UHGV virus genome: UHGV-0144137 | DNA: 32,828 nucleotides | Direction: 5' to 3' (one strand) | Origin: a virus | Translations under genes and position numbers: made by a program | Part shown: positions 1-32,828 of the stretch, one piece after another | Position numbering within the stretch: the first letter of the stretch is position 1 | How the letters are laid out: each line of letters begins with the position of its first letter | The notes under the pieces: generated by a model | Told to the model about the DNA's origin: nothing | The model's input: the letters and a program-made list of their open reading frames with translations, nothing else | Databases searched by the model: none

Positions 1-53
1 TATCCAAAGCGGCATTGATGGCGATCGGGCAGGGCGTCAGGAGGGCTGCATGA
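1..53 (+). CDS. 3' end of an upstream nin-region ORF (NinB-like), partial
   Basis: Open frame from the window edge reading ...[16 protein letters not shown] to a TGA at 51-53 that overlaps the ninC ATG at 50 (ATGA coupling). Identity inferred from lambda nin gene order only. Confidence 0.3.
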   Translation, partial: SKAALMAIGQGVRRAA

Positions 54-895
54 TAAATGTCGTTAGTTTCTCCGGTGGCAGGACGTCAGCATATTTGCTC
101 TGGCTAATGGAGCAAAAGCGACAGGCAGGTGAAGACGTGCATTACGTTTTCATGGATACAGGGGCAGAGCACCCTAAAACATATGAGTTCATCCGAAATA
201 TCGTCAGTAACTGGAAAATAGACTTACATTGCCTTCGTGTAATACCTAATCCAGAAATGGGGAAGGCCAGTAGTTATGAAGAGATAGGTGTCAATGATAT
301 TGGTCCAGATCTTATACCGTGGAAAAGGATGTTAAATAAATACGGACATCCATATATCGGCGGTGCGTTCTGTACCGACAGAATGAAGTCTGTTCCATTC
401 ACCAAATATTGTCAGGAAAAGTTTGGGAAAGGAAATTACATCACATGGCTTGGCATTCGCACAGATGAACCAAACAGGCTTAAAAGGGCTAATGGTTTTC
501 GGTACCTGGCTGATATAAGCGATTTTGAAAAACAGGATGTGCTTGATTGGTGGAGTGAGCAGAAGTTTGATCTTGGCATACAGGAGCATCTTGGTAATTG
601 TGTTTTCTGCATAAAAAAAAGTATGCAAAAGGTGGCGCTGGCAGCCATGGATGAGCCAGAACTTGCAGATGCATTTATCAACATCCTTGATACAGAAATA
701 AAAACAGGAAAGGAACCGGTTATGTATCGAGGGAATAATACACTTAAATCACTGATTGCCTTGTTTAGTGATATATCAAGAGATGAGTTAGCCTCAAGAA
801 TGACATCAATGCGACAGTATGATTCAGGTTCGTGTTCTGAATCATGTGAAGCATTTTCATGTCAGCTTGGATTTAATTTTGAGGATGCGACATGA
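50..895 (+). CDS. ninC: NinC-like protein, PAPS reductase / PP-loop ATP pyrophosphatase fold
   Basis: 281 aa ORF; N-terminal PP-loop-like motif [12 protein letters not shown]; position immediately upstream of ninF as in lambda. Confidence 0.75.
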
Positions 896-1070
896 GACGA
901 CAGCGACGAAGTATCACCGACATCATCTGCGAAAACTGCAAATACCTTCCAACGAAACGCTCCAGAAATAAACGCAAGCCAATCCCAAAAGAATCTGACG
1001 TAAAAACCTTCAACTACACGGCTCACCTGTGGGATATCCGGTGGCTAAGACATCGTGCGAGGAAATGACA

Positions 1071-1439
1071 ATGGATTATTCACAGTTAAGTGATTTTGAA
1101 ATTAACAGAATGGTAGGAGACATAATTTTTAAAGGCCTTTGGGCATGTAAACCGGAAACGTCAGGGAATAACACCAACAAATGGTATTACGGAAATGCTG
1201 ATACAACTTTTGAGCCATTAAACCCTTTACCTGACTACTGCAATGATCCGAGCGCCTCATGGCCTGTAATCGCAAAACATCATATCAGCATATGTGCATA
1301 CGAAAGAAATAATCCTGGAATGAAGAATGAATATTGGTGGGAGGCGGATAGATTTTGTGAATTTATTACCATAGACAACAACACACTCCGCGCCGCCATG
1401 ATTGTATTTCTCATGATGCAGGACGCCAATAATGCTTAG
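1071..1439 (+). CDS. nin-region hypothetical protein (possibly NinX/DUF2591-like)
   Basis: ORF 1029..1439 in track; start moved to ATG at 1071 (MDYSQL...) which has a GAGGAA Shine-Dalgarno 6 nt upstream. Family name is a weak recollection. Confidence 0.5.
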   Translation: MDYSQLSDFEINRMVGDIIFKGLWACKPETSGNNTNKWYYGNADTTFEPLNPLPDYCNDPSASWPVIAKHHISICAYERNNPGMKNEYWWEADRFCEFITIDNNTLRAAMIVFLMMQDANNA

Positions 1440-1608
1440 TCCATCCCAATCACTTCAATACCAGAAAGAAAGCGTCGAGCGGGCTTTAACGTGCGCTAAC
1501 TGCGGTCAGAAGCTGCATGTGCTGGAAGTTCACGTGTGTGAGCACTGCTGCGCAGAACTGATGAGCGATCCGAATAGCTCAATGTACGAGGAAGAAAACG
1601 ATGAGTGA
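1432..1608 (+). CDS. ninF: NinF-like small zinc-binding protein
   Basis: 58 aa ORF below the track threshold, translated by hand: MLSPSQSLQYQKESVERALTCANCGQKLHVLEVHVCEHCCAELMSDPNSSMYEEENDE; CxxC...CxxC motif; start overlaps the stop of the preceding ORF. Confidence 0.65.
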   Translation: MLSPSQSLQYQKESVERALTCANCGQKLHVLEVHVCEHCCAELMSDPNSSMYEEENDE

Positions 1609-1813
1609 TTACCTGAAATGGTATCTCTGCCACCGCTGGTTAATTAAGTTTGCTGTAAAAGACTGGATGACAGCGGATGCCAACAAGCTTAAACAACGAA
1701 AGGACTATTACTACGCCAGAATGAAGGAAAACTACTGCTCAATTCGCACTCGCATATTTATTAAAAAAGACCTTCAGTCAATTCTTCAGTTGCGAGGGAA
1801 GGTAAATGGCTAA
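1601..1813 (+). CDS. hypothetical nin-region protein
   Basis: 70 aa ORF, translationally coupled to neighbours; no recognisable motif. Confidence 0.45.
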   Translation: MSDYLKWYLCHRWLIKFAVKDWMTADANKLKQRKDYYYARMKENYCSIRTRIFIKKDLQSILQLRGKVNG

Positions 1814-2096
1814 CCTACGCAAAGAAGCGCGCGGCAGAGAATGCCAGGTACGTATTTACGGCGTATGCAATGGCAACCCTGAAACTACAGTTCTGGCACA
1901 TTACCGGATGGCTGGAATTTGCGGAACGGGAATGAAACCTGACGACCTGATCGGCGCATGGGCTTGTAGCGCGTGTCACGATGAAGTCGACCGACGCACC
2001 CATAACCTCGACAACAAAGACGCCAGACTTTACCACCTCGAAGGCGTGATCAGGACGCAGGCGATACTGCTGAAGGAGGGGAAGATTAAGTCATGA
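1806..2096 (+). CDS. YbcO-like DUF1364 protein (putative metal-binding nuclease)
   Basis: 96 aa; RGRECQVRI...CNGNPETTVLAH...CSACHDEVDRR pattern matches my recollection of the DLP12 YbcO family; sits directly upstream of rusA as in DLP12-type nin regions. Confidence 0.7.
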   Translation: MANLRKEARGRECQVRIYGVCNGNPETTVLAHYRMAGICGTGMKPDDLIGAWACSACHDEVDRRTHNLDNKDARLYHLEGVIRTQAILLKEGKIKS

Positions 2097-2455
2097 ACGA
2101 ATATCAGTTTGTGCTTCCATACCCGCCGTCGGTGAATACCTACTGGCGAAGACGGGGAAGCCAATACTACATCAGCGATAAAGGCCAGAAATACCGAAAA
2201 GACGTTCAGCAAATCATCCGCCAACTCAAGTTAGATATTTTCACCAAATCACGACTCCGCATCAAAGTCATCGCAGACGTTCCAGACTCCCGCCGCCGCG
2301 ACCTCGATAACATCCTGAAGGGTTTACTCGACTCCCTTATCCACGCCGGATTTGCGGAAGACGACGAGCAATTCGATGACATTCGCGTAATTCGTGGCGT
2401 GAAAGTACCAGGCGGAAGGCTTGGAATAAAAATCACCGAACTGGAGAACGTATGA
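2093..2455 (+). CDS. rusA: RusA Holliday-junction resolvase
   Basis: 120 aa; LPYPPSVNTYW...RRRDLDN...DD...VPGGRL pattern typical of RusA; ATGA overlap with upstream gene. Confidence 0.85.
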   Translation: MNEYQFVLPYPPSVNTYWRRRGSQYYISDKGQKYRKDVQQIIRQLKLDIFTKSRLRIKVIADVPDSRRRDLDNILKGLLDSLIHAGFAEDDEQFDDIRVIRGVKVPGGRLGIKITELENV

Positions 2456-2640
2456 ACGCCACAATTCAAACGATACCAGAGCTTCTTATCCAGACACGAG
2501 GCAATCAGACCGAAGTGGCGAGGATGCTTTCCTGCGCAAGAGGAACAGTGCTCAAGTACAACCGAGACAGCAAAGGCGAGCGTCACGTAATAGTTAACGG
2601 CGTCCTGATGGTCACGCCAGGCAAAAAGGGAAGACGATGA
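2452..2640 (+). CDS. ninH: NinH-like small DNA-binding protein
   Basis: 62 aa; TIPELLIQTRGNQTEVARMLSCARGTVLKY resembles the lambda NinH helix-turn-helix segment; immediately upstream of Q. Confidence 0.7.
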   Translation: MNATIQTIPELLIQTRGNQTEVARMLSCARGTVLKYNRDSKGERHVIVNGVLMVTPGKKGRR

Positions 2641-3260
2641 GACTCGAAAGCGTAGCTAAATTTCACTCGCCAAAAAGCCCGATGATGAGCGACTCACCAC
2701 GGGCTACGGCTTCTGACTCTCTTTCCGGTACTGATGTGATGGCTGCTATGGGGATGGCGCAATCACAAGCCGGATTCGGAATGGCTGCATTCTGTGGTAA
2801 GCACGAACTCAGCCAGAACGACAAACAAAAGGCTATCAACTATCTGATGCAATTTGCACACAAGGTATCGGGGAAATACCGTGGTGTGGCAAAGCTTGAA
2901 GGAAATACTAAGGCAAAGGTACTGCAAGTGCTCGCAACATTCGCTTATGCGGATTATTGCCGTAGTGCCGCGACGCCGGGCGCAAGATGCAGAGATTGCC
3001 ACGGTACAGGCCGTGCGGTTGATATAGCCAAAACAGAGCAGTGGGGGAGAGTTGTTGAGAAAGAGTGCGGAAGATGCAAAGGTGTCGGCTATTCAAGAAT
3101 GCCAGCAAGCGCCGCATATCGCGCTGTAACGATGCTAATCCCAAACCTTACTCAACCCACCTGGTCACGCACTGTTAAGCCGCTGTATGACGCTCTGGTG
3201 GTGCAATGCCACAAAGAAGAGTCAATCGCAGACAACATATTGAATGCGGTCACACGTTAG
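2637..3260 (+). CDS. Q: Late-gene antiterminator Q (lambda type)
   Basis: 207 aa; sequence MRLESVAKFHSPKSPMMSDSPRATASD...CRDCHGTGR...CGRCKGVGY matches lambda Q as I recall it, including the zinc-finger cysteines; followed by a lambda-like pR'/tR' leader. Confidence 0.93.
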   Translation: MRLESVAKFHSPKSPMMSDSPRATASDSLSGTDVMAAMGMAQSQAGFGMAAFCGKHELSQNDKQKAINYLMQFAHKVSGKYRGVAKLEGNTKAKVLQVLATFAYADYCRSAATPGARCRDCHGTGRAVDIAKTEQWGRVVEKECGRCKGVGYSRMPASAAYRAVTMLIPNLTQPTWSRTVKPLYDALVVQCHKEESIADNILNAVTR

Positions 3261-3302
3261 CAGCATGATTGCCACGGATGGCAACATATTAACGGCATGA
3301 TA

Positions 3303-3331
3303 TTGACTTATTGAATAAAGTTGGGTAAATT
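3303..3331 (+). promoter_or_regulatory. Late promoter pR' (with overlapping qut region)
   Basis: TTGACT (3303-3308), 17 bp spacer, TAAATT (3326-3331), directly downstream of Q; the surrounding sequence is near-identical to the lambda pR' region as recalled. Confidence 0.7.
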
Positions 3332-3337
3332 TGACTC

Positions 3338-3530
3338 AACGATGGGTTAATTCGCTCGTTGTGGTAGTGAGATGAAAAGAGGCGGCGCTTACTACCGATT
3401 CCGCCTAGTTGGTCACTTCGACGTATCGTCTGGAACTCCAACCATCGCAGGCTGAGAGGTCTGCAAAATGCAATCCCGAAACAGTTCGCAGGTAATAGTT
3501 AGAGCCTGCACAACGGTTTCGGGATTTTTT
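3338..3530 (+). ncRNA. 6S-type short late leader transcript (pR' to tR')
   Basis: Inferred from the pR' and tR' positions; in lambda this short transcript terminates at tR' in the absence of Q. Exact 5' end not determinable from sequence alone. Confidence 0.45.
3472..3530 (+). terminator. tR' intrinsic terminator
   Basis: Long GC-rich inverted repeat AATCCCGAAAC...GTTTCGGGATT followed by TTTTTTAT. Confidence 0.8.
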
Positions 3531-3534
3531 ATTT

Positions 3535-3609
3535 GGGTCAGTCGTATAAAGGTCATTACGGAAGGCTGTTAACCTTCTTATCGTGGTTCGAGTCCACGCT
3601 GTCCCGCCA
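3535..3609 (+). tRNA. tRNA-like gene, anticodon GTT (Asn) by manual folding
   Basis: Manual cloverleaf: acceptor GGGTCAG/CTGTCCC (one T-T mismatch at 4-69), D-loop with GG, anticodon stem GAAGG/CCTTC with loop CTGTTAA, T-arm CGTGG-TTCGAGT-CCACG, discriminator G, encoded CCA. The mismatch leaves pseudogene status open. Confidence 0.55.
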
Positions 3610-3614
3610 AATAT

Positions 3615-3690
3615 GCTGGTTTAGCTCCAATGGTAGAGCAGTCGCCTTGTAAGCGAATGGGTAGCGGTTCAAGTCCGTTAACCAGCACCA
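3615..3690 (+). tRNA. tRNA gene, anticodon TGT (Thr) by manual folding
   Basis: 76 nt cloverleaf: fully paired acceptor GCTGGTT/AACCAGC, D-arm TAGCTC...GGTAGAGC, anticodon loop CTTGTAA, T-arm AGCGG-TTCAAGT-CCGTT, discriminator A, encoded CCA. Confidence 0.7.
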
Positions 3691-3934
3691 TAACTGAGCC
3701 GTAGCCACTGGCTATCCTGAATTCATCATTGATAGTTACGCTGCGGCCTTCTACACATGACCTTCGTGAAAGCGGGTGGCAGGAGGTCGCGCTAACAACC
3801 TCCTGCCGTTTTGCCCGTGCATATCGGTCACGAACAAATCTGTTTACTAAACACAGTAGCCTGGATTTGTTCTATCAGTAATCGACCTTATTCCTAATTA
3901 AATAGAGCAAATCCCCTCAATGAAGGGGTAGAGC

Positions 3935-4138
3935 ATGTACCGTATGGACAAAATCAGAGAATGGTTCAGTTACAGCTTCGGAGGACTGACTGCGATGGGT
4001 GGCATTCTCTCCCTGAATGACTGGGCTGTCATCATTGGTATTCTTTGTACTGTCGGCACATTTGGCATCAACTGGTACTACAAGCGCAAAGAGCGCGAGG
4101 ACAGATTGAATGGCAATGTCACCGGCACTACGAAATAG
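3935..4138 (+). CDS. Holin, phage-21-like pinholin candidate with dual start (M1/M4)
   Basis: 67 aa; N-terminus MYRMDK resembles the S21 dual-start motif; a glycine-rich weakly hydrophobic TMD1 ([13 protein letters not shown]) followed by a stronger TMD2 and a charged C-terminus; directly upstream of a SAR endolysin. Confidence 0.7.
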
Positions 4139-4613
4139 CGTAATAGCGGCGATAAGTGGTGGGGCTATTGCTATAGCATCTGTGTTAATCACTGGGCCAA
4201 GTGGTAACGATGGTCTGGAAGGTGTCAGCTACATACCATACAAAGATATTGTTGGTGTATGGACTGTATGTCACGGACATACCGGAAAAGACATCATGCT
4301 CGGTAAAACGTATACCGAAGCAGAATGCAAAGCCCTCCTGAATAAAGACCTTGCCACGGTCGCCAGACAAATTAACCCGTACATCAAAGTCGATATACCG
4401 GAAACAACGCGCGGCGCTCTTTATTCGTTCGTCTATAACGTGGGCGCAGGCAATTTCAGAACATCGACGCTTCTTCGCAAAATCAACCAGGGCGATATCA
4501 ATGGCGCATGTGACCAGCTACGTCGCTGGACATACGCTGGCGGTAAGCAATGGAAAGGGCTGATGACTCGCCGTGAGATTGAGCGTGAAGTCTGTTTGTG
4601 GGGGCAGCAATGA
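4110..4613 (+). CDS. SAR endolysin (T4-lysozyme-like muramidase, GH24)
   Basis: 167 aa; N-terminal Gly/Ala-rich signal-anchor-release segment ([16 protein letters not shown]) then E...D...T catalytic pattern ([24 protein letters not shown]); start overlaps the holin 3' end. Confidence 0.85.
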
Positions 4614-4701
4614 GCATGATTTGCTTTTTCATGGCAGCGTTGCTCGCATTGAATGGCAACGATGCGTGGCCGTGGTTTCTGGCCGTTGGGGTGTTGATGT
4701 C

Positions 4702-5160
4702 ATGAGTCGGTTAACCGCGATTATCTCCGCTCTGGTTATCTGCATCATTGTCTGCCTGTCATGGGCTGTTAATCATTACCGTGATAACGCAATCGCCTAC
4801 AAAGAGCAGCGCGATAACAAGGCCAGTGAACTGGAGAAGGCGAACGCCACCATCGCTGACATGCGGAAGCGTCAACGTGATGTAGCAGAACTCGACGCAA
4901 GATACACAAAGGAGCTTGCTGATGCTAACGCGACTATCGAAAGTCTCCGTGCTGATGTTTCTGCTGGTCGTAAGCGCCTGCAAGTCGCCGCCACCTGTGC
5001 AAAGTCAACGACCGGAGCCAGCGGCATGGGCGATGGAGAAAGCCCAGGACTTACAGCAGATGCTGAACTCAATTATTACCGTCTCCGAAGTGGAATCGAC
5101 AGGATAACCGCGCAGGTTAACTACCTGCAGGAGTACACCAGGACTCAGTGCTTAAAATAA
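4702..5160 (+). CDS. Rz: Rz (i-spanin)
   Basis: Track ORF 4573..5160 trimmed to the internal ATG at 4702 ([21 protein letters not shown]...): N-terminal TMD then coiled-coil-rich periplasmic domain; the upstream extension overlaps the endolysin. Confidence 0.8.
4916..5107 (+). CDS. Rz1: Rz1 (o-spanin lipoprotein), embedded in Rz in the +1 frame
   Basis: 63 aa; signal peptide with lipobox VVSAC followed by a proline-rich segment ([13 protein letters not shown]); fully embedded in Rz. Confidence 0.75.
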
Positions 5161-5202
5161 TTTTAACTTCACTGAAATTTAACAAGTGACTTTCAGGAAA
5201 AT

Positions 5203-5226
5203 GCCTCGCAGAAGCGGGGCTTTTTT
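5203..5226 (+). terminator. Intrinsic terminator after the lysis cassette
   Basis: 7 bp stem GCCTCGC / GCGGGGC (one G-U pair) with loop AGAA, followed by TTTTTT. Confidence 0.6.
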
Positions 5227-5373
5227 ATGTCCTCAGTAAATGCGCTTCACACGCGCGACTTATGAACACAGAGCCTTTCAGGATGACCCTTGAGGATGCC
5301 GGTTTGGTTATCGGTGCCTTTCTGTGGGCCGGAATCCTGTGTGACAAGGTTCATCACTAAAAGGTAATTACCG

Positions 5374-5916
5374 ATGAATTATCCAACTATCGTTGACGGC
5401 ATTGATTTCAAAGAACTGGTTTTTATTACCAACAATGACCCTGTCACCGATTCATTTATGGTGGCGAAAGCATTTCGTAAGCGACATGACAACGTTGTGC
5501 GTGATGTAGAAAGAACAATCGCTGCTTGTCCTGAAGAGTTTGATACAAAACTCAATTTTGAGGTTTGCTATAAAAACAATGAGTTACAGAATGGTAAGCC
5601 ACAAAAATTCTATCGGCTACGTAAGGATGGGTTGATGCTTTTGGTTATGTCCTACACCAAAAAAGAAGCAATGCGTATCAAAATTGCTTACATCAACGCA
5701 TTCAACTGGATGTACGCCATGCTTCAGGTTGGTAATCGTCAATTTGAAGAAGAGCGAAATGCCGTAATGCTGGAGTACATGAAAGAGAAGGATGTTGCCA
5801 GCATGTCAGGTCGCCTGCTAAATCGCTGGGGAAAAATTAAGAAGCCACAGCTGCTGGCTAGAATTGAACGCCTTGAACAGCACGGGCAAACCGTAATCCC
5901 CGGACTCACCAATTAA
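5374..5916 (+). CDS. rha: Rha-family phage regulatory protein
   Basis: 180 aa; N-terminal motif VAKAFRKRHDNVVRDVERTI characteristic of the Rha family; located between the lysis and packaging genes as in P22-like phages. Confidence 0.8.
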   Translation: MNYPTIVDGIDFKELVFITNNDPVTDSFMVAKAFRKRHDNVVRDVERTIAACPEEFDTKLNFEVCYKNNELQNGKPQKFYRLRKDGLMLLVMSYTKKEAMRIKIAYINAFNWMYAMLQVGNRQFEEERNAVMLEYMKEKDVASMSGRLLNRWGKIKKPQLLARIERLEQHGQTVIPGLTN

Positions 5917-6144
5917 CGGCAGCACCGCGAAACAACCCAAGCCAGTAAGTGGGGGAAATAACACTGGCAGCCACTGAAAGATGAATCTCCAGCCTTATGG
6001 CAAAAAAGATTCTTTGTGGTGGCGGACTGATGGAAAGACATCGGTTATTGCAGAGGCCATTCAATGAATGGTCTCGACAATGGCTTATACCCTACACGGG
6101 ATAACTTAACTGATATCCCTTTTAACGGATAAACGGAGCCAACA

Positions 6145-6387
6145 ATGGCAGAGATTATTCCCATGACTGAAGAACAGAAATTCCAGTTAGAGATTTACAA
6201 GCTGGTCATGAACCAGAACGCAGCCGCAGAGGAAGCATTTCAGTTCATTGGCACTGACGAGCTGAAGCTTGAGCTATTCAAAATTCACTTCCAGTCAGGC
6301 GGCGCTAATTCAGATATCACGACCCGCACTATCGAAGCGGTGCGTAAATCGAAGGAAGCGTTAGACCTGTTTACTACCGGAGCATAA
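6145..6387 (+). CDS. hypothetical protein upstream of small terminase
   Basis: 80 aa ORF, 2 nt from the terS start; no recognisable motif. Confidence 0.45.
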   Translation: MAEIIPMTEEQKFQLEIYKLVMNQNAAAEEAFQFIGTDELKLELFKIHFQSGGANSDITTRTIEAVRKSKEALDLFTTGA

Positions 6388-6389
6388 AC

Positions 6390-6830
6390 ATGGCGCGCCC
6401 AACAAAGTATCAAGAGGCGTACGCCGAACAGGCACGCAAACTGTGCTTGCTGGGCTACACCGATGCAGAGCTTGCTGATTTCTTTGAAGTCAGTGAGTCA
6501 ACTATTAACAAGTGGAAGCTTGATTATCCTAAGTTTTCGGAGTCCATAAAAAAGGGTAAGGCCGTCGCTGATGCAGAAGTTAGTGATCGTCTTTATCAAC
6601 GCGCTATGGGCTTCGTGGCTCCAGATATCGATATTCGTGTTATTGAAAACAGAATTGTCGAAACTCCGCTTGAGAAGTATTACCCGCCTGATACAACCGC
6701 TGCCATTTTCTGGCTTAAGAACCGACAGAAGGATAAATGGCGCGACAAGGTTGATCACGAGCTAACAGGCAAAGACGGCGGCGCAATCCAGATTGAAACA
6801 TCACCGATGAGCACTCTGTTCGGAAAATGA
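6390..6830 (+). CDS. Terminase small subunit (Sf6 gp1-like)
   Basis: 146 aa; C-terminal ELTGKDGGAIQIETSPMSTLFGK matches my recollection of Sf6 small terminase; immediately upstream of the large terminase with ATGA overlap. Confidence 0.8.
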   Translation: MARPTKYQEAYAEQARKLCLLGYTDAELADFFEVSESTINKWKLDYPKFSESIKKGKAVADAEVSDRLYQRAMGFVAPDIDIRVIENRIVETPLEKYYPPDTTAAIFWLKNRQKDKWRDKVDHELTGKDGGAIQIETSPMSTLFGK

Positions 6831-8239
6831 CCTCGATTAATCCTATCTTTGAACCGTTCATTGAGGCGCATCGCTACAAAGTCGCCAAAGGCGGTCGAGG
6901 TAGCGGTAAGTCATGGGCAATTGCGAGGCTGCTTGTTGAAGCGGCGCGTCGGCAGCCTGTGCGCATCCTCTGTGCTCGTGAACTGCAAAACAGTATCAGC
7001 GATTCGGTAATCCGGTTGCTTGAAGACACCATAGAGCGGGAAGGGTATTCGGCCGAGTTTGAAATTCAGCGTTCAATGATTCGTCATCTCGGAACGAATG
7101 CTGAATTCATGTTCTACGGCATCAAAAACAACCCGACGAAGATTAAATCGCTCGAAGGCATTGATATCTGCTGGGTGGAAGAAGCGGAAGCGGTAACGAA
7201 GGAATCGTGGGATATCCTGATTCCAACCATCCGTAAGCCATTTTCCGAAATATGGGTAAGTTTCAACCCGAAAAACATCCTCGACGATACCTATCAGCGA
7301 TTCGTCGTAAATCCTCCCGATGATATTTGCCTGCTGACGGTGAACTACACCGACAACCCGCACTTTCCTGAAGTTCTCCGTCTGGAGATGGAAGAGTGCA
7401 AACGCAGAAATCCGACGCTGTATCGTCACATCTGGCTGGGTGAGCCAGTGAGCGCAAGTGATATGGCAATCATCAAACGTGAATGGCTTGAAGCCGCAAC
7501 CGATGCGCACAAGAAACTCGGATGGAAAGCGAAAGGCGCTGTTGTCTCTGCACATGACCCGTCAGATACAGGACCGGATGCTAAAGGTTATGCATCGCGC
7601 CACGGTTCGGTAGTTAAGCGCATTGCCGAAGGTCTGCTGATGGACATCAACGAGGGTGCTGACTGGGCTACTTCGCTGGCGATTGAAGACGGCGCTGACC
7701 ATTACCTGTGGGATGGTGATGGTGTTGGTGCCGGGCTACGCAGACAGACAACGGAAGCGTTCTCCGGCAAGAAAATCACCGCCACGATGTTCAAGGGCAG
7801 CGAATCGCCATTCGATGAAGATGCGCCATATCAGGCCGGAGCATGGGCTGATGAAGTCGTACAGGGCGACAATGTTCGCACTATTGGCGATGTATTCCGC
7901 AATAAGAGAGCGCAATTCTATTACGCGCTGGCTGACAGGCTGTATCTGACATATCGGGCGGTTGTTCACGGTGAGTATGCAGACCCAGACGACATGCTGA
8001 GTTTCGACAAAGAAGCGATAGGCGAGAAGATGCTGGAGAAGCTGTTTGCAGAACTGACGCAGATTCAGCGCAAATTCAATAACAACGGGAAGCTGGAGCT
8101 AATGACTAAGGTCGAAATGAAGCAGAAGCTCGGTATTCCATCTCCTAACCTGGCTGATGCGCTGATGATGTGTATGCATTGCCCGGCATTGGTCCGCGAA
8201 GAAACAGAAATATACGTTCCCTCATCCTCCGGTTGGTAA
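6827..8239 (+). CDS. Terminase large subunit
   Basis: 470 aa; Walker A motif KGGRGSGKS near the N-terminus, nuclease half downstream; size and order match Sf6/P22-like TerL. Confidence 0.9.
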   Translation: MTSINPIFEPFIEAHRYKVAKGGRGSGKSWAIARLLVEAARRQPVRILCARELQNSISDSVIRLLEDTIEREGYSAEFEIQRSMIRHLGTNAEFMFYGIKNNPTKIKSLEGIDICWVEEAEAVTKESWDILIPTIRKPFSEIWVSFNPKNILDDTYQRFVVNPPDDICLLTVNYTDNPHFPEVLRLEMEECKRRNPTLYRHIWLGEPVSASDMAIIKREWLEAATDAHKKLGWKAKGAVVSAHDPSDTGPDAKGYASRHGSVVKRIAEGLLMDINEGADWATSLAIEDGADHYLWDGDGVGAGLRRQTTEAFSGKKITATMFKGSESPFDEDAPYQAGAWADEVVQGDNVRTIGDVFRNKRAQFYYALADRLYLTYRAVVHGEYADPDDMLSFDKEAIGEKMLEKLFAELTQIQRKFNNNGKLELMTKVEMKQKLGIPSPNLADALMMCMHCPALVREETEIYVPSSSGW

Positions 8240-8241
8240 AC

Positions 8242-18481: not shown

Positions 18482-20601
18482 TGGCCTATAGTCGTGAACA
18501 GTTGATGACGGCGTTAAGGAATGCTGATGCTGCCGGCGATACTGAGGGAGCACGTCGCATTGCTCAGATGCTGTCTTCTGATGATCAATCCACTCAAAAC
18601 CAATCGCAGCCAGAAGAACAATCTCTGGTAGGAAAAGCTACTGACTGGCTCACTGGTGGTCAAAGTGCAGGGCAAATTGCAGAACAGGCTGGTCGTGGTC
18701 TGGTAAACATACCATTTGACGTATTGCAGGGTGGCGCAAGTCTGATTAATGCAATCAGCCAGGGGCTTGGTGGCCCAAAGGTTTTGGATGATGTTTATCG
18801 CCCTGTCGATCGACCGACAGACCCTTACGCGCAAGCCGGTGAAACAATTGGTGGGTATCTCCTGCCAATTGGCACAGCGGCAAAAGCTGCTGGAGCGCCA
18901 GCAAAGCTCGCTGGAGATATCGGTTCCTCAGGAAACATGATTGCAGGTTCTCTTGCTGATGCTGCAAATCAGGAGGGCGACTTTGCACAAAATGCTGCCA
19001 TTAACGGTGGTATCAATATTGGTGCTCAGGGGATACTTTCTGGGGCTGGAAGGATCTTAACCTCTAAATCACCTCAAGTTCTTGGTGGCGGGGCAATAAA
19101 TTCCGCTGCTGATGTTTCGAAATTGGCAAAGTCTGGTACAGGAAGAGAGATTATTGCCAGACAGTCAGCTAATGTGTCAGACGAAATAGCAAAAGCAGCA
19201 GATACTGCTGGAATAGATATCAACGCATTAACTCCTGGCATGAGATCAGGTAGTCGTGGTCTTGCTCAGGCGGAGGGGATTCTGGCGTCAAAGCCCGGAA
19301 TTACACAGGATGCACACACCAAAGCATTCAGTGAAATAGAGTTGAAATTTAACTCAGCATTGGATGAGTTTGGGGCTGAAGCAGGAACTGCATCAGAAAA
19401 AAGTGCAGCCATAAAACAAAGGGTTTTGGCAAGTATTGATAAAATGAAAAATTCAGAAAAGGCCGCATGGGATAGCGTCCGCTCCACGATGCCTGACGCA
19501 AAGGCCAGAATGTCAAACCTGAACGCTACAATTCAGGGTGATATTTTGGCTGGCATGCCGCTAACTCCTGAGATGAAACAATTCGCATCTGCTTATGCTA
19601 AAACTGGTAAAAAAGGAATCACGTTTGATGCCATGAAGGCATGGCGAAGTAAACTTGCTGACGCAGAGCAGAAGTATATAAGGTCTGGTGAGGCAAATAC
19701 GGCAAGGCGCATGGCTGAGCTTCGTGATGCAGCAACGGAAGATATGCGCATAATGGCTCAAAATGGCGGTTTTCTTGATGACTGGCAAAAAGCTAATGAT
19801 CTGTCAAAGGCAAGATTTACAGCACAAGAACAGGCTGAAGCAGCGTTTGGTAGAGACCTTGCAACTGATCAGTTGGTAACTAATGGATCTAAGGCGTTAC
19901 AGGGTTCAGCAAAAAGTGGAACAGGTCAGTTCCATAAAATAATAAGCGCCCTACCTGAGTCGGAACGCGCGCCAGCAATTGCATCAATATTACAAGATGC
20001 AATGTCGCAAGGGGTACGCGGAGGTAAGTCTGAAGAGGCTGGAATTAAGCATATCGCGACTATTCTTACCCCACAAAACGTGAAGGCAATTAGTCGATAT
20101 TCTCCAGAACTTGGCAGGATTACAAGTTCATACGGAGAACTTGCACGAGCAGCAACAAAGCCACTTCGATATGTTGAACAGACAGGGCGATCTATGCCAG
20201 CCATTAGCACTCTTGAGAATGGCCTTCATCCAGTTTTAGAGAGCGCATTGTCTGGCGCTTTTAGAACTACTGGCACTATCGCAGGGTTCTCTGGAGGAGG
20301 CGTTATTGGAGCAATAGCGGGTGGCGCTGCAGGTGGGGCAATTGATGCAATGGCAAAAGGAGCGATAGCGAAATTATCCGCAACTAGAAGCGGTCGTTAC
20401 GCTATTGAAAAGGCTGTTCAAGAGGCAACAAAGGCAGTTAAGGTTGGGGCAAGTGATGGCGCATTAGCGGCGGCGGAACGCAGATTTATGGCAAATAAGG
20501 CCGCCGTAAAAGCAATACGCGAGGCACTAGGAAACGAAGAGTTCCAGCGTTTAGCAAGAGCTGGAATTGTGGCATCGCTAAGCGGAATGGCACAGGAGTA
20601 A
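18481..20601 (+). CDS. Ejection protein, P22 gp16-like (extended)
   Basis: 706 aa; ATG overlaps the gp20 stop; Ala/Gly-rich with Gly-rich hydrophobic C-terminal segment; longer than P22 gp16 (about 609 aa). Confidence 0.78.
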
Positions 20602-21006
20602 TTAGTCATCCATGGATGGATTGAGCTTATCTCGTGTTGATGTGGCAATTTTCCCAACATTTTTCAACCAAGATTTTAAGAAGGATATGTCGTCCTTAAT
20701 ATCATGAATATCCTCATTCTTTATACGATCAACCTTATCCTCTAAGCTCTCTATAGAACGCTCAATGCTAGACAGAGAGATTTTTAAGTCCCCTTGCTCA
20801 CGTTCCAGTGAGGATTTGAGAGCACAATATTCGTTTTCTAGAATTCCTATTTTTTTTGTTAGAGAGTGCATTCGATACTCATACACCAAACCAGAAACGA
20901 CTAATGCAGCCAACAGAAACCATTCAAGCACACCAACCTCCTTAGTTTTGAGCAGGATACCAGATGATAATGTGTAGTTGGAATAGCGCGGTTGTAATGC
21001 AAGCAT
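20602..21006 (-). CDS. hypothetical membrane-anchored coiled-coil protein (moron; candidate exclusion factor)
   Basis: 134 aa on the opposite strand to the late genes; one TM helix (VLEWFLLAALVVSGLVY) then a charged coiled coil; own promoter region shared with the divergent gene. Confidence 0.55.
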   Translation of the reverse strand: MLALQPRYSNYTLSSGILLKTKEVGVLEWFLLAALVVSGLVYEYRMHSLTKKIGILENEYCALKSSLEREQGDLKISLSSIERSIESLEDKVDRIKNEDIHDIKDDISFLKSWLKNVGKIATSTRDKLNPSMDD

Positions 21007-21087
21007 TTTGTTTTAGTTTTATGCTTGCTTGTATGTGTGTACAGTGTATATAATGCAAGCATACATCACAACAAAGGTGCTTGCATT

Positions 21088-22056
21088 ATGACTGAAAAGA
21101 ACAATGGCGAAGGGAAAGCTAAGGGCGGGATCGCTCGCGCAAAGTCGCTGACTAAAGAGCAGCGTTCTGAAATAGCAAAGAAAGCAGCTGCTGCAAGATG
21201 GAAAAGTAAGATTCTCAGGGCAACTCATCGTGGTAACTTTTTAGATGATTTTGGCATTGATGCTGAATGTTATGTACTGGATGACGAGTCGAAAACTGTC
21301 GTTGTTACGAAAACTGGATTATCTCAGTTGCTAGGGATTGGTGAACATGCCAGGGATTTAGATCAACTGCTTGGCGCTCAGTATATGAGCAAATACCGAG
21401 ATCTAGAATTGCAGCGAAAAATGGAAAATCCCTATAAATTTCAACTTACTTCGAAGTCTAAAACCGTTCATCAAGCGTTAGGTTATGACATTACAGCAAT
21501 TGTTGATATTGGTAGGGCACTAATAGAAGCTAAAGATAATGACGATCTACCACAATCACGGTTAAAGGCAGCCGCCGCAGCACAGAGACTTATTAATGCC
21601 TCCGCTAAGGCGGGAATTAAGGGGGTTGCGTATGCGCTTGCTGGTTATCGTCCAGAAGTTCAGGCTGTCATTGACGAGTTCAAAGCGTTTGTTCGTGAAG
21701 AGGCTCGTCAATATGAAAAGGAATTTCCAGATGAGCTATACGAGGAGTGGTATCGACTGTACGGCCTGAATAGGCCAGAGAAAGGACGGCCTATTCGTTT
21801 TGGGCAGCTAACCAACATGCAGATATACACCCCGCTAGCAAAGAGTAAAGGTAAAATCCTTGAACAGATTCGAGCCAGCCGAGACGAGAACGGAAAACAA
21901 TCTGATAAGTTGCATCTGTTCCTTTCTGAAATTGGTGTCAAGGCTTTGCGTCAGCATATCGGTAAGCTTCTTGGTGTCGCAGCGATGAGTGAGACAAGAG
22001 AAGAATACGAAAAAGGAATAGAAAAGGTTTTCGGAAGAATGAAACCAGAAATCTAA
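21088..22056 (+). CDS. hypothetical protein with basic N-terminus (moron)
   Basis: Track ORF 21025..22056 trimmed to ATG 21088 (MTEKNNGEGKAKGGIARAKSLTKEQRSEIAKKAAAARW...); preceded by TTGCTT-N18-TATAAT promoter-like sequence; followed by a bidirectional terminator. Confidence 0.6.
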   Translation: MTEKNNGEGKAKGGIARAKSLTKEQRSEIAKKAAAARWKSKILRATHRGNFLDDFGIDAECYVLDDESKTVVVTKTGLSQLLGIGEHARDLDQLLGAQYMSKYRDLELQRKMENPYKFQLTSKSKTVHQALGYDITAIVDIGRALIEAKDNDDLPQSRLKAAAAAQRLINASAKAGIKGVAYALAGYRPEVQAVIDEFKAFVREEARQYEKEFPDELYEEWYRLYGLNRPEKGRPIRFGQLTNMQIYTPLAKSKGKILEQIRASRDENGKQSDKLHLFLSEIGVKALRQHIGKLLGVAAMSETREEYEKGIEKVFGRMKPEI

Positions 22057-22061
22057 TTATG

Positions 22062-22087
22062 AAACCCACCTTCAGGTGGGTTTTTTG
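22062..22087. terminator. Bidirectional intrinsic terminator between convergent genes
   Basis: Stem AAACCCACC / GGTGGGTTT with loop TTCA, A-run on one side and TTTTTTGTTTT on the other; overlaps the mnt stop codon. Confidence 0.6.
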
Positions 22088-22323
22088 TTTTCTTGCATGT
22101 TCCTCAGCGTCTCAAGCAGCGCCTCTTTGAATTTGTCAGCTTCTTGCTGAGCAAATGACTCAACTGACTTTGGCGACCTATCTTCATCAATCGCGGCTTG
22201 CAAAATCATGACGATCTCGGAGTTAACAGAGCGACCATTTTTTGATGCTCTGACAGCAAGAGCCTCGCGTAAAGATTCAGGGATTCTTACCGTAGTTGGA
22301 GAAATTGACACACCCTTTGCCAT
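22072..22323 (-). CDS. mnt: Mnt-like ribbon-helix-helix reperessor (immI region)
   Basis: 83 aa (same length as P22 Mnt); RHH signature NGRSVNSE shared with Arc/Mnt; divergent from the arc-like/ant genes. Confidence 0.75.
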   Translation of the reverse strand: MAKGVSISPTTVRIPESLREALAVRASKNGRSVNSEIVMILQAAIDEDRSPKSVESFAQQEADKFKEALLETLRNMQENKKPT

Positions 22324-22438
22324 AGCACACCTTTGGTATTCAATTTGATATCAAAGTGTATGCAAAAAAATTTTGACTAGATATACTCACCTTGCTATCT
22401 TTTGTATTCGAAAAGAGTTGTTTTGTATGGAGGGTAAC
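22324..22438. promoter_or_regulatory. Divergent immI-like control region (mnt and arc/ant promoters and operators)
   Basis: Intergenic region between divergent RHH repressor genes; 12 bp perfect palindrome TTTGATATCAAA at 22344-22355; TTGACT at 22373-22378; GGAGGG Shine-Dalgarno before the arc-like ATG. Confidence 0.5.
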
Positions 22439-22591
22439 ATGGAGAAAGAAATAAGTAAGATTTTGGTAAGGATGCCGCAGTCGTTAAAGGATGCTATCGG
22501 TAGTAGGGCAAAGGAAGAGTGCAGGTCGTTTAACTCAGAGGTTATCAAGCGACTGATAGACAGCCTGAAGAGGGAGGGGGTAGTGGTATGA
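22439..22591 (+). CDS. arc: Arc-like ribbon-helix-helix repressor
   Basis: Track ORF 22373..22591 trimmed to ATG 22439 (MEKEISKILVRMPQSLKDAIGSRAKEECRSFNSEVIKRLIDSLKREG): 50 aa, RHH pattern with the RSxNSE motif as in P22 Arc. Confidence 0.7.
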   Translation: MEKEISKILVRMPQSLKDAIGSRAKEECRSFNSEVIKRLIDSLKREGVVV

Positions 22592-22779
22592 AAAACCGCA
22601 GATGTTGTTTTTGTGGGTGTAGTAAAGAAACGACTGGCAGGGGCTTTGTTGTGTCAAAAAATACCGAAGAAGCAATTTGTAACTCATGCGTTACAGATAT
22701 TGTTATTTTCATGCATACCGAGAAGGGGTTAGATGAAAAGCTAGAGAGTATTCCAGTTGAAGGCGCTGATAAAAGTTGA
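22588..22779 (+). CDS. small Cys-rich (zinc-ribbon-like) protein between arc-like and ant
   Basis: 63 aa; CCFCGC...CNSC cysteine pattern; ATGA overlap with the arc-like stop. Confidence 0.45.
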   Translation: MKNRRCCFCGCSKETTGRGFVVSKNTEEAICNSCVTDIVIFMHTEKGLDEKLESIPVEGADKS

Positions 22780-22842
22780 AGCCCCAACTGCGGGAACAGT
22801 CAGGGCTTCGGTATCGTAAAACCACGCATAGGAATTAACGAC

Positions 22843-23766
22843 ATGACGAGTGTAGCAATTGCAGAACATACAATCAACGTTCCATTCCACGGAACAAATC
22901 TCTTTTTGGTCAGCATTAACAATGAACCTTACGTTCCTATGAAACCCGTTGTAGAAGGCATGGGTATGGTTTGGGCTGCTCAATTTGTTAAATTAAAACA
23001 GAGATTTGTCAAAGGTATTTCGGAAATCGAAATACCTTCTGCTGGCGGTAAACAGTTAATGATATGCCTTGCCTTTCGTAAGTTTGCGGCTTGGCTTTCA
23101 AGCATTCAGCCAAACAAAGTCCGTCCTGAAATCCGCGACAAGGTAATCCAGTATCAGGAAGAGTGTGACGATGTGCTATACGAGTACTGGACTAAAGGTC
23201 ATGTAGTTAACCCACGCAAAGCTAAAAAGGCGTTGCCGGGTAAAATCACCACTGAACAGCAGGAAGCCATTAAACAACTCGTCATGAGTCGCGGTCAGTC
23301 TCTGCCAAAGGAAAAACAGGCTAAGGCGATGATCACCATGTGGTCGTCACTGAAATCCCATTTTGGATGTTCATACAAAGAAATCAGTGAGGAGCAGTTT
23401 ACCGAAGCACTGTCACTTGCAGCTCGAGTTCCGCTTGAAGGTGAGTTCATTGGCAAACAAGAGAAGAAAACCAACGAGCTTTCTGCAAAAGAAGCAAACA
23501 GCCTTGTATGGCTATGGGATTATGCCAACCGCTCACAGGCATTATTCCGCGAATTGTATCCGGCGCTAAAACAAATTCAATCGAACTATTCCGGCAGATG
23601 TCATGACTGCGGTTATGAGTTCTCCCGTATTATCGATATGGCGAGAGATGTTTTAATCAACCATACACGAGATGTTGATATTAATGAGCCAGACGGACCA
23701 ACAAACCTTTCAGCATGGATAAGACTTAAGAACAAAGAATTACCTCCTTCAGTACATAACTACTGA
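22843..23766 (+). CDS. ant: Antirepressor Ant
   Basis: 307 aa; N-terminal VPFHGTNLFLVSINNEPYVPMKPVVEGMG and internal IPSAGGKQLMICL / VIQYQEECDDVLY closely resemble P22 Ant as I recall it. Confidence 0.88.
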   Translation: MTSVAIAEHTINVPFHGTNLFLVSINNEPYVPMKPVVEGMGMVWAAQFVKLKQRFVKGISEIEIPSAGGKQLMICLAFRKFAAWLSSIQPNKVRPEIRDKVIQYQEECDDVLYEYWTKGHVVNPRKAKKALPGKITTEQQEAIKQLVMSRGQSLPKEKQAKAMITMWSSLKSHFGCSYKEISEEQFTEALSLAARVPLEGEFIGKQEKKTNELSAKEANSLVWLWDYANRSQALFRELYPALKQIQSNYSGRCHDCGYEFSRIIDMARDVLINHTRDVDINEPDGPTNLSAWIRLKNKELPPSVHNY

Positions 23767-23784
23767 CAGATAACCAACGCAACG

Positions 23785-23808
23785 ACCCAGCTTCGGCTGG
23801 GTTTTTTT
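23785..23808 (+). terminator. Intrinsic terminator after ant
   Basis: Stem ACCCAGC / GCTGGGT with loop TTCG, followed by TTTTTTT. Confidence 0.7.
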
Positions 23809-23866
23809 ATGCCCAAAATTCACCGTGGCCACGCTGCGGCGATTCATTGTATCTGGAGCAAATTAA

Positions 23867-25945
23867 ATGACAGACATTACAGCCAATGTTGTAGTGAGTA
23901 TGCCTTCGCAACTCTTCACTATGGCTCGTTCTTTTAAAGCCGTAGCCAATGGCAAAATTTATATCGGTAAAATTGACACTGACCCGGTAAATCCTGAAAA
24001 CCAGATTCAGGTCTATGTTGAGAACGAAGATGGTTCTCACGTTCCTGTTTCTCAACCAATCATCATTAACGCTGCTGGTTACCCTGTATATAACGGACAG
24101 ATTGCCAAGTTCGTAACTGTGCAAGGCCATTCTATGGCGGTTTATGATGCGTATGGTGCGCAGCAGTTTTATTTTCCTAATGTGCTGAAGTATGACCCTG
24201 ATCAGTTTCAGAAGAGGTTGGCATCCTTTGATGATGGTGATGGGGATGAATTAGTGTCGGTGAAACAACCATTCCCCGGAGCAGCAAATCAAACTCAACA
24301 CCAAAAGAACCAACAAATCATTGATGTTCTTGACTTCGGTGCTCATCCATCGAATGCTGACAATAAAGTAGCTCTGCAATTTGCGCTAGATGCAATATAT
24401 AGCATTGGAGGAGGTACACTACAGTTTTCACTACCAGGCATATATACTTTGCTTTCTGAGTTGCAAATAAAATCAAATACTCACCTAAAGATGACTGATG
24501 GCGTAACCATTAAACGTAATTTTTCTAATGACGTCATGCTGAGAATAAGCCCTAATACTGGCACTAACATTAAAATAACAGGCGGAATACTAGATGGAGG
24601 AGGACAAGACCACCCTACAGATCCTTTTGACATCATTGCAGCCTCCTCACCAAGAAATCTTTCTATTGTTGGAGTAACATTTCTTGATGTAGTCGATTTT
24701 CATGCTGTAGATATTGCTGACGGGCAAGGGGTGATTATAAGAGACTGTAAGTTTCTTGGCTTCAAACCACTTTCCAACCGAAATTATTCAGAAGCGATCC
24801 AGTTAGATCCGGGGATTGAATCTCTTGGCGATTATTACCCAAACATCAATGTTCTTGTTGATAACTGTTATTTTGGTTCAAATCCACAAAATACCACCAC
24901 TGGGTTTGGGGCGTGGGGGGTGGGGGTTGGGAACCATGCTAATTCATATGGGAATCAGGACAAAAATATAAGGGTCATAAACTGCAGGTTCGATGGAATG
25001 CTCTTTGCCGGGGTAAGGGTTTTCAACTGGTATGATTGGGTGGTTAGCGGATGCTCTTTCTATAACAGTACCGCGCGAGGAGTTCATGTAACCCCATTCC
25101 CATCATCATCAAAACCACAGGGGGCAAGGAGGGGGCGCATTGTTGGCAATTATTTTGAAGGCGTTAGATCCCCGATTCTTCTGGCTGCACCTACATATCC
25201 ATATACAGATACATCAGATGCATTTCATGAAGATATCGTAATATCCAACAATTCCATGTTTATTACAGAGTCTCAATCATATGCAGTAGACGCAAGATGG
25301 GTTTCAGGACTAACTGTCACTGGAAACACAGCAAGAGGCGGAATCGGTTTTTTCAAAGGTGATTTTATTAACAAATCAATCATCTCTAATAATGAATACG
25401 ATTCAGGAACATCAAGTTCTTTATGGATTTCTGAAACTAATGCAGAAGAATTTATAGGGTCTGGTTTTTCGCATGATGTTGTAATTTCTAGCAACATCTT
25501 TAGAAATATTTCCCTGCATGGGATTCATATTAATGGTAAATATTCAAATGTTACTATTCAATCAAACATTATAGTTGGGGTTTCTACCGCAGATAATAAC
25601 CATAATGGCATACGAATTGACTCTGGTGCAGAAAATGTAATTGTTAGTTCAAATCAAATTCGTGATGGCGTTGCAAATAATAAACCATCAGTTGGTATAT
25701 TTGCTACATCAAGCTGTAAGAGCGTGTCATTTATAGGGAATGTTTCATTTGGAACATCAGCCACACAGAATAATCAAGCTACAGATAAAAGCTCACTTGT
25801 GATATTTGGGCAAGAAGGCAACCCAACATCTAGCGGAGTTGGAGCACCAGTTGGTTCTATTTACACTCGTTCTGATGGAGGTGGAAATACAGTACTTTAT
25901 ATAAAGGAAAGCAACACAAATGCTACAGGTTGGGTTAATAAGTAA
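23867..25945 (+). CDS. Tailspike protein: P22-type head-binding domain plus divergent beta-helix receptor-binding domain
   Basis: 692 aa; the first ~115 aa ([34 protein letters not shown]...NVLKYDPDQ) match the P22 gp9 head-binding domain; the remainder is a Gly/Asn/Ser-rich beta-helix-like sequence on AT-rich DNA. Confidence 0.9.
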
Positions 25946-26472
25946 AACCAGCATTTAAATACAATATATATCATAAAACTTACATAATAGTTATAACTAT
26001 AATTCTTGCTTAAGAATTTATAAAAACTGAGACACACAAAGCTTTGCACTTGATTGCAAGGCGTTGTGCTCTTCGATAGTGGTTAAGGTGGATCACTCCA
26101 CCTTTTCATCAAGCCAGTCCGCCCACCACTGCATCATTTCTCTGCGCTTATCGAGATACTGAGCATGGTTGTAAATTCAGCTAACCCAATGCGTTGACAA
26201 AAAATTAGCGCAAGAGGACAAAAAATCACCTTGCGCTAATGCTCTGTTGTAGGTCACTAATGCCATCTAAGTAGTTGATTCATAGTGACTGCATATGTTG
26301 TGTTTTGTCGCATTTTGCAGTCTGTTATTTAACCGTAAATACTTATAAACATATGATTTTTAAATAATTTATATGATTTTGTCATCCTTTAGGTGAAAAA
26401 GAACGCTGGAGTACCAGCGGTGATGTTCACGAAATTAAAAATCTTCCTGTAATCCTCTATAGCAAACAGGCG

Positions 26473-26901
26473 TTGATGACGTCGGCAAAGGACGGCCTGT
26501 TGAAGAAGAATGTATCAGGGGTGAAGAGTTCCAAGCATGGCTGCTTTGTTTATGGCGATACCTCGTTTTCTTTCAGTGAGGTAATGGAAGCTATCTTCAT
26601 CAGTGGGCTGTTCTTCTATGCGCCAATAGACGCCGCCAGTAGTCTTGATGAACTGAAAGTGAGTTTGGCTGGGCTGGAAGAAGAACTGGCCGAAGTACCA
26701 AAAGTGGATTCGAATGGCAATGAAACAGATAAAGAACCTACTATAGTCGTAGCCGAAGGTGCTTTTGATTCGGTCGCTGCTCACATGGAAACAGAAGCTG
26801 AGGAGTGGCAATCTATTAAGAACCTGTGCCAACGAGAAGGTGAGCTGCCCATACGTATTGGTGGTATTAAAATGGCTGAGCCACCAGAGTTTCATTTTTA
26901 G
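26473..26901 (+). CDS. hypothetical acidic protein (first gene of two-gene accessory operon)
   Basis: 142 aa ORF 52 nt upstream of the 393 aa ORF, same strand; acidic C-terminal half; no recognisable motif; true start uncertain. Confidence 0.45.
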   Translation: MMTSAKDGLLKKNVSGVKSSKHGCFVYGDTSFSFSEVMEAIFISGLFFYAPIDAASSLDELKVSLAGLEEELAEVPKVDSNGNETDKEPTIVVAEGAFDSVAAHMETEAEEWQSIKNLCQREGELPIRIGGIKMAEPPEFHF

Positions 26902-26961
26902 TTTAAAAGCAACAATCTACCACTTAATGATTACGAAGCTATAAGTTGAAGGATGATTCAC

Positions 26962-28134
26962 ATGCCACACAAGAAAGTAGCATTACAGCTCATTGAAGAA
27001 ACACTTAAAGAACTCGAGTCACCAAAAGGTTCTTTGTTATCGGCTATACAAAAACTACAGCGGACTTCGGATATCATCAATGATGATGATAAAAAGATAT
27101 GGTGTGCTATTCAATTAGGTGATACTAAATATACAAAGCCAATAACTGAATTGCTTAAGTTTGTTATTGAGGCTGAAAATACAAAAAATAAATCTTTCCA
27201 AGAAAATTTAGACAAACGAATACAAGAACTTGCCAAATTAGGAGTTAAGGCTAATATACATTATTCAGATGAAGAACTCACATTAAAAAATATTGAAAGT
27301 GGTGGTGGATATAATAACATTGGGTTTATTGAAGAGAAATATGCCGATCTTGTAAGAAAAAAACAAGGCAATGACGGAACGTATTATAAGAATAGTTTAA
27401 ATCAACATATCAATTATGTTAGAAAAAAAGCACATGAATTAGCATCGCAAATATATAATCAACTAAAATTTTCAGGTACTGTCAGCAACTGTTTTGATGT
27501 ATTGAAAAATGCTGTTGATGATAAATTATTAGATCTAAATCCAGTGATCGCAGAACAACTAATGTTGGCATTTAAAGCTATTTCTTCAGATAAAGAAGAA
27601 GAATGGTCTCAAGCTTTAACTACATGTCGTAGGCTTCTAGAAGGGTTGGCTGATGAACTTTATCCGGCATCGAAGGAAAAATTTAATGGTCGGGCCGTTG
27701 GGCAAGGTCAATACGTAAACCGCCTTTGGGCATTTATGGATGGGGCTATTCAGTCTGATAGTAATAAAGACCTTGCCAAAGCACATATAGATTTTCTCGG
27801 ATCATGGTTAGATAAAGTTAATAAGTTAACAAATAAAGGTGTTCATGCCGAGTTAGATCGGATTGAAGCTGTAAAGTCAGTATTTCACACGTATTTAGTA
27901 GTGGCGGATTTGCTTGAGTATATGTCAAATACCAAAACCTCTGTATCTAAGCCTGATATCAATAAAGCTACTTTAGATGAACTGGAAGCATTGTTAAATA
28001 TAAATAGAACAATCGCTAAAGAAATTGTTAAAGCACGAGTTCGTGAAGGCAAGCTTGATCTGGATATTTTAAAAAACATAAAAGGTATAGGTGCTAAGAC
28101 GCTTAGTAATATACAAGAAGTGTTTGTTATGTAA
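26962..28134 (+). CDS. hypothetical alpha-helical protein with C-terminal ComEA-type helix-hairpin-helix DNA-binding domain
   Basis: Track ORF 26953..28134, start set to ATG 26962 (GAAGGA Shine-Dalgarno 9 nt upstream); C-terminus INKATLDELEALLNINRTIAKEIVKARVREGKLDLDILKNIKGIGAKTLSNI fits the ComEA HhH pattern; AT-rich codon usage. Confidence 0.6.
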   Translation: MPHKKVALQLIEETLKELESPKGSLLSAIQKLQRTSDIINDDDKKIWCAIQLGDTKYTKPITELLKFVIEAENTKNKSFQENLDKRIQELAKLGVKANIHYSDEELTLKNIESGGGYNNIGFIEEKYADLVRKKQGNDGTYYKNSLNQHINYVRKKAHELASQIYNQLKFSGTVSNCFDVLKNAVDDKLLDLNPVIAEQLMLAFKAISSDKEEEWSQALTTCRRLLEGLADELYPASKEKFNGRAVGQGQYVNRLWAFMDGAIQSDSNKDLAKAHIDFLGSWLDKVNKLTNKGVHAELDRIEAVKSVFHTYLVVADLLEYMSNTKTSVSKPDINKATLDELEALLNINRTIAKEIVKARVREGKLDLDILKNIKGIGAKTLSNIQEVFVM

Positions 28135-28170
28135 TTTATTTAGTATTTAATTGATATAATATCATGAAAT

Positions 28171-28206
28171 AAAATCGGGAGTTCATACGTAGCAACTCCC
28201 GATTTT
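28171..28206. terminator. Bidirectional terminator-like hairpin between convergent genes
   Basis: Perfect 10 bp stem ATCGGGAGTT / AACTCCCGAT flanked by AAAA and TTTT. Confidence 0.55.
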
Positions 28207-28225
28207 ACGATGATATGTTGTATTA

Positions 28226-28592
28226 TCAATCCATCAAACCACGTGAGGTCTTACTTGCAGTCTGACGAAAATCATAACGTTCCACAACATCACCCTTAAA
28301 CCAGATATCCAGTGATTTAATGTGTGCTGTGCTGCTATTGGTCAATAGAGCAAGGCCCGGTATGTAGTTAGATAGTTGGCTTTCTCCCGTCATACTTGAG
28401 TAGTTCCACATCTCCTGTCCATCATTCGTAGCGCTCTCCAAAGGCAGCAAGAATTTCTTGTTGGGTTGTTTTTCCCTTGACGATTTTAACTTTAACCGTC
28501 TGATGATTTTCATCAGTTAGGGATTTATTACCATGAACGGTACAGCCACCAAGTGGTAATATTATAAAAATAGCAAGTAATAATTTTTTCAT
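28226..28592 (-). pseudogene. Lipoprotein gene apparently split by a frameshift
   Basis: Two overlapping minus-strand ORFs (28422..28634 and 28226..28513) in different frames; the upstream one carries signal peptide and lipobox MKKLLLAIFIILPLGGC (ATG at 28592), the downstream one lacks its own signal; overlap region contains a homopolymer run. Confidence 0.4.
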
Positions 28593-28623
28593 TTTTGTTC
28601 CAGAAATAGATGAAAGGTGAGAC

Positions 28624-29112
28624 TCAGAAAACATACTTTTTAAATACCAGCATCCATCGCTTGCAAAGTTCGTGATTTGAGGTGCTTAAATTTTTCAGGG
28701 GAACATTAACTTTCCACATGGGATTTTTAATATCATCGGTTAAAATATTTAGGCCAGACCGTTTATTCGCTGAAAGTTGTTCTCTACAGTTAGCAATAGC
28801 CGCATTATTCATACCTCGTAATGTTCCATTGCCATAAAACTTACCCCCCTCTGAAAGCGTATAATTTATTTCTCGAATTTGATCAAAAGTATATGTGCTG
28901 TCTTTATCTTTATTGAAAATACGGACAGTATGTTTTTGAGTATCAATAACAATACCTGTCTGTTGGCATTCATACGAAAGAATGTCGCCGTCCAGAACTT
29001 CCGTAAAGCTGTTGTAGTGCTTTTTCTTTTGTATATCTACTGCTGTCATGATGATGATGAAGAGCACCACTAAAAATACGATACCTACTGCTTCCAATCT
29101 TACTTCCTCCAT
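28624..29112 (-). CDS. hypothetical membrane-anchored protein
   Basis: 162 aa; N-terminal TM helix (AVGIVFLVVLFIIIMTAV) then soluble domain; AT-rich; divergent from the lipoprotein operon across the GATC-rich region. Confidence 0.55.
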   Translation of the reverse strand: MEEVRLEAVGIVFLVVLFIIIMTAVDIQKKKHYNSFTEVLDGDILSYECQQTGIVIDTQKHTVRIFNKDKDSTYTFDQIREINYTLSEGGKFYGNGTLRGMNNAAIANCREQLSANKRSGLNILTDDIKNPMWKVNVPLKNLSTSNHELCKRWMLVFKKYVF

Positions 29113-29224
29113 GTAAATGAGTTAAAGAGACTGAACCTGCTCACAGAGCTTTGCTACGTTTTATACGTCCTACAGCACCAAGCTCATGGCGTCGGTCTCG
29201 GCGTTGCAAGGCTATCAGAACTTG

Positions 29225-29375
29225 AAATCATGATCGATATAAAAGATCGATAATTAATTATTGATAGGCTTTAACGATTAAAACAATGATATTGATCGAT
29301 TATTAATTGTTTTTATCGATCGAATATTTATTTATGATAGCTATTGGCTATCATAAGGTTGTTTTTGATCGTTTT
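29225..29375. promoter_or_regulatory. Divergent intergenic control region with clustered GATCGAT repeats and a 10 bp inverted repeat
   Basis: GATC at 29232, 29245, 29294, 29318 and 29367; the 7-mer GATCGAT occurs three times direct and once inverted; imperfect 22 bp direct repeat GATCGATwATTAATTrTT (29245-29266 and 29294-29315); inverted repeat TTATGATAGC-N5-GCTATCATAA at 29332-29356. Confidence 0.5.
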
Positions 29376-29529
29376 AAACGATATGACGAGACGCTAAAAG
29401 AATTGAATCCTATCAATTGGTTAAGCGGTGGTTTTGCCATGTGATATCAGCCGGATCCCGCAACAACTCTAGCCCTGACCAGATTTGGTCAAAAATTTAG
29501 GCACTTTGATTATCAGGATGGATAAGCAG

Positions 29530-30060
29530 ATGAAGAAGATTTTACTCGTTGCTGGCGCAGCTCTGGCACTGGCGGGATGTGGTGAGAAAGGTGATTTTGA
29601 GAAGGCGATCAATGCCAAGATAGGGCAGGACAAATATTGCTTCTCGCTGGATAACAATAACACCAGCTTCCCCATCCGTCTTGCCAAGCCACGACTTGAT
29701 TCGACTGGTACAGGGACGAATTCAGTGATCCTCGATGGATTTGTAGAGCAGGGAATGATGGTCTTTGAGCAGGGCTATGATTCGAACGTATTAGGGATAA
29801 CAGAGGAAGGCAAAAAAGCCAAAGTCTGGAGCACAACAGATGGTGCCTGTGTTGGTCGTCGTGCTGTTGACGGGATTAAGGAATGGACTGAGCCGGGAAA
29901 CGGTAATCAGAAAGTAGTTCGCGTGACTTATACGTGGAAGCTGGTTGACGTTCCGGGCTGGATTGACAAAAAAGCATTCGCCAGCGTTAAAGGAATGAAT
30001 GAACCTGCTGATGGTGCCATGAATCTCTTTAAGACCAGCAATGGCTGGAAAGCCAATTAA
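29530..30060 (+). CDS. Predicted lipoprotein
   Basis: Track ORF 29485..30060 trimmed to ATG 29530 (MKKILLVAGAALALAGCGEKG...): signal peptide with lipobox LAGC. Confidence 0.7.
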   Translation: MKKILLVAGAALALAGCGEKGDFEKAINAKIGQDKYCFSLDNNNTSFPIRLAKPRLDSTGTGTNSVILDGFVEQGMMVFEQGYDSNVLGITEEGKKAKVWSTTDGACVGRRAVDGIKEWTEPGNGNQKVVRVTYTWKLVDVPGWIDKKAFASVKGMNEPADGAMNLFKTSNGWKAN

Positions 30061-30070
30061 GGAAACCAAT

Positions 30071-30346
30071 ATGGAAAACAATACCATCAAATGCCCGTTC
30101 TGTTTCAAAGAGAGCCAGCGTGGGGTTCACGTTTGCACAGGTTGCTTAGCGACTGTGTTATATGGCACTTATCCCGGCTGGTATGCTGCTGTTGTTTTGT
30201 TGTTGACTTTTGGTTTATCGACGTTGATCGGTATGTCAACAGGTATGGCAGGAGCTACTATCAGTCTACCAATAATTGCGGTTGTTGGGTTTATAGCTGG
30301 TAAGGCGATATTCTCTGATAATGTTGTGTTTAGGCGAAAGATATAA
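30071..30346 (+). CDS. small membrane protein with N-terminal zinc-ribbon (CPFC...CTGC)
   Basis: Track ORF 30041..30346 trimmed to ATG 30071 (AAGGAAACC Shine-Dalgarno); CxxC-x15-CxxC then two hydrophobic helices; 10 nt downstream of the lipoprotein gene. Confidence 0.6.
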   Translation: MENNTIKCPFCFKESQRGVHVCTGCLATVLYGTYPGWYAAVVLLLTFGLSTLIGMSTGMAGATISLPIIAVVGFIAGKAIFSDNVVFRRKI

Positions 30347-30405
30347 AAAACGAAAAGAATTATATGATGGGCGACCTTTCATAGTTCGCCCATATATAAA
30401 TATAA

Positions 30406-31242
30406 CTAAAGACCATTTCTCGCTGATTTTATATCCAATAAGTTTATTTTATCTATCTTATCTTTGTGGATAACGATAGTAAGCTTTGCCGGAAATTTAA
30501 ACCTCATTTCACTTATTCTAAAAGTCCACAACATTATTTTAAGTAAATCCTCATCGCTAATATTTTTATGTTCCTTTATTCTAGTGATTCCAGATCCAAA
30601 GATAGGAACAGAGACACTTTTTTGAGCATATATACGATTAACTTTGTCCCAAAAATTTATTAAAAATGCTAGATAATCCGGCATTGTAAGAAAAGCTCTA
30701 TTTTTGTCGTCAAATTTTGAAAACGCAGTTAATAGATAATCATTATTAACGAAGATAGTTCCTAGCGAATATTTTTGTGTTTTACCCACTTTTCTTTTAT
30801 GGTTGACCTCAAGCAGTTCATCTTCTTCAAACTGATGATTTGAAATACGATGGTCCAAATCAGATACGGATCCCGCTAAATAGTTATCAATATATAATCC
30901 ATTAAGTGAATTATGAGAAATGATAACATCATCAACTTGCGTGTCAAAATATTCATTAAAAGCAATGACCTTGAATCCATCTTGTCTGAATAAATCGCCT
31001 GCTTTTACAGTAACAATGCTGCCCTCAACATCTAAATTAATTTCCGAAAGATTATTTGATTTAAACCATATGCCGAAATACAGTAAGAATAAAATAATTA
31101 AAAATATAATACCAAGTGTTAGTTTGTTTTCTGTTGGAATGTCTACAAAAATCAAAAAAAGTGAAAATATGGTACTAATAGTTGATGTGTAGTCTGAAAA
31201 TTTTTTAAGTATACGCTTATCGAAAAAATTAACTTTCGCCAT
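30406..31242 (-). CDS. Two-TM membrane protein with C-terminal Macro-like domain (ThsA type II-like effector candidate)
   Basis: 278 aa; two N-terminal hydrophobic helices (TISTIFSLFLIFV, LGIIFLIILFLLYFGIWF); downstream motifs DDVIISHNSLNG and SVPIFGSGITR resemble Macro-domain ADP-ribose-binding motifs (by eye); about 30% GC. Confidence 0.55.
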   Translation of the reverse strand: MAKVNFFDKRILKKFSDYTSTISTIFSLFLIFVDIPTENKLTLGIIFLIILFLLYFGIWFKSNNLSEINLDVEGSIVTVKAGDLFRQDGFKVIAFNEYFDTQVDDVIISHNSLNGLYIDNYLAGSVSDLDHRISNHQFEEDELLEVNHKRKVGKTQKYSLGTIFVNNDYLLTAFSKFDDKNRAFLTMPDYLAFLINFWDKVNRIYAQKSVSVPIFGSGITRIKEHKNISDEDLLKIMLWTFRISEMRFKFPAKLTIVIHKDKIDKINLLDIKSARNGL

Positions 31243-31378
31243 TTTTGTACCAACCTTGTTAATTATATGTAATTCAAGTGTGTTGATAGTAGTTTCTTAT
31301 AAATGATGTTTACACTATCTGATATATAAGGTATTTTCAACATGTTGATACTAATGTTGACTGCTTCATGGGGACTAT

Positions 31379-31888
31379 ATGAGTTATCGTAATAAGACAT
31401 ATGTGGCTTTTGCAAGTGAAGATATAAAGTTTTATCGTCTTATGGAGGCATGGAAAGCAAATGAAAAAATAGACTTTAACTTTTTTGATGCTCATGATCT
31501 CTTTATTTCAAGGGATACAAGTAAACCTGAAACCATAAAGCGAAACCTCCGCGAAAGGATGAAAAATGCTAAACAAGTAGTACTGTTGGGAAGCGGTAAT
31601 ACTAAGAGAAAAGGTAGCGATGGAGTATCGTTTCTTGCCCATGAAATAGATCTTATCGTAGAATTTAATCTTCCTGTTGTAATAGCTAATTTAGACGGAG
31701 ATAGAACAGTCGATAAGAACTTCATTCCTAAACCACTTTTAGATTCAGAACATTATACAGTATCTGTCTCTTTCCAACCTAAAATTATTAAATATGCATT
31801 AGATAATTACTGTGTTAACTATTACTCAAGTTCAAATAGTGGTAGTTATCTATACCCTACATCTGTTTATACTAAGCTAGGTCTGTAA
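31379..31888 (+). CDS. TIR-like (DUF1863 / ThsB-like) protein candidate
   Basis: 169 aa; N-terminus KTYVAFASEDIKFYRLMEAW and later VVLLGSGNT...AHEIDL fit the pattern of TIR-like ThsB proteins as I recall it; divergent from the TM-Macro gene. Confidence 0.5.
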   Translation: MSYRNKTYVAFASEDIKFYRLMEAWKANEKIDFNFFDAHDLFISRDTSKPETIKRNLRERMKNAKQVVLLGSGNTKRKGSDGVSFLAHEIDLIVEFNLPVVIANLDGDRTVDKNFIPKPLLDSEHYTVSVSFQPKIIKYALDNYCVNYYSSSNSGSYLYPTSVYTKLGL

Positions 31889-31914
31889 TATTTCAACGTA
31901 TACTAAACAATATG

Positions 31915-31941
31915 TGGAATGAGCACGGAACACTCATTCCA
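31915..31941. terminator. Hairpin between convergent genes
   Basis: 9 bp stem TGGAATGAG / CTCATTCCA with 9 nt loop, in an AT-rich intergenic region. Confidence 0.4.
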
Positions 31942-32019
31942 TAACAAACATACTATTTAGATGTGCTAATACAATTAATTTTATGCATCGAAGATATTAA
32001 GCACTTATGATTTATTGCT

Positions 32020-32828
32020 TTATCTTCTCCTGTATGCTATTTCAGCCAACTCTCTTGCTATTTCCTTAACGCTATATAAAGAAGTTTGCAGTGCCATTTT
32101 ATCCGCCAAATAATGGCTGTATTTAGATACCTCTTGAGCATTGATATTATGCCAGATTGGCAATATAATCTTATTATCATCATACACTGCACGATTAATT
32201 AAACTATCTAATTCGTATTGTGTCCATTTCTTGTTTAGAAAGTTATGAGAAAGTATGACTATGCCATAATTTGCTTTTCTTAGGCCTAAATCAATATTTC
32301 TCCTTAAGCTATCGCCGACTTCAAGTGTCTGTTCATCATACCAAATAATTACACCAAGTCTATTTAACTCGTCTACCAGTGGTCTGACAAAAGTATCTTT
32401 ATCCTCTTTTGCATGGGATATGAAAAAATCATAGTGCGTATTATTGTTATCTTGCATGACGTCATTCTGTATTTCATATGGTTGATGAAAAATTGCTTGT
32501 AATTTTGCCCAGTCTATTTCTGCTAAAGATTTATTATTGCGATAAAATAGTTTTTGGGAAGGGAAATCAATATTCGAAATGTAAATAATAAATATATTAT
32601 TTATTTTCTTTGCCTCAACCTCCTTCCACTCCCATCTATAATCGTGGATATAAGAAATTGATGCTTGAAAATAATCATTGGAAGTTAAATTACCTGCGCG
32701 AAATGTCGCATTACTAATATTAAACGCGAGATATGAGTTACCTTCTCCGTTGAAAATAATATTATATCCCTCTTTCAATAGATATGAACGAATCTCTTTG
32801 GTTTTTAGGTGCTGTTTCCATGCGAGGA
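32020..32828 (-). CDS. TIR-domain protein (N-terminus beyond window edge)
   Basis: Canonical TIR motifs YDFFISHAKEDKDTFVRPLVDEL...WYDE...IVILSHNFLNKKWTQYEL in the C-terminal half; the reading frame stays open upstream of the TTG at 32778 to the end of the window, so the gene is probably truncated by the window. Confidence 0.75.
   Translation of the reverse strand, partial: LAWKQHLKTKEIRSYLLKEGYNIIFNGEGNSYLAFNISNATFRAGNLTSNDYFQASISYIHDYRWEWKEVEAKKINNIFIIYISNIDFPSQKLFYRNNKSLAEIDWAKLQAIFHQPYEIQNDVMQDNNNTHYDFFISHAKEDKDTFVRPLVDELNRLGVIIWYDEQTLEVGDSLRRNIDLGLRKANYGIVILSHNFLNKKWTQYELDSLINRAVYDDNKIILPIWHNINAQEVSKYSHYLADKMALQTSLYSVKEIARELAEIAYRRR

Follow-up and report, generated by a model that had tools for sequence, protein, structure and literature searches.

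Architecture of the late leader

Two tRNA genes occupy the late leader in the DNA examined here, a stretch of 32,828 nucleotides that constitutes the virus genome UHGV-0144137 (hereafter called the window). At the upstream side of the locus, an open reading frame of 207 amino acids (2637..3260; plus strand, as are all the other features in this leader) corresponds to the lambda-type late antiterminator Q, and the matching genes in lambda, Kapi1, and HK446 are indeed annotated as antitermination protein Q. The 3' end of Q and the DNA downstream of it are nearly identical to those of lambda; namely, 280 of the 283 bases from the end of Q to the terminator tR' are the same. This region contains the late promoter pR' (3303..3331), composed of a -35 element TTGACT, a spacer of 17 nucleotides, and a -10 element TAAATT, which differs from lambda pR' at a single spacer base (A in lambda versus G in the window); the transcript presumably starts around position 3338, given the homology with the start site at lambda 44587. 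The terminator tR' of the 6S leader then follows at 3475..3530, as read from the sequence: the stem is formed by CCCGAAAC (3475-3482) pairing with GTTTCGGG (3516-3523), the run of six T residues is at 3525-3530, and the two mismatches to the otherwise nearly identical lambda terminator are both in the hairpin loop.

Five nucleotides past this T-run begins a gene for tRNA-Asn with the anticodon GUU (3535..3609; 75 nucleotides), which is separated by a five-nucleotide spacer, AATAT (3610..3614, read from the sequence), from a gene for tRNA-Thr with the anticodon UGU (3615..3690; 76 nucleotides). Downstream of the pair is a conserved leader of the late mRNA (3692..3934), in which 231 of the 244 bases between the tRNA genes and the ATG of the holin gene are the same as those in lambda and which is also conserved in Kapi1 and SPN9CC. 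RNA folding places a strong hairpin within this leader (GGCAGGAGG...CCTCCTGCC; 3778-3807), followed by GTTTTG up to position 3813. A consensus scan for terminators misses both tR' and the hairpin at 3778-3813 owing to its rules on the loop size and the T-run, and these two elements were taken from reading of the sequence and from the fold.

The lysis cassette starts with a holin gene (3935..4138; 67 amino acids), whose counterpart in SPN9CC is annotated as a holin family protein, and continues with an endolysin gene (4110..4613; 167 amino acids with a hydrophobic N-terminus), of which the counterparts are the endolysin of SPN9CC and the SAR endolysin of Mulock. The homology of the leader to lambda stops a few bases short of the holin ATG, and the cassette (3935-4613) is not lambda S/R and is close to that of SPN9CC. 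The initial annotation had described a lambda-like late leader with tRNA genes between tR' and the lysis genes and with no toxin or other cargo gene following them. The match of both flanks to lambda bears out the former, and the list of open reading frames agrees with the latter, as it holds no credible cargo gene between the tRNA genes and the holin gene; the sole open reading frame in this interval (3729-3881; 50 amino acids with a TTG start) lies in the part of the leader that is conserved in lambda.

Taken as a whole, the window represents a P22/HK620-like prophage in an E. coli chromosome, as indicated by sequence matches and by the sar RNA. On the minus strand at 22774-22841, there is a full-length match to sar, the antisense RNA from the immI region of P22 (Rfam RF00262; 84.6 bits with a gathering score of 43), by which the window can be recognized as a P22-like (Lederbergvirus) prophage with an ant/immI module. 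The part at 26392-32828, furthermore, is 99.9% identical to E. coli chromosomes, in which the matching genes are annotated as a TIR-domain NAD(+) hydrolase TcpC, a macro-domain protein, and a ComEA-family protein. The window thus runs into, or includes, an island typical of extraintestinal E. coli.

Identity and structure of the two tRNA genes

When the whole window of 32.8 kb was searched with ARAGORN, exactly two tRNA genes were called, both on the plus strand, and the Rfam family RF00005 was matched by tRNA-Asn with 55.3 bits (E = 1.7e-9) and by tRNA-Thr with 61.5 bits (E = 3.6e-11), where the gathering score is 29; such matches are well outside what chance would give. Both genes can hence be classified as bacterial elongator tRNAs from a covariance score above the gathering threshold and from an independent finder. 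The pair had been proposed from folding by hand; the two programs return it at identical coordinates, and the anticodons derived by hand, GTT and TGT, are those called by ARAGORN. The minimum free energy fold is a cloverleaf for tRNA-Asn and also for tRNA-Thr, and the 3' CCA is encoded in both genes.

The rules by which the synthetases identify tRNA-Asn and tRNA-Thr are well established, and the required elements are all present in the window: the anticodon GUU and the discriminator G73 in tRNA-Asn, and G1-C72, C2-G71, G35, and U36 in tRNA-Thr, of which the discriminator is A73. Two positions in tRNA-Asn depart from standard pairing, namely U4•U69 in the acceptor stem and U13•U22 in the D-stem; the former is flagged in the NC line of cmscan, and the acceptor-stem mismatch that had been noticed by eye in the first tRNA is therefore real. 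In tRNA-Thr, a G27•A43 mismatch leaves an anticodon stem of four base pairs.

The anticodons, the 7-nucleotide anticodon loops, and the identity elements are common to the window tRNAs and the tRNAs of the host E. coli, asnT and thrU, whereas the overall identity to the host genes is just 48 of 78 aligned positions for tRNA-Asn and 55 of 78 for tRNA-Thr. With such low identity, the pair is not a recent capture from E. coli. The two tRNA-Asn also differ at the 1-72 position, which is U1-A72 in the host and G1-C72 in the phage.

Replacement of a lambda segment at a variable slot

Homology to lambda upstream of the tRNA genes stops at position 3532, and alignment of the two genomes sets the bounds of the replaced segment: 159 bp of the window (3533-3691) stand in place of 163 bp of lambda (44782-44944). 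When aligned with each other, these two segments scored no better than shuffled sequences (z = 1.4; 49 of 500 shuffles were equally good) and are hence unrelated. The tRNA genes had been described as inserted; while they do sit in a lambda-like leader, a simple insertion is not what is found, since the 159 bp replace an unrelated 163 bp of lambda. Judged from these alignments, the site is a variable slot that the tRNA segment fills as an alternative. In Sf6, phage 21, and SPN9CC, which carry the 21-type Q, the leader and terminator are different, but the same TTTTTTATTT junction is followed by the same tRNA genes, which start five nucleotides after the T-run of the terminator in the context of lambda-type Q as well as that of 21-type Q. 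The region from tR' to the conserved holin leader behaves as a variable slot.

We also considered the 163-bp filler of lambda as a decayed pair of tRNA genes and rejected this idea; besides the z value of 1.4, ARAGORN called nothing in the filler, and no Rfam family was matched at E <= 1. The full filler (584-746 in the extracted lambda segment) is essentially confined to lambda-derived records, and its first half recurs in IME10 and in some phages of Klebsiella and E. coli.

A known cassette of the phage 21 type

The Asn-Thr pair is already known, belongs to the phage 21 type, and is ordinary. Both tRNA genes of the window are exact substrings of the records of phage 21 (AJ237660) and Sf6 (AF547987), and the module of 166 bp is 100% identical in HK446, Kapi1, mEp506, HF4s, 720R6, and CurroJimenez and 99.4% identical in phage 21, Sf6, SfI, and BTP1, the sole difference from phage 21 and Sf6 being the spacer (AATAT in the window versus AACAT). 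The module was also found in 369 of 5426 complete E. coli genomes (about 7%), where PGAP labels the genes as tRNA-Asn and tRNA-Thr. Indeed, the pair has long been described in phages 21, Sf6, SfI, ST64T, and PS3 (PMC3636060; PMC8022706), and the same pair is marked in Salmonella prophages in the paper on epsilon34 (PMC2629481). With the cassette of phage 21, Sf6, SfI, Kapi1, and BTP1, the window shares the identity of the genes and their location, which is downstream of the late terminator and ahead of the holin leader. The type of Q divides these phages; the lambda-type Q/pR'/tR' is present in the window, HK446, Kapi1, and mEp506, and the 21-type Q is in phage 21, Sf6, and SPN9CC. For annotation, the two genes can be labeled as phage 21-type tRNA-Asn(GUU) and tRNA-Thr(UGU), and the window adds one more copy, with little that is new, of a cassette that dozens of sequenced phages carry.

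Expanded arrays are known in lambdoid phages of the Klebsiella type, such as Asn-Phe-Thr-Arg in Mulock and Asn-Phe-Thr in Flyfo Tbat2_3. Their Asn and Thr genes are about 86-93% identical to those of the window and are in the same position before the holin gene; unlike in the window, however, extra genes for tRNA-Phe(GAA) and tRNA-Arg(UCU) are inserted.

The locus had also been compared with the tRNA cluster of Stx phages (ileX/ileZ type, upstream of stx), and the slot is indeed shared: in each case, the tRNA genes of a lambdoid phage stand behind the late terminator and ahead of the lysis genes. The two also have in common the rationale usually given, namely the supply of tRNAs for rare codons. 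The tRNAs of the Stx-phage cluster are those for Ile and Arg, whereas the window has the anticodons GTT and TGT with no cargo gene behind them. Among the blastn matches to the module, furthermore, no Stx phage was found by organism name, while the same collection contains more than 150 Stx phages. The comparison therefore stands for the position but not for a relationship in sequence. For the rare-codon rationale, Schmidt et al. 1997 is cited in the paper on SfI (PMC3636060). We also considered whether helper-embedded satellites might use the tRNA genes as attachment sites and set this aside, as the study on such satellites (bioRxiv 2022.07.18.500453) makes no mention of phage-borne tRNA targets.

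Allelic variation and the question of decay

By using a 16-mer from the D-arm of tRNA-Asn, about 120 copies of the cassette were gathered as a sample from IMG/VR. The array was Asn-Thr in 96 copies, Asn-Gly(tcc) in seven, Asn-Phe-Thr-Arg(tct) in five, Asn only in four, Asn-Phe-Thr in three, and Asn-Thr-Arg in two; four other arrays were found once each, and no tRNA was called in eight copies. The alleles present in the window are the commonest in this sample (84 copies for Asn and 64 for Thr). Across 18 distinct alleles of tRNA-Asn, 89.9% of the cells in the alignment of stems were paired, and five pairs had changes on both sides; the covariation score was reached by none of 500 shuffles, a control that is generous because the allele sequences are closely related, and controls with slid pairing positions were at most 53% paired. 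Across 20 distinct alleles of tRNA-Thr, 94.3% of the cells were paired, with double changes in three pairs; here, too, the shuffles fell short of the covariation score, and pairing collapsed in the slid controls. The cloverleaf of each tRNA thus carries compensatory changes as expected under selection.

The initial annotation had suggested that the first tRNA may be degenerating, based on its acceptor-stem mismatch, and this is not supported by the alleles. In 17 of the 18 Asn alleles, U4•U69 stays unpaired, and compensatory double changes are found at the neighboring pairs 5-68, 6-67, and 7-66 and at two pairs in the anticodon stem of tRNA-Asn. Since the mismatch is kept while its neighbors covary, U4•U69 is, on the alleles compared, a conserved feature and not a sign of decay. 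The G27•A43 mismatch of tRNA-Thr is likewise retained in all of the 20 Thr alleles.

A broader version of the same suggestion, in which both tRNAs would be decaying relics or pseudogenes within a conserved leader and the mismatch in tRNA-Asn the first sign of loss, could draw on the two non-standard pairs of tRNA-Asn (U4•U69 and U13•U22), on the damage seen in some lineages (C72A in the SPN9CC-type alleles, a few IMG/VR copies with no CCA, and a second tRNA in phage L and ST64T that has a shortened anticodon loop and is not called by ARAGORN), and on the absence of the cassette from lambda and P22. Nonetheless, a conserved mismatch beside compensatory substitutions is a pattern unexpected for a neutral relic, the alleles in the window are the commonest ones, with the identity elements, anticodon loops, and CCA ends all intact, and a tRNA-Thr identical to that in the window is active in vivo (PMC12445682). 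We hence consider it extremely unlikely that the pair is a relic.

Some copies of the cassette have a modified second gene. In phage L cII-101 (986-1057 of the extracted segment), ST64T, PS3, and ST160, the second tRNA resembles tRNA-Thr (about 89% identity) but has a rebuilt anticodon arm with the shortened loop; while ARAGORN makes no call, the Rfam score is 42.1 bits, and the depositors' label is tRNA-Leu(TAA), the function being doubtful. In about eight of the 120 copies (e.g., L126, L019, and L045, at about 290-525 of the extracted segments), tRNA-Asn is followed by a chimeric tRNA-Thr, of which the first 25 or so nucleotides are of the phage type and the remainder matches host thrU at 90-96% identity and carries its Old-sensitive CUG/CAG stem. 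The next gene in these copies is tRNA-Gly(UCC), 89-99% identical to host glyT. From such a mosaic, the chimeric Thr and the Gly gene look like products of recombination with the host thrU-tyrU-glyT-thrT operon.

Expression of the tRNA genes

A crude scan for the sigma-70 consensus on both strands of 3200-4000 gave pR' as the sole site, with no promoter for the tRNA genes themselves. As no promoter of their own was found, the tRNAs are most likely excised from the Q-antiterminated late transcript. Transcription would start at pR' and proceed into the tRNA genes once Q permits read-through of tR', probably with some leak-through in lysogens; RNase P and the 3'-trimming enzymes of the host would then release the tRNAs from the late transcript, and the addition of CCA would be unnecessary given the encoded ends.

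Alternatively, the cassette might serve mainly in lysogenic conversion or be expressed independently, so that the tRNAs are made in the prophage state and benefit the lysogen, for example, by protection against tRNA-cleaving toxins or by helping to express AT-rich, horizontally acquired genes, rather than supporting late phage translation. The source of the tRNAs would then be either read-through of tR' that is ended at the hairpin at 3778-3813 or a promoter that escaped recognition. pR' is constitutive in lambda, and the hairpin with its GUUUUG between the tRNA genes and the holin gene could permit output of the tRNAs without expression of the lysis genes. [quoted passage not shown] In the RNA-seq of the BTP1 lysogen, furthermore, the five genes given as highly expressed (TPM>100) are counted apart from the two tRNA genes (PMC7067206); this wording implies, but does not say outright, that the tRNA genes have high read counts in the lysogen cultures. 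The BTP1 prophage, however, has a high rate of spontaneous induction, and the signal attributed to lysogens may stem from induced cells (PMC7067206). A second promoter-like site was not found in the scan of 3200-4000, the tRNA genes are downstream of an efficient terminator, and it is the phage's own genes whose codon bias they match. Taken together, a role chiefly in the lysogen seems unlikely to us.

Antisense transcription has also been noted around the cassette. In the RNA-seq of the Kapi1 lysogen, of which the module is identical to that of the window, a clear antisense signal is present opposite the tRNA genes, and BTP1 has a similar signal between the tRNA genes and the holin gene (PMC12922286). 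On the minus strand of the window, a terminator-like hairpin is located at 3913-3928, just upstream of the holin start. The consensus scan of 3200-4000 gave no promoter on the minus strand, and the antisense signal of the Kapi1 type may be either genuine or an artefact.

The location at the extreme 5' end of the late operon, directly after tR' in all the contexts examined, and the highly conserved and structured leader just downstream would also fit tRNAs that act chiefly as signals for RNA processing; cuts by RNase P and at the 3' ends would detach the pR' leader from the late mRNA of 20 kb and determine the 5' end and stability of the mRNA, with decoding being secondary. Such punctuation by tRNA-like elements is known in other systems. 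In lambda, however, the same flanks enclose the unrelated 163-bp filler with no RNA family, which indicates that the leader works without tRNAs, and a mere cleavage signal needs none of the conserved anticodons, identity elements, and CCA ends. The UGU anticodon is, moreover, required for the rescue by tRNAThr6, a related phage tRNA-Thr (PMC12445682). We therefore regard processing as a very improbable main function, and favor excision of functional tRNAs from the late transcript.

Codon usage and probable codon supply

Codon usage of the window genes was compared with that of 42 coding sequences of E. coli K-12 by Fisher test, and both ACA and AAT turned out to be over-used in the window. ACA occurs at 16-17 per 1000 codons in the window genes against 5.4 per 1000 in K-12 (about threefold) and accounts for 30-33% of the Thr codons against 10% (p = 7e-13 to 1e-20). 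AAT occurs at 25 per 1000 codons in the window and 14 in K-12 (p = 3e-4), and the Asn codons overall make up 5.2% versus 3.8%. In E. coli MG1655, tRNA-ThrU is the single tRNA with the UGU anticodon and reads ACA (PMC12445682); the tRNA-Thr(UGU) of the phage would decode ACA and thereby top up this host tRNA, and tRNA-Asn(GUU) would add decoding capacity for AAU and AAC.

The codons GGA and AGA are also over-used in the window genes, and exactly Gly(UCC) and Arg(UCU) are the tRNAs added in the expanded arrays of the relatives. On the other hand, GCA, GGA, CTT, and TCA are over-used at least equally, with no tRNA for them in the window phage. Since GCA, CTT, and TCA are over-used without a matching tRNA, codon supply alone explains the pair only partly. 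The authors of the SfI study reported the same excess of ACA with no bias in Asn codons and called the significance of tRNA-Asn unclear (PMC3636060). The cassette is, furthermore, dispensable, as lambda and P22 are without it.

tRNA-Thr and the P2 Old nuclease

A second function has been described for phage tRNA-Thr(UGU) genes, which rescue cells from P2-OLD (Govande et al., Nucleic Acids Res 2025; PMC12445682). [quoted passage not shown] The protection was partial, and the tRNA was expressed from a plasmid and not from the late operon of a prophage (PMC12445682). The tRNA-Thr in the window is identical to that of phage 21 and is hence tRNAThr21 itself. It has the UGU anticodon, the anticodon stem shortened by G•A at 27•43, and UCG and CGA at positions 28-30 and 40-42, where host thrU has CUG and CAG; as in the resistant tRNA-Thr, C28-G42 is replaced by U28-A42, and the paired CNG motif is lost. 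The study by Govande et al. thus covers the same Thr gene, but neither tRNA-Asn nor native expression from the late operon.

Evasion of an anticodon-loop nuclease through loop mutations, following the model in PMC10264068, was rejected for both tRNAs, as their 7-nucleotide anticodon loops are the same as those of the host. The determinants of evasion would thus lie in the stem and not in the loop. As a poor substrate of P2 Old, with a stem of four base pairs and no paired CNG, tRNA-Thr would keep ACA decoded after Old has destroyed the host tRNA-ThrU. Codon supply and evasion of the defense could, in this way, reinforce each other.

A possible anti-nuclease role of tRNA-Asn

It is tempting to extend this idea to tRNA-Asn, which might then serve not for codon supply but as a second nuclease-proof replacement tRNA, with the whole cassette as a kit against tRNases and U4•U69 as a functional determinant instead of a defect. 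Host asnT has the CNG motif (CGG/CCG) together with A37, the combination recognized by P2-OLD, whereas the tRNA-Asn in the window has no CNG motif (AAG/CUU with A28-U42). Another nuclease, the acceptor-stem tRNase CdiA-CT(EC869), targets host tRNA-Asn and needs G73 and a weak 1-72 pair, a variant with G1-C72 being poorly cut (PMC9071432); the window tRNA-Asn has the strong G1-C72 versus the weak U1-A72 in the host. As an anti-OLD tRNA, however, tRNA-Asn gave a mixed picture and was not accepted as a clear case, given that the Klebsiella-type alleles retain the motif (CAG/CUG with C28-G42), and the text of PMC12445682 does not state how strongly host tRNA-Asn is cleaved by OLD. On the features of these alleles, we thus propose this anti-nuclease role of tRNA-Asn as a tentative and rather doubtful possibility.

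The pair 28-42 is one of the covarying pairs of tRNA-Asn; it is A-U in the alleles of the E. coli/Salmonella/Shigella type and C-G in those of the Klebsiella type (L005 from Mulock, L016, L042, L069, L083, L088, and L129, compared with 3561-3577 of the window). This is the exact position that makes or removes the CNG motif of P2-OLD.

In conclusion, the window very likely carries two functional phage-borne tRNA genes that are expressed from the Q-antiterminated pR' transcript, supply decoding of ACA and Asn codons, and, in the case of tRNA-Thr, evade P2 Old. With a tRNA-Thr identical to tRNAThr21, the prophage in the window is expected to escape, at least in part, the exclusion mediated by P2 Old, unlike lambda with its unrelated filler at the same slot.

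What the first reader, a model, noticed from the sequence alone, without database searches (positions are those of the whole stretch)
20602..22056. Divergent moron pair in the sieA/immI position, with 12 bp direct repeats around a strong promoter
Between the last ejection gene and mnt there are two genes not part of the conserved structural set: a minus-strand TM + coiled-coil protein and a plus-strand 322 aa protein with a basic N-terminus. Their shared control region carries two exact copies of TAATGCAAGCAT (20995-21006 and 21051-21062) and an inverted partial copy ATGCTTGC (21021-21028) around a TTGCTT-N18-TATAAT promoter. The position and membrane topology make the minus-strand gene a candidate superinfection-exclusion or abortive-infection factor, expressed from the prophage.
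Basis: partly seen in the sequence, partly recalled or inferred. Interest (0 to 1): 0.5.

Follow-up and report, generated by a model that had tools for sequence, protein, structure and literature searches.

The report
Self-regulated P63C accessory gene cassette
The repeats are real and belong to a four-box control element that travels with a P63C-family gene of unknown function through phages, plasmids and insertion sequences of many bacterial phyla; it most likely lets the protein switch off its own gene.

Summary
The window is a P22-like prophage. Between ejection gene 16 and mnt lie two independent modules, not a functional pair.

(1) A minus-strand hkcB-family gene. It is probably 109 aa from a GTG start at 20931, not the 134-aa ORF. 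It has an N-terminal membrane anchor and a coiled coil.

(2) A cassette of about 1.1 kb (about 20975-22095). It holds four copies of ATGCAAGCAT in alternating orientation, not the two and a half copies first reported. Box 2 contains the -35, box 3 abuts the -10, and box 4 abuts the start codon. A 322-aa P63C-family gene and a terminator follow.

The same array precedes homologues in Proteobacteria, Acidobacteriota, Myxococcota, Firmicutes, Actinobacteria and Deinococcus, although the spacers differ. Box variants change together with the protein's basic N-terminal motif (GGxARAxxLxxxxRxxIAxxAAxxRW), and relatives without the motif have no boxes. The best reading is autoregulation through that motif.

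The effector function is unknown. No defence, structure or literature match was found. The cassette recurs in accessory-gene slots of prophages, on plasmids and as cargo of IS1-family elements. That placement suggests a role in conflicts between mobile elements, with BstA/aba as the closest analogy.

The parts
20602..20931 (-). hkcB-family gene, 109 aa from a GTG start. Residues 1-17 are hydrophobic (membrane anchor) and the rest is a charged coiled coil. It is a separate module from the cassette.
   Evidence: phrog_5962 aligns to aa 26-134 of the long ORF with E=2.8e-61. HK620 hkcB is 109 aa. 26 homologue clusters, nearly all 109 aa. Hydropathy. No BLASTP similarity to a SIEA-family protein.
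20937..20943 (-). Shine-Dalgarno AAGGAGG of hkcB, 5 nt upstream of the GTG start.
   Evidence: Read from the sequence.
20975..22095 (+). Approximate extent of the P63C accessory cassette: box array with promoter, gene and terminator.
   Evidence: Homology to HK620 ends at 20962, and short matches to other phages end at about 20975. Homology of the mnt side to other phages starts at about 22096-22104.
20997..21006 (+). Box 1, ATGCAAGCAT.
   Evidence: Conserved in 43 aligned homologue loci.
21021..21030 (-). Box 2, ATGCTTGCTT (inverted, 1 mismatch). It contains the -35 hexamer TTGCTT at 21025-21030.
21049..21054 (+). -10 hexamer TATAAT. Its last two bases are the first two of box 3. The predicted transcript start is near 21061.
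   Evidence: 35 of 43 homologue loci have at least 4 of 6 matches to TATAAT at this position, and 36 of 43 have a 17-18-nt spacer. The start site is inferred.
21053..21062 (+). Box 3, ATGCAAGCAT.
21077..21086 (-). Box 4, GTGCTTGCAT (inverted, 1 mismatch). It lies between the AAAGG ribosome-binding site (21073-21077) and the ATG at 21088.
   Evidence: In most homologues box 4 runs directly into the start codon (TGCTTGCATG).
21088..22056 (+). P63C-family protein, 322 aa.
   Evidence: Pfam P63C at aa 199-286, 52.7 bits against a cut-off of 26.1. phrog_2384 full length, E=1.6e-104. 1685 homologues. 2883 clusters at 50% identity.
21112..21201 (+). N-terminal basic motif, aa 9-38 (GKAKGGIARAKSLTKEQRSEIAKKAAAARW). 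Proposed box-binding module.
   Evidence: It is the most conserved segment of the family. Its presence or absence, and its subtypes, track those of the boxes. Modelled as two helices with low confidence.
21682..21945 (+). P63C domain (helical), aa 199-286.
22061..22094 (.). Intrinsic terminator: a 10-bp stem followed by a T run. It overlaps the 3' end of the convergent mnt-like gene (22072-22323, minus strand).

Best explanation
The heart of the finding is a self-contained accessory ('moron') cassette of about 1.1 kb. It encodes a P63C-family protein that controls its own expression.

Anatomy. Four 10-bp boxes (consensus ATGCAAGCAT, invariant core GCAAGC) alternate in orientation. They are interleaved with a sigma-70 promoter. 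Box 2 supplies the -35, the -10 abuts box 3, the ribosome-binding site lies between boxes 3 and 4, and box 4 abuts the start codon.

Mechanism (inferred). The protein's N-terminal basic two-helix motif of about 30 aa binds the boxes as double-stranded DNA. This covers the promoter and the start of the gene. The result would be low, steady, self-limiting expression that does not depend on the host phage's circuits. The cassette can therefore work wherever it lands.

Effector (unknown). The rest of the protein is an alpha/beta domain plus the helical P63C domain. It has no conserved catalytic-looking residues. Its function is unknown. Its locations suggest a binding or interference role in conflicts between mobile elements, such as exclusion or abortive infection. 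This is analogous to BstA with its aba DNA element.

The neighbouring minus-strand hkcB gene is an unrelated module in a hypervariable slot.
For: Shown by sequence:
- All four boxes in the window lie within 90 bp.
- About 46 of 59 homologue loci from many phyla carry the same array, with start-to-start spacing of about 23/31/24 bp, while the spacers are unconserved. The GCAAGC core is invariant at every position in boxes 1-3 and nearly so in box 4 (37-43 of 43).
- Promoter geometry is conserved.

The boxes track the N-terminal motif:
- Paralogues of only 25-30% identity that keep the motif keep GCAAGC-type boxes. These are ST104 orf23, Burkholderia DC1, Gordonia Petra, Pseudomonas Lodos, and plasmids of Deinococcus, Acinetobacter and Roseomonas.
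- Members without the motif have no boxes: Salmonella SI8, Streptococcus Javan484 and the Dokdonella locus L052.
- Motif subtypes go with box variants: GCAAGTA in Acidobacteriota, YYAAGCAT in DC1/L042/L071, ACGTGCAT in 933W, and AGCAAGCA with GGIARRE.
- ST104 orf23 joins a window-type regulatory region and motif to a body that is only 29% identical.

Moron status and locations:
- The cassette is absent from HK620 at the same site and has its own terminator.
- It lies between gene 16 and mnt in Salmonella and E. coli P22-like prophages, and between Q and the holin gene in an Enterobacter prophage.
- It lies among tail genes beside a LexA-like repressor and an ORF6N protein.
- Paralogues lie directly after cI, in the slot PMC7067206 describes as a common moron site, or beside integrases.
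- It also occurs on plasmids that have their own Rep proteins.
Against: - No binding, repression or transcript data exist. Every functional step is inferred.
- The motif is modelled with low confidence (pLDDT 37-64) and matches no Pfam, PDB or NCBIfam entry.
- Some small proteins carrying the same motif are named 'RNA-binding protein' by a source. I could not trace that name to evidence.
- The boxes are mutually complementary, and the region folds strongly as RNA (z = -5.6), so an RNA-level role is possible as well.
- Many loci are related, so the motif/box co-variation rests on a limited number of independent events.
Confidence: 0.6

Rival explanations
1. The boxes act as RNA (or as a cruciform), not as protein-binding DNA. 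Transcripts entering from outside, such as late-operon read-through, would contain boxes 1-3. These would pair with box 4 and bury the ribosome-binding site and start codon. The native mRNA starts after box 3 and stays translatable. This resembles fold-back inhibition as I recall it for IS10.
For: - The segment 20990-21095 folds to -43.9 kcal/mol, z = -5.6, with box 1 paired to box 4 and box 2 to box 3.
- Weak miRNA-like Rfam hits reflect the same hairpin.
- The predicted transcript start lies at the 3' edge of box 3.
- Some enterobacterial cassettes carry an upstream insulating terminator.
Against: - The box sequence is invariant across phyla instead of co-varying.
- Of 95 variant cells, 55 break pairing, 23 are G-U and only 17 stay Watson-Crick.
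- Variants appear in all four boxes at once.
- The boxes vanish when the N-terminal motif is absent.
- In distant members the half-sites abut as short palindromes, typical of dimer operators.
- This mechanism could coexist with DNA binding.
Confidence: 0.15
2. The protein is an accessory or regulatory factor of an IS1-family transposable element, or a replication or recombination protein. The boxes would then be its transposition, replication or recombination sites, and the phage copy would be a stranded remnant.
For: - 29 of 56 genome loci have a divergent IS1-family DDE transposase directly upstream of the array.
- Terminal inverted repeats starting GGTAGTG or GGTGGTG bound units of 2.5-2.8 kb.
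- Four virtually identical copies (>=99.9%) occur in one Kaistiaceae genome.
- The gene is present on very small plasmids.
Against: - The window has no transposase remnant and no terminal repeat. The same holds for the enterobacterial loci.
- The gene is intact and conserved at four or more different prophage positions, and in paralogues inside lysogeny modules.
- Plasmids that carry it have their own Rep proteins.
- The boxes coincide with the -35, the -10 and the start codon.
Confidence: 0.12
3. The two divergent genes form one unit under a shared repeat-controlled region, and the membrane/coiled-coil protein is the active superinfection-exclusion or abortive-infection factor.
For: - The minus gene sits where sieA sits in P22-like phages.
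- It has an N-terminal membrane anchor.
- The slot holds at least four unrelated minus-strand genes in relatives, as expected for a defence hot-spot.
- Box 1 lies upstream of hkcB.
Against: - The two modules occur independently.
- The family is tiny and uncharacterised.
- It has no similarity to SIEA and no PADLOC hit of note.
- No leftward promoter was recognised.
Confidence: 0.2
4. The boxes are sites for a host transcription factor or an alternative sigma factor.
For: The boxes overlap promoter elements. TTGCA resembles a sigma-54 -12 element.
Against: - The same boxes occur from Firmicutes and Actinobacteria to Deinococcus and Proteobacteria.
- There is no GG -24 element at a fixed distance.
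- The boxes co-vary with the encoded protein, not with the host.
Confidence: 0.03

Closest known systems
BstA with its aba element (prophage BTP1; PMC8585504)
   Same: A single cytoplasmic prophage accessory protein of about 300 aa with an N-terminal DNA-binding-type region and a C-terminal domain. It is found in moron slots; paralogues of the protein here sit directly after cI, as bstA does. A short DNA element with repeats overlaps the start of the gene and is cognate to its own protein variant.
   Different: No sequence, HMM or fold link was found. BstA's N-domain is KilA-N-like, and no such match was seen here. aba has CCCGCC direct repeats and acts as self-immunity. Here the boxes coincide with the -35, the -10 and the start codon, which points first to autoregulation. 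No abortive-infection phenotype is known.
P22 immI region and sieA slot (mnt-arc-ant; SieA)
   Same: Same genomic position, between gene 16 and mnt. The window keeps mnt-like, arc and ant genes. Salmonella relatives carry SieA plus the P63C cassette together.
   Different: The minus-strand gene is hkcB-like and unrelated to SIEA. The P63C cassette is absent from P22-type HK620.
HK620 hkcB (phrog_5962)
   Same: The minus gene is 98% identical at the DNA level over the shared stretch and has the same length and position.
   Different: In HK620 hkcB faces hkcC. Here hkcC is replaced by the P63C cassette.
IS1-family insertion sequences with passenger genes (single-ORF type; classification from my own knowledge of ISfinder groups)
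   Same: In about half of the genome loci the same array and gene are cargo of an element with a DDE_Tnp_IS1 transposase and GGnnnTG-type ends.
   Different: The window copy has no transposase and no ends. In phages it behaves as a stand-alone moron.
Classical autoregulated repressor/operator modules (Arc/Mnt operators, restriction-modification C-proteins)
   Same: Inverted repeated sites overlap the regulator's own -35 and -10.
   Different: The proposed DNA-binding part is a 30-aa motif that matches no known DNA-binding family. It is attached to a body of about 280 aa with unknown function. The operator sequence is conserved across phyla.

Membership tests
Pfam P63C (PF10546) / phrog_2384 | P63C domain scoring above the gathering threshold | tested here: met
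   52.7 bits against a cut-off of 26.1, aa 199-286.
Pfam P63C (PF10546) / phrog_2384 | Full-length colinearity with the family | tested here: met
   phrog_2384 positions 4-328 of 338, E=1.6e-104. Alignment A1.
Moron (accessory cassette in a phage genome) | Present or absent between otherwise colinear phages | tested here: met
   HK620 has gene 16 and hkcB but then hkcC, not the cassette. Phage 611R6 has the cassette.
Moron (accessory cassette in a phage genome) | Own promoter and own terminator | tested here: met
   -35/-10 geometry is conserved in 35-36 of 43 homologue loci. Terminator at 22061-22084. This is sequence-level evidence only.
Moron (accessory cassette in a phage genome) | Expressed from the repressed prophage | not testable with these tools
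   Needs RNA-seq or 5' RACE in a lysogen.
Autoregulated repressor/operator module | Repeated sites overlapping the gene's own core promoter | tested here: met
Autoregulated repressor/operator module | Sites co-occur and co-vary with a segment of the encoded protein | tested here: met
   The number of independent lineages is limited.
Autoregulated repressor/operator module | Direct binding and repression | not testable with these tools
   Needs gel-shift or footprinting and reporter assays.
BstA/aba defence system | Sequence or HMM membership; KilA-N-like N-domain | tested here: not met
BstA/aba defence system | Cognate repeat-bearing DNA element overlapping the gene start | tested here: met
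   Boxes 3 and 4 flank the 5' UTR and abut the ATG. Variants are cognate. This is an analogy only.
BstA/aba defence system | Abortive infection and self-immunity phenotype | not testable with these tools
   Needs phage challenge experiments.
SieA (for the minus-strand gene) | Sequence similarity to SIEA-family proteins | tested here: not met
   BLASTP against the SIEA-annotated protein of L079 gave no alignment at E<=100. The local Pfam copy may lack the SIEA model, so one search is not decisive.
SieA (for the minus-strand gene) | Minus-strand membrane protein gene between gene 16 and mnt | tested here: met
SieA (for the minus-strand gene) | Exclusion phenotype | not testable with these tools
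   Needs an experiment.
hkcB family (phrog_5962) | Full-length match and the same position next to gene 16 | tested here: met
IS1-family transposable element | DDE transposase and GGnnnTG terminal inverted repeats flanking the unit | tested here: not met
   No tblastn hit and no end motif in 20500-22400. Both features are met in 29 of 56 other loci.
Known structured RNA (Rfam) | Match at the gathering score | tested here: not met
   Only sub-threshold chance hits.

The most novel reading that the evidence does not exclude
The P63C cassette is a previously unrecognised, very widespread single-gene system for conflicts between mobile elements, such as defence or exclusion. It is carried by phages, plasmids and IS1-family elements. 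Its N-terminal motif of about 30 aa is a new sequence-specific DNA-binding module that reads GCAAGCA. The box array serves both as operator and as a DNA 'self' mark, as aba does for BstA.
Probability: 0.25. Interest if true: 0.75.

Novelty: new variant of a known kind. Interest (0 to 1): 0.58.

Why it matters
- P63C is an uncharacterised family: about 2,900 clusters at 50% identity, always named only 'P63C domain-containing protein', and I found no functional literature.
- A cross-phylum, hard-wired box array paired with an N-terminal motif gives the family its first testable mechanism.
- If confirmed, the pair would be a compact, portable repressor/operator with natural specificity variants (GCAAGCA, GCAAGTA, ACGTGCAT).
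- The cassette's positions (after cI, beside integrases, in the sieA slot, between Q and the lysis genes, on plasmids, as IS cargo) mark it as a good candidate for phage-defence or interference screens.
- The analysis corrects gene starts for hkcB here and for ST104 orf23.
- It shows that IS1-family elements can spread this cargo.

Tried and rejected
- PADLOC and NCBIfam scans of both proteins gave nothing meaningful.
- A PDB sequence search with the family profile and with the motif alone gave nothing.
- The AFDB Foldseek library was unavailable.
- Scanning all 30 family members against Pfam at a lax threshold gave no KilA-N, Bro-N or antirepressor-type hit.
- Rfam gave only chance hits.
- The idea that P63C is a plasmid replication initiator was dropped, because plasmids carrying it have RepM or RepA.
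- The host-factor idea was dropped because of the cross-phylum conservation.
- Literature searches for P63C, PF10546 and Mx8 p63 found no functional study. The 2002 paper that, to my recollection, defined the domain is not held.
- The source name 'RNA-binding protein' on small motif-bearing proteins could not be traced to any model or paper.
Full report
**Context.** The window is a P22-like (Lederbergvirus) prophage. The 706-aa ORF at 18481-20601 is the gene-16-type ejection protein; it is 98% identical in DNA to HK620 over the shared stretch. It is followed by the region in question and then by an mnt-like ribbon-helix-helix gene (22072-22323, minus), arc (22433-22591), ant (22843-23766) and a tailspike (23867-25945). 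The closest phage record, vB_EcoP-611R6, has the same arrangement at 96.6% identity.

**Checking the observation.** Three points need amending.

- There is a fourth, inverted copy (GTGCTTGCAT, 21077-21086) just before the ATG at 21088. Allowing one mismatch, ATGCAAGCAT occurs four times in the whole window, all between 20997 and 21086, with starts 24, 32 and 24 bp apart. In 2000 Markov-1 random sequences, none had more than two hits within 100 bp.
- The minus-strand ORF is probably 109 aa, not 134 aa. The phrog_5962 profile and HK620 hkcB cover only its last 109 residues. A GTG at 20931 lies 5 nt behind AAGGAGG. Nearly all of the 26 homologue clusters are 109 aa long. Box 1 is therefore intergenic.
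- The promoter has a perfect -10 but only 3 of 6 matches in the -35, with an 18-nt spacer. The consensus scan did not list it.

**Two modules, not a pair.** Homology to HK620 runs through hkcB and stops at 20962. HK620 then has hkcC instead of the plus-strand gene. epsilon34, SEN22 and CUS-3 also match the end of gene 16 and part of the minus-strand gene but lack the cassette. On the other side, homology of the mnt region to other phages resumes at about 22096-22104. The segment from about 20975 to 22095 therefore behaves as an inserted unit holding the boxes, a promoter, a 322-aa gene and an intrinsic terminator at 22061-22084.

In Salmonella P22-like prophages the same unit follows a SIEA-family gene, other unrelated minus-strand genes, or nothing. 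The hkcB-like protein shows no BLASTP similarity to any of the three I compared. It has a hydrophobic N-terminus (residues 1-17) and a charged coiled-coil remainder. Its family is small and uncharacterised.

**The key result.** I fetched 71 loci encoding homologues from one genome per species. The four-box array recurs upstream of about 46 of the 59 loci with a near-full-length match. These loci come from Gamma-, Beta-, Alpha- and Deltaproteobacteria, Myxococcota, Acidobacteriota, Oscillospiraceae, Heliobacteriaceae and Verrucomicrobiota. The order is always TGCAAGCA, TGCTTGCA, TGCAAGCA, TGCTTGCA, at about -87, -63, -31 and -7 from the start codon.

In an alignment of 43 such regions, the core is invariant at every position in boxes 1-3 and nearly so in box 4 (37-43 of 43). 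The spacers are not conserved. The hexamer inside box 2 (TTGCAT, TTGCTT or TTGCAA) lies 17-18 nt from a TAnnnT hexamer that overlaps box 3. That spacing holds in 36 of 43 loci, and 35 of 43 have at least 4 of 6 matches to TATAAT. A Shine-Dalgarno sequence sits between boxes 3 and 4, and box 4 usually runs into the ATG (TGCTTGCATG). The array, promoter and gene therefore move together as one unit.

**Who reads the boxes?** The only component that always accompanies them is the encoded protein, and specifically its N-terminal motif.

- Paralogues only 25-30% identical in the body but retaining the motif still carry GCAAGC-type boxes at the gene start. These are Salmonella phage ST104 orf23, Burkholderia DC1 gp5, Gordonia Petra gp34, Pseudomonas Lodos, and plasmids of Deinococcus ficus, Acinetobacter larvae and Roseomonas mucosa. 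In the Deinococcus and Roseomonas plasmids the half-sites form tight palindromes, TGCTTGC-N0-4-GCAAGCA.
- Relatives that lack the motif have no boxes. Salmonella SI8 and Streptococcus Javan484 sit directly behind a cI-type repressor gene. Dokdonella L052 also lacks both.
- Motif subtypes go with box variants. ...REIARAAIQARW goes with GCAAGTATA boxes (three Acidobacteriota). KIGGARRA...ARAGAxARW goes with YYAAGCAT boxes (DC1, L042, L071). GGIARRE goes with AGCAAGCA in all the boxes that vary. The 933W paralogue has lost the final RW and carries ACGTGCAT boxes.
- ST104 orf23 looks like a chimera. Its regulatory region and motif are of the enterobacterial window type, but its body is only 29% identical. 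Its annotated start lies inside box 3 and is probably 12 codons too early.

Taken together, this supports binding of the motif to the boxes as double-stranded DNA, and hence autoregulation. The binding itself is inferred, not shown.

**The RNA alternative.** The four boxes are mutually complementary, and 20990-21095 folds as RNA to -43.9 kcal/mol (z = -5.6). However, changes in the boxes are mostly not compensatory: of 95 variant cells, 55 break pairing, 23 are G-U and 17 remain Watson-Crick. The sequence itself is conserved rather than merely the pairing. A native transcript starting about 7 nt after the -10 would contain only box 4. A secondary role remains possible. Read-through transcripts from the late operon, which to my knowledge pass through this region in P22, would contain all four boxes and could sequester the start codon. 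This would resemble fold-back inhibition as I recall it for IS10.

**Where the cassette lives.**

- In Enterobacterales it is a stand-alone insert in prophages.
  - It lies between gene 16 and mnt in Salmonella and E. coli P22-like prophages, including a copy only 53% identical.
  - It lies between the Q antiterminator gene and the holin gene in an Enterobacter prophage.
  - It lies among tail genes, next to a LexA-like repressor and an ORF6N protein, in a siphovirus-type prophage.
- Distant paralogues sit directly after cI (ST104, SI8, Javan484), beside integrases (DC1, Petra, Lodos), or in the nin region next to roi (933W). The cI-N interval is described as a common site of accessory loci such as rexAB and bstA (PMC7067206).
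- The cassette covers at least 80% of the query in 46 of 5426 complete E. coli genomes.
- It occurs on plasmids that have their own Rep proteins.
- Outside Enterobacterales, 29 of 56 loci have a divergent IS1-family DDE transposase immediately upstream of the array, and often a small convergent ORF whose C-terminus carries the same motif.
  - Units of 2.5-2.8 kb are bounded by inverted repeats starting GGTAGTG or GGTGGTG.
  - One Kaistiaceae genome has four virtually identical copies (>=99.9%).
  - The window has no transposase remnant and no such ends.

**Interpretation.** The cassette is best described as a portable, self-regulated accessory gene of mobile elements. Autoregulation would explain how it functions in so many unrelated contexts. 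What the body of the protein does is unknown. Its distribution is typical of genes involved in conflicts between mobile elements. The closest functional analogy is BstA, a prophage abortive-infection protein with a DNA-binding-type N-terminus. Its cognate aba DNA element, which bears repeats, overlaps the start of its own gene (PMC8585504). I found no sequence or fold link to BstA, so this is an analogy and not membership. I put about 0.8 on the boxes being protein-binding sites coupled to the motif. I put about 0.65 on negative autoregulation and about 0.3 on a defence or exclusion role.

**Verdict.** The 'divergent pair' reading is only partly right. The interesting object is the plus-strand cassette and its cross-phylum control element. 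I could not find this element described in the literature available to me.

Noticed in passing
window 30406-32778: A Thoeris-like defence locus near the right end of the window. It comprises a ThsA Macro-domain protein (30406-31242, minus; E=3e-64), a ThsB-type TIR protein (31379-31888, plus) and a second TIR-domain protein (32020-32778, minus).
   Followed up: partly
window 22588-22779: A 63-aa cysteine-rich ORF (CCFCGC...CNSC) lies between arc and ant. A small ORF of similar size (48-73 aa) occupies the same place in 611R6, Salmonella and E. coli relatives. It has no Pfam match. By eye it resembles a small zinc-ribbon.
   Followed up: partly
L039 4972-7490 (also L040, L041, L054; L019 777-3534; L023 4599-7288; L067 4978-7654): IS1-family elements of 2.5-2.8 kb carry the box array, a P63C gene and a small ORF ending in the same KGGxARA...RW motif as cargo. 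One Kaistiaceae genome holds four virtually identical copies (>=99.9%).
   Followed up: partly
L089 3417-4496 (phage ST104 orf23): The annotated start codon lies inside box 3. The conserved start is 36 nt downstream. The gene looks like a chimera of a window-type regulatory region and N-motif joined to a divergent P63C body. It sits directly after cI, where bstA sits in BTP1.
   Followed up: partly
L088 3917-4966 (phage 933W ST933Wp35): This P63C paralogue lies in the nin region next to roi. It has a diverged N-motif and a different repeat set around its start: ACGTGCAT twice plus an inverted TGCACGT.
   Followed up: partly
L003, L005, L006, L007 and L089, about 15-25 nt upstream of box 1: The same terminator-like hairpin, GGTCGCAGAAATGCGGCC followed by a T run, precedes the cassette in several enterobacterial species and in ST104. 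It looks like a built-in insulator against read-through. It is absent from the window copy.
   Followed up: no
proteins P0353, P0378, P0328, P0314, P0307: Many proteins of about 75-79 aa consist of a short N-terminal part plus the same motif at the C-terminus. Some sources name them 'RNA-binding protein', and one (with two tandem motifs) 'general stress protein YciG'. No NCBIfam model or paper was found behind these names. By eye the motif resembles the KGG stress-protein repeat.
   Followed up: partly
L079-L085, the gene between gene 16 and the P63C cassette: This slot holds at least four unrelated minus-strand genes in different P22-like prophages (SIEA family 164 aa, 161 aa, 131 aa, hkcB 109 aa), or none. 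It appears to be a hypervariable cargo position.
   Followed up: partly
window 22072-22323 and 18481-20601: The mnt-like protein hits only the Arc/RHH models here, whereas relatives are pre-annotated with Repressor_Mnt. The gene-16 protein gives no hit in the local Pfam copy, although relatives are pre-annotated PF26808. The local library therefore probably lacks some recent models, including SIEA.
   Followed up: partly
L085 6047-6583: In an E. coli P22-like prophage with a 53%-identical P63C cassette, a ClpP-like protease gene lies between the cassette and mnt.
   Followed up: no

Follow-up and report, generated by a model that had tools for sequence, protein, structure and literature searches.

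The tailspikes of phages P22, Sf6, HK620 and CUS-3 share the same plan: a head-binding domain that ends in the motif YDPDQ(F/Y), a neck, and a parallel β-helix. Their genes (P22 gp9, Sf6 gp14, HK620 gp9 and the CUS-3 endosialidase gene) also lie in the same place, following the immunity region with ant/arc and close to the att end of the prophage. In lederbergviruses, a modular architecture of anchor and receptor-binding part is well established, as is horizontal transfer of the receptor-binding domains (PMC10408124).

Two other kinds of protein are close to the tailspike described here. The spikes of the Vectrevirus (T7-like) phage LL11 (CPT_LL11_053) and of phage vB_Eco_K-01 (711 aa) contain a homologous module that is 47–49% identical over its full 577 aa, and they also have the C-terminal tail ...GAPVGS.YTR.DG....LY.KES......GWV.K. 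Their anchors differ, being very short in Vectrevirus and of the PF18668 type in K-01, and both phages are lytic, whereas the phage described here is temperate. PfbA of Streptococcus pneumoniae (PDB 3ZPP, 4MR0), a surface protein that binds plasmin and fibronectin, belongs to the same β-helix branch of the pectin-lyase fold. It is an adhesin anchored in the bacterial cell wall, has no head-binding domain, and is not known to have enzyme activity.

The window, that is, the whole stretch of 32,828 nucleotides analysed here (UHGV-0144137), is colinear with P22 over its first 26.4 kb. The match runs from the nin region through gene 23, the lysis genes, gene 10 (13242–14639, 81% DNA identity), genes 26/7/20/16 and ant into the beginning of gene 9. 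The tailspike gene (23867..25945, + strand) is an intact, uninterrupted reading frame in the open reading frame list, with an ATG start and 692 codons before the stop. It has the gene position typical of P22, following an Arc/Mnt-like ORF (22373–22591) and, directly upstream, the Ant anti-repressor ORF (22843–23766), and lying near an attP-type arm (26185–26401). E. coli strain 755 has an equivalent P22-like prophage, the last gene of which is annotated “phage tailspike protein”. Full-length copies with this same annotation are carried by 24 complete E. coli genomes, and the protein is 99% identical to a protein cluster with 336 member sequences (P0001). It is very probable that this is a two-module tailspike of a P22-like (Lederbergvirus-type) temperate podophage, in which a cassette swap has changed the receptor specificity from that of P22. 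The features of the locus are as follows.

23784..23803, + strand: putative terminator-like hairpin between ant and the tailspike gene (consensus scan)
23867..24207, + strand: head-binding (particle-attachment) domain, aa 1–114, ending in YDPDQF (Pfam PF09008, identity to P22-like spikes)
24205..24210, + strand: 5′ recombination joint at gene nt ~341, last conserved bases ...GATCAGT followed by T, in the YDPDQF codons (Megablast ends, collapse of alignment identity)
24208..24316, + strand: neck and N-terminal cap leader, aa 115–150, ending in ...TQHQKN (weak similarity to other spikes; low model confidence)
24317..25945, + strand: receptor-binding right-handed parallel β-helix with a small C-terminal cap, aa 151–692 (AlphaFold, Pfam)
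24701..24937, + strand: putative substrate or active centre, H279, D282, R305, E309, Q312, D314 and H357 (26-sequence family alignment)
25946..26022, + strand: cassette-specific 3′ untranslated tail, with the 3′ joint at ~26022 (similarity to phages and prophages with other spikes returns at ~26020–26023)

The hairpin is in a position equivalent to that of the annotated tANT of P22 and HK620. An antisense ORF (23807–24130, − strand, 107 aa) overlaps the start of the tailspike gene within the conserved head-binding coding region; it lacks independent support and is most likely spurious. Elsewhere in the prophage, genes for tRNA-Asn (GTT) and tRNA-Thr (TGT) are found at 3535–3690, in the late-leader region downstream of the antiterminator gene, and the same pair is annotated in strain 755. 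An ORF of the homing-endonuclease type with NUMOD4 and HNH_3 domains (14683–15243, 39.8% GC) sits between the gene 10 homologue and an Sf6-type tail-needle gene (15215–16069, Phage_tail_NK), a position at which neither strain 755 nor P22 has a counterpart.

An earlier note on this DNA had proposed that the first ~115 residues are a P22-type head-binding domain, and this is borne out. The Pfam Head_binding profile (PF09008) is covered in full by aa 1–113 (E 4.5e-67), and aa 1–115 match the head-binding domains of P22, Sf6 and HK620 in the PDB with E-values of 1e-45 to 1e-80. Identity over the domain is 98% to HK620, 97% to CUS-3, 93% to Sf6 and 76% to P22 gp9 (87 of 114 residues), so that it is nearer to the versions in E. 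coli and Shigella phages than to that of P22. The similarity to gp9 is not full-length: by BLASTP, the match to P22 gp9 stops at aa 114, and nothing significant was found past that residue (next best segment, E 0.49). Likewise, 28 PHROG families have just the N-terminal ~120 aa in common with this tailspike. The AlphaFold model of aa 1–146 is unreliable, with pLDDT below 50 in the head-binding part, because only two or three alignment rows cover that part; the fold of aa 1–114 is thus assigned from sequence identity alone.

The break is equally sharp in the DNA. Megablast against 50,697 phage records returned 26 matching records, and all of the matches end at query nt 339–345. In a multiple alignment with HK620, Sf6, CUS-3, 720R6 and an E. 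coli prophage with another spike, identity per 30-nt window is 0.83–1.00 up to nt 330, falls to 0.47–0.73 at nt 331–360, and is at background beyond. The proposal that the tailspike is a fusion of modules thus holds at the DNA level, where identity to other lederbergviruses is 90–100% in 30-nt windows and stops abruptly at gene nt ~341. On the other side, the joint lies ~77 nt past the stop codon: the prophage with another spike regains similarity at 26022, and 106 phage records, including HK620, Sf101, Gally, JEP4 and lambda/434, match from query nt 75–78 (~26020–26023) onward. Together, the collapse at ~24207 and the return at ~26022 delimit an exchangeable cassette of ~1.8 kb (~24208–26022).

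Between the tailspike gene and the att arm, ~85 nt are left of the 3′ end of an integrase gene of the IntS type (26093–26178); strain 755 has matching sequence at the end of its intS, as do HK620 and HK633 in their integrase genes. The remnant is a relic of an earlier swap of integration modules and belongs to the conserved 3′ recombination arm. The right end of the prophage is an attP P-arm of the HK022/lambda type (26185–26401), 85% identical to the annotated attP of HK022 and 88–90% to those of the lederbergviruses Gally and 611R6. Similarity to the tcpC island of E. coli 536 begins at 26391, within a hypothetical gene (homologue of ECP_RS09850). Since the similarity starts inside a gene, the phage appears to have integrated into this island gene, and the ORF at 26473–26901 appears from its sequence to be the truncated remainder of it. 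The island segment (26391–32828) is AT-rich (35.9% GC) and 99.9% identical to E. coli 536 and others, and islands of this kind occur in many E. coli genomes besides that of strain 536. It encodes the following proteins.

26953–28134: ComEA-like HhH protein
30406–31242, − strand: macro-domain protein
31379–31888: TIR-domain protein
32020–32778, − strand: NAD+ hydrolase TcpC

The history of the cassette was examined by comparing three E. coli copies with that of the window, separately for the head-binding part (nt 1–341) and the receptor-binding part (nt 342–2079). Nucleotide divergence from the window copy is as follows.

Strain 755 (non-O25 cluster): head-binding part 3.5%, receptor-binding part 0.12%
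Strain 317 (O6): head-binding part 7.3%, receptor-binding part 0.75%
ST131 strain 4433 (O25b): head-binding part 3.9% (153 nt compared), receptor-binding part 0.00%

The nucleotide differences among the copies are concentrated before gene nt 325. At the protein level, the window tailspike is identical to the ST131 copy over aa 64–692, and the receptor-binding part differs by two residues in strain 755 and by six in strain 317. The four prophages have different integration modules and sit at different sites: between sbcB and dacD (4433), at argW (755), at att-lambda by ybhB/bioA (317), and in the tcpC-island gene (window). A near-clonal cassette on diverged backbones indicates recent exchange of the cassette.

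The receptor-binding module also recurs in other phages, where versions 45–60% identical over the full length are joined to five or more unrelated N-terminal anchors. In a Rahnella prophage (P0002), it follows a head-binding domain; in P0004, P0007 and phage vB_Eco_K-01, it follows N-termini of the PF18668 type; and at least two further anchors precede it in P0003, P0006 and P0008. In Vectrevirus phages such as LL11, it has almost no anchor and makes up the second tailspike (570 aa), which adjoins a K5 lyase spike. Accordingly, phrog_2234, a family of tail spike proteins that includes this second tailspike, is matched over its full length (E 7e-60; aa 3–536 of the β-helix query against positions 187–707 of the 757-position profile). 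An exhaustive search of 1.84 billion representatives yielded 63 relatives at E ≤ 1e-30 and 1498 at E ≤ 1e-3. The receptor-module family is thus of moderate size and mostly unannotated; among characterised relatives, identity does not exceed 25% to a solved structure or 49% to any isolated phage.

The horizontal exchange that the earlier note had suspected is therefore seen in two ways, in the presence of the module on at least five anchors and in the contrast between 3.5–7.3% divergence in the head-binding part and 0–0.75% in the receptor-binding part among the four copies. Receptor-binding domains are in general under diversifying selection, and one might suppose that no exchange took place and that the C-terminal part simply diverged vertically, evolving faster than the anchor. 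This is scarcely conceivable here. The break in identity is only a few bases wide, and among the spikes in the phage collection, the module is nearer to those of unrelated T7-like phages (47–49%) than to those of other P22-like phages. Among the copies, moreover, divergence is lower in the receptor-binding part than in the head-binding part, whereas faster evolution would have made it higher, and the GC content of the module at third codon positions (GC3) is distinct. Vertical divergence is thus effectively refuted, leaving cassette exchange as the preferred reading.

The receptor-binding region had also been described as AT-rich. Its GC is indeed low for the phage, but the difference is modest and patchy. 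The receptor-binding part has 39.7% GC and a GC3 of 0.289, against 42.6% and 0.40 in the head-binding part. The baseline was taken from the prophage part of the window only (1–26390; segments of 1734 nt, mean 46.6%, sd 2.7), because the last 6.4 kb of the window are AT-rich island. By this measure, the receptor-binding part is the lowest-GC stretch in the prophage, in which upstream segments of the same length never fall below 41.9%, and its GC3 is the lowest among all phage ORFs (others 0.34–0.58). The drop begins ~120 nt past the joint and is uneven, with 44% GC in codons 78–154, 45% in codons 309–462, and 32–36% in codons 463–616 (32% in codons 540–616). A sliding-window GC profile, which had been suggested as a means to place the joint, was consequently dropped: composition is patchy within the receptor-binding part and shows no step at the joint, which is located by DNA identity instead.

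Past the head-binding domain, the neck and cap leader is weakly shared with Sf6 (aa 118–186, E 8e-10), MFDS1019527 (53%), K-01 (58%) and P0004 (50%). The remainder is predicted by AlphaFold, from a 26-sequence alignment and as a monomer only, to be a continuous right-handed parallel β-helix with a small C-terminal cap, with pLDDT mostly above 90 over aa ~150–692; the mature spike is presumably a trimer. Pfam Beta_helix (PF13229) matches aa 457–598. The description of this region as β-helix-like and different from P22 is thereby supported, as the prediction is all β-helix, the fold expected of a P22-type tailspike, with no homology to P22 gp9 residues ~125–666. The nearest relatives in fold are PfbA, a cyanophage spike and AlgE4. 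PfbA is the only relative in the PDB that is detectable by sequence (E 1.7e-14), in a match limited to aa 151–401. Similarity in both sequence and fold, together with the N-terminal cap motif, places the β-helix with the PfbA-like proteins. Identities of 22–28% in global alignments between unrelated β-helices were regarded as alignment noise and not used.

The similarity to PfbA extends to a putative active centre. In the 26-sequence family alignment, H279, D282, Q312 and H357 are invariant, and R305, E309 and D314 are nearly so (≥90%). H279, D282, Q312, D314 and H357 align with PfbA H293, Q296, Q331, E333 and H377 (offset counted by hand); H279, Q312 and H357 are thus kept, while Q296 is replaced by D282 and E333 by D314. 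The residues probably cluster spatially in the tailspike. The authors of the PfbA study regard the corresponding residues, which lie at the base of its carbohydrate cleft, as a conserved putative active centre. The site reminded them of polysaccharide lyases, although they found no lyase activity on the substrates they tried (PMC3718772). In the tailspike, the residues themselves would fit either of two chemistries: the two Asp substitutions and E309 could form a glycoside hydrolase centre, the His/His/Arg set that of a lyase.

Since PfbA is the best match in both sequence and fold, and no catalytic activity has been found for it (PMC3718772), the β-helix might, like PfbA, only bind its receptor. 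This appears improbable. The residues that replace Q296 and E333 are acidic and, with E309, are invariant or nearly invariant across the phage homologues, as would be expected of a catalytic centre. Most β-helix tailspikes characterised so far are depolymerases. The tailspike is thus more plausibly an enzyme, with the conserved residues as candidates for its catalytic centre.

The β-helix has no sequence relationship to the endorhamnosidase domain of P22, which suggests that its target differs from that of P22. The full-length matches in the 24 complete E. coli genomes bear on what that target may be. One variant group accounts for 20 of them (query nt 16–2079, 99.4–99.5% identity). Three matches are labelled O25b:H4-ST131, one of them in the 20-member group and two with a different allele. 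The O25 rfb cluster is present in four of the carriers examined (4433, Ecol_AZ146, A1.S1.18 and AH21C082), at a fixed distance of ~55–66 kb from the spike gene.

These data could mean that the module is an endoglycosidase specific for the O25b O-antigen and matched to the pandemic ST131 O25b:H4 clone. The dominance of one variant group, the three ST131 labels, the O25 cluster in the four carriers and the identity of the receptor-binding sequence to the ST131 copy over aa 64–692 all favour this idea, as does the location of the prophage ~18 kb from rfb/gnd/his, so that co-transfer is possible. Yet it is doubtful on several grounds. An allele that differs by only six residues in the receptor-binding part sits in strain 317, which has an O6 wzx/wzy cluster, and one that differs by two is found in strain 755, whose O cluster has gne upstream of galF, lacks the rml genes (rmlBDAC) and the O25 wzx, and has a wzx cut by IS1. 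The prophage copies are therefore not restricted to one O serogroup, being found with O25, O6 and a third cluster. The ST131 copies probably represent one clonal inheritance and count as about one event. Furthermore, by a published criterion, a receptor-binding subtype found in prophages of several serogroups probably targets something other than O-antigen (PMC10408124). The inference of O25b specificity from the ST131 labels was accordingly weakened once the rfb clusters of strains 755 and 317 had been located, and since hosts of the O25b, O6 and third O-types carry the same module, a single O-antigen type is improbable as its receptor.

In strain 4433 (O25b:H4-ST131; record 1,970,022–2,037,890), the prophage lies between sbcB and dacD, its integrase being separated by only ~18 kb from gnd and the O25 rfb cluster, and the spacing is identical in Ecol_AZ146, A1.S1.18 and AH21C082. 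In the ST131 genomes, prophage and O-antigen locus could thus have been transferred jointly by recombination. In strain 755 (record 2,504,575–2,512,656), the flippase gene of the O-antigen cluster is truncated beside IS1 and the polymerase gene is split; this strain may be O-rough despite its intact tailspike prophage.

Ranked slightly above O25b specificity is a target common to extraintestinal E. coli of phylogroup B2 that is not O-antigen, such as a group 2 capsule, another exopolysaccharide or the LPS core, possibly attacked by lyase-type chemistry. This proposal is tentative, falling somewhat short of an even chance. It would account for a module found in hosts of three O-types, and P22-like phages can have capsule-specific spikes, as exemplified by the CUS-3 endosialidase. 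The conserved His/His/Arg/Gln/Asp centre corresponds to the PfbA site that appeared lyase-like to its authors (PMC3718772), and lyases and epimerases (AlgE4, RbmB and K1 capsule lyases) are among the fold neighbours; however, so are many hydrolases. Nor does the apparent link to colanic acid help, as that label stems from the head-binding part only: the colanic-acid-degrading family phrog_8280 matches the full-length protein but is absent for aa 116–692 or aa 151–692 alone, even at E ≤ 10.

The Vectrevirus homologues were also considered as a guide to the receptor and dropped, as LL11 infects enterotoxigenic E. coli (ETEC), on which it was isolated (PMC6687929), and this gives no clue. In the Vectrevirus literature, no receptor was found for the LL11-type second tailspike, and the specificity of the LL11 and K-01 spikes need not equal that of the present tailspike, as identity is below 50%. 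Papers on tailspikes linked to O25b/ST131, and on the P22-like prophages of ST131, were also searched and yielded nothing specific to this protein.

A model of tailspike function and exchange can be put together from these observations. Residues 1–114 would dock the spike onto the tail hub, a role suggested by the 76–98% identity that they share with the domains of P22, Sf6 and HK620, whose structures are known. Residues ~151–692 are predicted to form a right-handed parallel β-helix of the PfbA-like branch of the pectin-lyase fold, which, by analogy with other spikes, is likely to bind a polysaccharide of the host surface along a lateral groove and most likely also to cleave it. Such binding or cleavage would let the virion reach the outer membrane. 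The cassette at ~24208–26022 is flanked by arms conserved in many P22-like and lambdoid phages, the 5′ arm being the head-binding coding region and the 3′ arm the integrase-remnant and att-proximal segment. Homologous recombination in both arms can swap the cassette, and in this way the phage lineage very probably came by a receptor specificity other than that of P22.

As a mosaic, the tailspike is ordinary and well understood and adds no new principle; it is a textbook illustration of the domain swap by which P22-like phages usually change host specificity. The receptor-binding cassette, for its part, is an uncharacterised PfbA-like subtype, and its intact and almost invariant presence in prophages of the pandemic ST131 clone and of O6 strains gives it practical value. 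A bolder proposal is that the module represents an uncharacterised clade of PfbA-like phage depolymerases acting on a glycan common to O25b ST131, O6 and other extraintestinal pathogenic E. coli, and that its conserved His/Asp/Glu/Gln/His centre would reveal the activity of the PfbA family, which has long been sought. This is speculative and rather unlikely, but if true, it would provide a serotype-independent handle on ST131-type pathogens. Once its glycan target is known, the receptor-binding protein could be used for typing or targeting these pathogens, and the target could suggest a substrate class for the enigmatic PfbA family.

What the first reader, a model, noticed from the sequence alone, without database searches (positions are those of the whole stretch)
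25946..26472. 527 bp AT-rich non-coding gap after the tailspike with a terminator hairpin and an 11 bp perfect inverted repeat: possible prophage boundary
No ORF of any size lies between the tailspike stop and the next gene. The gap contains a GGTGGA-TCAC-TCCACC hairpin followed by TTTT (26087-26106) and a perfect 11 bp inverted repeat ATTAGCGCAAG-N15-CTTGCGCTAAT (26204-26240) preceded by a TTGACA hexamer. In P22-like prophages the tailspike is the last gene before attR, so this gap may hold the attachment core or the junction with a neighbouring accessory island. GC content falls sharply from here onward.
Basis: seen in the sequence. Interest (0 to 1): 0.4.

Follow-up and report, generated by a model that had tools for sequence, protein, structure and literature searches.

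The report
Prophage right end: HK022-type attR
The "non-coding gap" is the right-hand junction (attR) of a P22-like prophage that uses the integration machinery of coliphage HK022; the mechanism is textbook, but the phage sits inside a gene of a pathogenicity island instead of at its normal chromosomal site.

Summary
The gap is a mosaic. After an AT-rich spacer (25946-26022) comes an 84-nt relic of an IntS-type integrase gene (26093-26176, minus strand), whose stop codon lies in the loop of the reported "terminator hairpin". The reported 11-bp inverted repeat is the lambda/HK022 sib/tI retroregulator (26197-26247, minus strand). Next is the attP P arm (P1, IHF H1, P2, Xis sites) and the HK022 core ATCCTTT-AGGTGAA (26384-26397). 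From 26398 the DNA is host: the 3' half of a 320-codon hypothetical gene in the tRNA-Ser (serU) / tcpC island of B2-type E. coli. The "next gene" at 26473 is only a remnant of it. I recovered the reciprocal attL from public contigs. It sits next to a 357-aa integrase 97.5% identical to HK022 Int. The same phage (0-2 mismatches in 10-12.5 kb) occupies the canonical HK022 attB (torS|torT) in other strains, and 71 of 5,426 complete genomes carry this attR module there. None carries it at the island site. So this is Int-mediated integration at a secondary attB (13/21 match, one overlap mismatch). It is a known mechanism at a new address, of modest interest.

The parts
23867..25945 (+). Tailspike gene (692 aa; P22 head-binding domain plus beta-helix). 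It is the last intact prophage gene before attR.
   Evidence: The identical protein is found on 18 public contigs.
25946..26022 (.). AT-rich spacer (GC 0.18) that travels with this tailspike module.
   Evidence: It is identical in all contigs carrying this tailspike, whichever att module follows. GC.
26023..26176 (-). Block homologous to the 3' end and downstream flank of an IntS/CPS-53-type integrase gene. This is a mosaic relic.
   Evidence: 93.5% identical to the int 3' region of phage 611R6. In strain 755 the same tailspike is followed by a full-length intS next to argW, and the match ends at about 26178. The block is contiguous with sib in phages 434 and Gally.
26093..26176 (-). 84-nt integrase pseudogene remnant (…IYNHAQYLDKRREMMQWWADWLDEKVE*).
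   Evidence: Translation. RefSeq annotates the homologous 84 nt as a pseudogene 'missing N-terminus' in strains 317 and MS15236.
26085..26106 (+). Hairpin AAGGTGGA-TCAC-TCCACCTT followed by T's. The integrase relic's stop codon (TGA on the minus strand, 26093-26095) lies in the loop. It is the probable terminator of the tailspike/late transcript (inferred).
   Evidence: (-13.2 kcal/mol, z -2.7). Not called by the consensus scan.
26197..26247 (-). sib / tI: the retroregulatory RNase III site and intrinsic terminator of the int transcript. The 11-bp perfect IR is at 26204-26214 / 26230-26240, and the minus-strand U-run comes from 26198-26203.
   Evidence: It projects onto the feature 'sib transcription processing site' of HK022 record X51962. 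It is near-identical in lambda and HK022. Minus-strand fold: -24.1 kcal/mol, z -5.5, followed by UUUUUUG.
26245..26264 (+). P1 arm-type Int-binding site (AGGTCACTAA).
   Evidence: Projection of lambda 'int 1' (27583-27602), 17/20 identical.
26268..26280 (-). IHF site H1 (AATCAACTACTTA, exact match to WATCAANNNNTTR).
   Evidence: Identical to lambda and HK022 in the alignment.
26277..26296 (-). P2 arm-type Int-binding site (CAGTCACTAT on the minus strand).
   Evidence: 20/20 identical to lambda 'int 2' (27615-27634).
26294..26326 (+). Xis (X1, X1.5/X2) and Fis binding region. X1 = TATGTTGTGTTTT.
   Evidence: Aligned with the lambda and HK022 P arm. Motif scan. The site names come from my own knowledge of lambda attP.
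26327..26383 (.). Core-proximal part of the P arm (the position of IHF site H2 in lambda/HK022). No exact IHF consensus was found.
   Evidence: Homology to HK022 attP. The consensus scan was negative here.
26384..26390 (+). Core-type Int site C (ATCCTTT), identical to HK022.
26391..26397 (+). 7-bp overlap (crossover) region AGGTGAA. Position 26397 carries the phage allele A, where the uninterrupted host site has T.
   Evidence: The 7-7-7 structure of attB is from PMC7736782.
26398..26404 (+). B' core-type half-site of the secondary attB (AAAGAAC; canonical AAAGGTT).
26398..26901 (+). 3' remnant (about codons 154-320) of the interrupted island gene (homologue of CFT073 C_RS11405 / WP_021528921.1; no Pfam or PADLOC match). 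The ORF call '26473-26901, TTG' is an artefact of the truncation.

Best explanation
The region is attR (P-O-B') of a P22-like (Lederbergvirus-type) prophage that carries the int-xis-att-sib module of coliphage HK022. The phage's heterobivalent tyrosine integrase recombined its attP (…ATCCTTT AGGTGAA TAAGTTG…) with a secondary bacterial site (TCATTAA AGGTGAT AAAGAAC). That site lies inside a hypothetical gene of the serU/tcpC genomic island. The normal site is attB(HK022), GCACTTT AGGTGAA AAAGGTT, between torS and torT. The exchange was reciprocal and conservative, and the apparent crossover is at the right edge of the 7-bp overlap. From left to right the gap contains: the tailspike-distal spacer; a relic of an older IntS-type integrase gene with its stop-codon hairpin (probable late-operon terminator); sib/tI; the P arm (P1, H1, P2, X1-X2/F); the C site; the overlap; then B' and the 3' half of the split gene. 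The following is inferred from the lambda/HK022 paradigm. In the prophage, sib is separated from int, which lies at attL about 40 kb away, so pL-driven int-xis mRNA made after induction escapes RNase III retroregulation. In the excised or infecting circle, sib lies just beyond attP downstream of int and destabilises read-through int mRNA, while pI transcripts stop at tI. For excision, Int, Xis, IHF and Fis would assemble on this P arm and pair it with attL. Because attL (AGGTGAT) and attR (AGGTGAA) differ at overlap position 7, excision from this site is predicted to be less efficient than from the canonical site.
For: The following points are shown by tool results.
(1) Host identity starts at 26391. 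It is 99.8-99.9% identical to CFT073, D8 and others, with only 4 mismatches to D8 over about 3.9 kb. In those genomes the site lies inside an intact 320-codon gene.
(2) 26185-26401 is 85% identical to the HK022 sib + attP region and 26195-26370 is 85% identical to lambda. The C site and overlap are identical to HK022, and lambda's annotated Int sites map onto the window at 17/20 and 20/20.
(3) The predicted attL-truncated product (153 aa, …FIKGD*) exists exactly in the protein collection, while the …FIKGE variant does not.
(4) attL DNA was recovered: GGTTTCATTAA AGGTGAT TAAGTTGTATATTT, followed by a 357-aa integrase with Arm-DNA-bind_1. L031 comes from the same sequencing run as the attR contig L014, which is 100% identical to the window.
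(5) That Int is 357/357 identical to the Int of the MS15236 prophage at torS|torT and 97.5% identical to HK022 Int. Xis is 97% identical.
(6) The same phage (0-2 mismatches over 10-12.5 kb, identical through 26401) lies next to torT-torR-torCAD in L007, L009 and L012.
(7) 71 of 5,426 complete genomes carry this attR module at torT and 0 carry it at the island site.
(8) The canonical attB I reconstructed equals the published attB(HK022) oligo. The torS/torT location is confirmed in PMC6814406.
(9) The allele pattern at the overlap mismatch (attL = host T, attR = phage A; the next base is host at attR and phage at attL) is one of the two outcomes expected from a heteroduplex overlap with staggered strand exchange 7 bp apart.
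Against: Nothing here is experimental. Int catalysis, sib processing and terminator function all rest on homology. The secondary site is a poor match on the B side (3/7) and has an overlap mismatch. Published work says overlap identity between partners is normally required (PMC7736782), so such an event should be rare. attL lies outside the window and was linked to it through other assemblies, although L014 and L031 come from the same run. No exact IHF consensus was found at the H2 position. The hairpin at 26087 has only a 4-T tail and failed the terminator scan. Whether torS|torT is occupied or altered in the lysogenic strain is unknown.
Confidence: 0.93

Rival explanations
1. The prophage continues through the gap, and the AT-rich genes to the right are phage accessory (moron or defence) genes. 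The gap would then be an internal intergenic regulatory region.
For: The genes to the right include Thoeris-like ThsA/ThsB and TIR proteins, which phages sometimes carry. GC is low, as is typical of morons.
Against: The same genes, in the same order and 99.8-99.9% identical, occur in about 180 complete genomes with no prophage beside them, inside the serU island next to RepL, H-NS, MobQ and TraD. The same phage at torS|torT lacks them. The reciprocal attL was found on the other side of the split gene.
Confidence: 0.01
2. The boundary is a tRNA-type attachment site, with the phage carrying a tRNA 3' end duplicate as in P22 (thrW) or Sf6/HK620 (argW).
For: A relic of an argW-type integrase (IntS) is present at 26093-26176.
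Against: ARAGORN finds no tRNA or fragment and Rfam finds nothing. The relic has lost all but 27 codons. The actual junction lies within an HK022 core, 215 bp to the right of the relic.
Confidence: 0.01
3. The junction is an assembly chimera, or it arose by illegitimate or homologous recombination rather than by Int-mediated site-specific recombination.
For: The site matches canonical attB at only 13/21 positions. Several public contigs end exactly at the core (L012, L030, L033), as happens at repeats.
Against: The identical attR junction appears in independent assemblies (L006 and L014, plus 2 similar places not shown), and attL appears in L029 and L031. The exchange is exact to the base, with no loss or gain, and it falls precisely at the boundaries of the HK022 overlap. 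The shared identity (AGGTGA) is far too short for RecA-dependent recombination.
Confidence: 0.03
4. The 11-bp inverted repeat preceded by TTGACA is a promoter/operator, that is, a repressor-binding palindrome controlling rightward transcription.
For: There is a TTGACA hexamer at 26194-26199 and a perfect palindromic arrangement.
Against: No -10 element lies at the proper spacing, and the promoter scan did not call it. The whole element, including TGACAAAAAA, is conserved in lambda and HK022, where it is annotated as sib. On the minus strand it forms a stem followed by UUUUUUG, the form of an intrinsic terminator.
Confidence: 0.03

Closest known systems
Coliphage HK022 attP / sib / int-xis module (GenBank X51962; attB between torS and torT)
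   Same: sib hairpin, P1, H1, P2, X1, C site and 7-bp overlap are the same (85% nt identity over 217 bp, with C and O identical). P' is near-identical. Int is 97.5% and Xis 97% identical. The same phage uses the same canonical attB in other strains.
   Different: Here the module sits in a P22-like podovirus genome directly after the tailspike gene, and in this window it has recombined with a non-canonical site inside an island gene.
Phage lambda attR (POB') and sib/tI retroregulation
   Same: The architecture and order are the same (sib - P1 - H1 - P2 - X1/X2/F - H2 - core). P2 is 20/20 identical and sib nearly identical. The logic that integration separates sib from int also applies.
   Different: The core and overlap differ (lambda GCTTTTTTATACTAA against ATCCTTTAGGTGAA). 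Int is only about 75% identical, and the chromosomal target differs.
Phage Gally of E. coli LF82 (P22-like podophage integrated at torS/torT; PMC9928086)
   Same: It is a P22-like genome with the same block of relic, sib, P arm and HK022 core (90% identity over 26023-26401; LF82 attR at torT; described).
   Different: Gally is at the canonical site and has a different tailspike and early genes.
Secondary attachment sites of lambda-family integrases (classical lambda genetics; HK022 'attB'-like sites, PMC7736782)
   Same: Partial core similarity is concentrated in the overlap (6/7) and one half-site (B' keeps CTTT on the complementary strand). The exchange is exact and reciprocal, and the overlap heterology is segregated between attL and attR.
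   Different: This particular site (serU-island gene) was not found in 5,426 complete genomes or in the papers I searched. It is a natural event, not an engineered one.
IntS / CPS-53 (KplE1)-type integration module at argW, as in Sf6/HK620-like prophages
   Same: The 84-nt relic and its hairpin are the 3' end of such an int gene. Strain 755 has the full gene behind the same tailspike.
   Different: Only 27 codons remain here. There is no argW fragment, so this module is not functional.

Membership tests
Lambda/HK022-type attR (P-O-B') of a heterobivalent tyrosine integrase | Arm-type Int sites P1 and P2 in the P arm | tested here: met
   26245-26264 (17/20 to lambda int 1) and 26277-26296 (20/20 to lambda int 2; exact CAGTCACTAT).
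Lambda/HK022-type attR (P-O-B') of a heterobivalent tyrosine integrase | IHF and Xis/Fis sites between the arm sites and the core | tested here: inconclusive
   H1 has an exact IHF consensus at 26268-26280, and X1 TATGTTGTGTTTT is at 26294-26306. The X2/F and H2 regions align with HK022, but no exact IHF consensus was found at H2. Protein binding cannot be tested here.
Lambda/HK022-type attR (P-O-B') of a heterobivalent tyrosine integrase | Core-type site plus 7-bp overlap of the cognate phage, abutting bacterial DNA | tested here: met
   ATCCTTT AGGTGAA is identical to HK022, and host identity follows from 26391/26398.
Lambda/HK022-type attR (P-O-B') of a heterobivalent tyrosine integrase | Reciprocal attL (B-O-P') adjacent to a cognate int-xis at the other prophage end, with no gain or loss of bases | tested here: met
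   L029 and L031: TCATTAA AGGTGAT TAAGTTG…, followed by a 357-aa Int with Arm-DNA-bind_1. This attL is outside the window and was found in other assemblies of the same lysogen.
Lambda/HK022-type attR (P-O-B') of a heterobivalent tyrosine integrase | Int-dependent integration and Int+Xis-dependent excision | not testable with these tools
   This needs genetics or in vitro recombination.
sib / tI retroregulator | Stable hairpin followed by a U-run on the int-sense strand, located just beyond the P arm | tested here: met
   Minus-strand fold of -24.1 kcal/mol (z -5.5) followed by UUUUUUG. It lies 4 nt left of P1 and projects onto the HK022 'sib' feature.
sib / tI retroregulator | RNase III cleavage of read-through transcripts and termination of pI transcripts | not testable with these tools
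   Inferred from lambda/HK022. There is no Rfam model for it (one search found nothing).
Canonical attB(HK022) | Sequence GCACTTT AGGTGAA AAAGGTT in the torS-torT intergenic region | tested here: not met
   The island site is TCATTAA AGGTGAT AAAGAAC (B 3/7, O 6/7, B' 4/7) inside a coding sequence. It is therefore a secondary site.
tRNA-gene attachment site | A tRNA 3'-end sequence at the junction | tested here: not met
   ARAGORN found 0 genes in 25500-27500. Rfam gave no tRNA hit.
P22-like (Lederbergvirus-type) prophage | P22-type virion module ending with a tailspike that has a P22 head-binding domain | tested here: met
   Pfam hits: P22_portal, P22 coat/scaffold order, P22_gp7, Inj_translocase, Phage_P22_gp16, P22_AR, Head_binding.

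The most novel reading that the evidence does not exclude
The island gene may be a genuine recurrent target or hotspot rather than a one-off accident. Two unrelated mobile elements interrupt it within 3 bp of each other: the HK022-type prophage at AGGTGAT|, and in another strain an IS3-family element with target duplication ATA. This could reflect selection for inactivating this gene, or for uncoupling the ComEA-like gene just downstream, in an island that also carries Thoeris and TcpC. In addition, the attL/attR overlap mismatch may partly lock the prophage in place, which would make this a natural case of Int-overlap heterology shaping prophage domestication.
Probability: 0.08. Interest if true: 0.5.

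Novelty: new member of a known kind. Interest (0 to 1): 0.25.

Why it matters
For annotation, the result fixes the prophage boundary to the base (overlap 26391-26397). It also shows that the ORF called at 26473 is a gene remnant, and it explains every structured element in the gap (sib/tI, arm sites, integrase relic).

For biology, it gives a clean natural example of an HK022-type integrase using a secondary site with an overlap mismatch, with all four att sites available. It shows one tailspike module coupled to three different integration modules. The shared integrase relic is a plausible recombination joint for that module swapping.

The insertion splits a gene in the uropathogenic serU/tcpC island and probably separates the downstream ComEA-like gene from its promoter. 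None of this changes current understanding of site-specific recombination.

Tried and rejected
- **Junction scans:** I scanned IMG/VR, JGI metagenome contigs and GTDB species representatives for the exact attR junction and for the predicted attL. There were 0 hits in all six scans. The lysogen is simply absent from those collections, so these negatives say nothing.
- **Homologue search for the truncated product:** Two homologous-protein searches did not list the attL-truncated protein. They led instead to an IS3-interrupted allele (P0121). The exact-sequence look-up is what succeeded.
- **Walking left from the window:** Look-up of the first window gene stopped short of int. The metagenome scaffold that carries the island attR ends in the ea22 region.
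- **RNA searches:** Rfam gave only a sub-threshold microRNA chance hit, and no tRNA was found.
- **Terminator/promoter scan:** It called only a hairpin inside the host gene remnant, on the minus strand at 26404-26419.
- **Interrupted gene:** Pfam and PADLOC give no function for it.
- **Not determined:** I did not establish whether torS|torT is occupied in the lysogenic strain.

Full report
**Observation.** The tailspike gene (23867-25945; P22 head-binding domain) ends at 25945. The hairpin GGTGGA-TCAC-TCCACC plus TTTT is at 26087-26106, the perfect 11-bp inverted repeat with a 15-nt spacer is at 26204-26240, and TTGACA is at 26194-26199. The inverted repeat is unlikely by chance: it occurs in 22 of 5000 shuffles and its minus-strand RNA fold has z = -5.5. 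Two statements need correcting. Small ORFs of 28-50 aa do exist in the gap. The right end of the "gap" is the interior of a truncated host gene, not intergenic DNA. GC falls from 0.469 in the prophage to 0.402 in the tailspike, 0.362 in the gap and 0.359 in the island.

**Where the phage ends.** A megablast of 25400-27400 against 5,426 complete E. coli genomes gave matches of 99.8-99.9% (CFT073, Nissle 1917, 536, D8 and others) that all begin at window 26391. No genome spans the junction. In CFT073 and D8 the matching DNA lies inside an intact 320-codon hypothetical gene (C_RS11405 / WP_021528921.1). That gene belongs to the tRNA-Ser (serU) island, which also carries RepL, an H-NS paralogue, a ComEA-family protein, DUF4755, a macro-domain protein, a TIR protein, TcpC, MobQ and TraD. 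The window is collinear with that island to its end, with 4 mismatches to D8 over the roughly 3.9 kb compared. The ORF "26473-26901, TTG" is therefore the 3' remnant of a split gene.

**What lies to the left.** A blastn search against phages shows that 26023-26401 is lambdoid. HK022 matches 26185-26401, and GenBank X51962 annotates that stretch as "sib transcription processing site" and "attP site". Lambda matches 26195-26370. Projecting lambda's annotated Int-binding sites and HK022's features onto the window gives:
- sib at 26197-26247;
- P1 at 26245-26264;
- an exact IHF consensus (H1) at 26268-26280;
- P2 at 26277-26296, 20/20 identical to lambda;
- X1 at 26294-26306;
- core-type site C, ATCCTTT, at 26384-26390;
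- the overlap, AGGTGAA, at 26391-26397.

On the minus strand, which is the int-sense strand, it folds at -24.1 kcal/mol and is followed by UUUUUUG. The TTGACA is simply the complement of the terminator's tail region and is conserved as TGACAAAAAA in lambda and HK022. No promoter was called there.

**The first hairpin.** 26023-26176 is 93.5% identical to the 3' end and downstream flank of an IntS/CPS-53-type integrase gene. The minus strand reads …YNHAQYLDKRREMMQWWADWLDEKVE*, and the stop codon lies in the hairpin loop. RefSeq annotates the homologous 84 nt as a pseudogene in two complete genomes. In strain 755 the same tailspike is followed by the full-length intS next to argW. In strain 317 it is followed by the relic, sib and a lambda-type P arm at ybhB-bio, the lambda attB. 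One tailspike module is therefore found with three integration modules. Phages 434 and Gally share the relic, so it is a plausible joint for swapping modules (inference). The hairpin probably terminates the late transcript, but that is also an inference: z is only -2.7, and it has too few T's for the scan.

**Same phage, two addresses.** Looking up the exact tailspike protein returned contigs with three contexts. L006 and L014 have the window's junction, and L014 is 100% identical to the window over 6.8 kb. L007, L009 and L012 carry the same phage, with 0-2 mismatches over 10-12.5 kb. They are base-identical through 26401 and then continue GTTGAGTCGCAAAGC… into torT-torR-torCAD. In 71 of 5,426 complete genomes this attR module abuts torT. 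In strain MS15236 the whole P22-like prophage lies between torS and torT. Its attL is GCACTTT AGGTGAA TAAGTTG and its attR is ATCCTTT AGGTGAA AAAGGTT. It has a 357-aa Int 97.5% identical to HK022 Int (75.6% to lambda Int) and a 72-aa Xis. The reconstructed attB equals the published attB(HK022) oligo (PMC5512741), and the torS/torT location is documented in PMC6814406. P22-like phages with this module are already known, for example Gally in LF82 (PMC9928086).

**Testing the model through attL.** If the island junction arose by Int recombination, attL should read …TCATTAA AGGTGA(A/T) TAAGTTG…. The P' TAA codon would then truncate the island gene to exactly 153 aa.
- An exact-sequence look-up found the …FIKGD product and not …FIKGE.
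- Its contigs L029 and L031 (L031 is from the same run as L014) show GGTTTCATTAA AGGTGAT TAAGTTGTATATTT.
- This is followed by a P' arm identical to that of MS15236, and by an Int 357/357 identical to the MS15236 Int.

All four sites are therefore known:
- attB: TCATTAA-AGGTGAT-AAAGAAC
- attP: ATCCTTT-AGGTGAA-TAAGTTG
- attL: TCATTAA-AGGTGAT-TAAGTTG
- attR: ATCCTTT-AGGTGAA-AAAGAAC

The exchange is conservative. The single overlap heterology (position 7) appears as the host allele in attL and the phage allele in attR. This is one of the two outcomes expected if the overlap was heteroduplex after strand exchanges staggered by 7 bp and was then resolved by replication. Equivalently, the apparent crossover lies at the right edge of the overlap. 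The island site matches canonical attB at 13 of 21 positions (B 3/7, O 6/7, B' 4/7), so it is a secondary site. Published work states that overlap identity between partners is normally required (PMC7736782). The event should therefore be rare, and excision between the now non-identical attL and attR overlaps should be impaired (inference).

**Mechanism by homology.** In the prophage, sib at attR is about 40 kb from int at attL, so pL-driven int-xis mRNA made after induction escapes retroregulation. In the circular phage, sib lies just beyond attP downstream of int, where it triggers RNase III-dependent decay of read-through mRNA and terminates pI transcripts. The P arm at attR is the platform for Int, Xis, IHF and Fis during excision. 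None of this was or could be tested here.

**Rejected alternatives.**
- The genes to the right being phage morons is refuted.
- A tRNA-type att site is ruled out, since no tRNA was found.
- A chimera or illegitimate recombination is very unlikely, given several independent assemblies, exact reciprocity and a junction at the overlap boundaries.
- The inverted repeat being an operator is unlikely, because it is conserved as sib and has terminator geometry on the minus strand.

**Verdict.** This is an ordinary and well-understood structure, the attR of an HK022-type integration module with sib, in a known host-phage combination. The modestly new elements are the address, a secondary attB inside a serU/tcpC-island gene that is absent from 5,426 complete genomes, and the overlap mismatch. 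I rate it as a new member of a known kind with interest 0.25.

Noticed in passing
L025 10442-11730 (GCA_964056435.1 OZ043875.1); equivalent to window about 26395-26400: In another E. coli chromosome the same island gene is interrupted by a ~1.25-kb IS3-family element (ends TGAAGTGG…/…CCACTTCA; HTH_Tnp_1 + rve ORFs). Its 3-bp target duplication is ATA, at …AAAGGTGATA|IS|ATAAAGAACGC, which is 0-3 bp from the prophage crossover. So two unrelated mobile elements hit the same spot.
   Followed up: partly
window 30406-31242 (-), 31379-31888 (+), 32020-32828 (-, runs off the window): The island to the right of the prophage carries a Thoeris-type pair: ThsA macro-domain (PADLOC E = 1e-127) and ThsB TIR (E = 7e-91). 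It lies directly beside the TIR virulence factor gene tcpC (annotated in CFT073).
   Followed up: partly
window 26023-26176; L026 6691-6774; L027 4691-5848; L028 47045-47128: The same tailspike module is coupled to three different integration modules in complete genomes: IntS/argW, lambda-type at ybhB-bio, and HK022-type at torS|torT. The 84-nt IntS relic is also present next to sib in phages 434 and Gally, so it may serve as the homologous joint for module exchange.
   Followed up: partly
L012 (ends at window 26397); L030 and L033 (end at …AGGTGAT); L032 and L034 (end at …AGGTGATAA): Five short-read contigs from different samples stop exactly at the edge of the 7-bp overlap. This would be expected if attR and attP (or attL and attB) forms coexist in the sample through spontaneous excision or mixed populations, or if the int/att module is repeated in the genome.
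   Followed up: no
window 14683-15243 (+): A 186-aa NUMOD4 + HNH_3 endonuclease gene lies between the gp10-like stabilisation gene and the tail-needle gene. It is absent at that position from related P22-like prophages (L008, L028), so it is a likely homing-endonuclease insertion in the virion module.
   Followed up: no
window 26393-26430 (hairpin 26404-26419, minus strand): A 17-nt imperfect inverted repeat lies immediately right of the core, inside the host gene remnant. On the minus strand it scores as terminator-like (CGCTGGTACTCCAGCG + TTCTTTTTCA) and overlaps B'. It is present in the uninterrupted host gene too.
   Followed up: no
window 26329-26357 (+): A promoter-like site (TTAACC-17-TATGAT, 9/12) in the core-proximal P arm points into the truncated island gene and the ComEA-like gene. 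By analogy with the phage-borne torS promoter at HK022 attL (PMC6814406), it could drive downstream host genes, but the number of such hits is not above the chance expectation.
   Followed up: no
window 50-895 (+), and upstream in L015/L019 9474-10004: The nin region carries a PAPS-reductase-like gene next to a Dam methylase gene. The identical PAPS-reductase-like protein occurs in many otherwise mosaic lambdoid and P22-like prophages.
   Followed up: no

What the first reader, a model, noticed from the sequence alone, without database searches (positions are those of the whole stretch)
28226..30346. Divergent membrane/lipoprotein operons flanking the GATC-rich region, including a zinc-ribbon membrane protein
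On the plus strand a lipoprotein (29530-30060) is followed 10 nt later by a small protein with an N-terminal CxxC...CxxC zinc ribbon and two TM helices. On the minus strand a TM-anchored protein is followed by a lipoprotein that appears frameshifted. Small envelope proteins in an accessory region next to a phage tail module are candidates for surface modification or receptor masking (superinfection exclusion).
Basis: inference. Interest (0 to 1): 0.42.

Follow-up and report, generated by a model that had tools for sequence, protein, structure and literature searches.

The report
Island envelope genes behind epigenetic switch
The four small envelope genes are real, but they belong to a mobilizable pathogenicity island (the E. 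coli tcpC/serU island, a relative of Salmonella ROD21) and not to the neighbouring phage, and the GATC-rich DNA between them looks like an undescribed OxyR/Dam on-off switch for the lipoprotein and zinc-ribbon membrane protein pair.

Summary
**Observation: confirmed.**
- Plus strand: a lipoprotein (29530-30060, lipobox LAGC), then 10 nt later a 91-aa protein with CxxC-X10-CxxC and two TM helices (30071-30346).
- Minus strand: a signal-anchored DUF4755 protein (28624-29112), then a lipoprotein inactivated by an 11-bp deletion (28226-28592).

Window 26391-32828 is 99.9% identical to the E. coli 536 tcpC/serU island, a ROD21-like (EARL) mobilizable island. The genes correspond to SEN1984, SEN1983, SEN1982 and SEN1981A. 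The phage tail module is simply juxtaposed.

**What is conserved.** Only the right-hand pair recurs across Enterobacterales elements. The zinc-ribbon protein is 77-99% identical, with dN/dS 0.03-0.06. The left-hand genes vary and decay.

**The intergenic element.** It is about 200 bp long and was found in 26 distinct versions.
- Four GATCs are kept in 25-26 of the 26 versions.
- It holds two tandem 73-bp units, each with three OxyR-like half-sites 31 bp apart.
- Unit 2 scores 8/9/8 of 10. The experimentally proven P22 gtr switch scores 8/10/8 under the same scoring.

**Conclusion.** I infer Dam/OxyR phase-variable expression of an envelope cassette. Its biochemical function is unknown. Receptor masking is possible but untested.

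The parts
28226..28592 (-). Pseudogene of a SEN1984-family lipoprotein. The signal peptide and Cys17 are intact. The reading frame is broken by an 11-bp deletion at about 28434/28435.
   Evidence: alignment with the intact gene of E. coli M23314; the intact 125-aa translation. RefSeq 'frameshifted', 'SEN1984 family lipoprotein'; phrog_3135, E 1.7e-33; 31-38% identical homologues in 6 lambdoid phages. PMC10655114 reports a BamE-like fold by Phyre2. Pfam SmpA_OmlA was not matched here.
28624..29112 (-). DUF4755 (SEN1983-family) protein with an N-terminal membrane anchor. The probable start is TTG at 29097, giving 157 aa.
   Evidence: Pfam PF15947, E 4e-14, 53 bits against a cut-off of 27; a single hydrophobic segment at residues 4-22, and GGAGGA upstream of the TTG. 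RefSeq start. The orthologue is a pseudogene in Salmonella ROD21 (PMC3198454).
29226..29425 (+). Conserved cis-regulatory element, oriented towards the lipoprotein operon. It consists of two tandem 73-bp units of OxyR-like half-sites interleaved with conserved GATC (Dam) sites.
   Evidence: the core motif AAACGATATGACG is present in 26 of 36 loci, always upstream of the cassette; there are 26 distinct versions with median identity 69%; GATC 29245 is kept in 25/26, 29294, 29318 and 29367 in 26/26, and 29232 in 20/26; three of the four best matches to the full OxyR consensus in the whole 32.8-kb window lie here, including the top one at 16/20. A true agn43 OxyR site scores 14/20 under the same scoring.
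29233..29247 (.). Half-site A1' (ATCGATATAAAAGAT, 7/10). It is bracketed by GATC 29232 and 29245, which are 13 bp apart like GATC1/2 of P22 gtr.
   Evidence: mean 6.9/10 over 26 elements. and PMC2909390: in gtr, half-site A lies between two GATC 13 bp apart.
29264..29278 (.). Half-site B1 (ATAGGCTTTAACGAT, 8/10), with no GATC.
   Evidence: mean 8.9, minimum 8, maximum 10. Background frequency of 8 or more is 6.7e-4 per position.
29295..29309 (.). Half-site C1' (ATCGATTATTAATTG, 5/10, weak), adjoining GATC 29294.
   Evidence: mean 5.0, which is not better than the null. It is the weakest element of the model.
29306..29320 (.). Half-site A2' (ATTGTTTTTATCGAT, 8/10), overlapping GATC 29318.
   Evidence: mean 7.8, minimum 7. 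It lies 31 bp upstream of B2, centre to centre.
29337..29351 (.). Half-site B2 (ATAGCTATTGGCTAT, 9/10), inside the inverted repeat TTATGATAGC-N5-GCTATCATAA. It has no GATC.
   Evidence: mean 9.5, minimum 8. ATAG and CTAT are invariant while the N positions vary freely. In E. coli M23314 it reads ATAGATAAAAACTAT, identical to half-site B of P22 gtr.
29368..29382 (.). Half-site C2' (ATCGTTTTAAACGAT, 8/10), starting inside GATC 29367. It is promoter-proximal and overlaps the candidate -35.
   Evidence: 8/10 in all 26 elements. It lies 31 bp downstream of B2. The candidate -10 is AAGAAT at 29398-29403 (AATAAT in most loci). The promoter is inferred and was not mapped.
29530..30060 (+). SEN1982-family lipoprotein (CFT073 c2401), 176 aa. 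It is predicted to be outer-membrane anchored and to face the periplasm.
30071..30346 (+). SEN1981A-family inner-membrane protein, 91 aa. It has a cytoplasmic CxxC-X10-CxxC zinc ribbon followed by a two-helix hairpin.
   Evidence: 278 homologues, 77-99% identical across Enterobacterales; the four Cys are invariant; dN/dS 0.03-0.06 with saturated dS; more conserved than MobQ (58-62%) and TraD in the same loci; almost always paired with a lipoprotein, drawn from three unrelated families; it stands alone with an integrase on a 2,772-bp plasmid.

Best explanation
The locus is a conserved accessory module of ROD21-like (EARL) mobilizable genomic islands. Here it is the tcpC/serU island of extraintestinal E. 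coli. It is not a phage moron.

Its functional core is a two-gene operon:
- an outer-membrane-type periplasmic lipoprotein (SEN1982 family);
- a small inner-membrane protein (SEN1981A family) whose N-terminal zinc ribbon faces the cytoplasm.

Upstream lies a roughly 200-bp element built like the gtr/opvAB epigenetic switches. A strong, GATC-free OxyR half-site (B) is flanked at 31 bp on each side by weaker half-sites that carry Dam sites (A and C). The whole unit is duplicated in tandem, 73 bp apart.

Inferred mechanism:
1. An OxyR tetramer (or a LysR-type regulator of the same specificity) can occupy A+B or B+C.
2. The pair it occupies is shielded from Dam. The other GATC becomes methylated and then excludes the protein, so each state is inherited.
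3. Occupancy of B2+C2' covers the promoter -35, giving the OFF state. Occupancy of A2'+B2 leaves it free or activates it, giving the ON state.
4. The result is a mixed population in which only some cells make the two envelope proteins. This suits a costly surface or envelope modifier used for bet-hedging against phages, host defences or incoming DNA.

The leftward DUF4755/SEN1984 genes are exchangeable cargo. In this strain they are half dead.

Shown: gene anatomy, island identity, conservation, purifying selection, and the half-site/GATC architecture. Inferred: OxyR binding, bistability, the promoter position and the physiological role.
For: **Island identity**
- Window 26391-32828 is 99.9% identical to E. 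coli 536.
- In 536 the segment lies between RepL/H-NS/DUF4756 on one side and Thoeris/MobQ/TraD/PilS/PilV/integrase on the other.
- RefSeq names the genes SEN1982 and SEN1984 family lipoproteins. ROD21 gene tables agree.

**Cassette conservation**
- The lipoprotein followed by the zinc-ribbon protein, 10-17 nt apart, occurs in most of 32 loci from about 20 genera.
- Where the SEN1982 family is absent, an unrelated 95-aa lipoprotein takes its place.
- dN/dS is 0.03-0.06 for the zinc-ribbon protein.

**The element belongs to the right-hand operon**
- It keeps its position and orientation upstream of the cassette while the divergent neighbour changes: DUF4755+SEN1984, SEN1984 alone, a PF03090 replicase, or others.
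- In other islands it is replaced by a divergent XRE-type repressor gene.

**Switch architecture**
- Four GATC are kept in 25-26 of 26 elements that are only 69% identical.
- Mean half-site scores are A1' 6.9, B1 8.9, C1' 5.0, A2' 7.8, B2 9.5 and C2' 8.0 out of 10. The null mean is 4.6-5.0, with P(>=8) 0.5-1.3%.
- Consensus positions are fixed while N positions vary.
- The validated P22 gtr switch, scored the same way, gives 8/10/8 at 32-bp spacing, with GATC in A and C only (PMC2909390).
- The 73-bp distance between the two strong sites equals the OBSA-OBSC distance of opvAB, at -148 and -75 (PMC4856963).

**Biological relevance**
- Transposon mutants in SEN1982 were attenuated for spleen and liver colonisation in mice (Silva et al. 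2012, as cited in PMC6968874 and PMC10655114).
Against: - No experiment was done. OxyR binding, differential methylation and ON/OFF heterogeneity are all untested.
- Half-site C1' is no better than background, and A1' is modest.
- Spacing is 31 bp, not 32. Most flanking half-sites carry one GATC, not a pair.
- The promoter is only a weak consensus match and the standard scan did not pick it up.
- ATAG-N7-CTAT also fits the generic LysR T-N11-A motif, so the binding protein could be another regulator.
- GATC density alone is not statistically unusual.
- No function could be assigned to either protein:
  - no Pfam, NCBIfam, PADLOC or PHROG family above threshold;
  - no PDB relative by sequence;
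  - only a generic cystatin/NTF2-like fold similarity for the lipoprotein.
- Plasmid-borne distant homologues of the cassette lack the element.
Confidence: 0.5

Rival explanations
1. The GATC/ATCGAT-rich element is a replication origin, iteron array or partition site of the excised island, bound by a Rep protein, SeqA or IHF. On this view the envelope genes merely lie beside it and are expressed from an ordinary promoter.
For: - GATC clusters, AT-richness and repeated motifs are typical of origins.
- In the small integrated elements (L017 type) the element lies directly upstream of a PF03090 replicase gene.
- EARL islands carry a RepL-like gene.
- TATCAATTGGTTA at 29411-29423 fits the IHF consensus WATCAANNNNTTR (read directly from the sequence; the consensus is quoted from my own knowledge).
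Against: - The element keeps a fixed position and orientation relative to the lipoprotein/zinc-ribbon operon. Meanwhile the rep gene is of a different family, lies 4-5 kb away, or is absent.
- In some islands it is replaced by a divergent XRE-type regulator gene, as expected for a regulatory region.
- The conserved positions follow the OxyR half-site consensus, with variable N positions.
- Deleting the RepL-like SEN1990 did not change replication or maintenance of excised ROD21 (PMC10655114).
Confidence: 0.12
2. One reading: the proteins mask or modify a surface receptor and act as superinfection exclusion. They would be carried by, or serve, the adjacent phage.
For: - Envelope localisation.
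- The SEN1984 family occurs in lambdoid phages (phrog_3135).
- Known OxyR/Dam-switched loci gtr and opvAB alter the O-antigen and confer phage resistance (PMC2909390, PMC4856963).
- The cassette lies between two variable defence-gene slots: Thoeris here, and DUF3800 or TIR-TPR elsewhere.
Against: - It is not part of the prophage. Island homology starts at 26391, and the same phage end borders ybhB-bioA in another strain.
- The DNA has no match in phage genomes.
- The 'viral' contigs are islands.
- Similarity to Cor is confined to the signal peptide. There are no PADLOC hits.
- The zinc-ribbon protein is 77-99% identical from E. coli to Photorhabdus and Brenneria. That fits a conserved intracellular or inner-membrane partner better than a variable outer-membrane phage receptor.
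Confidence: 0.15
3. The pair is an entry or surface exclusion system, analogous to TraT/TraS of F or TrbK of RP4. It would stop cells that already carry the island from receiving another copy, or a competing element, by conjugation.
For: - An outer-membrane lipoprotein paired with a small inner-membrane protein recalls TraT/TraS (my own knowledge).
- The cassette sits in the backbone of mobilizable islands near MobQ/TraD/PilS/PilV, and in small elements next to NikA/relaxase genes.
Against: - No sequence or family similarity to any exclusion protein.
- The islands lack their own type IV secretion system (PMC6035254), so there is no cognate donor component for specific exclusion.
- Distant homologues occur on plasmids typed as non-mobilizable, and on a 2.8-kb plasmid that carries only an integrase.
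Confidence: 0.08
4. The zinc-ribbon hairpin is a membrane-active toxin, holin-like protein or abortive-infection effector, or an addiction factor. Expression must therefore be kept off in most cells, and the lipoprotein modulates or neutralises it.
For: - Size and N-in/C-in two-TM topology with a basic C-terminus resemble class II holins and small membrane toxins (my own knowledge).
- The operon is under elaborate or repressive control in every context: the switch, or an XRE repressor.
- The protein can be the only cargo of a 2,772-bp plasmid.
- It is next to Thoeris, whose ThsA also has TM helices.
Against: - No similarity to any known toxin, holin or defence family.
- Very strong purifying selection on the cytoplasmic zinc ribbon suggests a specific partner, not plain membrane damage.
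- It is not adjacent to ThsA in most loci.
Confidence: 0.1

Closest known systems
gtr operon switch of phage P22 and Salmonella (OxyR/Dam phase variation; Broadbent et al. 2010, PMC2909390)
   Same: - Three OxyR half-sites at about one-and-three helical-turn spacing.
- The central site is GATC-free and near-perfect. In one E. coli variant it is ATAGATAAAAACTAT, identical to the P22 site.
- The flanking sites have the form (G)ATCGnTnnnAnCGAT(C) and carry the Dam targets.
- The proximal site abuts the promoter.
- One flanking site (A1') has the same pair of GATC 13 bp apart.
- Scores under identical scoring are 8/9/8 here and 8/10/8 for P22.
- It is carried on a mobile element and controls envelope proteins.
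   Different: - Spacing is 31 bp, not 32.
- Most flanking sites carry one GATC, not two.
- The unit is duplicated in tandem, 73 bp apart.
- The controlled genes are a lipoprotein and a zinc-ribbon membrane protein, not GtrABC glycosyltransferases.
- Nothing has been tested experimentally.
opvAB (STM2209-STM2208) switch of Salmonella enterica (Cota et al. 2012 and 2016; PMC3350482, PMC4856963)
   Same: - Several OxyR half-sites interleaved with four GATC upstream of a two-gene operon for small membrane proteins of horizontal origin.
- Two consensus-grade half-sites lie 73 bp apart, each partnered with weaker GATC-bearing sites.
- The proximal site lies immediately upstream of the -35.
   Different: - opvAB has four half-sites with 32/41/32 spacing. 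This element has six, with 31/31/11/31/31 spacing.
- OpvA and OpvB are inner-membrane proteins that shorten the O-antigen. No sequence similarity to them was searched for or seen in the family scans.
agn43 (flu) OxyR/Dam switch of E. coli
   Same: - GATC sites are embedded in ATCGAT-type OxyR contacts.
- The K-12 site TTATCGATCGTTTATATCGATCGATAAG resembles the motifs here.
- It scores 14/20 against the full consensus, against 16/20 for the best site here.
   Different: agn43 has a single repressor site covering three GATC downstream of the promoter. It has no alternative pairs of half-sites.
ROD21 genes SEN1981A, SEN1982, SEN1983 and SEN1984 of Salmonella Enteritidis; CFT073 c2401
   Same: - These are orthologues. 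The lipoprotein is 96% identical.
- Gene order and island family are the same.
- SEN1982 mutants are attenuated in mice.
   Different: - In ROD21 the DUF4755 gene is the pseudogene. Here it is the SEN1984 gene.
- The published annotations give no function. One suggests a PadR-like DNA-binding motif in SEN1982, which is implausible for an exported lipoprotein (in one search the winged-helix hits cover only 32-57 columns).
Phage and plasmid exclusion lipoproteins (Cor, Llp, TraT)
   Same: Small outer-membrane lipoproteins encoded by mobile elements.
   Different: No homology beyond the signal peptide. The fold is a cystatin/NTF2-like alpha+beta roll with no significant structural neighbour.

Membership tests
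gtr/opvAB-type OxyR-Dam phase-variation switch | Three or more OxyR half-sites (ATAGnTnnnAnCTAT) spaced so that alternative adjacent pairs can be bound (about 32 bp centre to centre) | tested here: met
   A2'/B2/C2' score 8/9/8 and A1'/B1/C1' score 7/8/5 at 31-bp spacing, conserved in 26 elements. P22 gtr scores 8/10/8 at 32 bp under the same scoring. C1' is weak.
gtr/opvAB-type OxyR-Dam phase-variation switch | GATC sites inside or abutting the alternative half-sites but not the shared one | tested here: met
   GATC lie at A1' (two), C1', A2' and C2', and none in B1 or B2. Four are kept in 25-26 of 26 elements.
gtr/opvAB-type OxyR-Dam phase-variation switch | The promoter is overlapped by the proximal half-site | tested here: inconclusive
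   There are only weak consensus candidates: a -35 overlapping C2' and a -10 AAGAAT/AATAAT at 29398-29403, or TATCAA at 29411. The standard scan did not report them. The transcription start site is unknown.
gtr/opvAB-type OxyR-Dam phase-variation switch | OxyR binding is blocked by methylation, and the ON and OFF lineages show opposite methylation patterns | not testable with these tools
   This needs EMSA or footprinting, and methylation-sensitive sequencing.
gtr/opvAB-type OxyR-Dam phase-variation switch | Heritable ON/OFF expression that depends on dam and oxyR | not testable with these tools
   This needs reporter fusions in wild-type, dam and oxyR backgrounds.
Bacterial lipoprotein (Lgt/LspA substrate) | Signal peptide ending in a lipobox [LVI][ASTVI][GAS]C | tested here: met
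   LAGC at residues 14-17 of the 176-aa protein. Pfam LPAM_1, 23 bits against a cut-off of 20. The pseudogene has LGGC here and LSGC in the intact allele.
SEN1982 family lipoprotein (NCBI annotation name) | Full-length similarity to S. Enteritidis SEN1982 | tested here: met
   96% identity over 100% of the length. RefSeq gives this name to the identical protein WP_000722536.1. The NCBIfam copy at hand (June 2026) holds no such model.
Pfam DUF4755 | Score above the gathering threshold | tested here: met
   53.1 bits against 27.
BamE / SmpA_OmlA lipoproteins | Match to the SmpA_OmlA family, or a BamE fold | tested here: inconclusive
   No Pfam match at E <= 0.01 for the intact SEN1984 homologue, and no PDB sequence match. 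PMC10655114 reports 99.7% Phyre2 confidence for a BamE fold.
Zinc ribbon | Two CxxC knuckles about 10-20 residues apart, conserved | tested here: met
   C8, C11, C22 and C25 are invariant in 20 sequences of 77-90% identity. Pfam DZR_2 reaches only 13.6 bits against a cut-off of 27, so the match is at motif level, not family level. Metal binding was not tested.
EARL / ROD21-like excisable island | Integrase and RDF at a tRNA gene, MobQ relaxase, TraD, PilS/PilV, H-NS paralogue | tested here: met
   all are present around the identical segment in E. coli 536; the same backbone occurs in most related loci. The window itself holds only the part from 26391 onwards.
Phage superinfection-exclusion lipoproteins (Cor family, phrog_1119) | Similarity over the mature protein | tested here: not met
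   the hits cover residues 1-19 or 1-44 only (the signal peptide), at E 0.006-0.02.
Known anti-phage defence proteins (PADLOC) | Match to a PADLOC model | tested here: not met
   no hit for any of the four proteins. The neighbouring ThsA, ThsB and TcpC hit strongly.

The most novel reading that the evidence does not exclude
A previously undescribed, tandem gtr/opvAB-like OxyR-Dam epigenetic switch is a backbone feature of ROD21-like pathogenicity islands and of related small integrative elements across Enterobacterales. It would drive bistable expression of a two-protein, envelope-spanning cassette: an outer-membrane lipoprotein and a zinc-ribbon inner-membrane hairpin. That cassette would be a new kind of phase-variable protection or exclusion device, acting against phage, incoming DNA or host defences. 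This would explain why SEN1982 mutants are attenuated and why the zinc-ribbon protein is the most conserved protein of these islands.
Probability: 0.25. Interest if true: 0.65.

Novelty: new member of a known kind. Interest (0 to 1): 0.5.

Why it matters
- **The island matters clinically.** The tcpC/serU island and ROD21 are studied virulence islands of uropathogenic E. coli and Salmonella Enteritidis. Their lipoprotein SEN1982 scored in a mouse colonisation screen, yet these genes have no assigned function or described regulation.
- **A new OxyR/Dam switch would be a real addition.** Such a switch would add a widespread locus to a very short list (agn43, gtr, opvAB). The cassette matched 604 of 5,426 complete E. 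coli genomes and occurs in about 20 genera.
- **It bears on published results.** Island gene expression would be heterogeneous within clonal populations. That affects how RT-qPCR and RNA-seq comparisons of ROD21 mutants should be read.
- **It gives a handle on function.** The proteins could be studied with locked-ON and locked-OFF alleles.
- **It is directly testable.** Public long-read methylation data already exist for strains that carry the island.

Tried and rejected
- **Family scans.** Pfam, NCBIfam, PADLOC and PHROGs gave only DUF4755, lipobox motifs and phrog_3135 for the four proteins.
- **PDB sequence searches.** The zinc-ribbon profile, the intact SEN1984 homologue and DUF4755 returned nothing usable.
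- **First structure model.** AlphaFold2 with a shallow alignment gave pLDDT 55 and was discarded. A deeper alignment gave pLDDT 89.5.
- **Context of distant lipoprotein homologues.** Their genomic neighbourhoods, including that of the FHA-TM fusions, were heterogeneous and gave no functional clue.
- **GATC density.** It is not significant as a statistic on its own.
- **First register for the half-sites.** A 22-bp spacing (oxidised-OxyR consensus) gave weak flanking sites of 4-5/10. I replaced it with the 31-bp register, which fits reduced OxyR and the gtr/opvAB literature.
- **Origin-of-replication reading.** I considered this and ranked it lower (see rivals).
- **Leftward promoter.** I looked for one under the control of unit 1. 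There was no convincing candidate, and the left flank is not conserved.
- **Literature.** No paper in the searchable library links these genes, or the SEN1982-SEN1983 spacer, to Dam or OxyR.
- **Viral contig scan.** The hits are islands classed as viral.

Full report
**1. What is in the sequence**

- **Lipoprotein, plus strand, 29530-30060.** It encodes a 176-aa protein that starts MKKILLVAGAALALAG|CGEKG. The lipobox is LAGC and Gly follows the lipidated Cys. By the E. coli Lol-sorting rule this predicts an outer-membrane lipoprotein. Two further Cys (37 and 107) are conserved in the family.
- **Zinc-ribbon protein, plus strand, 30071-30346.** It starts 10 nt after the lipoprotein stop, behind an AAGGAAA ribosome-binding site. 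The 91-aa protein has C8-x2-C11 ... C22-x2-C25 and two hydrophobic helices at 39-57 and 63-81. Basic residues lie at both ends and the connecting loop is uncharged, so both termini and the zinc ribbon should be cytoplasmic.
- **DUF4755 protein, minus strand, 28624-29112.** Pfam gives 53 bits against a cut-off of 27. It has one N-terminal anchor. The RefSeq start, TTG at 29097 behind GGAGGA, is more convincing than the upstream ATG.
- **Broken lipoprotein, minus strand, 28226-28592.** Alignment with an intact allele shows an 11-bp deletion.

**2. Where it comes from**

- Window 26391-32828 is 99.9% identical to E. coli 536.
- In 536 the segment lies inside the tRNA-linked tcpC/serU island. The gene order is: DUF6387, HTH, H-NS paralogue, DUF4756, RepL..., ComEA-like, [the four genes], ThsA-Macro, ThsB-TIR, TcpC, MobQ, TraD, PilS, PilV, integrase.
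- This is the architecture of ROD21 of Salmonella Enteritidis and of the EARL island family (PMC6035254).
- RefSeq now names two of the genes 'SEN1982 family' and 'SEN1984 family' lipoproteins. The ROD21 gene table lists SEN1981A membrane protein, SEN1982 lipoprotein (CFT073 c2401, 96%), SEN1983 (a pseudogene there) and SEN1984.
- The DNA matched 604 of 5,426 complete E. coli genomes, always on the chromosome. It matched no phage genome.
- Window 1-26390 is a P22-like prophage. The same phage end borders ybhB-bioA in another strain. No complete E. coli genome has the junction seen here.
- So the phage tail module is a neighbour by juxtaposition, not the owner of these genes.

**3. What is conserved and what is not**

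I fetched 32 loci from about 20 genera using the zinc-ribbon protein and mapped island genes onto them.

- The lipoprotein directly followed by the zinc-ribbon protein is the recurrent unit.
- Where the SEN1982 family is missing, an unrelated 95-aa lipoprotein occupies the same position. In two contigs a SEN1984-like lipoprotein follows the zinc-ribbon gene instead.
- The zinc-ribbon protein is 77-99% identical across Enterobacterales. In the same loci MobQ is 58-62% and TraD 50-60% identical.
- For the zinc-ribbon gene, synonymous sites are saturated and dN/dS is 0.03-0.06. The lipoprotein has dN/dS 0.09-0.13.
- Distant homologues (about 40% identity) sit on Klebsiella and Enterobacter plasmids of 30-45 kb, again behind a small lipoprotein. 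One sits on a 2,772-bp plasmid whose only other gene is an integrase.
- The leftward genes, by contrast, vary. They can be DUF4755+SEN1984, SEN1984 alone, DUF4755 alone, a replicase, or other genes. One or other is a pseudogene in E. coli and in ROD21.
- The two 'divergent operons' are therefore not one functional unit.

**4. The proteins**

- No curated family, defence model or solved structure matches the lipoprotein or the zinc-ribbon protein.
- An exhaustive profile search shows that the lipoprotein domain is widespread, with 405 representatives. It also occurs at the C-terminus of FHA-TM fusion proteins, which fits an extracytoplasmic location.
- With a deep alignment, AlphaFold2 gives a confident model (pLDDT 89.5).
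- The published suggestion that SEN1982 binds DNA through a PadR-like motif rests on a short helix-hairpin segment. It is implausible for an exported lipoprotein.
- The intact SEN1984 homologue belongs to phrog_3135 and has 31-38% identical relatives in six lambdoid phages.
- I could not assign a function to any of the four proteins.

**5. The intergenic element**

- *Distribution and conservation.* The spacer holds a block of about 200 bp that recurs upstream of the cassette in 26 of the 36 loci held at the time. These include small integrated elements with a different backbone. The 26 distinct versions have a median identity of 69%. GATC 29245 is kept in 25 of them, 29294, 29318 and 29367 in all 26, and 29232 in 20.
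- *OxyR-like sites.* Scanning the whole window with the OxyR consensus puts three of the four best sites in this block, and the best scores 16/20. The authentic agn43 site of K-12 scores 14/20.
- *Choosing the register.* The gtr and opvAB papers state that half-sites for reduced OxyR lie about 32 bp apart. Re-reading the block in that register gives two tandem 73-bp units.
  - Unit 1: A1' 29233 (7/10, bracketed by two GATC 13 bp apart), B1 29264 (8/10), C1' 29295 (5/10).
  - Unit 2: A2' 29306 (8/10, GATC 29318), B2 29337 (9/10), C2' 29368 (8/10, GATC 29367).
- *Scores across loci.* Over the 26 elements the means are 6.9, 8.9, 5.0, 7.8, 9.5 and 8.0. The null mean is 4.6-5.0, with P(>=8) of about 1% and P(>=9) of 0.015%. 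The ATAG, T, A and CTAT positions are fixed while the N positions drift.
- *Comparison with a proven switch.* The P22 gtr region scored the same way gives A 8, B 10, C 8 at 32-bp spacing. It has GATC pairs 13 bp apart in A and C and none in B. Its B site is identical to B2 of E. coli M23314.
- *Comparison with opvAB.* The 73-bp distance between the two strong sites equals that between OBSA and OBSC of opvAB.
- *Evidence that it is regulatory.* In some islands the block is replaced by a divergent XRE-type repressor gene with its own palindromes. This argues that it is a regulatory module and that the operon is kept under tight control.

**6. Mechanism proposed**

By analogy with gtr, I propose the following steps.

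1. OxyR, or a LysR-type protein with the same specificity, occupies either A+B or B+C.
2. Dam methylates the unprotected GATC, and the methylated site then excludes the protein.
3. Binding at B2+C2' covers the -35 region and gives the OFF state. Binding at A2'+B2 gives the ON state. Unit 1 may add cooperativity, as the four sites of opvAB do.

The weak points are these:
- C1' is at background level.
- The promoter is only a weak consensus match.
- The spacing is 31 bp, not 32.
- Nothing has been tested.

I put the switch itself at about 0.6. I put the whole statement, a switch plus a bet-hedged envelope function, at 0.5.

**7. Rivals**

- *Origin or iteron reading.* Supporting it are the GATC cluster, the adjacency to a replicase in one element type and an IHF-like site. 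Against it are the fixed linkage and orientation to the cassette, the replacement by a repressor gene, and the published finding that the RepL-like SEN1990 does not affect ROD21 replication.
- *Receptor masking, entry exclusion, or a toxin/abortive-infection role.* All remain open. None has sequence support.

**8. Novelty**

- The genes are annotated and have been mentioned in ROD21 papers, but they are uncharacterised.
- SEN1982 transposon mutants were attenuated in mice.
- I found no paper that links them, or their spacer, to Dam or OxyR.
- The switch would be a new member, with a tandem layout, of the small gtr/opvAB/agn43 class.
The regulatory element it flanks is the interesting part.

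Noticed in passing
window 30406-32828: A complete type II Thoeris-like locus lies directly downstream.
- ThsA with TM helices and a Macro domain: 30406-31242, minus strand, PADLOC E 4e-128.
- A ThsB TIR protein: 31379-31888, E 7e-91.
- TcpC: from 32020 on the minus strand, cut by the window end. It matches a PADLOC ThsB1 model at E 3e-177.

The UPEC 'TLR-subverting' virulence factor TcpC thus sits as a second ThsB of an anti-phage system.
   Followed up: partly
window 26362-26391: There is an abrupt junction between the right end of a P22-like prophage (tailspike 23867-25945) and the middle of a 320-aa island gene. The remnant ORF is 26473-26901. No complete E. coli genome of 5,426 has this junction. 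In strain 317 the same phage end borders ybhB-bioA. It is either a real rearrangement that removed the left half of the island, or an assembly chimera.
   Followed up: partly
window 3535-3690: The phage part encodes tRNA-Asn(GTT) and tRNA-Thr(TGT).
   Followed up: no
window 26953-28134: A 393-aa protein has a C-terminal ComEA-like helix-hairpin-helix domain (Pfam HHH_3, E 1.7e-9) and an uncharacterised N-terminal 330 aa. It occupies the variable cargo slot to the left of the module. Other islands carry DUF2971 or other genes there.
   Followed up: no
L012 6915-7460 (Enterobacter intestinihominis); also L047: In some islands the GATC/OxyR-like element is replaced by a divergently transcribed XRE-family HTH gene. 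The spacer then holds its own inverted repeats, CTACGAGAATCGTAG and ATACTACGTTTAACGTAGTAT. This is an alternative control module for the same lipoprotein/zinc-ribbon operon.
   Followed up: partly
L038 (plasmid pMB9544_6, 2,772 bp) 573-854: A 93-aa homologue of the zinc-ribbon membrane protein is unannotated in the record. It is the only ORF of note besides an integrase on a 2.8-kb circular Klebsiella plasmid.
   Followed up: partly
L017 6207-11288 (Serratia fonticola): This is a small integrated mobilizable element. Its order is: PF03090 replicase, the GATC/OxyR-like element, a 95-aa lipoprotein, the zinc-ribbon protein, a NikA/MobC-like protein, a relaxase and an integrase. The switch plus cassette therefore moves between unrelated backbones.
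   Followed up: partly
L047-L053 (IMG/VR contigs): Contigs filed as viral in IMG/VR carry MobQ, TraD, PilS and PilV, and are EARL-type islands, not phages.
   Followed up: yes
window 30367-30393: An inverted repeat, ATGGGCGA-N11-TCGCCCAT, lies between the convergent zinc-ribbon and thsA genes. It may be a shared terminator. The terminator scan did not flag it because no T-run follows.
   Followed up: no
PMC10655114 (literature): The only chromosomal genes reported as changed in a ROD21 SEN1990 deletion were gtrA/oafB, an OxyR/Dam phase-variable operon. Clone-to-clone phase differences could explain that result without any regulation by SEN1990.
   Followed up: no

What the first reader, a model, noticed from the sequence alone, without database searches (positions are those of the whole stretch)
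29225..29375. GATCGAT repeat array and inverted repeat in a divergent control region (possible Dam-dependent switch or iterons)
Within about 140 bp of AT-rich intergenic DNA there are five GATC sites, four inside copies of the 7-mer GATCGAT (three direct, one inverted), an imperfect 22 bp direct repeat GATCGATwATTAATTrTT, and a 10 bp inverted repeat TTATGATAGC-N5-GCTATCATAA. This density is far above chance for such a short AT-rich stretch. Clustered GATC sites in promoter regions are the hallmark of Dam-methylation-dependent phase variation (pap, agn43, phage gtr operons); alternatively these could be iterons or operators for an unknown regulator. The region controls divergent operons encoding membrane proteins and lipoproteins.
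Basis: seen in the sequence. Interest (0 to 1): 0.58.

Follow-up and report, generated by a model that had tools for sequence, protein, structure and literature searches.

The report
Likely Dam/OxyR epigenetic gene switch
A 195-bp stretch between two back-to-back envelope-protein operons of a mobilisable genomic island has the sequence signature of a DNA-methylation/OxyR on-off switch, like those that vary Salmonella O-antigen and E. coli Ag43. The stretch is conserved in related islands across enteric bacteria, so these island genes are probably expressed in only part of each population.

Summary
There are five GATC sites in 139 bp, four of them inside GATCGAT, plus the 10-bp inverted repeat.

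These features belong to a discrete conserved non-coding element, 29230-29424. I found 58 distinct copies in genomic islands across Enterobacterales.

The "repeats" are better read as an array of OxyR half-sites (ATAGnTnnnAnCTAT). Five match with at most one mismatch when position 3 may be A or C and position 13 T or G. Their centres are 31/42/31/31 bp apart. GATC sites lie in alternate half-sites.

This is the architecture of the proven Dam/OxyR phase-variation switches gtr (32/32) and opvAB (32/41/32). The left 113 bp is 72% identical to the phage P22 gtrABC control region itself. An extended -10 sits at the same offset as the mapped gtr promoter.

Across the family, conservation falls on the positions the OxyR consensus specifies (1.57 versus 0.76 bits).

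Iteron, origin, oriT, hairpin and structured-RNA readings were tested and not supported.

Best reading (about 0.7): a Dam/OxyR epigenetic switch controlling the divergent DUF4755/lipoprotein and SEN1982-type lipoprotein operons of a ROD21-like island. I found no description of it in the papers I could search. Nothing has been shown experimentally. The rightward promoter and any coupling of the two sides are inference.

The parts
29230..29424 (.). Whole conserved non-coding element (26% G+C), the proposed switch
   Evidence: Homology to diverged islands starts sharply at 29230 and ends near 29424. The family profile aligns to 29230-29425 at 146 bits. There are 58 distinct copies in Enterobacterales.
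29233..29247 (.). Half-site HS1 (ATCGATATAAAAGAT, 7/10 to the OxyR consensus), flanked by GATC1 (29232-35) and GATC2 (29245-48). Equivalent to gtr half-site C
   Evidence: 22 of 25 bases are identical to P22 gtr site C, including positions the consensus leaves free. GATC is present at both ends in 38 of 58 family members.
29264..29278 (.). Half-site HS2 (ATAGGCTTTAACGAT, 8/10), no GATC. Equivalent to gtr half-site B
   Evidence: TTGATAG is conserved in the family.
29294..29297 (.). GATC3, inside a poor half-site HS3 (29295-29309, 5/10) that overlaps HS3' by 4 bp
   Evidence: GATC is present at this position in 78% of family members. Half-site score.
29306..29320 (.). Half-site HS3' (ATTGTTTTTATCGAT, 8/10) with GATC4 (29318-21) at its right end
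   Evidence: CGATC is present in 54 of 58 members..
29337..29351 (.). Half-site HS4 (ATAGCTATTGGCTAT, 9/10), no GATC.
   Evidence: In the family, T at position 6 (78%) and A at position 10 (74%) are kept although the search pattern did not constrain them.
29368..29382 (.). Half-site HS5 (ATCGTTTTAAACGAT, 8/10; a perfect match to ATMGNTNNNANCKAT) with GATC5 (29367-70) at its left end
   Evidence: It is the same half-site type as the agn43 OxyR site G|ATCGTTTATATCGAT|C.
29399..29413 (.). Weak sixth half-site HS6 (AGAATTGAATCCTAT, 7/10), 31 bp from HS5
   Evidence: It matches only at 2 mismatches in most members.
29395..29423 (+). IHF-like site: an A-tract followed by TATCAATTGGTTA, which matches WATCAANNNNTTR
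   Evidence: One of 4 exact consensus matches in the window. TATCAATTG.TTAA is conserved in most family members. Binding is inferred from the consensus only.
29209..29217 (-). Predicted extended -10 (TGATAGCCT) of the leftward promoter; predicted transcription start near 29202
   Evidence: It lies at the same offset from the outer GATC as the P22 gtr extended -10 TGCTACACT, whose start site was mapped. It is conserved as TGATAGGCT in an 81%-identical variant whose neighbouring flank has diverged.
29398..29403 (+). Candidate -10 (AAGAAT; family consensus AATAAT) of a rightward promoter. Weak
   Evidence: The block AAAAATAATTGAAT is conserved even in members that lack the IHF-like site, and a + strand gene follows in nearly all members. 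The promoter scan did not call it.
28624..29112 (-). Leftward gene: DUF4755 protein with an N-terminal membrane anchor (RefSeq start at 29097)
   Evidence: Pfam PF15947, E 4e-14. Annotated in E. coli 536.
28226..28634 (-). Leftward, downstream gene: SEN1984/BamE-like lipoprotein, frameshifted here
   Evidence: Annotated as a frameshifted pseudogene in 536 and as 'SEN1984 family lipoprotein' in strain ECO21. The homologue in another locus hits the BamE domain.
29530..30060 (+). Rightward gene: SEN1982-family lipoprotein
   Evidence: Lipobox signal. RefSeq names.
30071..30346 (+). Rightward, second gene: 91-aa membrane protein with N-terminal CxxC pairs
   Evidence: Annotated in 536. It co-occurs with the lipoprotein gene in the family.

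Best explanation
The element 29230-29424 is a Dam-methylation/OxyR epigenetic phase-variation switch of the gtr/opvAB/agn43 class. It sits between two divergent envelope-protein operons of a ROD21-like (EARL) mobilisable genomic island.

Shown from sequence:
- There are five good and one or two weak 15-bp OxyR half-sites on one face of the helix. Their centres are at 29240, 29271, 29313, 29344, 29375 and (weak) 29406.
- GATC sites lie in or beside alternate half-sites.

Inferred by analogy with gtr and opvAB:
- An OxyR tetramer can occupy alternative neighbouring pairs of half-sites.
- Where it sits it shields the GATC sites from Dam.
- Where Dam methylates first, OxyR cannot bind.
- Each occupancy pattern is therefore copied to daughter cells, giving heritable ON and OFF lineages.

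Leftward promoter: the extended -10 is at 29217-29209, and the -35 overlaps GATC1/HS1. This is laid out as in P22 gtr, so OxyR on HS1+HS2 should shut it off.

Rightward side: HS3'-HS4-HS5 form a mirror-image A-B-C unit next to a weaker candidate promoter for the SEN1982-type lipoprotein operon.

The result would be that only part of a clonal population makes these island-encoded envelope proteins.
For: 1. Half-site array. ATMGNTNNNANCKAT with at most 1 mismatch hits 9 times in the window, and 5 of those lie in 29233-29382. 5000 dinucleotide shuffles of the region gave a mean of 0.14 and a maximum of 3.

2. Spacing. The spacing of 31/42/31/31 bp matches gtr (GATC at -110, -97, -46, -33, which gives half-site centres 32 bp apart in the P22 sequence). 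It also matches opvAB (centres at -148, -116, -75, -43).

3. Homology. Window 29231-29343 is 72% identical to the P22 gtrA-int intergenic region. This is the only kind of phage hit (E 4e-4). HS1 and its flanks are 22/25 identical to gtr site C.

4. Promoter. The extended -10 TGATAGCCT lies at the same offset as gtr's TGCTACACT and is conserved in a diverged variant.

5. Family conservation. In 58 copies, OxyR-specified positions carry 1.57 bits against 0.76 for unspecified ones. GATC sites recur at fixed positions in 64-93% of copies. The pattern of methylatable and non-methylatable half-sites in alternation is kept.

6. Short versions. A three-half-site version (centres -31, 0, +31) occurs in 13 loci. 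Among the 10 proteins I checked there were a second island family, a membrane-anchored GGDEF protein and weakly fimbria-like proteins.

7. HS5 is of the same type as the agn43 OxyR/Dam site.
Against: - There are no methylation, binding or expression data.
- The OxyR consensus is short and AT-rich, and the half-sites score only 7-9/10.
- The family profile hits the gtr region only weakly (23 bits, E 0.06 when scaled to 2.3 Gb).
- The rightward promoter is weak and was not called by the scan.
- The left flank holding the -10 is not conserved across the wider family, and some members have no divergent gene on the left or none on the right.
- Selection for GATC as such cannot be separated from selection for OxyR half-sites of the ATCG-N7-CGAT type.
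- HS4 and part of HS5 were fixed by my search pattern, so their invariance in the family carries no information.
Confidence: 0.7

Rival explanations
1. This is an ordinary, non-switching operator region. OxyR or another LysR-type regulator binds the dyads and regulates the divergent promoters in a graded way. The GATC sites are a by-product of ATCG-N7-CGAT half-sites and have no heritable ON/OFF consequence.
For: The same half-site evidence applies. Conservation of GATC cannot be separated from conservation of the half-sites. LysR-type boxes (T-N11-A) are generic.
Against: In every studied case with this half-site type and spacing (gtr, opvAB, agn43), methylation blocks OxyR and phase variation results. 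Alternation of methylatable and non-methylatable sites is kept across 58 copies. Part of the element is homologous to the gtr switch. No LysR-type regulator gene is annotated in the 536 island or the three other loci whose annotation I read.
Confidence: 0.12
2. This is a cis-acting site of the mobile island: an iteron or GATC-rich replication origin served by the island's RepL, an oriT for the MobQ relaxase, or a P1-pac-like packaging site.
For: It is a discrete AT-rich element conserved independently of its flanking genes. Its GATC density is about 36 per kb and it has an IHF-like site. In two relaxase families it can lie just past the 3' end of the relaxase gene. The literature I read has not mapped an oriT or oriV for these islands.
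Against: - The direct repeats are only 71% alike with irregular spacing of 49 and 24 bp.
- There is no DnaA box with at most 1 mismatch between 28813 and 30070.
- repL is about 4.5 kb away in 536 and varies in position and orientation.
- The element is on the 3' side of mobQ, and a conventional inverted repeat lies upstream of mobQ in 536.
- Conservation follows the OxyR consensus positions.
- The homologous P22 sequence is a promoter region.
Confidence: 0.06
3. This is a nucleoid-protein target (SeqA, or H-NS and the island's own H-NS paralogue) that silences or sequesters AT-rich island DNA without any specific regulator.
For: The element is 26% G+C. The islands encode H-NS paralogues. SeqA is an ancillary factor at opvAB.
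Against: Column-specific conservation with a 15-bp dyad pattern and fixed 31-bp phasing is not expected for H-NS or SeqA, which need only AT-richness or GATC pairs.
Confidence: 0.05
4. The inverted repeat is a hairpin, either an intrinsic terminator or attenuator or a DNA cruciform, and the element is an RNA leader.
For: The scan calls a terminator-like hairpin with a T-rich tail at 29331-29357. The window's copy folds at -13.1 kcal/mol, z = -3.8.
Against: In the family only the 6-bp arms TGATAG/CTATCA are kept. Pairs extending the stem are Watson-Crick in only 24-53% of copies. Inside the loop only the T6/A10 pair of the OxyR consensus is kept. There is no Rfam match.
Confidence: 0.02

Closest known systems
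Phage P22 gtrABC control region (Dam/OxyR phase variation of O-antigen glucosylation; Broadbent et al. 2010, PMC2909390)
   Same: - Sequence homology: 72% over 113 bp, and 22/25 at site C.
- Half-sites of the G|ATCG-N7-CGAT|C type that carry paired GATC sites 13 bp apart.
- An unmethylatable middle half-site containing TTGATAG.
- Centre spacing of about 32 bp.
- An extended -10 at the same distance from the outer GATC.
   Different: - gtr has three half-sites, four GATC sites and one promoter. This element has five or six half-sites, five GATC sites, a 42-bp step, an IHF-like site, and genes on both sides.
- The regulated genes are unrelated: DUF4755 and lipoproteins instead of glucosyltransferases.
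- The host element is a mobilisable island rather than a phage.
Salmonella opvAB control region (Cota et al. 2016, PMC4856963)
   Same: Four OxyR half-sites spaced 32/41/32 bp on one helical face, with scores of 7-10/10 and GATC sites both in and beside the half-sites. This matches the 31/42/31 steps of HS1-HS2-HS3'-HS4.
   Different: opvAB has a single promoter. I did not compare the opvAB sequence itself, so homology is untested. In opvAB, OxyR is proposed to bind non-adjacent half-sites.
E. coli agn43 (flu) control region
   Same: The OxyR half-site G|ATCGTTTATATCGAT|C is of the same type as HS5 and HS1. It controls a surface protein encoded on mobile DNA.
   Different: agn43 has one compact OxyR site with half-sites about 22 bp apart and three GATC sites. 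OxyR acts only as a repressor there. The family profile detects agn43 only at a chance level (16.7 bits, E 4.9).
pap-type Lrp/Dam fimbrial switches
   Same: They also use GATC methylation patterns to give heritable ON/OFF states.
   Different: pap uses two GATC sites about 102 bp apart inside Lrp sites, plus PapI/PapB. No GATC pair has that spacing here, and no such regulator appears among the flanking genes.

Membership tests
Dam/OxyR epigenetic phase-variation switch (agn43, gtr, opvAB) | Two or more OxyR half-sites matching ATAGnTnnnAnCTAT | tested here: met
   Five sites score 7, 8, 8, 9 and 8 of 10, with a weak sixth at 7/10. For comparison, P22 gtr sites score 8, 9, 8 by the same count and opvAB sites 10, 8, 10, 7. 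Shuffles of the region gave a mean of 0.14 hits and a maximum of 3.
Dam/OxyR epigenetic phase-variation switch (agn43, gtr, opvAB) | Half-site spacing that lets one OxyR tetramer choose between alternative pairs (about 32 bp centre to centre, all on one helical face) | tested here: met
   Centres at 29240, 29271, 29313, 29344, 29375 and 29406 give steps of 31, 42, 31, 31 and 31 bp. The steps are conserved in the family. Compare gtr at 32/32 and opvAB at 32/41/32.
Dam/OxyR epigenetic phase-variation switch (agn43, gtr, opvAB) | GATC sites inside or beside some but not all half-sites | tested here: met
   HS1 has two, HS3' has one (plus GATC3 beside it) and HS5 has one. HS2, HS4 and HS6 have none.
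Dam/OxyR epigenetic phase-variation switch (agn43, gtr, opvAB) | A promoter overlapped by or adjacent to the half-sites | tested here: inconclusive
   The leftward extended -10 sits at the gtr-equivalent offset and is conserved. The rightward promoter rests only on a weak conserved AATAAT-like block. No transcription start data were available.
Dam/OxyR epigenetic phase-variation switch (agn43, gtr, opvAB) | Sequence relatedness to a proven member | tested here: met
   BLAST against P22 gtr gives 72% over 113 bp, E 4e-4 in 2.3 Gb and 1e-3 in 7.3 Gb. The profile search is weaker, at 23 bits and E 0.06.
Dam/OxyR epigenetic phase-variation switch (agn43, gtr, opvAB) | OxyR binding blocked by GATC methylation, and OxyR-dependent non-methylated GATC sites in vivo | not testable with these tools
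   Needs EMSA or footprinting and per-read methylation calls. The papers I could search gave nothing for this locus.
Dam/OxyR epigenetic phase-variation switch (agn43, gtr, opvAB) | Heritable ON/OFF (bimodal) expression dependent on dam and oxyR | not testable with these tools
   Needs single-cell reporters.
pap-type Lrp/Dam switch | Two GATC sites about 102 bp apart in Lrp sites, with PapI/PapB-type regulators | tested here: not met
   No GATC pair lies 102-103 bp apart (positions). No such regulator appears among the flanking genes.
Iteron-type plasmid or island replication origin | Several well-conserved direct repeats in regular phase, DnaA box(es), and an adjacent rep gene | tested here: not met
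   The repeats are 71% alike with spacing of 49 and 24 bp. No DnaA box with at most 1 mismatch lies in 28813-30070. repL is about 4.5 kb away in 536.
MOBQ oriT | An inverted repeat plus nic site next to the 5' end of the relaxase operon | tested here: not met
   The element lies on the 3' side of mobQ, about 3.9 kb from its 3' end in 536 and 52 bp in L002. A conventional inverted repeat lies upstream of mobQ. Nicking was not tested.
EARL (ROD21-like) genomic island, as the host element | Insertion beside a tRNA gene, a P4-like integrase, a MobQ relaxase with TraD, type IV pilin genes and an H-NS paralogue | tested here: met
   All are annotated around the 99.9%-identical segment in E. coli 536. 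The family definition is in PMC6035254, although that paper defines the family mostly by Asn-tRNA insertion, whereas the 536 island lies beside tRNA-Ser. The window itself holds only the part from about 26397 onward.

The most novel reading that the evidence does not exclude
The element is a double, back-to-back gtr-type switch. A left unit (HS1-HS2-HS3) and a right unit (HS3'-HS4-HS5) would each control one of the two divergent operons. Their distal half-sites overlap by 4 bp (HS3/HS3'), so the OxyR positions that activate the two sides would exclude each other. That would make a three-state epigenetic toggle in which a cell expresses one envelope-protein operon, the other, or neither.

The element would also be a portable switch cassette shared between P22-type phages and at least two families of mobilisable islands, where it sits between hotspots for anti-phage defence genes.
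Probability: 0.2. Interest if true: 0.78.

Novelty: new member of a known kind. Interest (0 to 1): 0.6.

Why it matters
If confirmed, this adds a widely distributed fourth family to the few known Dam/OxyR switches (agn43, gtr, opvAB).

It lies on ROD21-like islands of pathogens. These include the E. coli serU/TcpC island, EPEC IE3, Salmonella ROD21 and Klebsiella ICEKp258.2 as named in PMC6035254. I confirmed the element itself only in the E. coli members and in 56 loci from genomes of other species.

It would mean that island-encoded envelope proteins are made by only a fraction of cells. One of them is the SEN1982 type, which has been reported as needed for systemic colonisation by S. Enteritidis (cited in PMC10655114). 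That matters for interpreting bulk expression and virulence data on these islands.

The switch module sits between variable anti-phage gene sets. Heterogeneous envelope proteins next to defence cargo is therefore a testable link between phase variation and phage or conjugation biology.

The six-site, two-promoter layout would also be a useful natural test of how OxyR chooses among half-sites.

Tried and rejected
- **Rfam.** A permissive scan of 28000-31000 gave only two chance snoRNA-like hits elsewhere.
- **Hairpin or terminator reading of the inverted repeat.** Rejected because the stem is not maintained in the family.
- **Iterons and replication origin.** Weak irregular repeats, no DnaA box, a distant repL.
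- **oriT.** The element is on the wrong side of mobQ, and a better candidate lies upstream of mobQ.
- **pap/Lrp-type switch.** No 102-bp GATC pair.
- **Promoters inside the palindrome (TATGAT in each arm).** The scan suggested them. I rejected them because the key A at position 2 of the -10 is under 70% conserved.
- **A sigma-54 promoter or another promoter between 29424 and 29530.** Nothing convincing by eye, and this stretch is not conserved in the 81%-identical variant.
- **Separating selection for GATC from selection for OxyR half-sites.** I used the flanking bases, but non-methylatable sites also prefer G and C flanks, so the result was inconclusive.
- **Function of the regulated proteins.** Pfam, NCBIfam, PHROGs and PADLOC gave only DUF4755, lipobox signals and a BamE-like domain.
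- **Literature.** I found no description of this switch, no methylation data for the locus, and nothing on it in the main text of the Microcolony-seq EPEC paper, whose supplements I did not open.
- **Profile search.** The family profile gave only borderline support for homology to gtr.

Full report
**1. Where the finding sits**

Bases 1 to about 26390 of the window are the late region of a P22-like prophage: terminase, portal, capsid, DNA-transfer proteins and tailspike. From about 26397 to the end, the window is 99.9% identical to part of the island beside tRNA-Ser (serU) in E. coli 536 and many other strains.

In 536 that island carries a P4-type integrase, an AlpA-like regulator, an H-NS paralogue, RepL, a MobQ relaxase, TraD, type IV pilin genes and tcpC. 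That is the gene set used to define the Enterobacteriaceae-associated ROD21-like (EARL) islands (PMC6035254).

The reported region lies between two groups of genes:
- On the left, reading leftward: a gene for a membrane-anchored DUF4755 protein (28624-29112, - strand), followed by a frameshifted SEN1984/BamE-like lipoprotein gene.
- On the right, reading rightward: a SEN1982-family lipoprotein gene (29530-30060, + strand), followed by a gene for a small membrane protein.

**2. The observation**

- GATC at 29232, 29245, 29294, 29318 and 29367.
- GATCGAT three times on the + strand and once on the - strand. These are 4 of the 5 copies in the whole window.
- TTATGATAGC-N5-GCTATCATAA at 29332-29356.
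- An imperfect direct repeat.

GATC is otherwise under-represented in the window, with 73 found against 127 expected. Five GATC sites were reached in only 9 of 5000 dinucleotide-preserving shuffles of the region itself.

**3. It is a discrete conserved element**

In diverged relatives in E. coli, similarity begins abruptly at 29230 whatever lies to the left, and ends near 29424. In one strain the element lies between a DUF4755 gene and the 3' end of mobQ, with no lipoprotein gene at all.

A pattern built from invariant columns found 56 loci in species-representative genomes across Enterobacterales. They include Proteus, Yersinia, Pectobacterium, Brenneria, Sodalis, Xenorhabdus, Serratia, Klebsiella, Enterobacter and Citrobacter. 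Together with the E. coli copies this gives 58 distinct sequences.

GATC sites recur at fixed positions in these copies: 64%, 74%, 78% and 93% for sites 1 to 4. Site 5 was fixed by my search pattern.

**4. The link to a proven switch**

A sensitive BLAST of the 206-bp region against plasmids and phages returned one kind of hit outside the islands. It was the intergenic region between gtrA and int of phage P22 and its relatives (72% identity over window 29231-29343; E 1e-3 and 4e-4).

That region is the experimentally defined Dam/OxyR phase-variation switch of gtrABC (PMC2909390). Its features are:
- four GATC sites, at -110, -97, -46 and -33;
- three OxyR half-sites, A, B and C;
- a transcription start 25 bp before gtrA.

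These coordinates fit the P22-like sequence I fetched exactly.

Window 29230-29254 is 22/25 identical to gtr site C and its flanks. The identical bases include positions the OxyR consensus leaves free, which argues for common descent rather than convergence alone. A profile of the island family detects the gtr region only weakly (23 bits), so the homology claim is moderate, not strong.

**5. Reading the element as OxyR half-sites**

| Half-site | Coordinates | Score against ATAGnTnnnAnCTAT | GATC content |
|---|---|---|---|
| HS1 | 29233-47 | 7/10 | both ends |
| HS2 | 29264-78 | 8/10 | none |
| HS3' | 29306-20 | 8/10 | right end |
| HS4 | 29337-51 | 9/10 | none |
| HS5 | 29368-82 | 8/10 | left end |
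| HS6 (weak) | 29399-413 | 7/10 | none |

By the same count the P22 sites score 8, 9 and 8, and the opvAB sites 10, 8, 10 and 7.

Allowing A or C at position 3 and T or G at position 13, the pattern hits 9 times in the window with at most one mismatch. Five of those hits are here. Shuffles of the region never gave more than 3.

The centres are 31, 42, 31, 31 (and 31) bp apart, so all lie on one face of the helix. gtr uses 32/32 and opvAB 32/41/32. HS5 is of the same type as the agn43 site G|ATCGTTTATATCGAT|C.

GATC sites occupy alternate half-sites: HS1 has two, HS3' one and HS5 one, while HS2, HS4 and HS6 have none. GATC3 lies just outside HS3', in a poor half-site (HS3, 5/10) that overlaps HS3' by 4 bp.

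**6. Comparative test**

Across the 58 copies, columns the OxyR consensus specifies carry 1.57 bits on average. Unspecified columns inside the half-sites carry 0.76 bits, and the rest of the element 0.93.

T at position 6 and A at position 10 are kept in sites my search pattern did not constrain. The alternation of methylatable and non-methylatable sites is also kept.

The family splits into two forms:
- A long form in EARL-type islands, with centres at -105, -74, -31, 0, +31 and (+62) relative to HS4.
- A short three-site form (-31, 0, +31), which is the gtr A-B-C layout.

The short form occurs in 13 loci. In seven of them the element lies just past the 3' end of a large relaxase-like gene, which I confirmed by Pfam as MobA/VirD2-type in one (L020). 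Leftward in those loci are genes for a membrane protein and, where I checked, a BamE-like lipoprotein. In two loci it lies upstream of a membrane-anchored GGDEF protein. In two more it lies next to weakly fimbria-like proteins.

A portable three-site core with varying cargo fits a regulatory cassette better than an origin or transfer site.

**7. Promoters**

*Leftward.* On the - strand the window reads TGATAGCCT (29217-29209). This is an extended -10 at exactly the distance from the outer GATC at which P22 has TGCTACACT, upstream of its mapped start site. In an 81%-identical E. coli variant this block is kept (TGATAGGCT) while the sequence around it has diverged. Many other family members instead have a clear TTGnnn-17-TAnnnT about 12 bp further out. 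A leftward promoter beside HS1 is therefore well supported, with a predicted start near 29202.

*Rightward.* A + strand gene begins 75-130 bp past the element in nearly all members. A conserved AAAAATAATTGAAT block (window -10 candidate AAGAAT, 29398-403) persists even where the following site is replaced. It is a weak match and the scan did not call it. I treat this promoter as inferred.

*Next to it* lies an A-tract followed by TATCAATTGGTTA, an exact match to the IHF consensus WATCAANNNNTTR. Binding there is inferred from the consensus only.

**8. Proposed mechanism**

Shown here: the array, its phasing, the placement of the GATC sites, family conservation at consensus positions, homology to gtr, and the leftward -10.

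Inferred by analogy with gtr and opvAB:
- An OxyR tetramer binds alternative neighbouring pairs of half-sites.
- Bound OxyR shields its GATC sites from Dam.
- Methylated GATC sites exclude OxyR.
- The occupancy pattern is inherited.

On the left, OxyR on HS1+HS2 would cover the -35 and switch the promoter off, as OxyR on sites B and C does in gtr. On the right, HS3'-HS4-HS5 mirror A-B-C.

Because HS3 and HS3' overlap, the two sides might exclude each other. This is speculation, and I give it about 0.2.

**9. Rivals**

- An iteron origin, an oriT, a hairpin or terminator, and a structured RNA were each tested and are poorly supported.
- The most serious rival is that OxyR or another regulator binds here without producing heritable bistability.
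- The data cannot separate selection for GATC from selection for this half-site type.

**10. Novelty**

The kind of system is known. This locus, its spread across mobilisable islands of Enterobacterales, and its five-to-six-site, two-sided layout were not described in any paper I could search. That includes the ROD21/EARL papers, which mention neither Dam nor OxyR sites in the island. The library is incomplete, so prior description cannot be excluded.

I rate it a new member of a known kind, interest 0.6. Confidence that it is a Dam/OxyR epigenetic switch is about 0.7.

Noticed in passing
window 30406-32778: A Thoeris-type defence locus. ThsA with N-terminal membrane helices and a Macro domain is at 30406-31242 (- strand; PADLOC ThsA E 4e-128). 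ThsB (TIR) is at 31379-31888 (+ strand). The gene annotated as the virulence factor TcpC (32020-32778, cut by the window end) matches a PADLOC ThsB1 model over its full length (E 2.7e-177). TcpC therefore looks like a second ThsB of this system.
   Followed up: partly
window about 26397 (junction); 1-26390: A P22-like prophage late region abuts the island segment inside a hypothetical gene (17340-18302 of locus L001, E. coli 536). None of the 5426 complete E. coli genomes in the collection has the two parts contiguous. This prophage has no gtr operon after its tailspike gene, so lying next to a gtr-like switch appears to be coincidence.
   Followed up: partly
L065, L066, L067, L003, L004 (E. 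coli relatives); window 28226-30346: The module [SEN1984-like lipoprotein, DUF4755] - switch - [SEN1982 lipoprotein, small membrane protein] is constant. The genes on both sides of it vary between strains and are mostly anti-phage: DUF4238, SIR2+TIR, Drt5, ApeA, TIR+TPR, an AAA ATPase, and Thoeris. This suggests two cargo hotspots flanking the switch module.
   Followed up: partly
L020, L022, L028, L033, L041, L044, L061; L031, L038; L019, L042, L048, L006: A short three-half-site version of the element (GATC sites at -26, +23 and often +36 or -39 relative to the centre of the middle half-site) occurs outside EARL islands. It is found in a second island family with a relaxase confirmed as MobA/VirD2-type in L020, upstream of a membrane-anchored GGDEF protein, and next to weakly fimbria-like genes. 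These would be further candidate phase-variable loci.
   Followed up: partly
L001 26018-26044 (E. coli 536, outside the window): An inverted repeat, CCCACACACTGC-GTA-GCAGTGTATAGG, lies about 120 bp upstream of mobQ. It is a candidate for the island's unmapped oriT.
   Followed up: no
window 28226-28634: The SEN1984/BamE-like lipoprotein gene downstream of DUF4755 is split into two overlapping reading frames. It is annotated as a frameshifted pseudogene in E. coli 536, whereas related strains have it intact.
   Followed up: no
window 29476-29491: A perfect 6-bp palindrome, TGACCA-GATT-TGGTCA, lies in the presumed leader of the lipoprotein gene. It changes or is lost in variants.
   Followed up: no
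whole window: GATC is strongly under-represented overall: 73 sites against a mean of 127 in dinucleotide-preserving shuffles, and all 100 shuffles had at least 73.
   Followed up: no

Follow-up and report, generated by a model that had tools for sequence, protein, structure and literature searches.

The thsA, thsB2 and tcpC (thsB1) genes: a known type II Thoeris anti-phage locus from uropathogenic as well as probiotic Escherichia coli

Introduction

Thoeris systems share a common logic in which a TIR sensor gives rise to an NAD+-derived signal that acts on the effector ThsA. In type I Thoeris, ThsA is a SIR2-SLOG protein that is activated by 3'cADPR. In type II Thoeris, described from Bacillus amyloliquefaciens Y2 (Doron 2018; Sabonis et al.), ThsA is a TM-Macro protein and its partner ThsB carries a Tyr-Glu active site, and the locus considered here has both of these proteins in common with the Bacillus system. 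The type II signal has been identified as His-ADPR, which is bound by the Macro domain in Bacillus (Sabonis et al., 10.1101/2024.01.03.573942). While the Y2 locus contains a single ThsB that signals through His-ADPR, a further TIR gene and a divergent orientation are seen in E. coli.

The E. coli system is already known, and its proteins have been crystallised and tested against phages. Structures and biochemistry are available for the CFT073 locus (Shi et al. 2024, Sci Adv, PMC11204291), where the Bacillus ThsB is also predicted to resemble EcThsB2, and the genes of ATCC 25922 have been assayed for defence (Englert, Dmytrenko and Beisel 2026, bioRxiv, 10.64898/2026.01.22.701046). Here we describe the locus as it occurs in a viral genome sequence, and consider whether all of its three genes belong to one system.

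Identity and organization of the locus

The window is the whole stretch of DNA that was analysed, 32,828 nucleotides of the virus genome UHGV-0144137, and its positions 30406-32828 are the type II Thoeris locus known from E. coli strains that are uropathogenic or probiotic. An earlier note, made from the letters alone, had proposed three adjacent AT-rich genes with a type II Thoeris architecture in this region. The open reading frames confirm the three genes, their positions and their strands, the G+C content is 30-35% as compared to 45-51% for most of the prophage that the window contains, and the proposed architecture is borne out by profiles, solved structures and the literature. The features are as follows.

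30406-31242, minus strand: thsA, type II Thoeris effector of 278 aa, anchored in the membrane by two N-terminal helices and ending in a Macro domain (residues ~62-278)
31243-31378, no strand: divergent intergenic region, 136 bp between the thsA and thsB2 start codons, in which both promoters are presumed to lie
31379-31888, plus strand: thsB2, TIR-like sensor/signal synthase (ThsB subfamily 9) of 169 aa, starting 136 bp from thsA
31915-31941, minus strand: terminator-like hairpin with a 12-bp stem and, after it, a T-rich tail, located where the 3' ends of thsB2 and tcpC converge
32020-32828, minus strand: tcpC (= thsB1), 3' part, residues 40-307 of a 307-aa TIR protein, with the frame open to the window end

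The segment 30300-32828 (2529 bases) is 100% identical at the DNA level to CFT073, Nissle 1917, 536 and ATCC 25922, and the island locus is also hosted by NC101. The whole locus is present in 187 of the 5426 complete E. coli genomes searched, with at least 99.9% identity among the 187. The window thus carries the same locus as CFT073 and ATCC 25922, with the same gene order and strands and no difference within the three genes; the left-hand context alone differs, as a P22-like prophage arm meets the island at 26391, a junction that was not found in any of the 5426 genomes. The alternating strands and the two TIR proteins, which had been taken to suggest a possible variant, are real, but they constitute the published CFT073/ATCC 25922 configuration rather than a new one. 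With high confidence, the region is best explained as a type II Thoeris system on a tRNA-Ser mobilizable island of phylogroup-B2-type E. coli, the working core of which is the divergent thsA-thsB2 pair.

The native promoters of the thsA-thsB2 region have been shown to support defence from a plasmid (Englert et al. 2026). The intergenic region holds a weak promoter-like match on the plus strand at 31309-31337 (9/12), while a scan of 30000-32828 returned 17 promoter-like sites against 15.5 expected, which is not above chance. Three terminator consensus matches were found in the region as compared to 1.0 expected, and the site at 31915-31941 is a consensus match only.

The ThsA effector

The first gene had been read as encoding a protein with two transmembrane segments and Macro-like motifs, and this reading is upheld. 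Its product matches Pfam PF20016 ThsA_Macro (3.3e-64, residues 77-259) and the PADLOC ThsA model PDLC00413 along its entire length (4.2e-128, positions 1-278 of 278), and residues 61-278 are 100% identical to the EcThsA Macro structures PDB 8V6Q/8V6R; the similarity extends to the Bacillus Macro-domain structure 8R66 (2.9e-52). In the hydropathy profile, 19-residue segments starting at residues 35-45 score above 1.6, and a second, more amphipathic hydrophobic stretch lies at residues ~20-34, where no 19-residue segment reaches 1.6. The protein therefore combines N-terminal membrane helices with a C-terminal ThsA-type Macro domain, the combination that is expected of a type II effector, and unlike the type I effector it has neither a SIR2 nor a SLOG domain.

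The isolated EcThsA Macro domain binds ADPR with a Kd of 4.6 uM and imidazole adenine dinucleotide (IAD) about 30-fold tighter and, in a further difference from type I Thoeris, it binds neither 2'cADPR nor 3'cADPR (Shi et al. 2024). Binding of ADPR or IAD leads to aggregation of the Macro domain, which is abolished by interface mutations, and the role of the ligand-cleft residues has been established by mutagenesis (Shi et al. 2024). All of the residues named by Shi et al. and Englert et al. are present in the window proteins; in ThsA these include the ligand-cleft residues D83, N114, S217, T220 and K262 (E. coli numbering), which are all intact, and the structural residues D100, R150 and K154.

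The two TIR proteins

The second gene, which had been described as encoding a 169 aa TIR-like protein, is identified as thsB2. Its product matches Pfam PF08937 ThsB_TIR (2.5e-11) and the PADLOC ThsB model PDLC00440 (6.8e-91, positions 1-169 of 169), and it is 100% identical over its full length to EcThsB2 in PDB 8V6T. The gene directly adjoins thsA, as is expected of a type II thsB. EcThsB2 has a Tyr8-Glu89 active site and showed no NADase activity in vitro (Shi et al. 2024). Both Y8 and E89, the pairing of a Tyr with the catalytic Glu that is typical of the subfamily 9 partners of TM-Macro effectors, are present in the window protein, together with the WxxxE motif at residues 25-29 and the tail residues Y159 and Y164.

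The third gene was correctly recognized as encoding a TIR protein that continues past the window edge. Its first 39 residues, which contain the greater part of a hydrophobic helix, are outside the window, and the true start is 115 bases past its edge; in Nissle 1917, the sequence beyond this point completes a gene of 307 codons, next to which lies the mobQ relaxase gene. The 268 residues in the window and the stop codon all match the Nissle 1917 product WP_000562556.1 (307 codons), which RefSeq names 'NAD(+) hydrolase TcpC', and the DNA is 100% identical to CFT073, so that the gene can be given the name tcpC. A 252-aa open reading frame with a TTG start was rejected as a gene model, as it is an effect of the window edge: the frame is open to the edge and has no upstream stop. 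TcpC matches Pfam TIR_2 (3.6e-18) and the PADLOC ThsB model PDLC00417 (2.7e-177 for the window part and 2.6e-210 for the full protein). It has a TIR domain with a WTQYE motif that contains the catalytic Glu244, and this domain also matches structures of other members of the Tcp family of bacterial TIR 'virulence factors' (TcpC, BtpA/TcpB, AbTir, PdTir), namely AbTir, TcpB and PdTir, at 1e-46 to 1e-32. Taken together, the three proteins match the Pfam families ThsA_Macro, ThsB_TIR and TIR_2 and the PADLOC ThsA and ThsB models far beyond chance; the Macro and TIR folds, the absence of which would have spoken against the proposal, were found.

The TIR domain of TcpC (EcThsB1) is an active NADase whose products are ADPR and, through base exchange, IAD; ThsA binds both of these products, and histidine could not be used by the domain (Shi et al. 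2024). In laboratory strains thsB1 is toxic when induced, mutations of its WxxxE motifs give no relief, and the full three-gene locus could not be cloned (Englert et al. 2026).

Anti-phage activity and proposed mechanism

The ATCC 25922 genes thsA and thsB2 confer 100- to 1000-fold protection against T4, Bas3, Bas15 and Bas43 in MG1655, and 10^5-fold protection against T4 in the native strain. The two genes are both necessary and together sufficient, and defence is lost with either gene alone, upon truncation of the membrane helices or upon mutation of the tryptophan in the ThsB2 WxxxE motif. Deletion of the native thsAB2B1 genes in ATCC 25922 altered sensitivity to none of 73 phages, so that only a multicopy plasmid gave defence (Englert et al. 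2026). For type II Thoeris in general, abortive infection has been proposed, whereas defence by the E. coli locus takes the form of growth arrest with no culture collapse and no membrane depolarisation; NAD+ does not drop, which distinguishes the system from type I Thoeris (Englert et al. 2026). The idea of a pore or membrane lesion, derived from the structures, fits poorly with growth arrest in the absence of depolarisation.

These observations are compatible with a mechanism in which phage infection would activate the TIR-like ThsB2, possibly through a phage-borne trigger, and ThsB2 would use NAD+ to form an ADP-ribose conjugate with an imidazole-type base as the presumed E. coli signal. The signal would dock in the Macro-domain cleft of ThsA, and the ligand may cause ThsA dimers to form higher-order oligomers along the membrane by means of their two-helix anchors. 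Such a membrane assembly could then bring about growth arrest and halt phage propagation with no NAD+ depletion.

Surroundings of the locus

The suggestion that the locus might be part of a larger system finds no support on either side. Directly beyond tcpC, in the Nissle 1917 context, lies the gene for a MobQ relaxase. On the other side of thsA are genes for a lipoprotein and for a small membrane protein with a Zn ribbon, which occur beside thsA only in enterobacterial versions of the island and are absent from the remaining 79 ThsA loci, which belong to other genera. The products of the genes at 26473-30346 (ComEA-like, DUF4755, lipoprotein, Zn-ribbon membrane and three smaller ORFs) were considered as further members, and among 80 ThsA loci they matched the Enterobacter island variant only; judging from these sequence comparisons, the genes are island backbone and not members of the system. 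A Tad2-like anti-Thoeris gene in the P22-like prophage, an idea taken from the Kapi1 paper, was also sought, and a Pfam scan of ten of the larger prophage ORFs, nine of them within the first 6.8 kb and one at 21025-22056, revealed nothing but ordinary genes of the nin, Q, lysis, Rha and P63C-domain kinds.

Is TcpC a part of the Thoeris system?

The partnership of thsA and thsB2 extends far beyond E. coli. A ThsB2-family gene lies directly beside thsA in 74 of 80 ThsA loci of other species when all ORFs are searched with an iterated profile, while tblastn with ThsB2 detected the neighbour in only 25 of the 80, which reflects its limited sensitivity; ThsA itself is 57-72% identical across phyla, with the ThsB2-family neighbour kept. 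The N-terminal domain of TcpC, on the other hand, was found in 0 of the 80 loci, and a search of plasmids gave no match. A genomic association with ThsA beyond one clone, as would be expected of a ThsB, is thus lacking for TcpC. The gene occupies a cargo slot of variable content, which follows the mobQ relaxase gene of the island immediately downstream; in island variants L002 and L003, which possess thsA-thsB2, a non-TIR gene of 158 aa takes the place of tcpC, while TcpC homologues of about 50% identity are accompanied by neither thsA nor thsB2 in three settings, namely Pantoea, E. coli CP116919.1 and island variants L088/L089. Hence, within one cargo slot of the island family, tcpC assorts independently of thsA-thsB2, which suggests that TcpC, for many years regarded as a virulence factor of uropathogenic E. 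coli and of late renamed ThsB1, may not be a true ThsB but a TIR module of its own.

In view of this distribution, we consider it more likely that tcpC is an independently acquired TIR module than that it is an obligate ThsA sensor. The fuller reading is that TcpC, instead of being an obligate sensor of Thoeris or a toxin aimed primarily at the host, may be a TIR NADase module that is self-contained, anchored in the membrane and able to move alone through the cargo hot spot downstream of mobQ in this family of mobilizable islands of enterobacteria; it is advanced tentatively, at a little under even chances. It is opposed by the binding of both TcpC products, ADPR and IAD, to ThsA, and by the fact that multi-ThsB Thoeris loci are common and interchangeable sensors would also assort independently. 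These same points lend substance to a true three-gene system, in which TcpC/ThsB1 would be a second sensor for other phages that addresses the same ThsA through an ADPR-type signal of its own, as proposed for multi-ThsB Bacillus loci. The score of full-length TcpC under the PADLOC ThsB model, the treatment of TcpC as EcThsB1 by Shi et al. and the roughly 30-fold better binding of its IAD all agree with such an arrangement, as does the contiguity of the genes, inherited together at no less than 99.9% identity in the 187 genomes, although this co-inheritance carries little information because it is clonal. That thsA and thsB2 are enough for defence, that thsB1 is toxic irrespective of its WxxxE motifs and that its TIR domain does not use histidine speak against it, as do the 0/80 result and the solitary homologues, and we regard a three-gene system as a real possibility that nevertheless falls short of an even chance.

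That TcpC is chiefly a virulence factor directed at the host, interfering with MyD88/TLR and standing merely beside the Thoeris pair on a pathogenicity island in a position unrelated to phages, seems rather unlikely. The published TcpC work (Cirl 2008, Yadav 2010, Snyder 2013, Fang 2021) argues for such a role, and the tRNA-Ser island of uropathogenic strains as the site of the locus and the independent assortment of tcpC are in line with it; yet the same locus is carried by probiotic Nissle 1917 and by the mouse isolates NGF1 and NC101, the Pantoea homologue has toxin, immunity and nuclease genes as its neighbours, the PADLOC model PDC-S66, a defence candidate, scores 1.2e-66 with TcpC, and the route of bacterial TIR proteins into host cells is problematic (Manik et al. 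preprint). Roles in virulence and in defence are, moreover, not mutually exclusive. It is highly improbable that the locus as a whole is a silent or decaying island passenger, inactive in its native host, as the unchanged plaquing of 73 phages upon deletion in ATCC 25922 might imply: any effect would be masked in this strain because it resists most of the tested phages for other reasons, and three intact reading frames with every named functional residue kept, the near-identity of the locus in 187 genomes, the conservation of ThsA and its neighbour across phyla and the function of the cloned genes from their own promoters all contradict decay.

Concluding remarks

With PADLOC, RefSeq annotation, the PDB and two dedicated papers already covering the locus, its identification has little discovery value; it is useful as a positive control, since type II Thoeris proved recognisable from raw sequence without tools. 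The relation of tcpC to its neighbours is of more consequence. The name TcpC is absent from both Thoeris papers on the locus (Shi et al. 2024; Englert et al. 2026), which use ThsB1, and in the papers examined that mention both TcpC and Thoeris or ThsB we found no statement that places tcpC in a Thoeris locus, so work on TcpC in virulence and on ThsB1 in immunity may run in parallel without cross-reference. If TcpC is a separate module, tcpC would lie beside thsA-thsB2 in the CFT073 lineage only by an accident of insertion, and the 'three-gene' Thoeris would be two adjacent systems, which would help to explain the differences between thsB1 and thsB2 in published assays. Independent assortment thus provides a simple genetic reason to consider TcpC alone in phage defence.

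Identity of the locus

The three genes at the end of the window form an E. coli type II Thoeris locus (30406-32828), a system that is already known, with identical sequences both crystallised and tested by plaque assay. ORF calling places the genes as follows:

30406-31242, minus strand: thsA, 278 aa
31379-31888, plus strand: thsB2, 169 aa
32020 (end of the frame) to the last base of the window, minus strand: 3' part of tcpC (thsB1), with the frame open up to the edge

The earlier note had proposed an AT-rich cluster of a TM-Macro effector and two TIR-type proteins, the last running past the window, and the genes were indeed found at the same coordinates and on the same strands. The G+C content of the region is 30-35%, compared to 45-51% for the bulk of the prophage portion, which makes a chance origin of the long frames unlikely. 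In profile searches, which that note had suggested as a check, ThsA matches Pfam ThsA_Macro (3.3e-64) and, end to end, the PADLOC ThsA model (4.2e-128), ThsB2 matches Pfam ThsB_TIR (2.5e-11) and, also end to end, the PADLOC ThsB model (6.8e-91), and the tcpC-encoded protein matches Pfam TIR_2 (3.6e-18) and positions 52-303 of 303 in the PADLOC ThsB model (2.7e-177). The start of the latter match at position 52 suggests that the 5' end of the gene lies outside the window. The Nissle 1917 tcpC has 307 codons, of which the window holds residues 40-307 without any difference, and TcpC carries a hydrophobic helix at about residues 20-42, most of which belongs to the missing N-terminus.

When 30300-32828 was compared by megablast with 5426 complete E. 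coli genomes, full-length matches at 99.9-100% identity were returned for strains including CFT073, Nissle 1917, 536, NC101, NGF1 and ATCC 25922 (the locus of the last being 100% identical to that of the window), and at least 80% of this stretch is present in 187 of the 5426, always on the chromosome. RefSeq names the products of thsA, thsB2 and tcpC 'macro domain-containing protein', 'TIR domain-containing protein' and 'tcpC: NAD(+) hydrolase TcpC', respectively. ThsA residues 61-278 match PDB 8V6Q/8V6R with 100% identity, as ThsB2 does 8V6T; the PDB matches include no structure of the TcpC TIR domain itself, its closest solved relatives being AbTir, TcpB/BtpA and PdTir. All residues singled out by published studies of the locus are present in the window proteins. 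The profiles, the identical crystallised proteins and the published plaque assays thus support the type II Thoeris reading.

The name 'TcpC' is absent from the text of both Thoeris papers on the locus (Shi et al., 2024, on CFT073; Englert et al., 2026, on ATCC 25922), and a non-exhaustive search of the literature naming TcpC with Thoeris or ThsB found no statement placing tcpC in a Thoeris locus. Shi et al. (PMC11204291) cite earlier NADase work on EcThsB1/TcpC, therefore the equivalence of ThsB1 and TcpC is implicit, not unknown.

Genomic setting

The first part of the window, from position 1 to about 26401, corresponds to the late arm of a P22-like prophage, with nin genes, Q, two tRNAs, lysis genes, Rha, portal, capsid, DNA-transfer proteins and tailspike. 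From 26391 to 32828 it is 99.9% identical to the Nissle island, which is bounded by a tRNA-Ser at one side and a tyrosine integrase at the other. Its genes include mobQ, traD and those for a type 4 pilus, making it an integrative mobilizable element. Further features are:

3535-3690, plus strand: tRNA-Asn(GTT) and tRNA-Thr(TGT), between the Q antiterminator gene and the lysis genes
About 26391-26401 (within 26331-26450): prophage-island junction, from homology breakpoints
26953-28134, plus strand: 'ComEA family DNA-binding protein' (RefSeq), 393 aa, with a C-terminal helix-hairpin-helix HHH_3 (1.7e-09)
28226-28634, minus strand: two overlapping short frames (95 and 70 aa), a gene marked frameshifted by RefSeq in Nissle 1917
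29485-30060, plus strand: lipoprotein gene, overlapping the 101-aa gene
30041-30346, plus strand: 101-aa gene, its product zinc-ribbon-like (CxxC) at the N-terminus and hydrophobic at the C-terminus

At the junction, phage homology stops within the region of the integrase gene 3' end in phage vB_EcoP-611R6, island homology starts mid-gene in a Nissle hypothetical gene, and the overlap between the two homologies is about 11 bases (AGGTGAAAAAG). The junction occurs in none of the 5426 complete E. coli genomes, which points either to an illegitimate recombination specific to this strain or to a chimeric assembly; the junction has no bearing on the Thoeris genes.

The ComEA family gene could be one more cargo gene of the island with a role in defence or DNA handling. 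The N-terminal ~330 residues of its product have only a weak AbiTii match (E 0.012). The two short frames are a pseudogene adjoining a DUF4755 gene. The lipoprotein and 101-aa genes adjoin thsA in enterobacterial island variants (small protein 66-83% identical) and are missing from the other 79 ThsA loci (of the best 80 of 140), which indicates that this pair is island backbone.

Published activities and proposed mechanism

Shi et al. (PMC11204291) characterized EcThsA together with EcThsB1 (AAN80857.1, 307 aa) and EcThsB2 (169 aa). The EcThsA Macro domain binds ADPR with a Kd of 4.6 uM and imidazole adenine dinucleotide (IAD) ~30-fold more tightly, and does not bind 2'cADPR or 3'cADPR; ligand causes u-shaped Macro dimers to aggregate via a dimer-dimer interface, and this is lost with six interface mutations. 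The TIR domain of EcThsB1 produces ADPR by hydrolysing NAD+ and carries out base exchange with imidazole and histamine, not with histidine. EcThsB2 was inactive in vitro, and its active site, Tyr8-Glu89, is of a type limited to ThsBs that partner TM-Macro effectors (PMC11204291). The Bacillus type II Thoeris signal is His-ADPR, which is bound by the Macro domain (Sabonis et al., 10.1101/2024.01.03.573942).

The ATCC 25922 locus is the system tested by Englert, Dmytrenko and Beisel in 2026 (10.64898/2026.01.22.701046). Plasmid-borne thsA and thsB2 under native promoters lowered plaquing of T4, Bas3, Bas15 and Bas43 100- to 1000-fold in MG1655, and that of T4 10^5-fold in the native strain ATCC 25922. 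Neither gene alone gave defence, which was also lost upon truncation of the membrane helices or mutation of the ThsB2 WxxxE tryptophan. Cultures under defence reached a plateau without collapse, and NAD+ levels did not fall. Cloning of the entire thsA-thsB2-thsB1 locus was unsuccessful, induced thsB1 blocked the growth of laboratory strains even with its WxxxE motifs mutated, and deletion of the native locus altered sensitivity to none of 73 phages (10.64898/2026.01.22.701046).

The published type II Thoeris scheme is the best-supported account of the window locus. Infection would be sensed by ThsB2, which would convert NAD+ to an ADPR conjugate; the conjugate would enter the cleft of the ThsA Macro domain, ThsA would oligomerise in the membrane, and the cell would no longer support phage growth. 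The structures, ligand binding, ligand-triggered aggregation, genetic requirements and absence of NAD+ depletion were all established with the window's own sequence; we infer the nature of the signal in E. coli, the phage trigger and the effect of membrane assembly. Pore formation by ThsA is a proposal drawn from structures, and the lack of depolarisation and cell death (10.64898/2026.01.22.701046) argues against a simple membrane lesion.

The ThsA-ThsB2 pair across species

In a survey of a single genome from each species, 140 stretches encoded ThsA relatives. The best 80, retained here, have identities of 53-90% and represent Proteobacteria, Cyanobacteria, Bacteroidota and other phyla. Iterated profile searching from ThsB2 places a ThsB2-family gene directly beside thsA in 74 of these 80 loci. 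In five of the remaining six a contig end lies close to thsA on the possible ThsB side, and the sixth (locus L062) has 5 kb upstream of thsA and only ~240 bp downstream. Apart from the Enterobacter locus, the two genes share a strand wherever the ThsB2-family gene was found, so their divergent orientation is a peculiarity of the enterobacterial island. ThsA is 57-72% identical between E. coli and Cyanobacteria, Bacteroidota, Verrucomicrobiota and Campylobacterota, unusually high conservation for a defence protein. The ThsB2-family proteins beside thsA are only about 30-39% identical, and three loci (L035, L074 and L080) each have two such genes.

tcpC as a separable module

The TcpC N-terminal domain was found in none of the best 80 of 140 ThsA loci, and its family is very small (13 clusters among 5.8 billion proteins). 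The closest relatives of the window locus, in E. coli MSB1_4I (L002; 81% DNA identity) and Enterobacter intestinihominis (L003; ThsA 90% identical), keep the island backbone and the thsA-thsB2 pair, and the slot equivalent to the tcpC position (window 32020 onwards) holds a different gene:

L002:7727-8203, minus strand: 158-aa gene between mobQ and thsB2
L003:3737-4213, plus strand: 158-aa gene between mobQ and thsB2

In profile searches the 158-aa protein showed neither a TIR domain nor a match to PADLOC, and its sole Pfam match is a weak one to YunG (E 0.007). Conversely, there are full-length TcpC homologues with neither thsA nor thsB2 nearby; their identity is about 50% in the N-terminal domain and 60-74% in the TIR domain:

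L088:6001-6873, L089:1508-2380, L087:6001-6765 and L084:6001-6873: full-length TcpC homologues

The neighbourhood of such homologues is unrelated in Pantoea sp. S62 and a degraded island copy in E. coli CP116919.1; on contigs L088 and L089 it is the island slot itself, where mobQ is followed by the tcpC-like gene and then by the small membrane-protein gene found beside thsA in the window. Taken together, the MSB1_4I and Enterobacter loci and these two contigs indicate at least three states of the slot between mobQ and the small gene, namely tcpC with thsB2-thsA, the 158-aa gene with thsB2-thsA, and a tcpC homologue alone. In these gene arrangements, tcpC and the Thoeris pair assort independently. 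That TcpC is an optional extra sensor for ThsA is compatible with this picture, and TcpC products do bind ThsA. The evidence for tcpC as a separable module is the sole new element of this analysis, and independent assortment fits both the sufficiency of thsA and thsB2 and the differing behaviour of thsB1 in the published assays.
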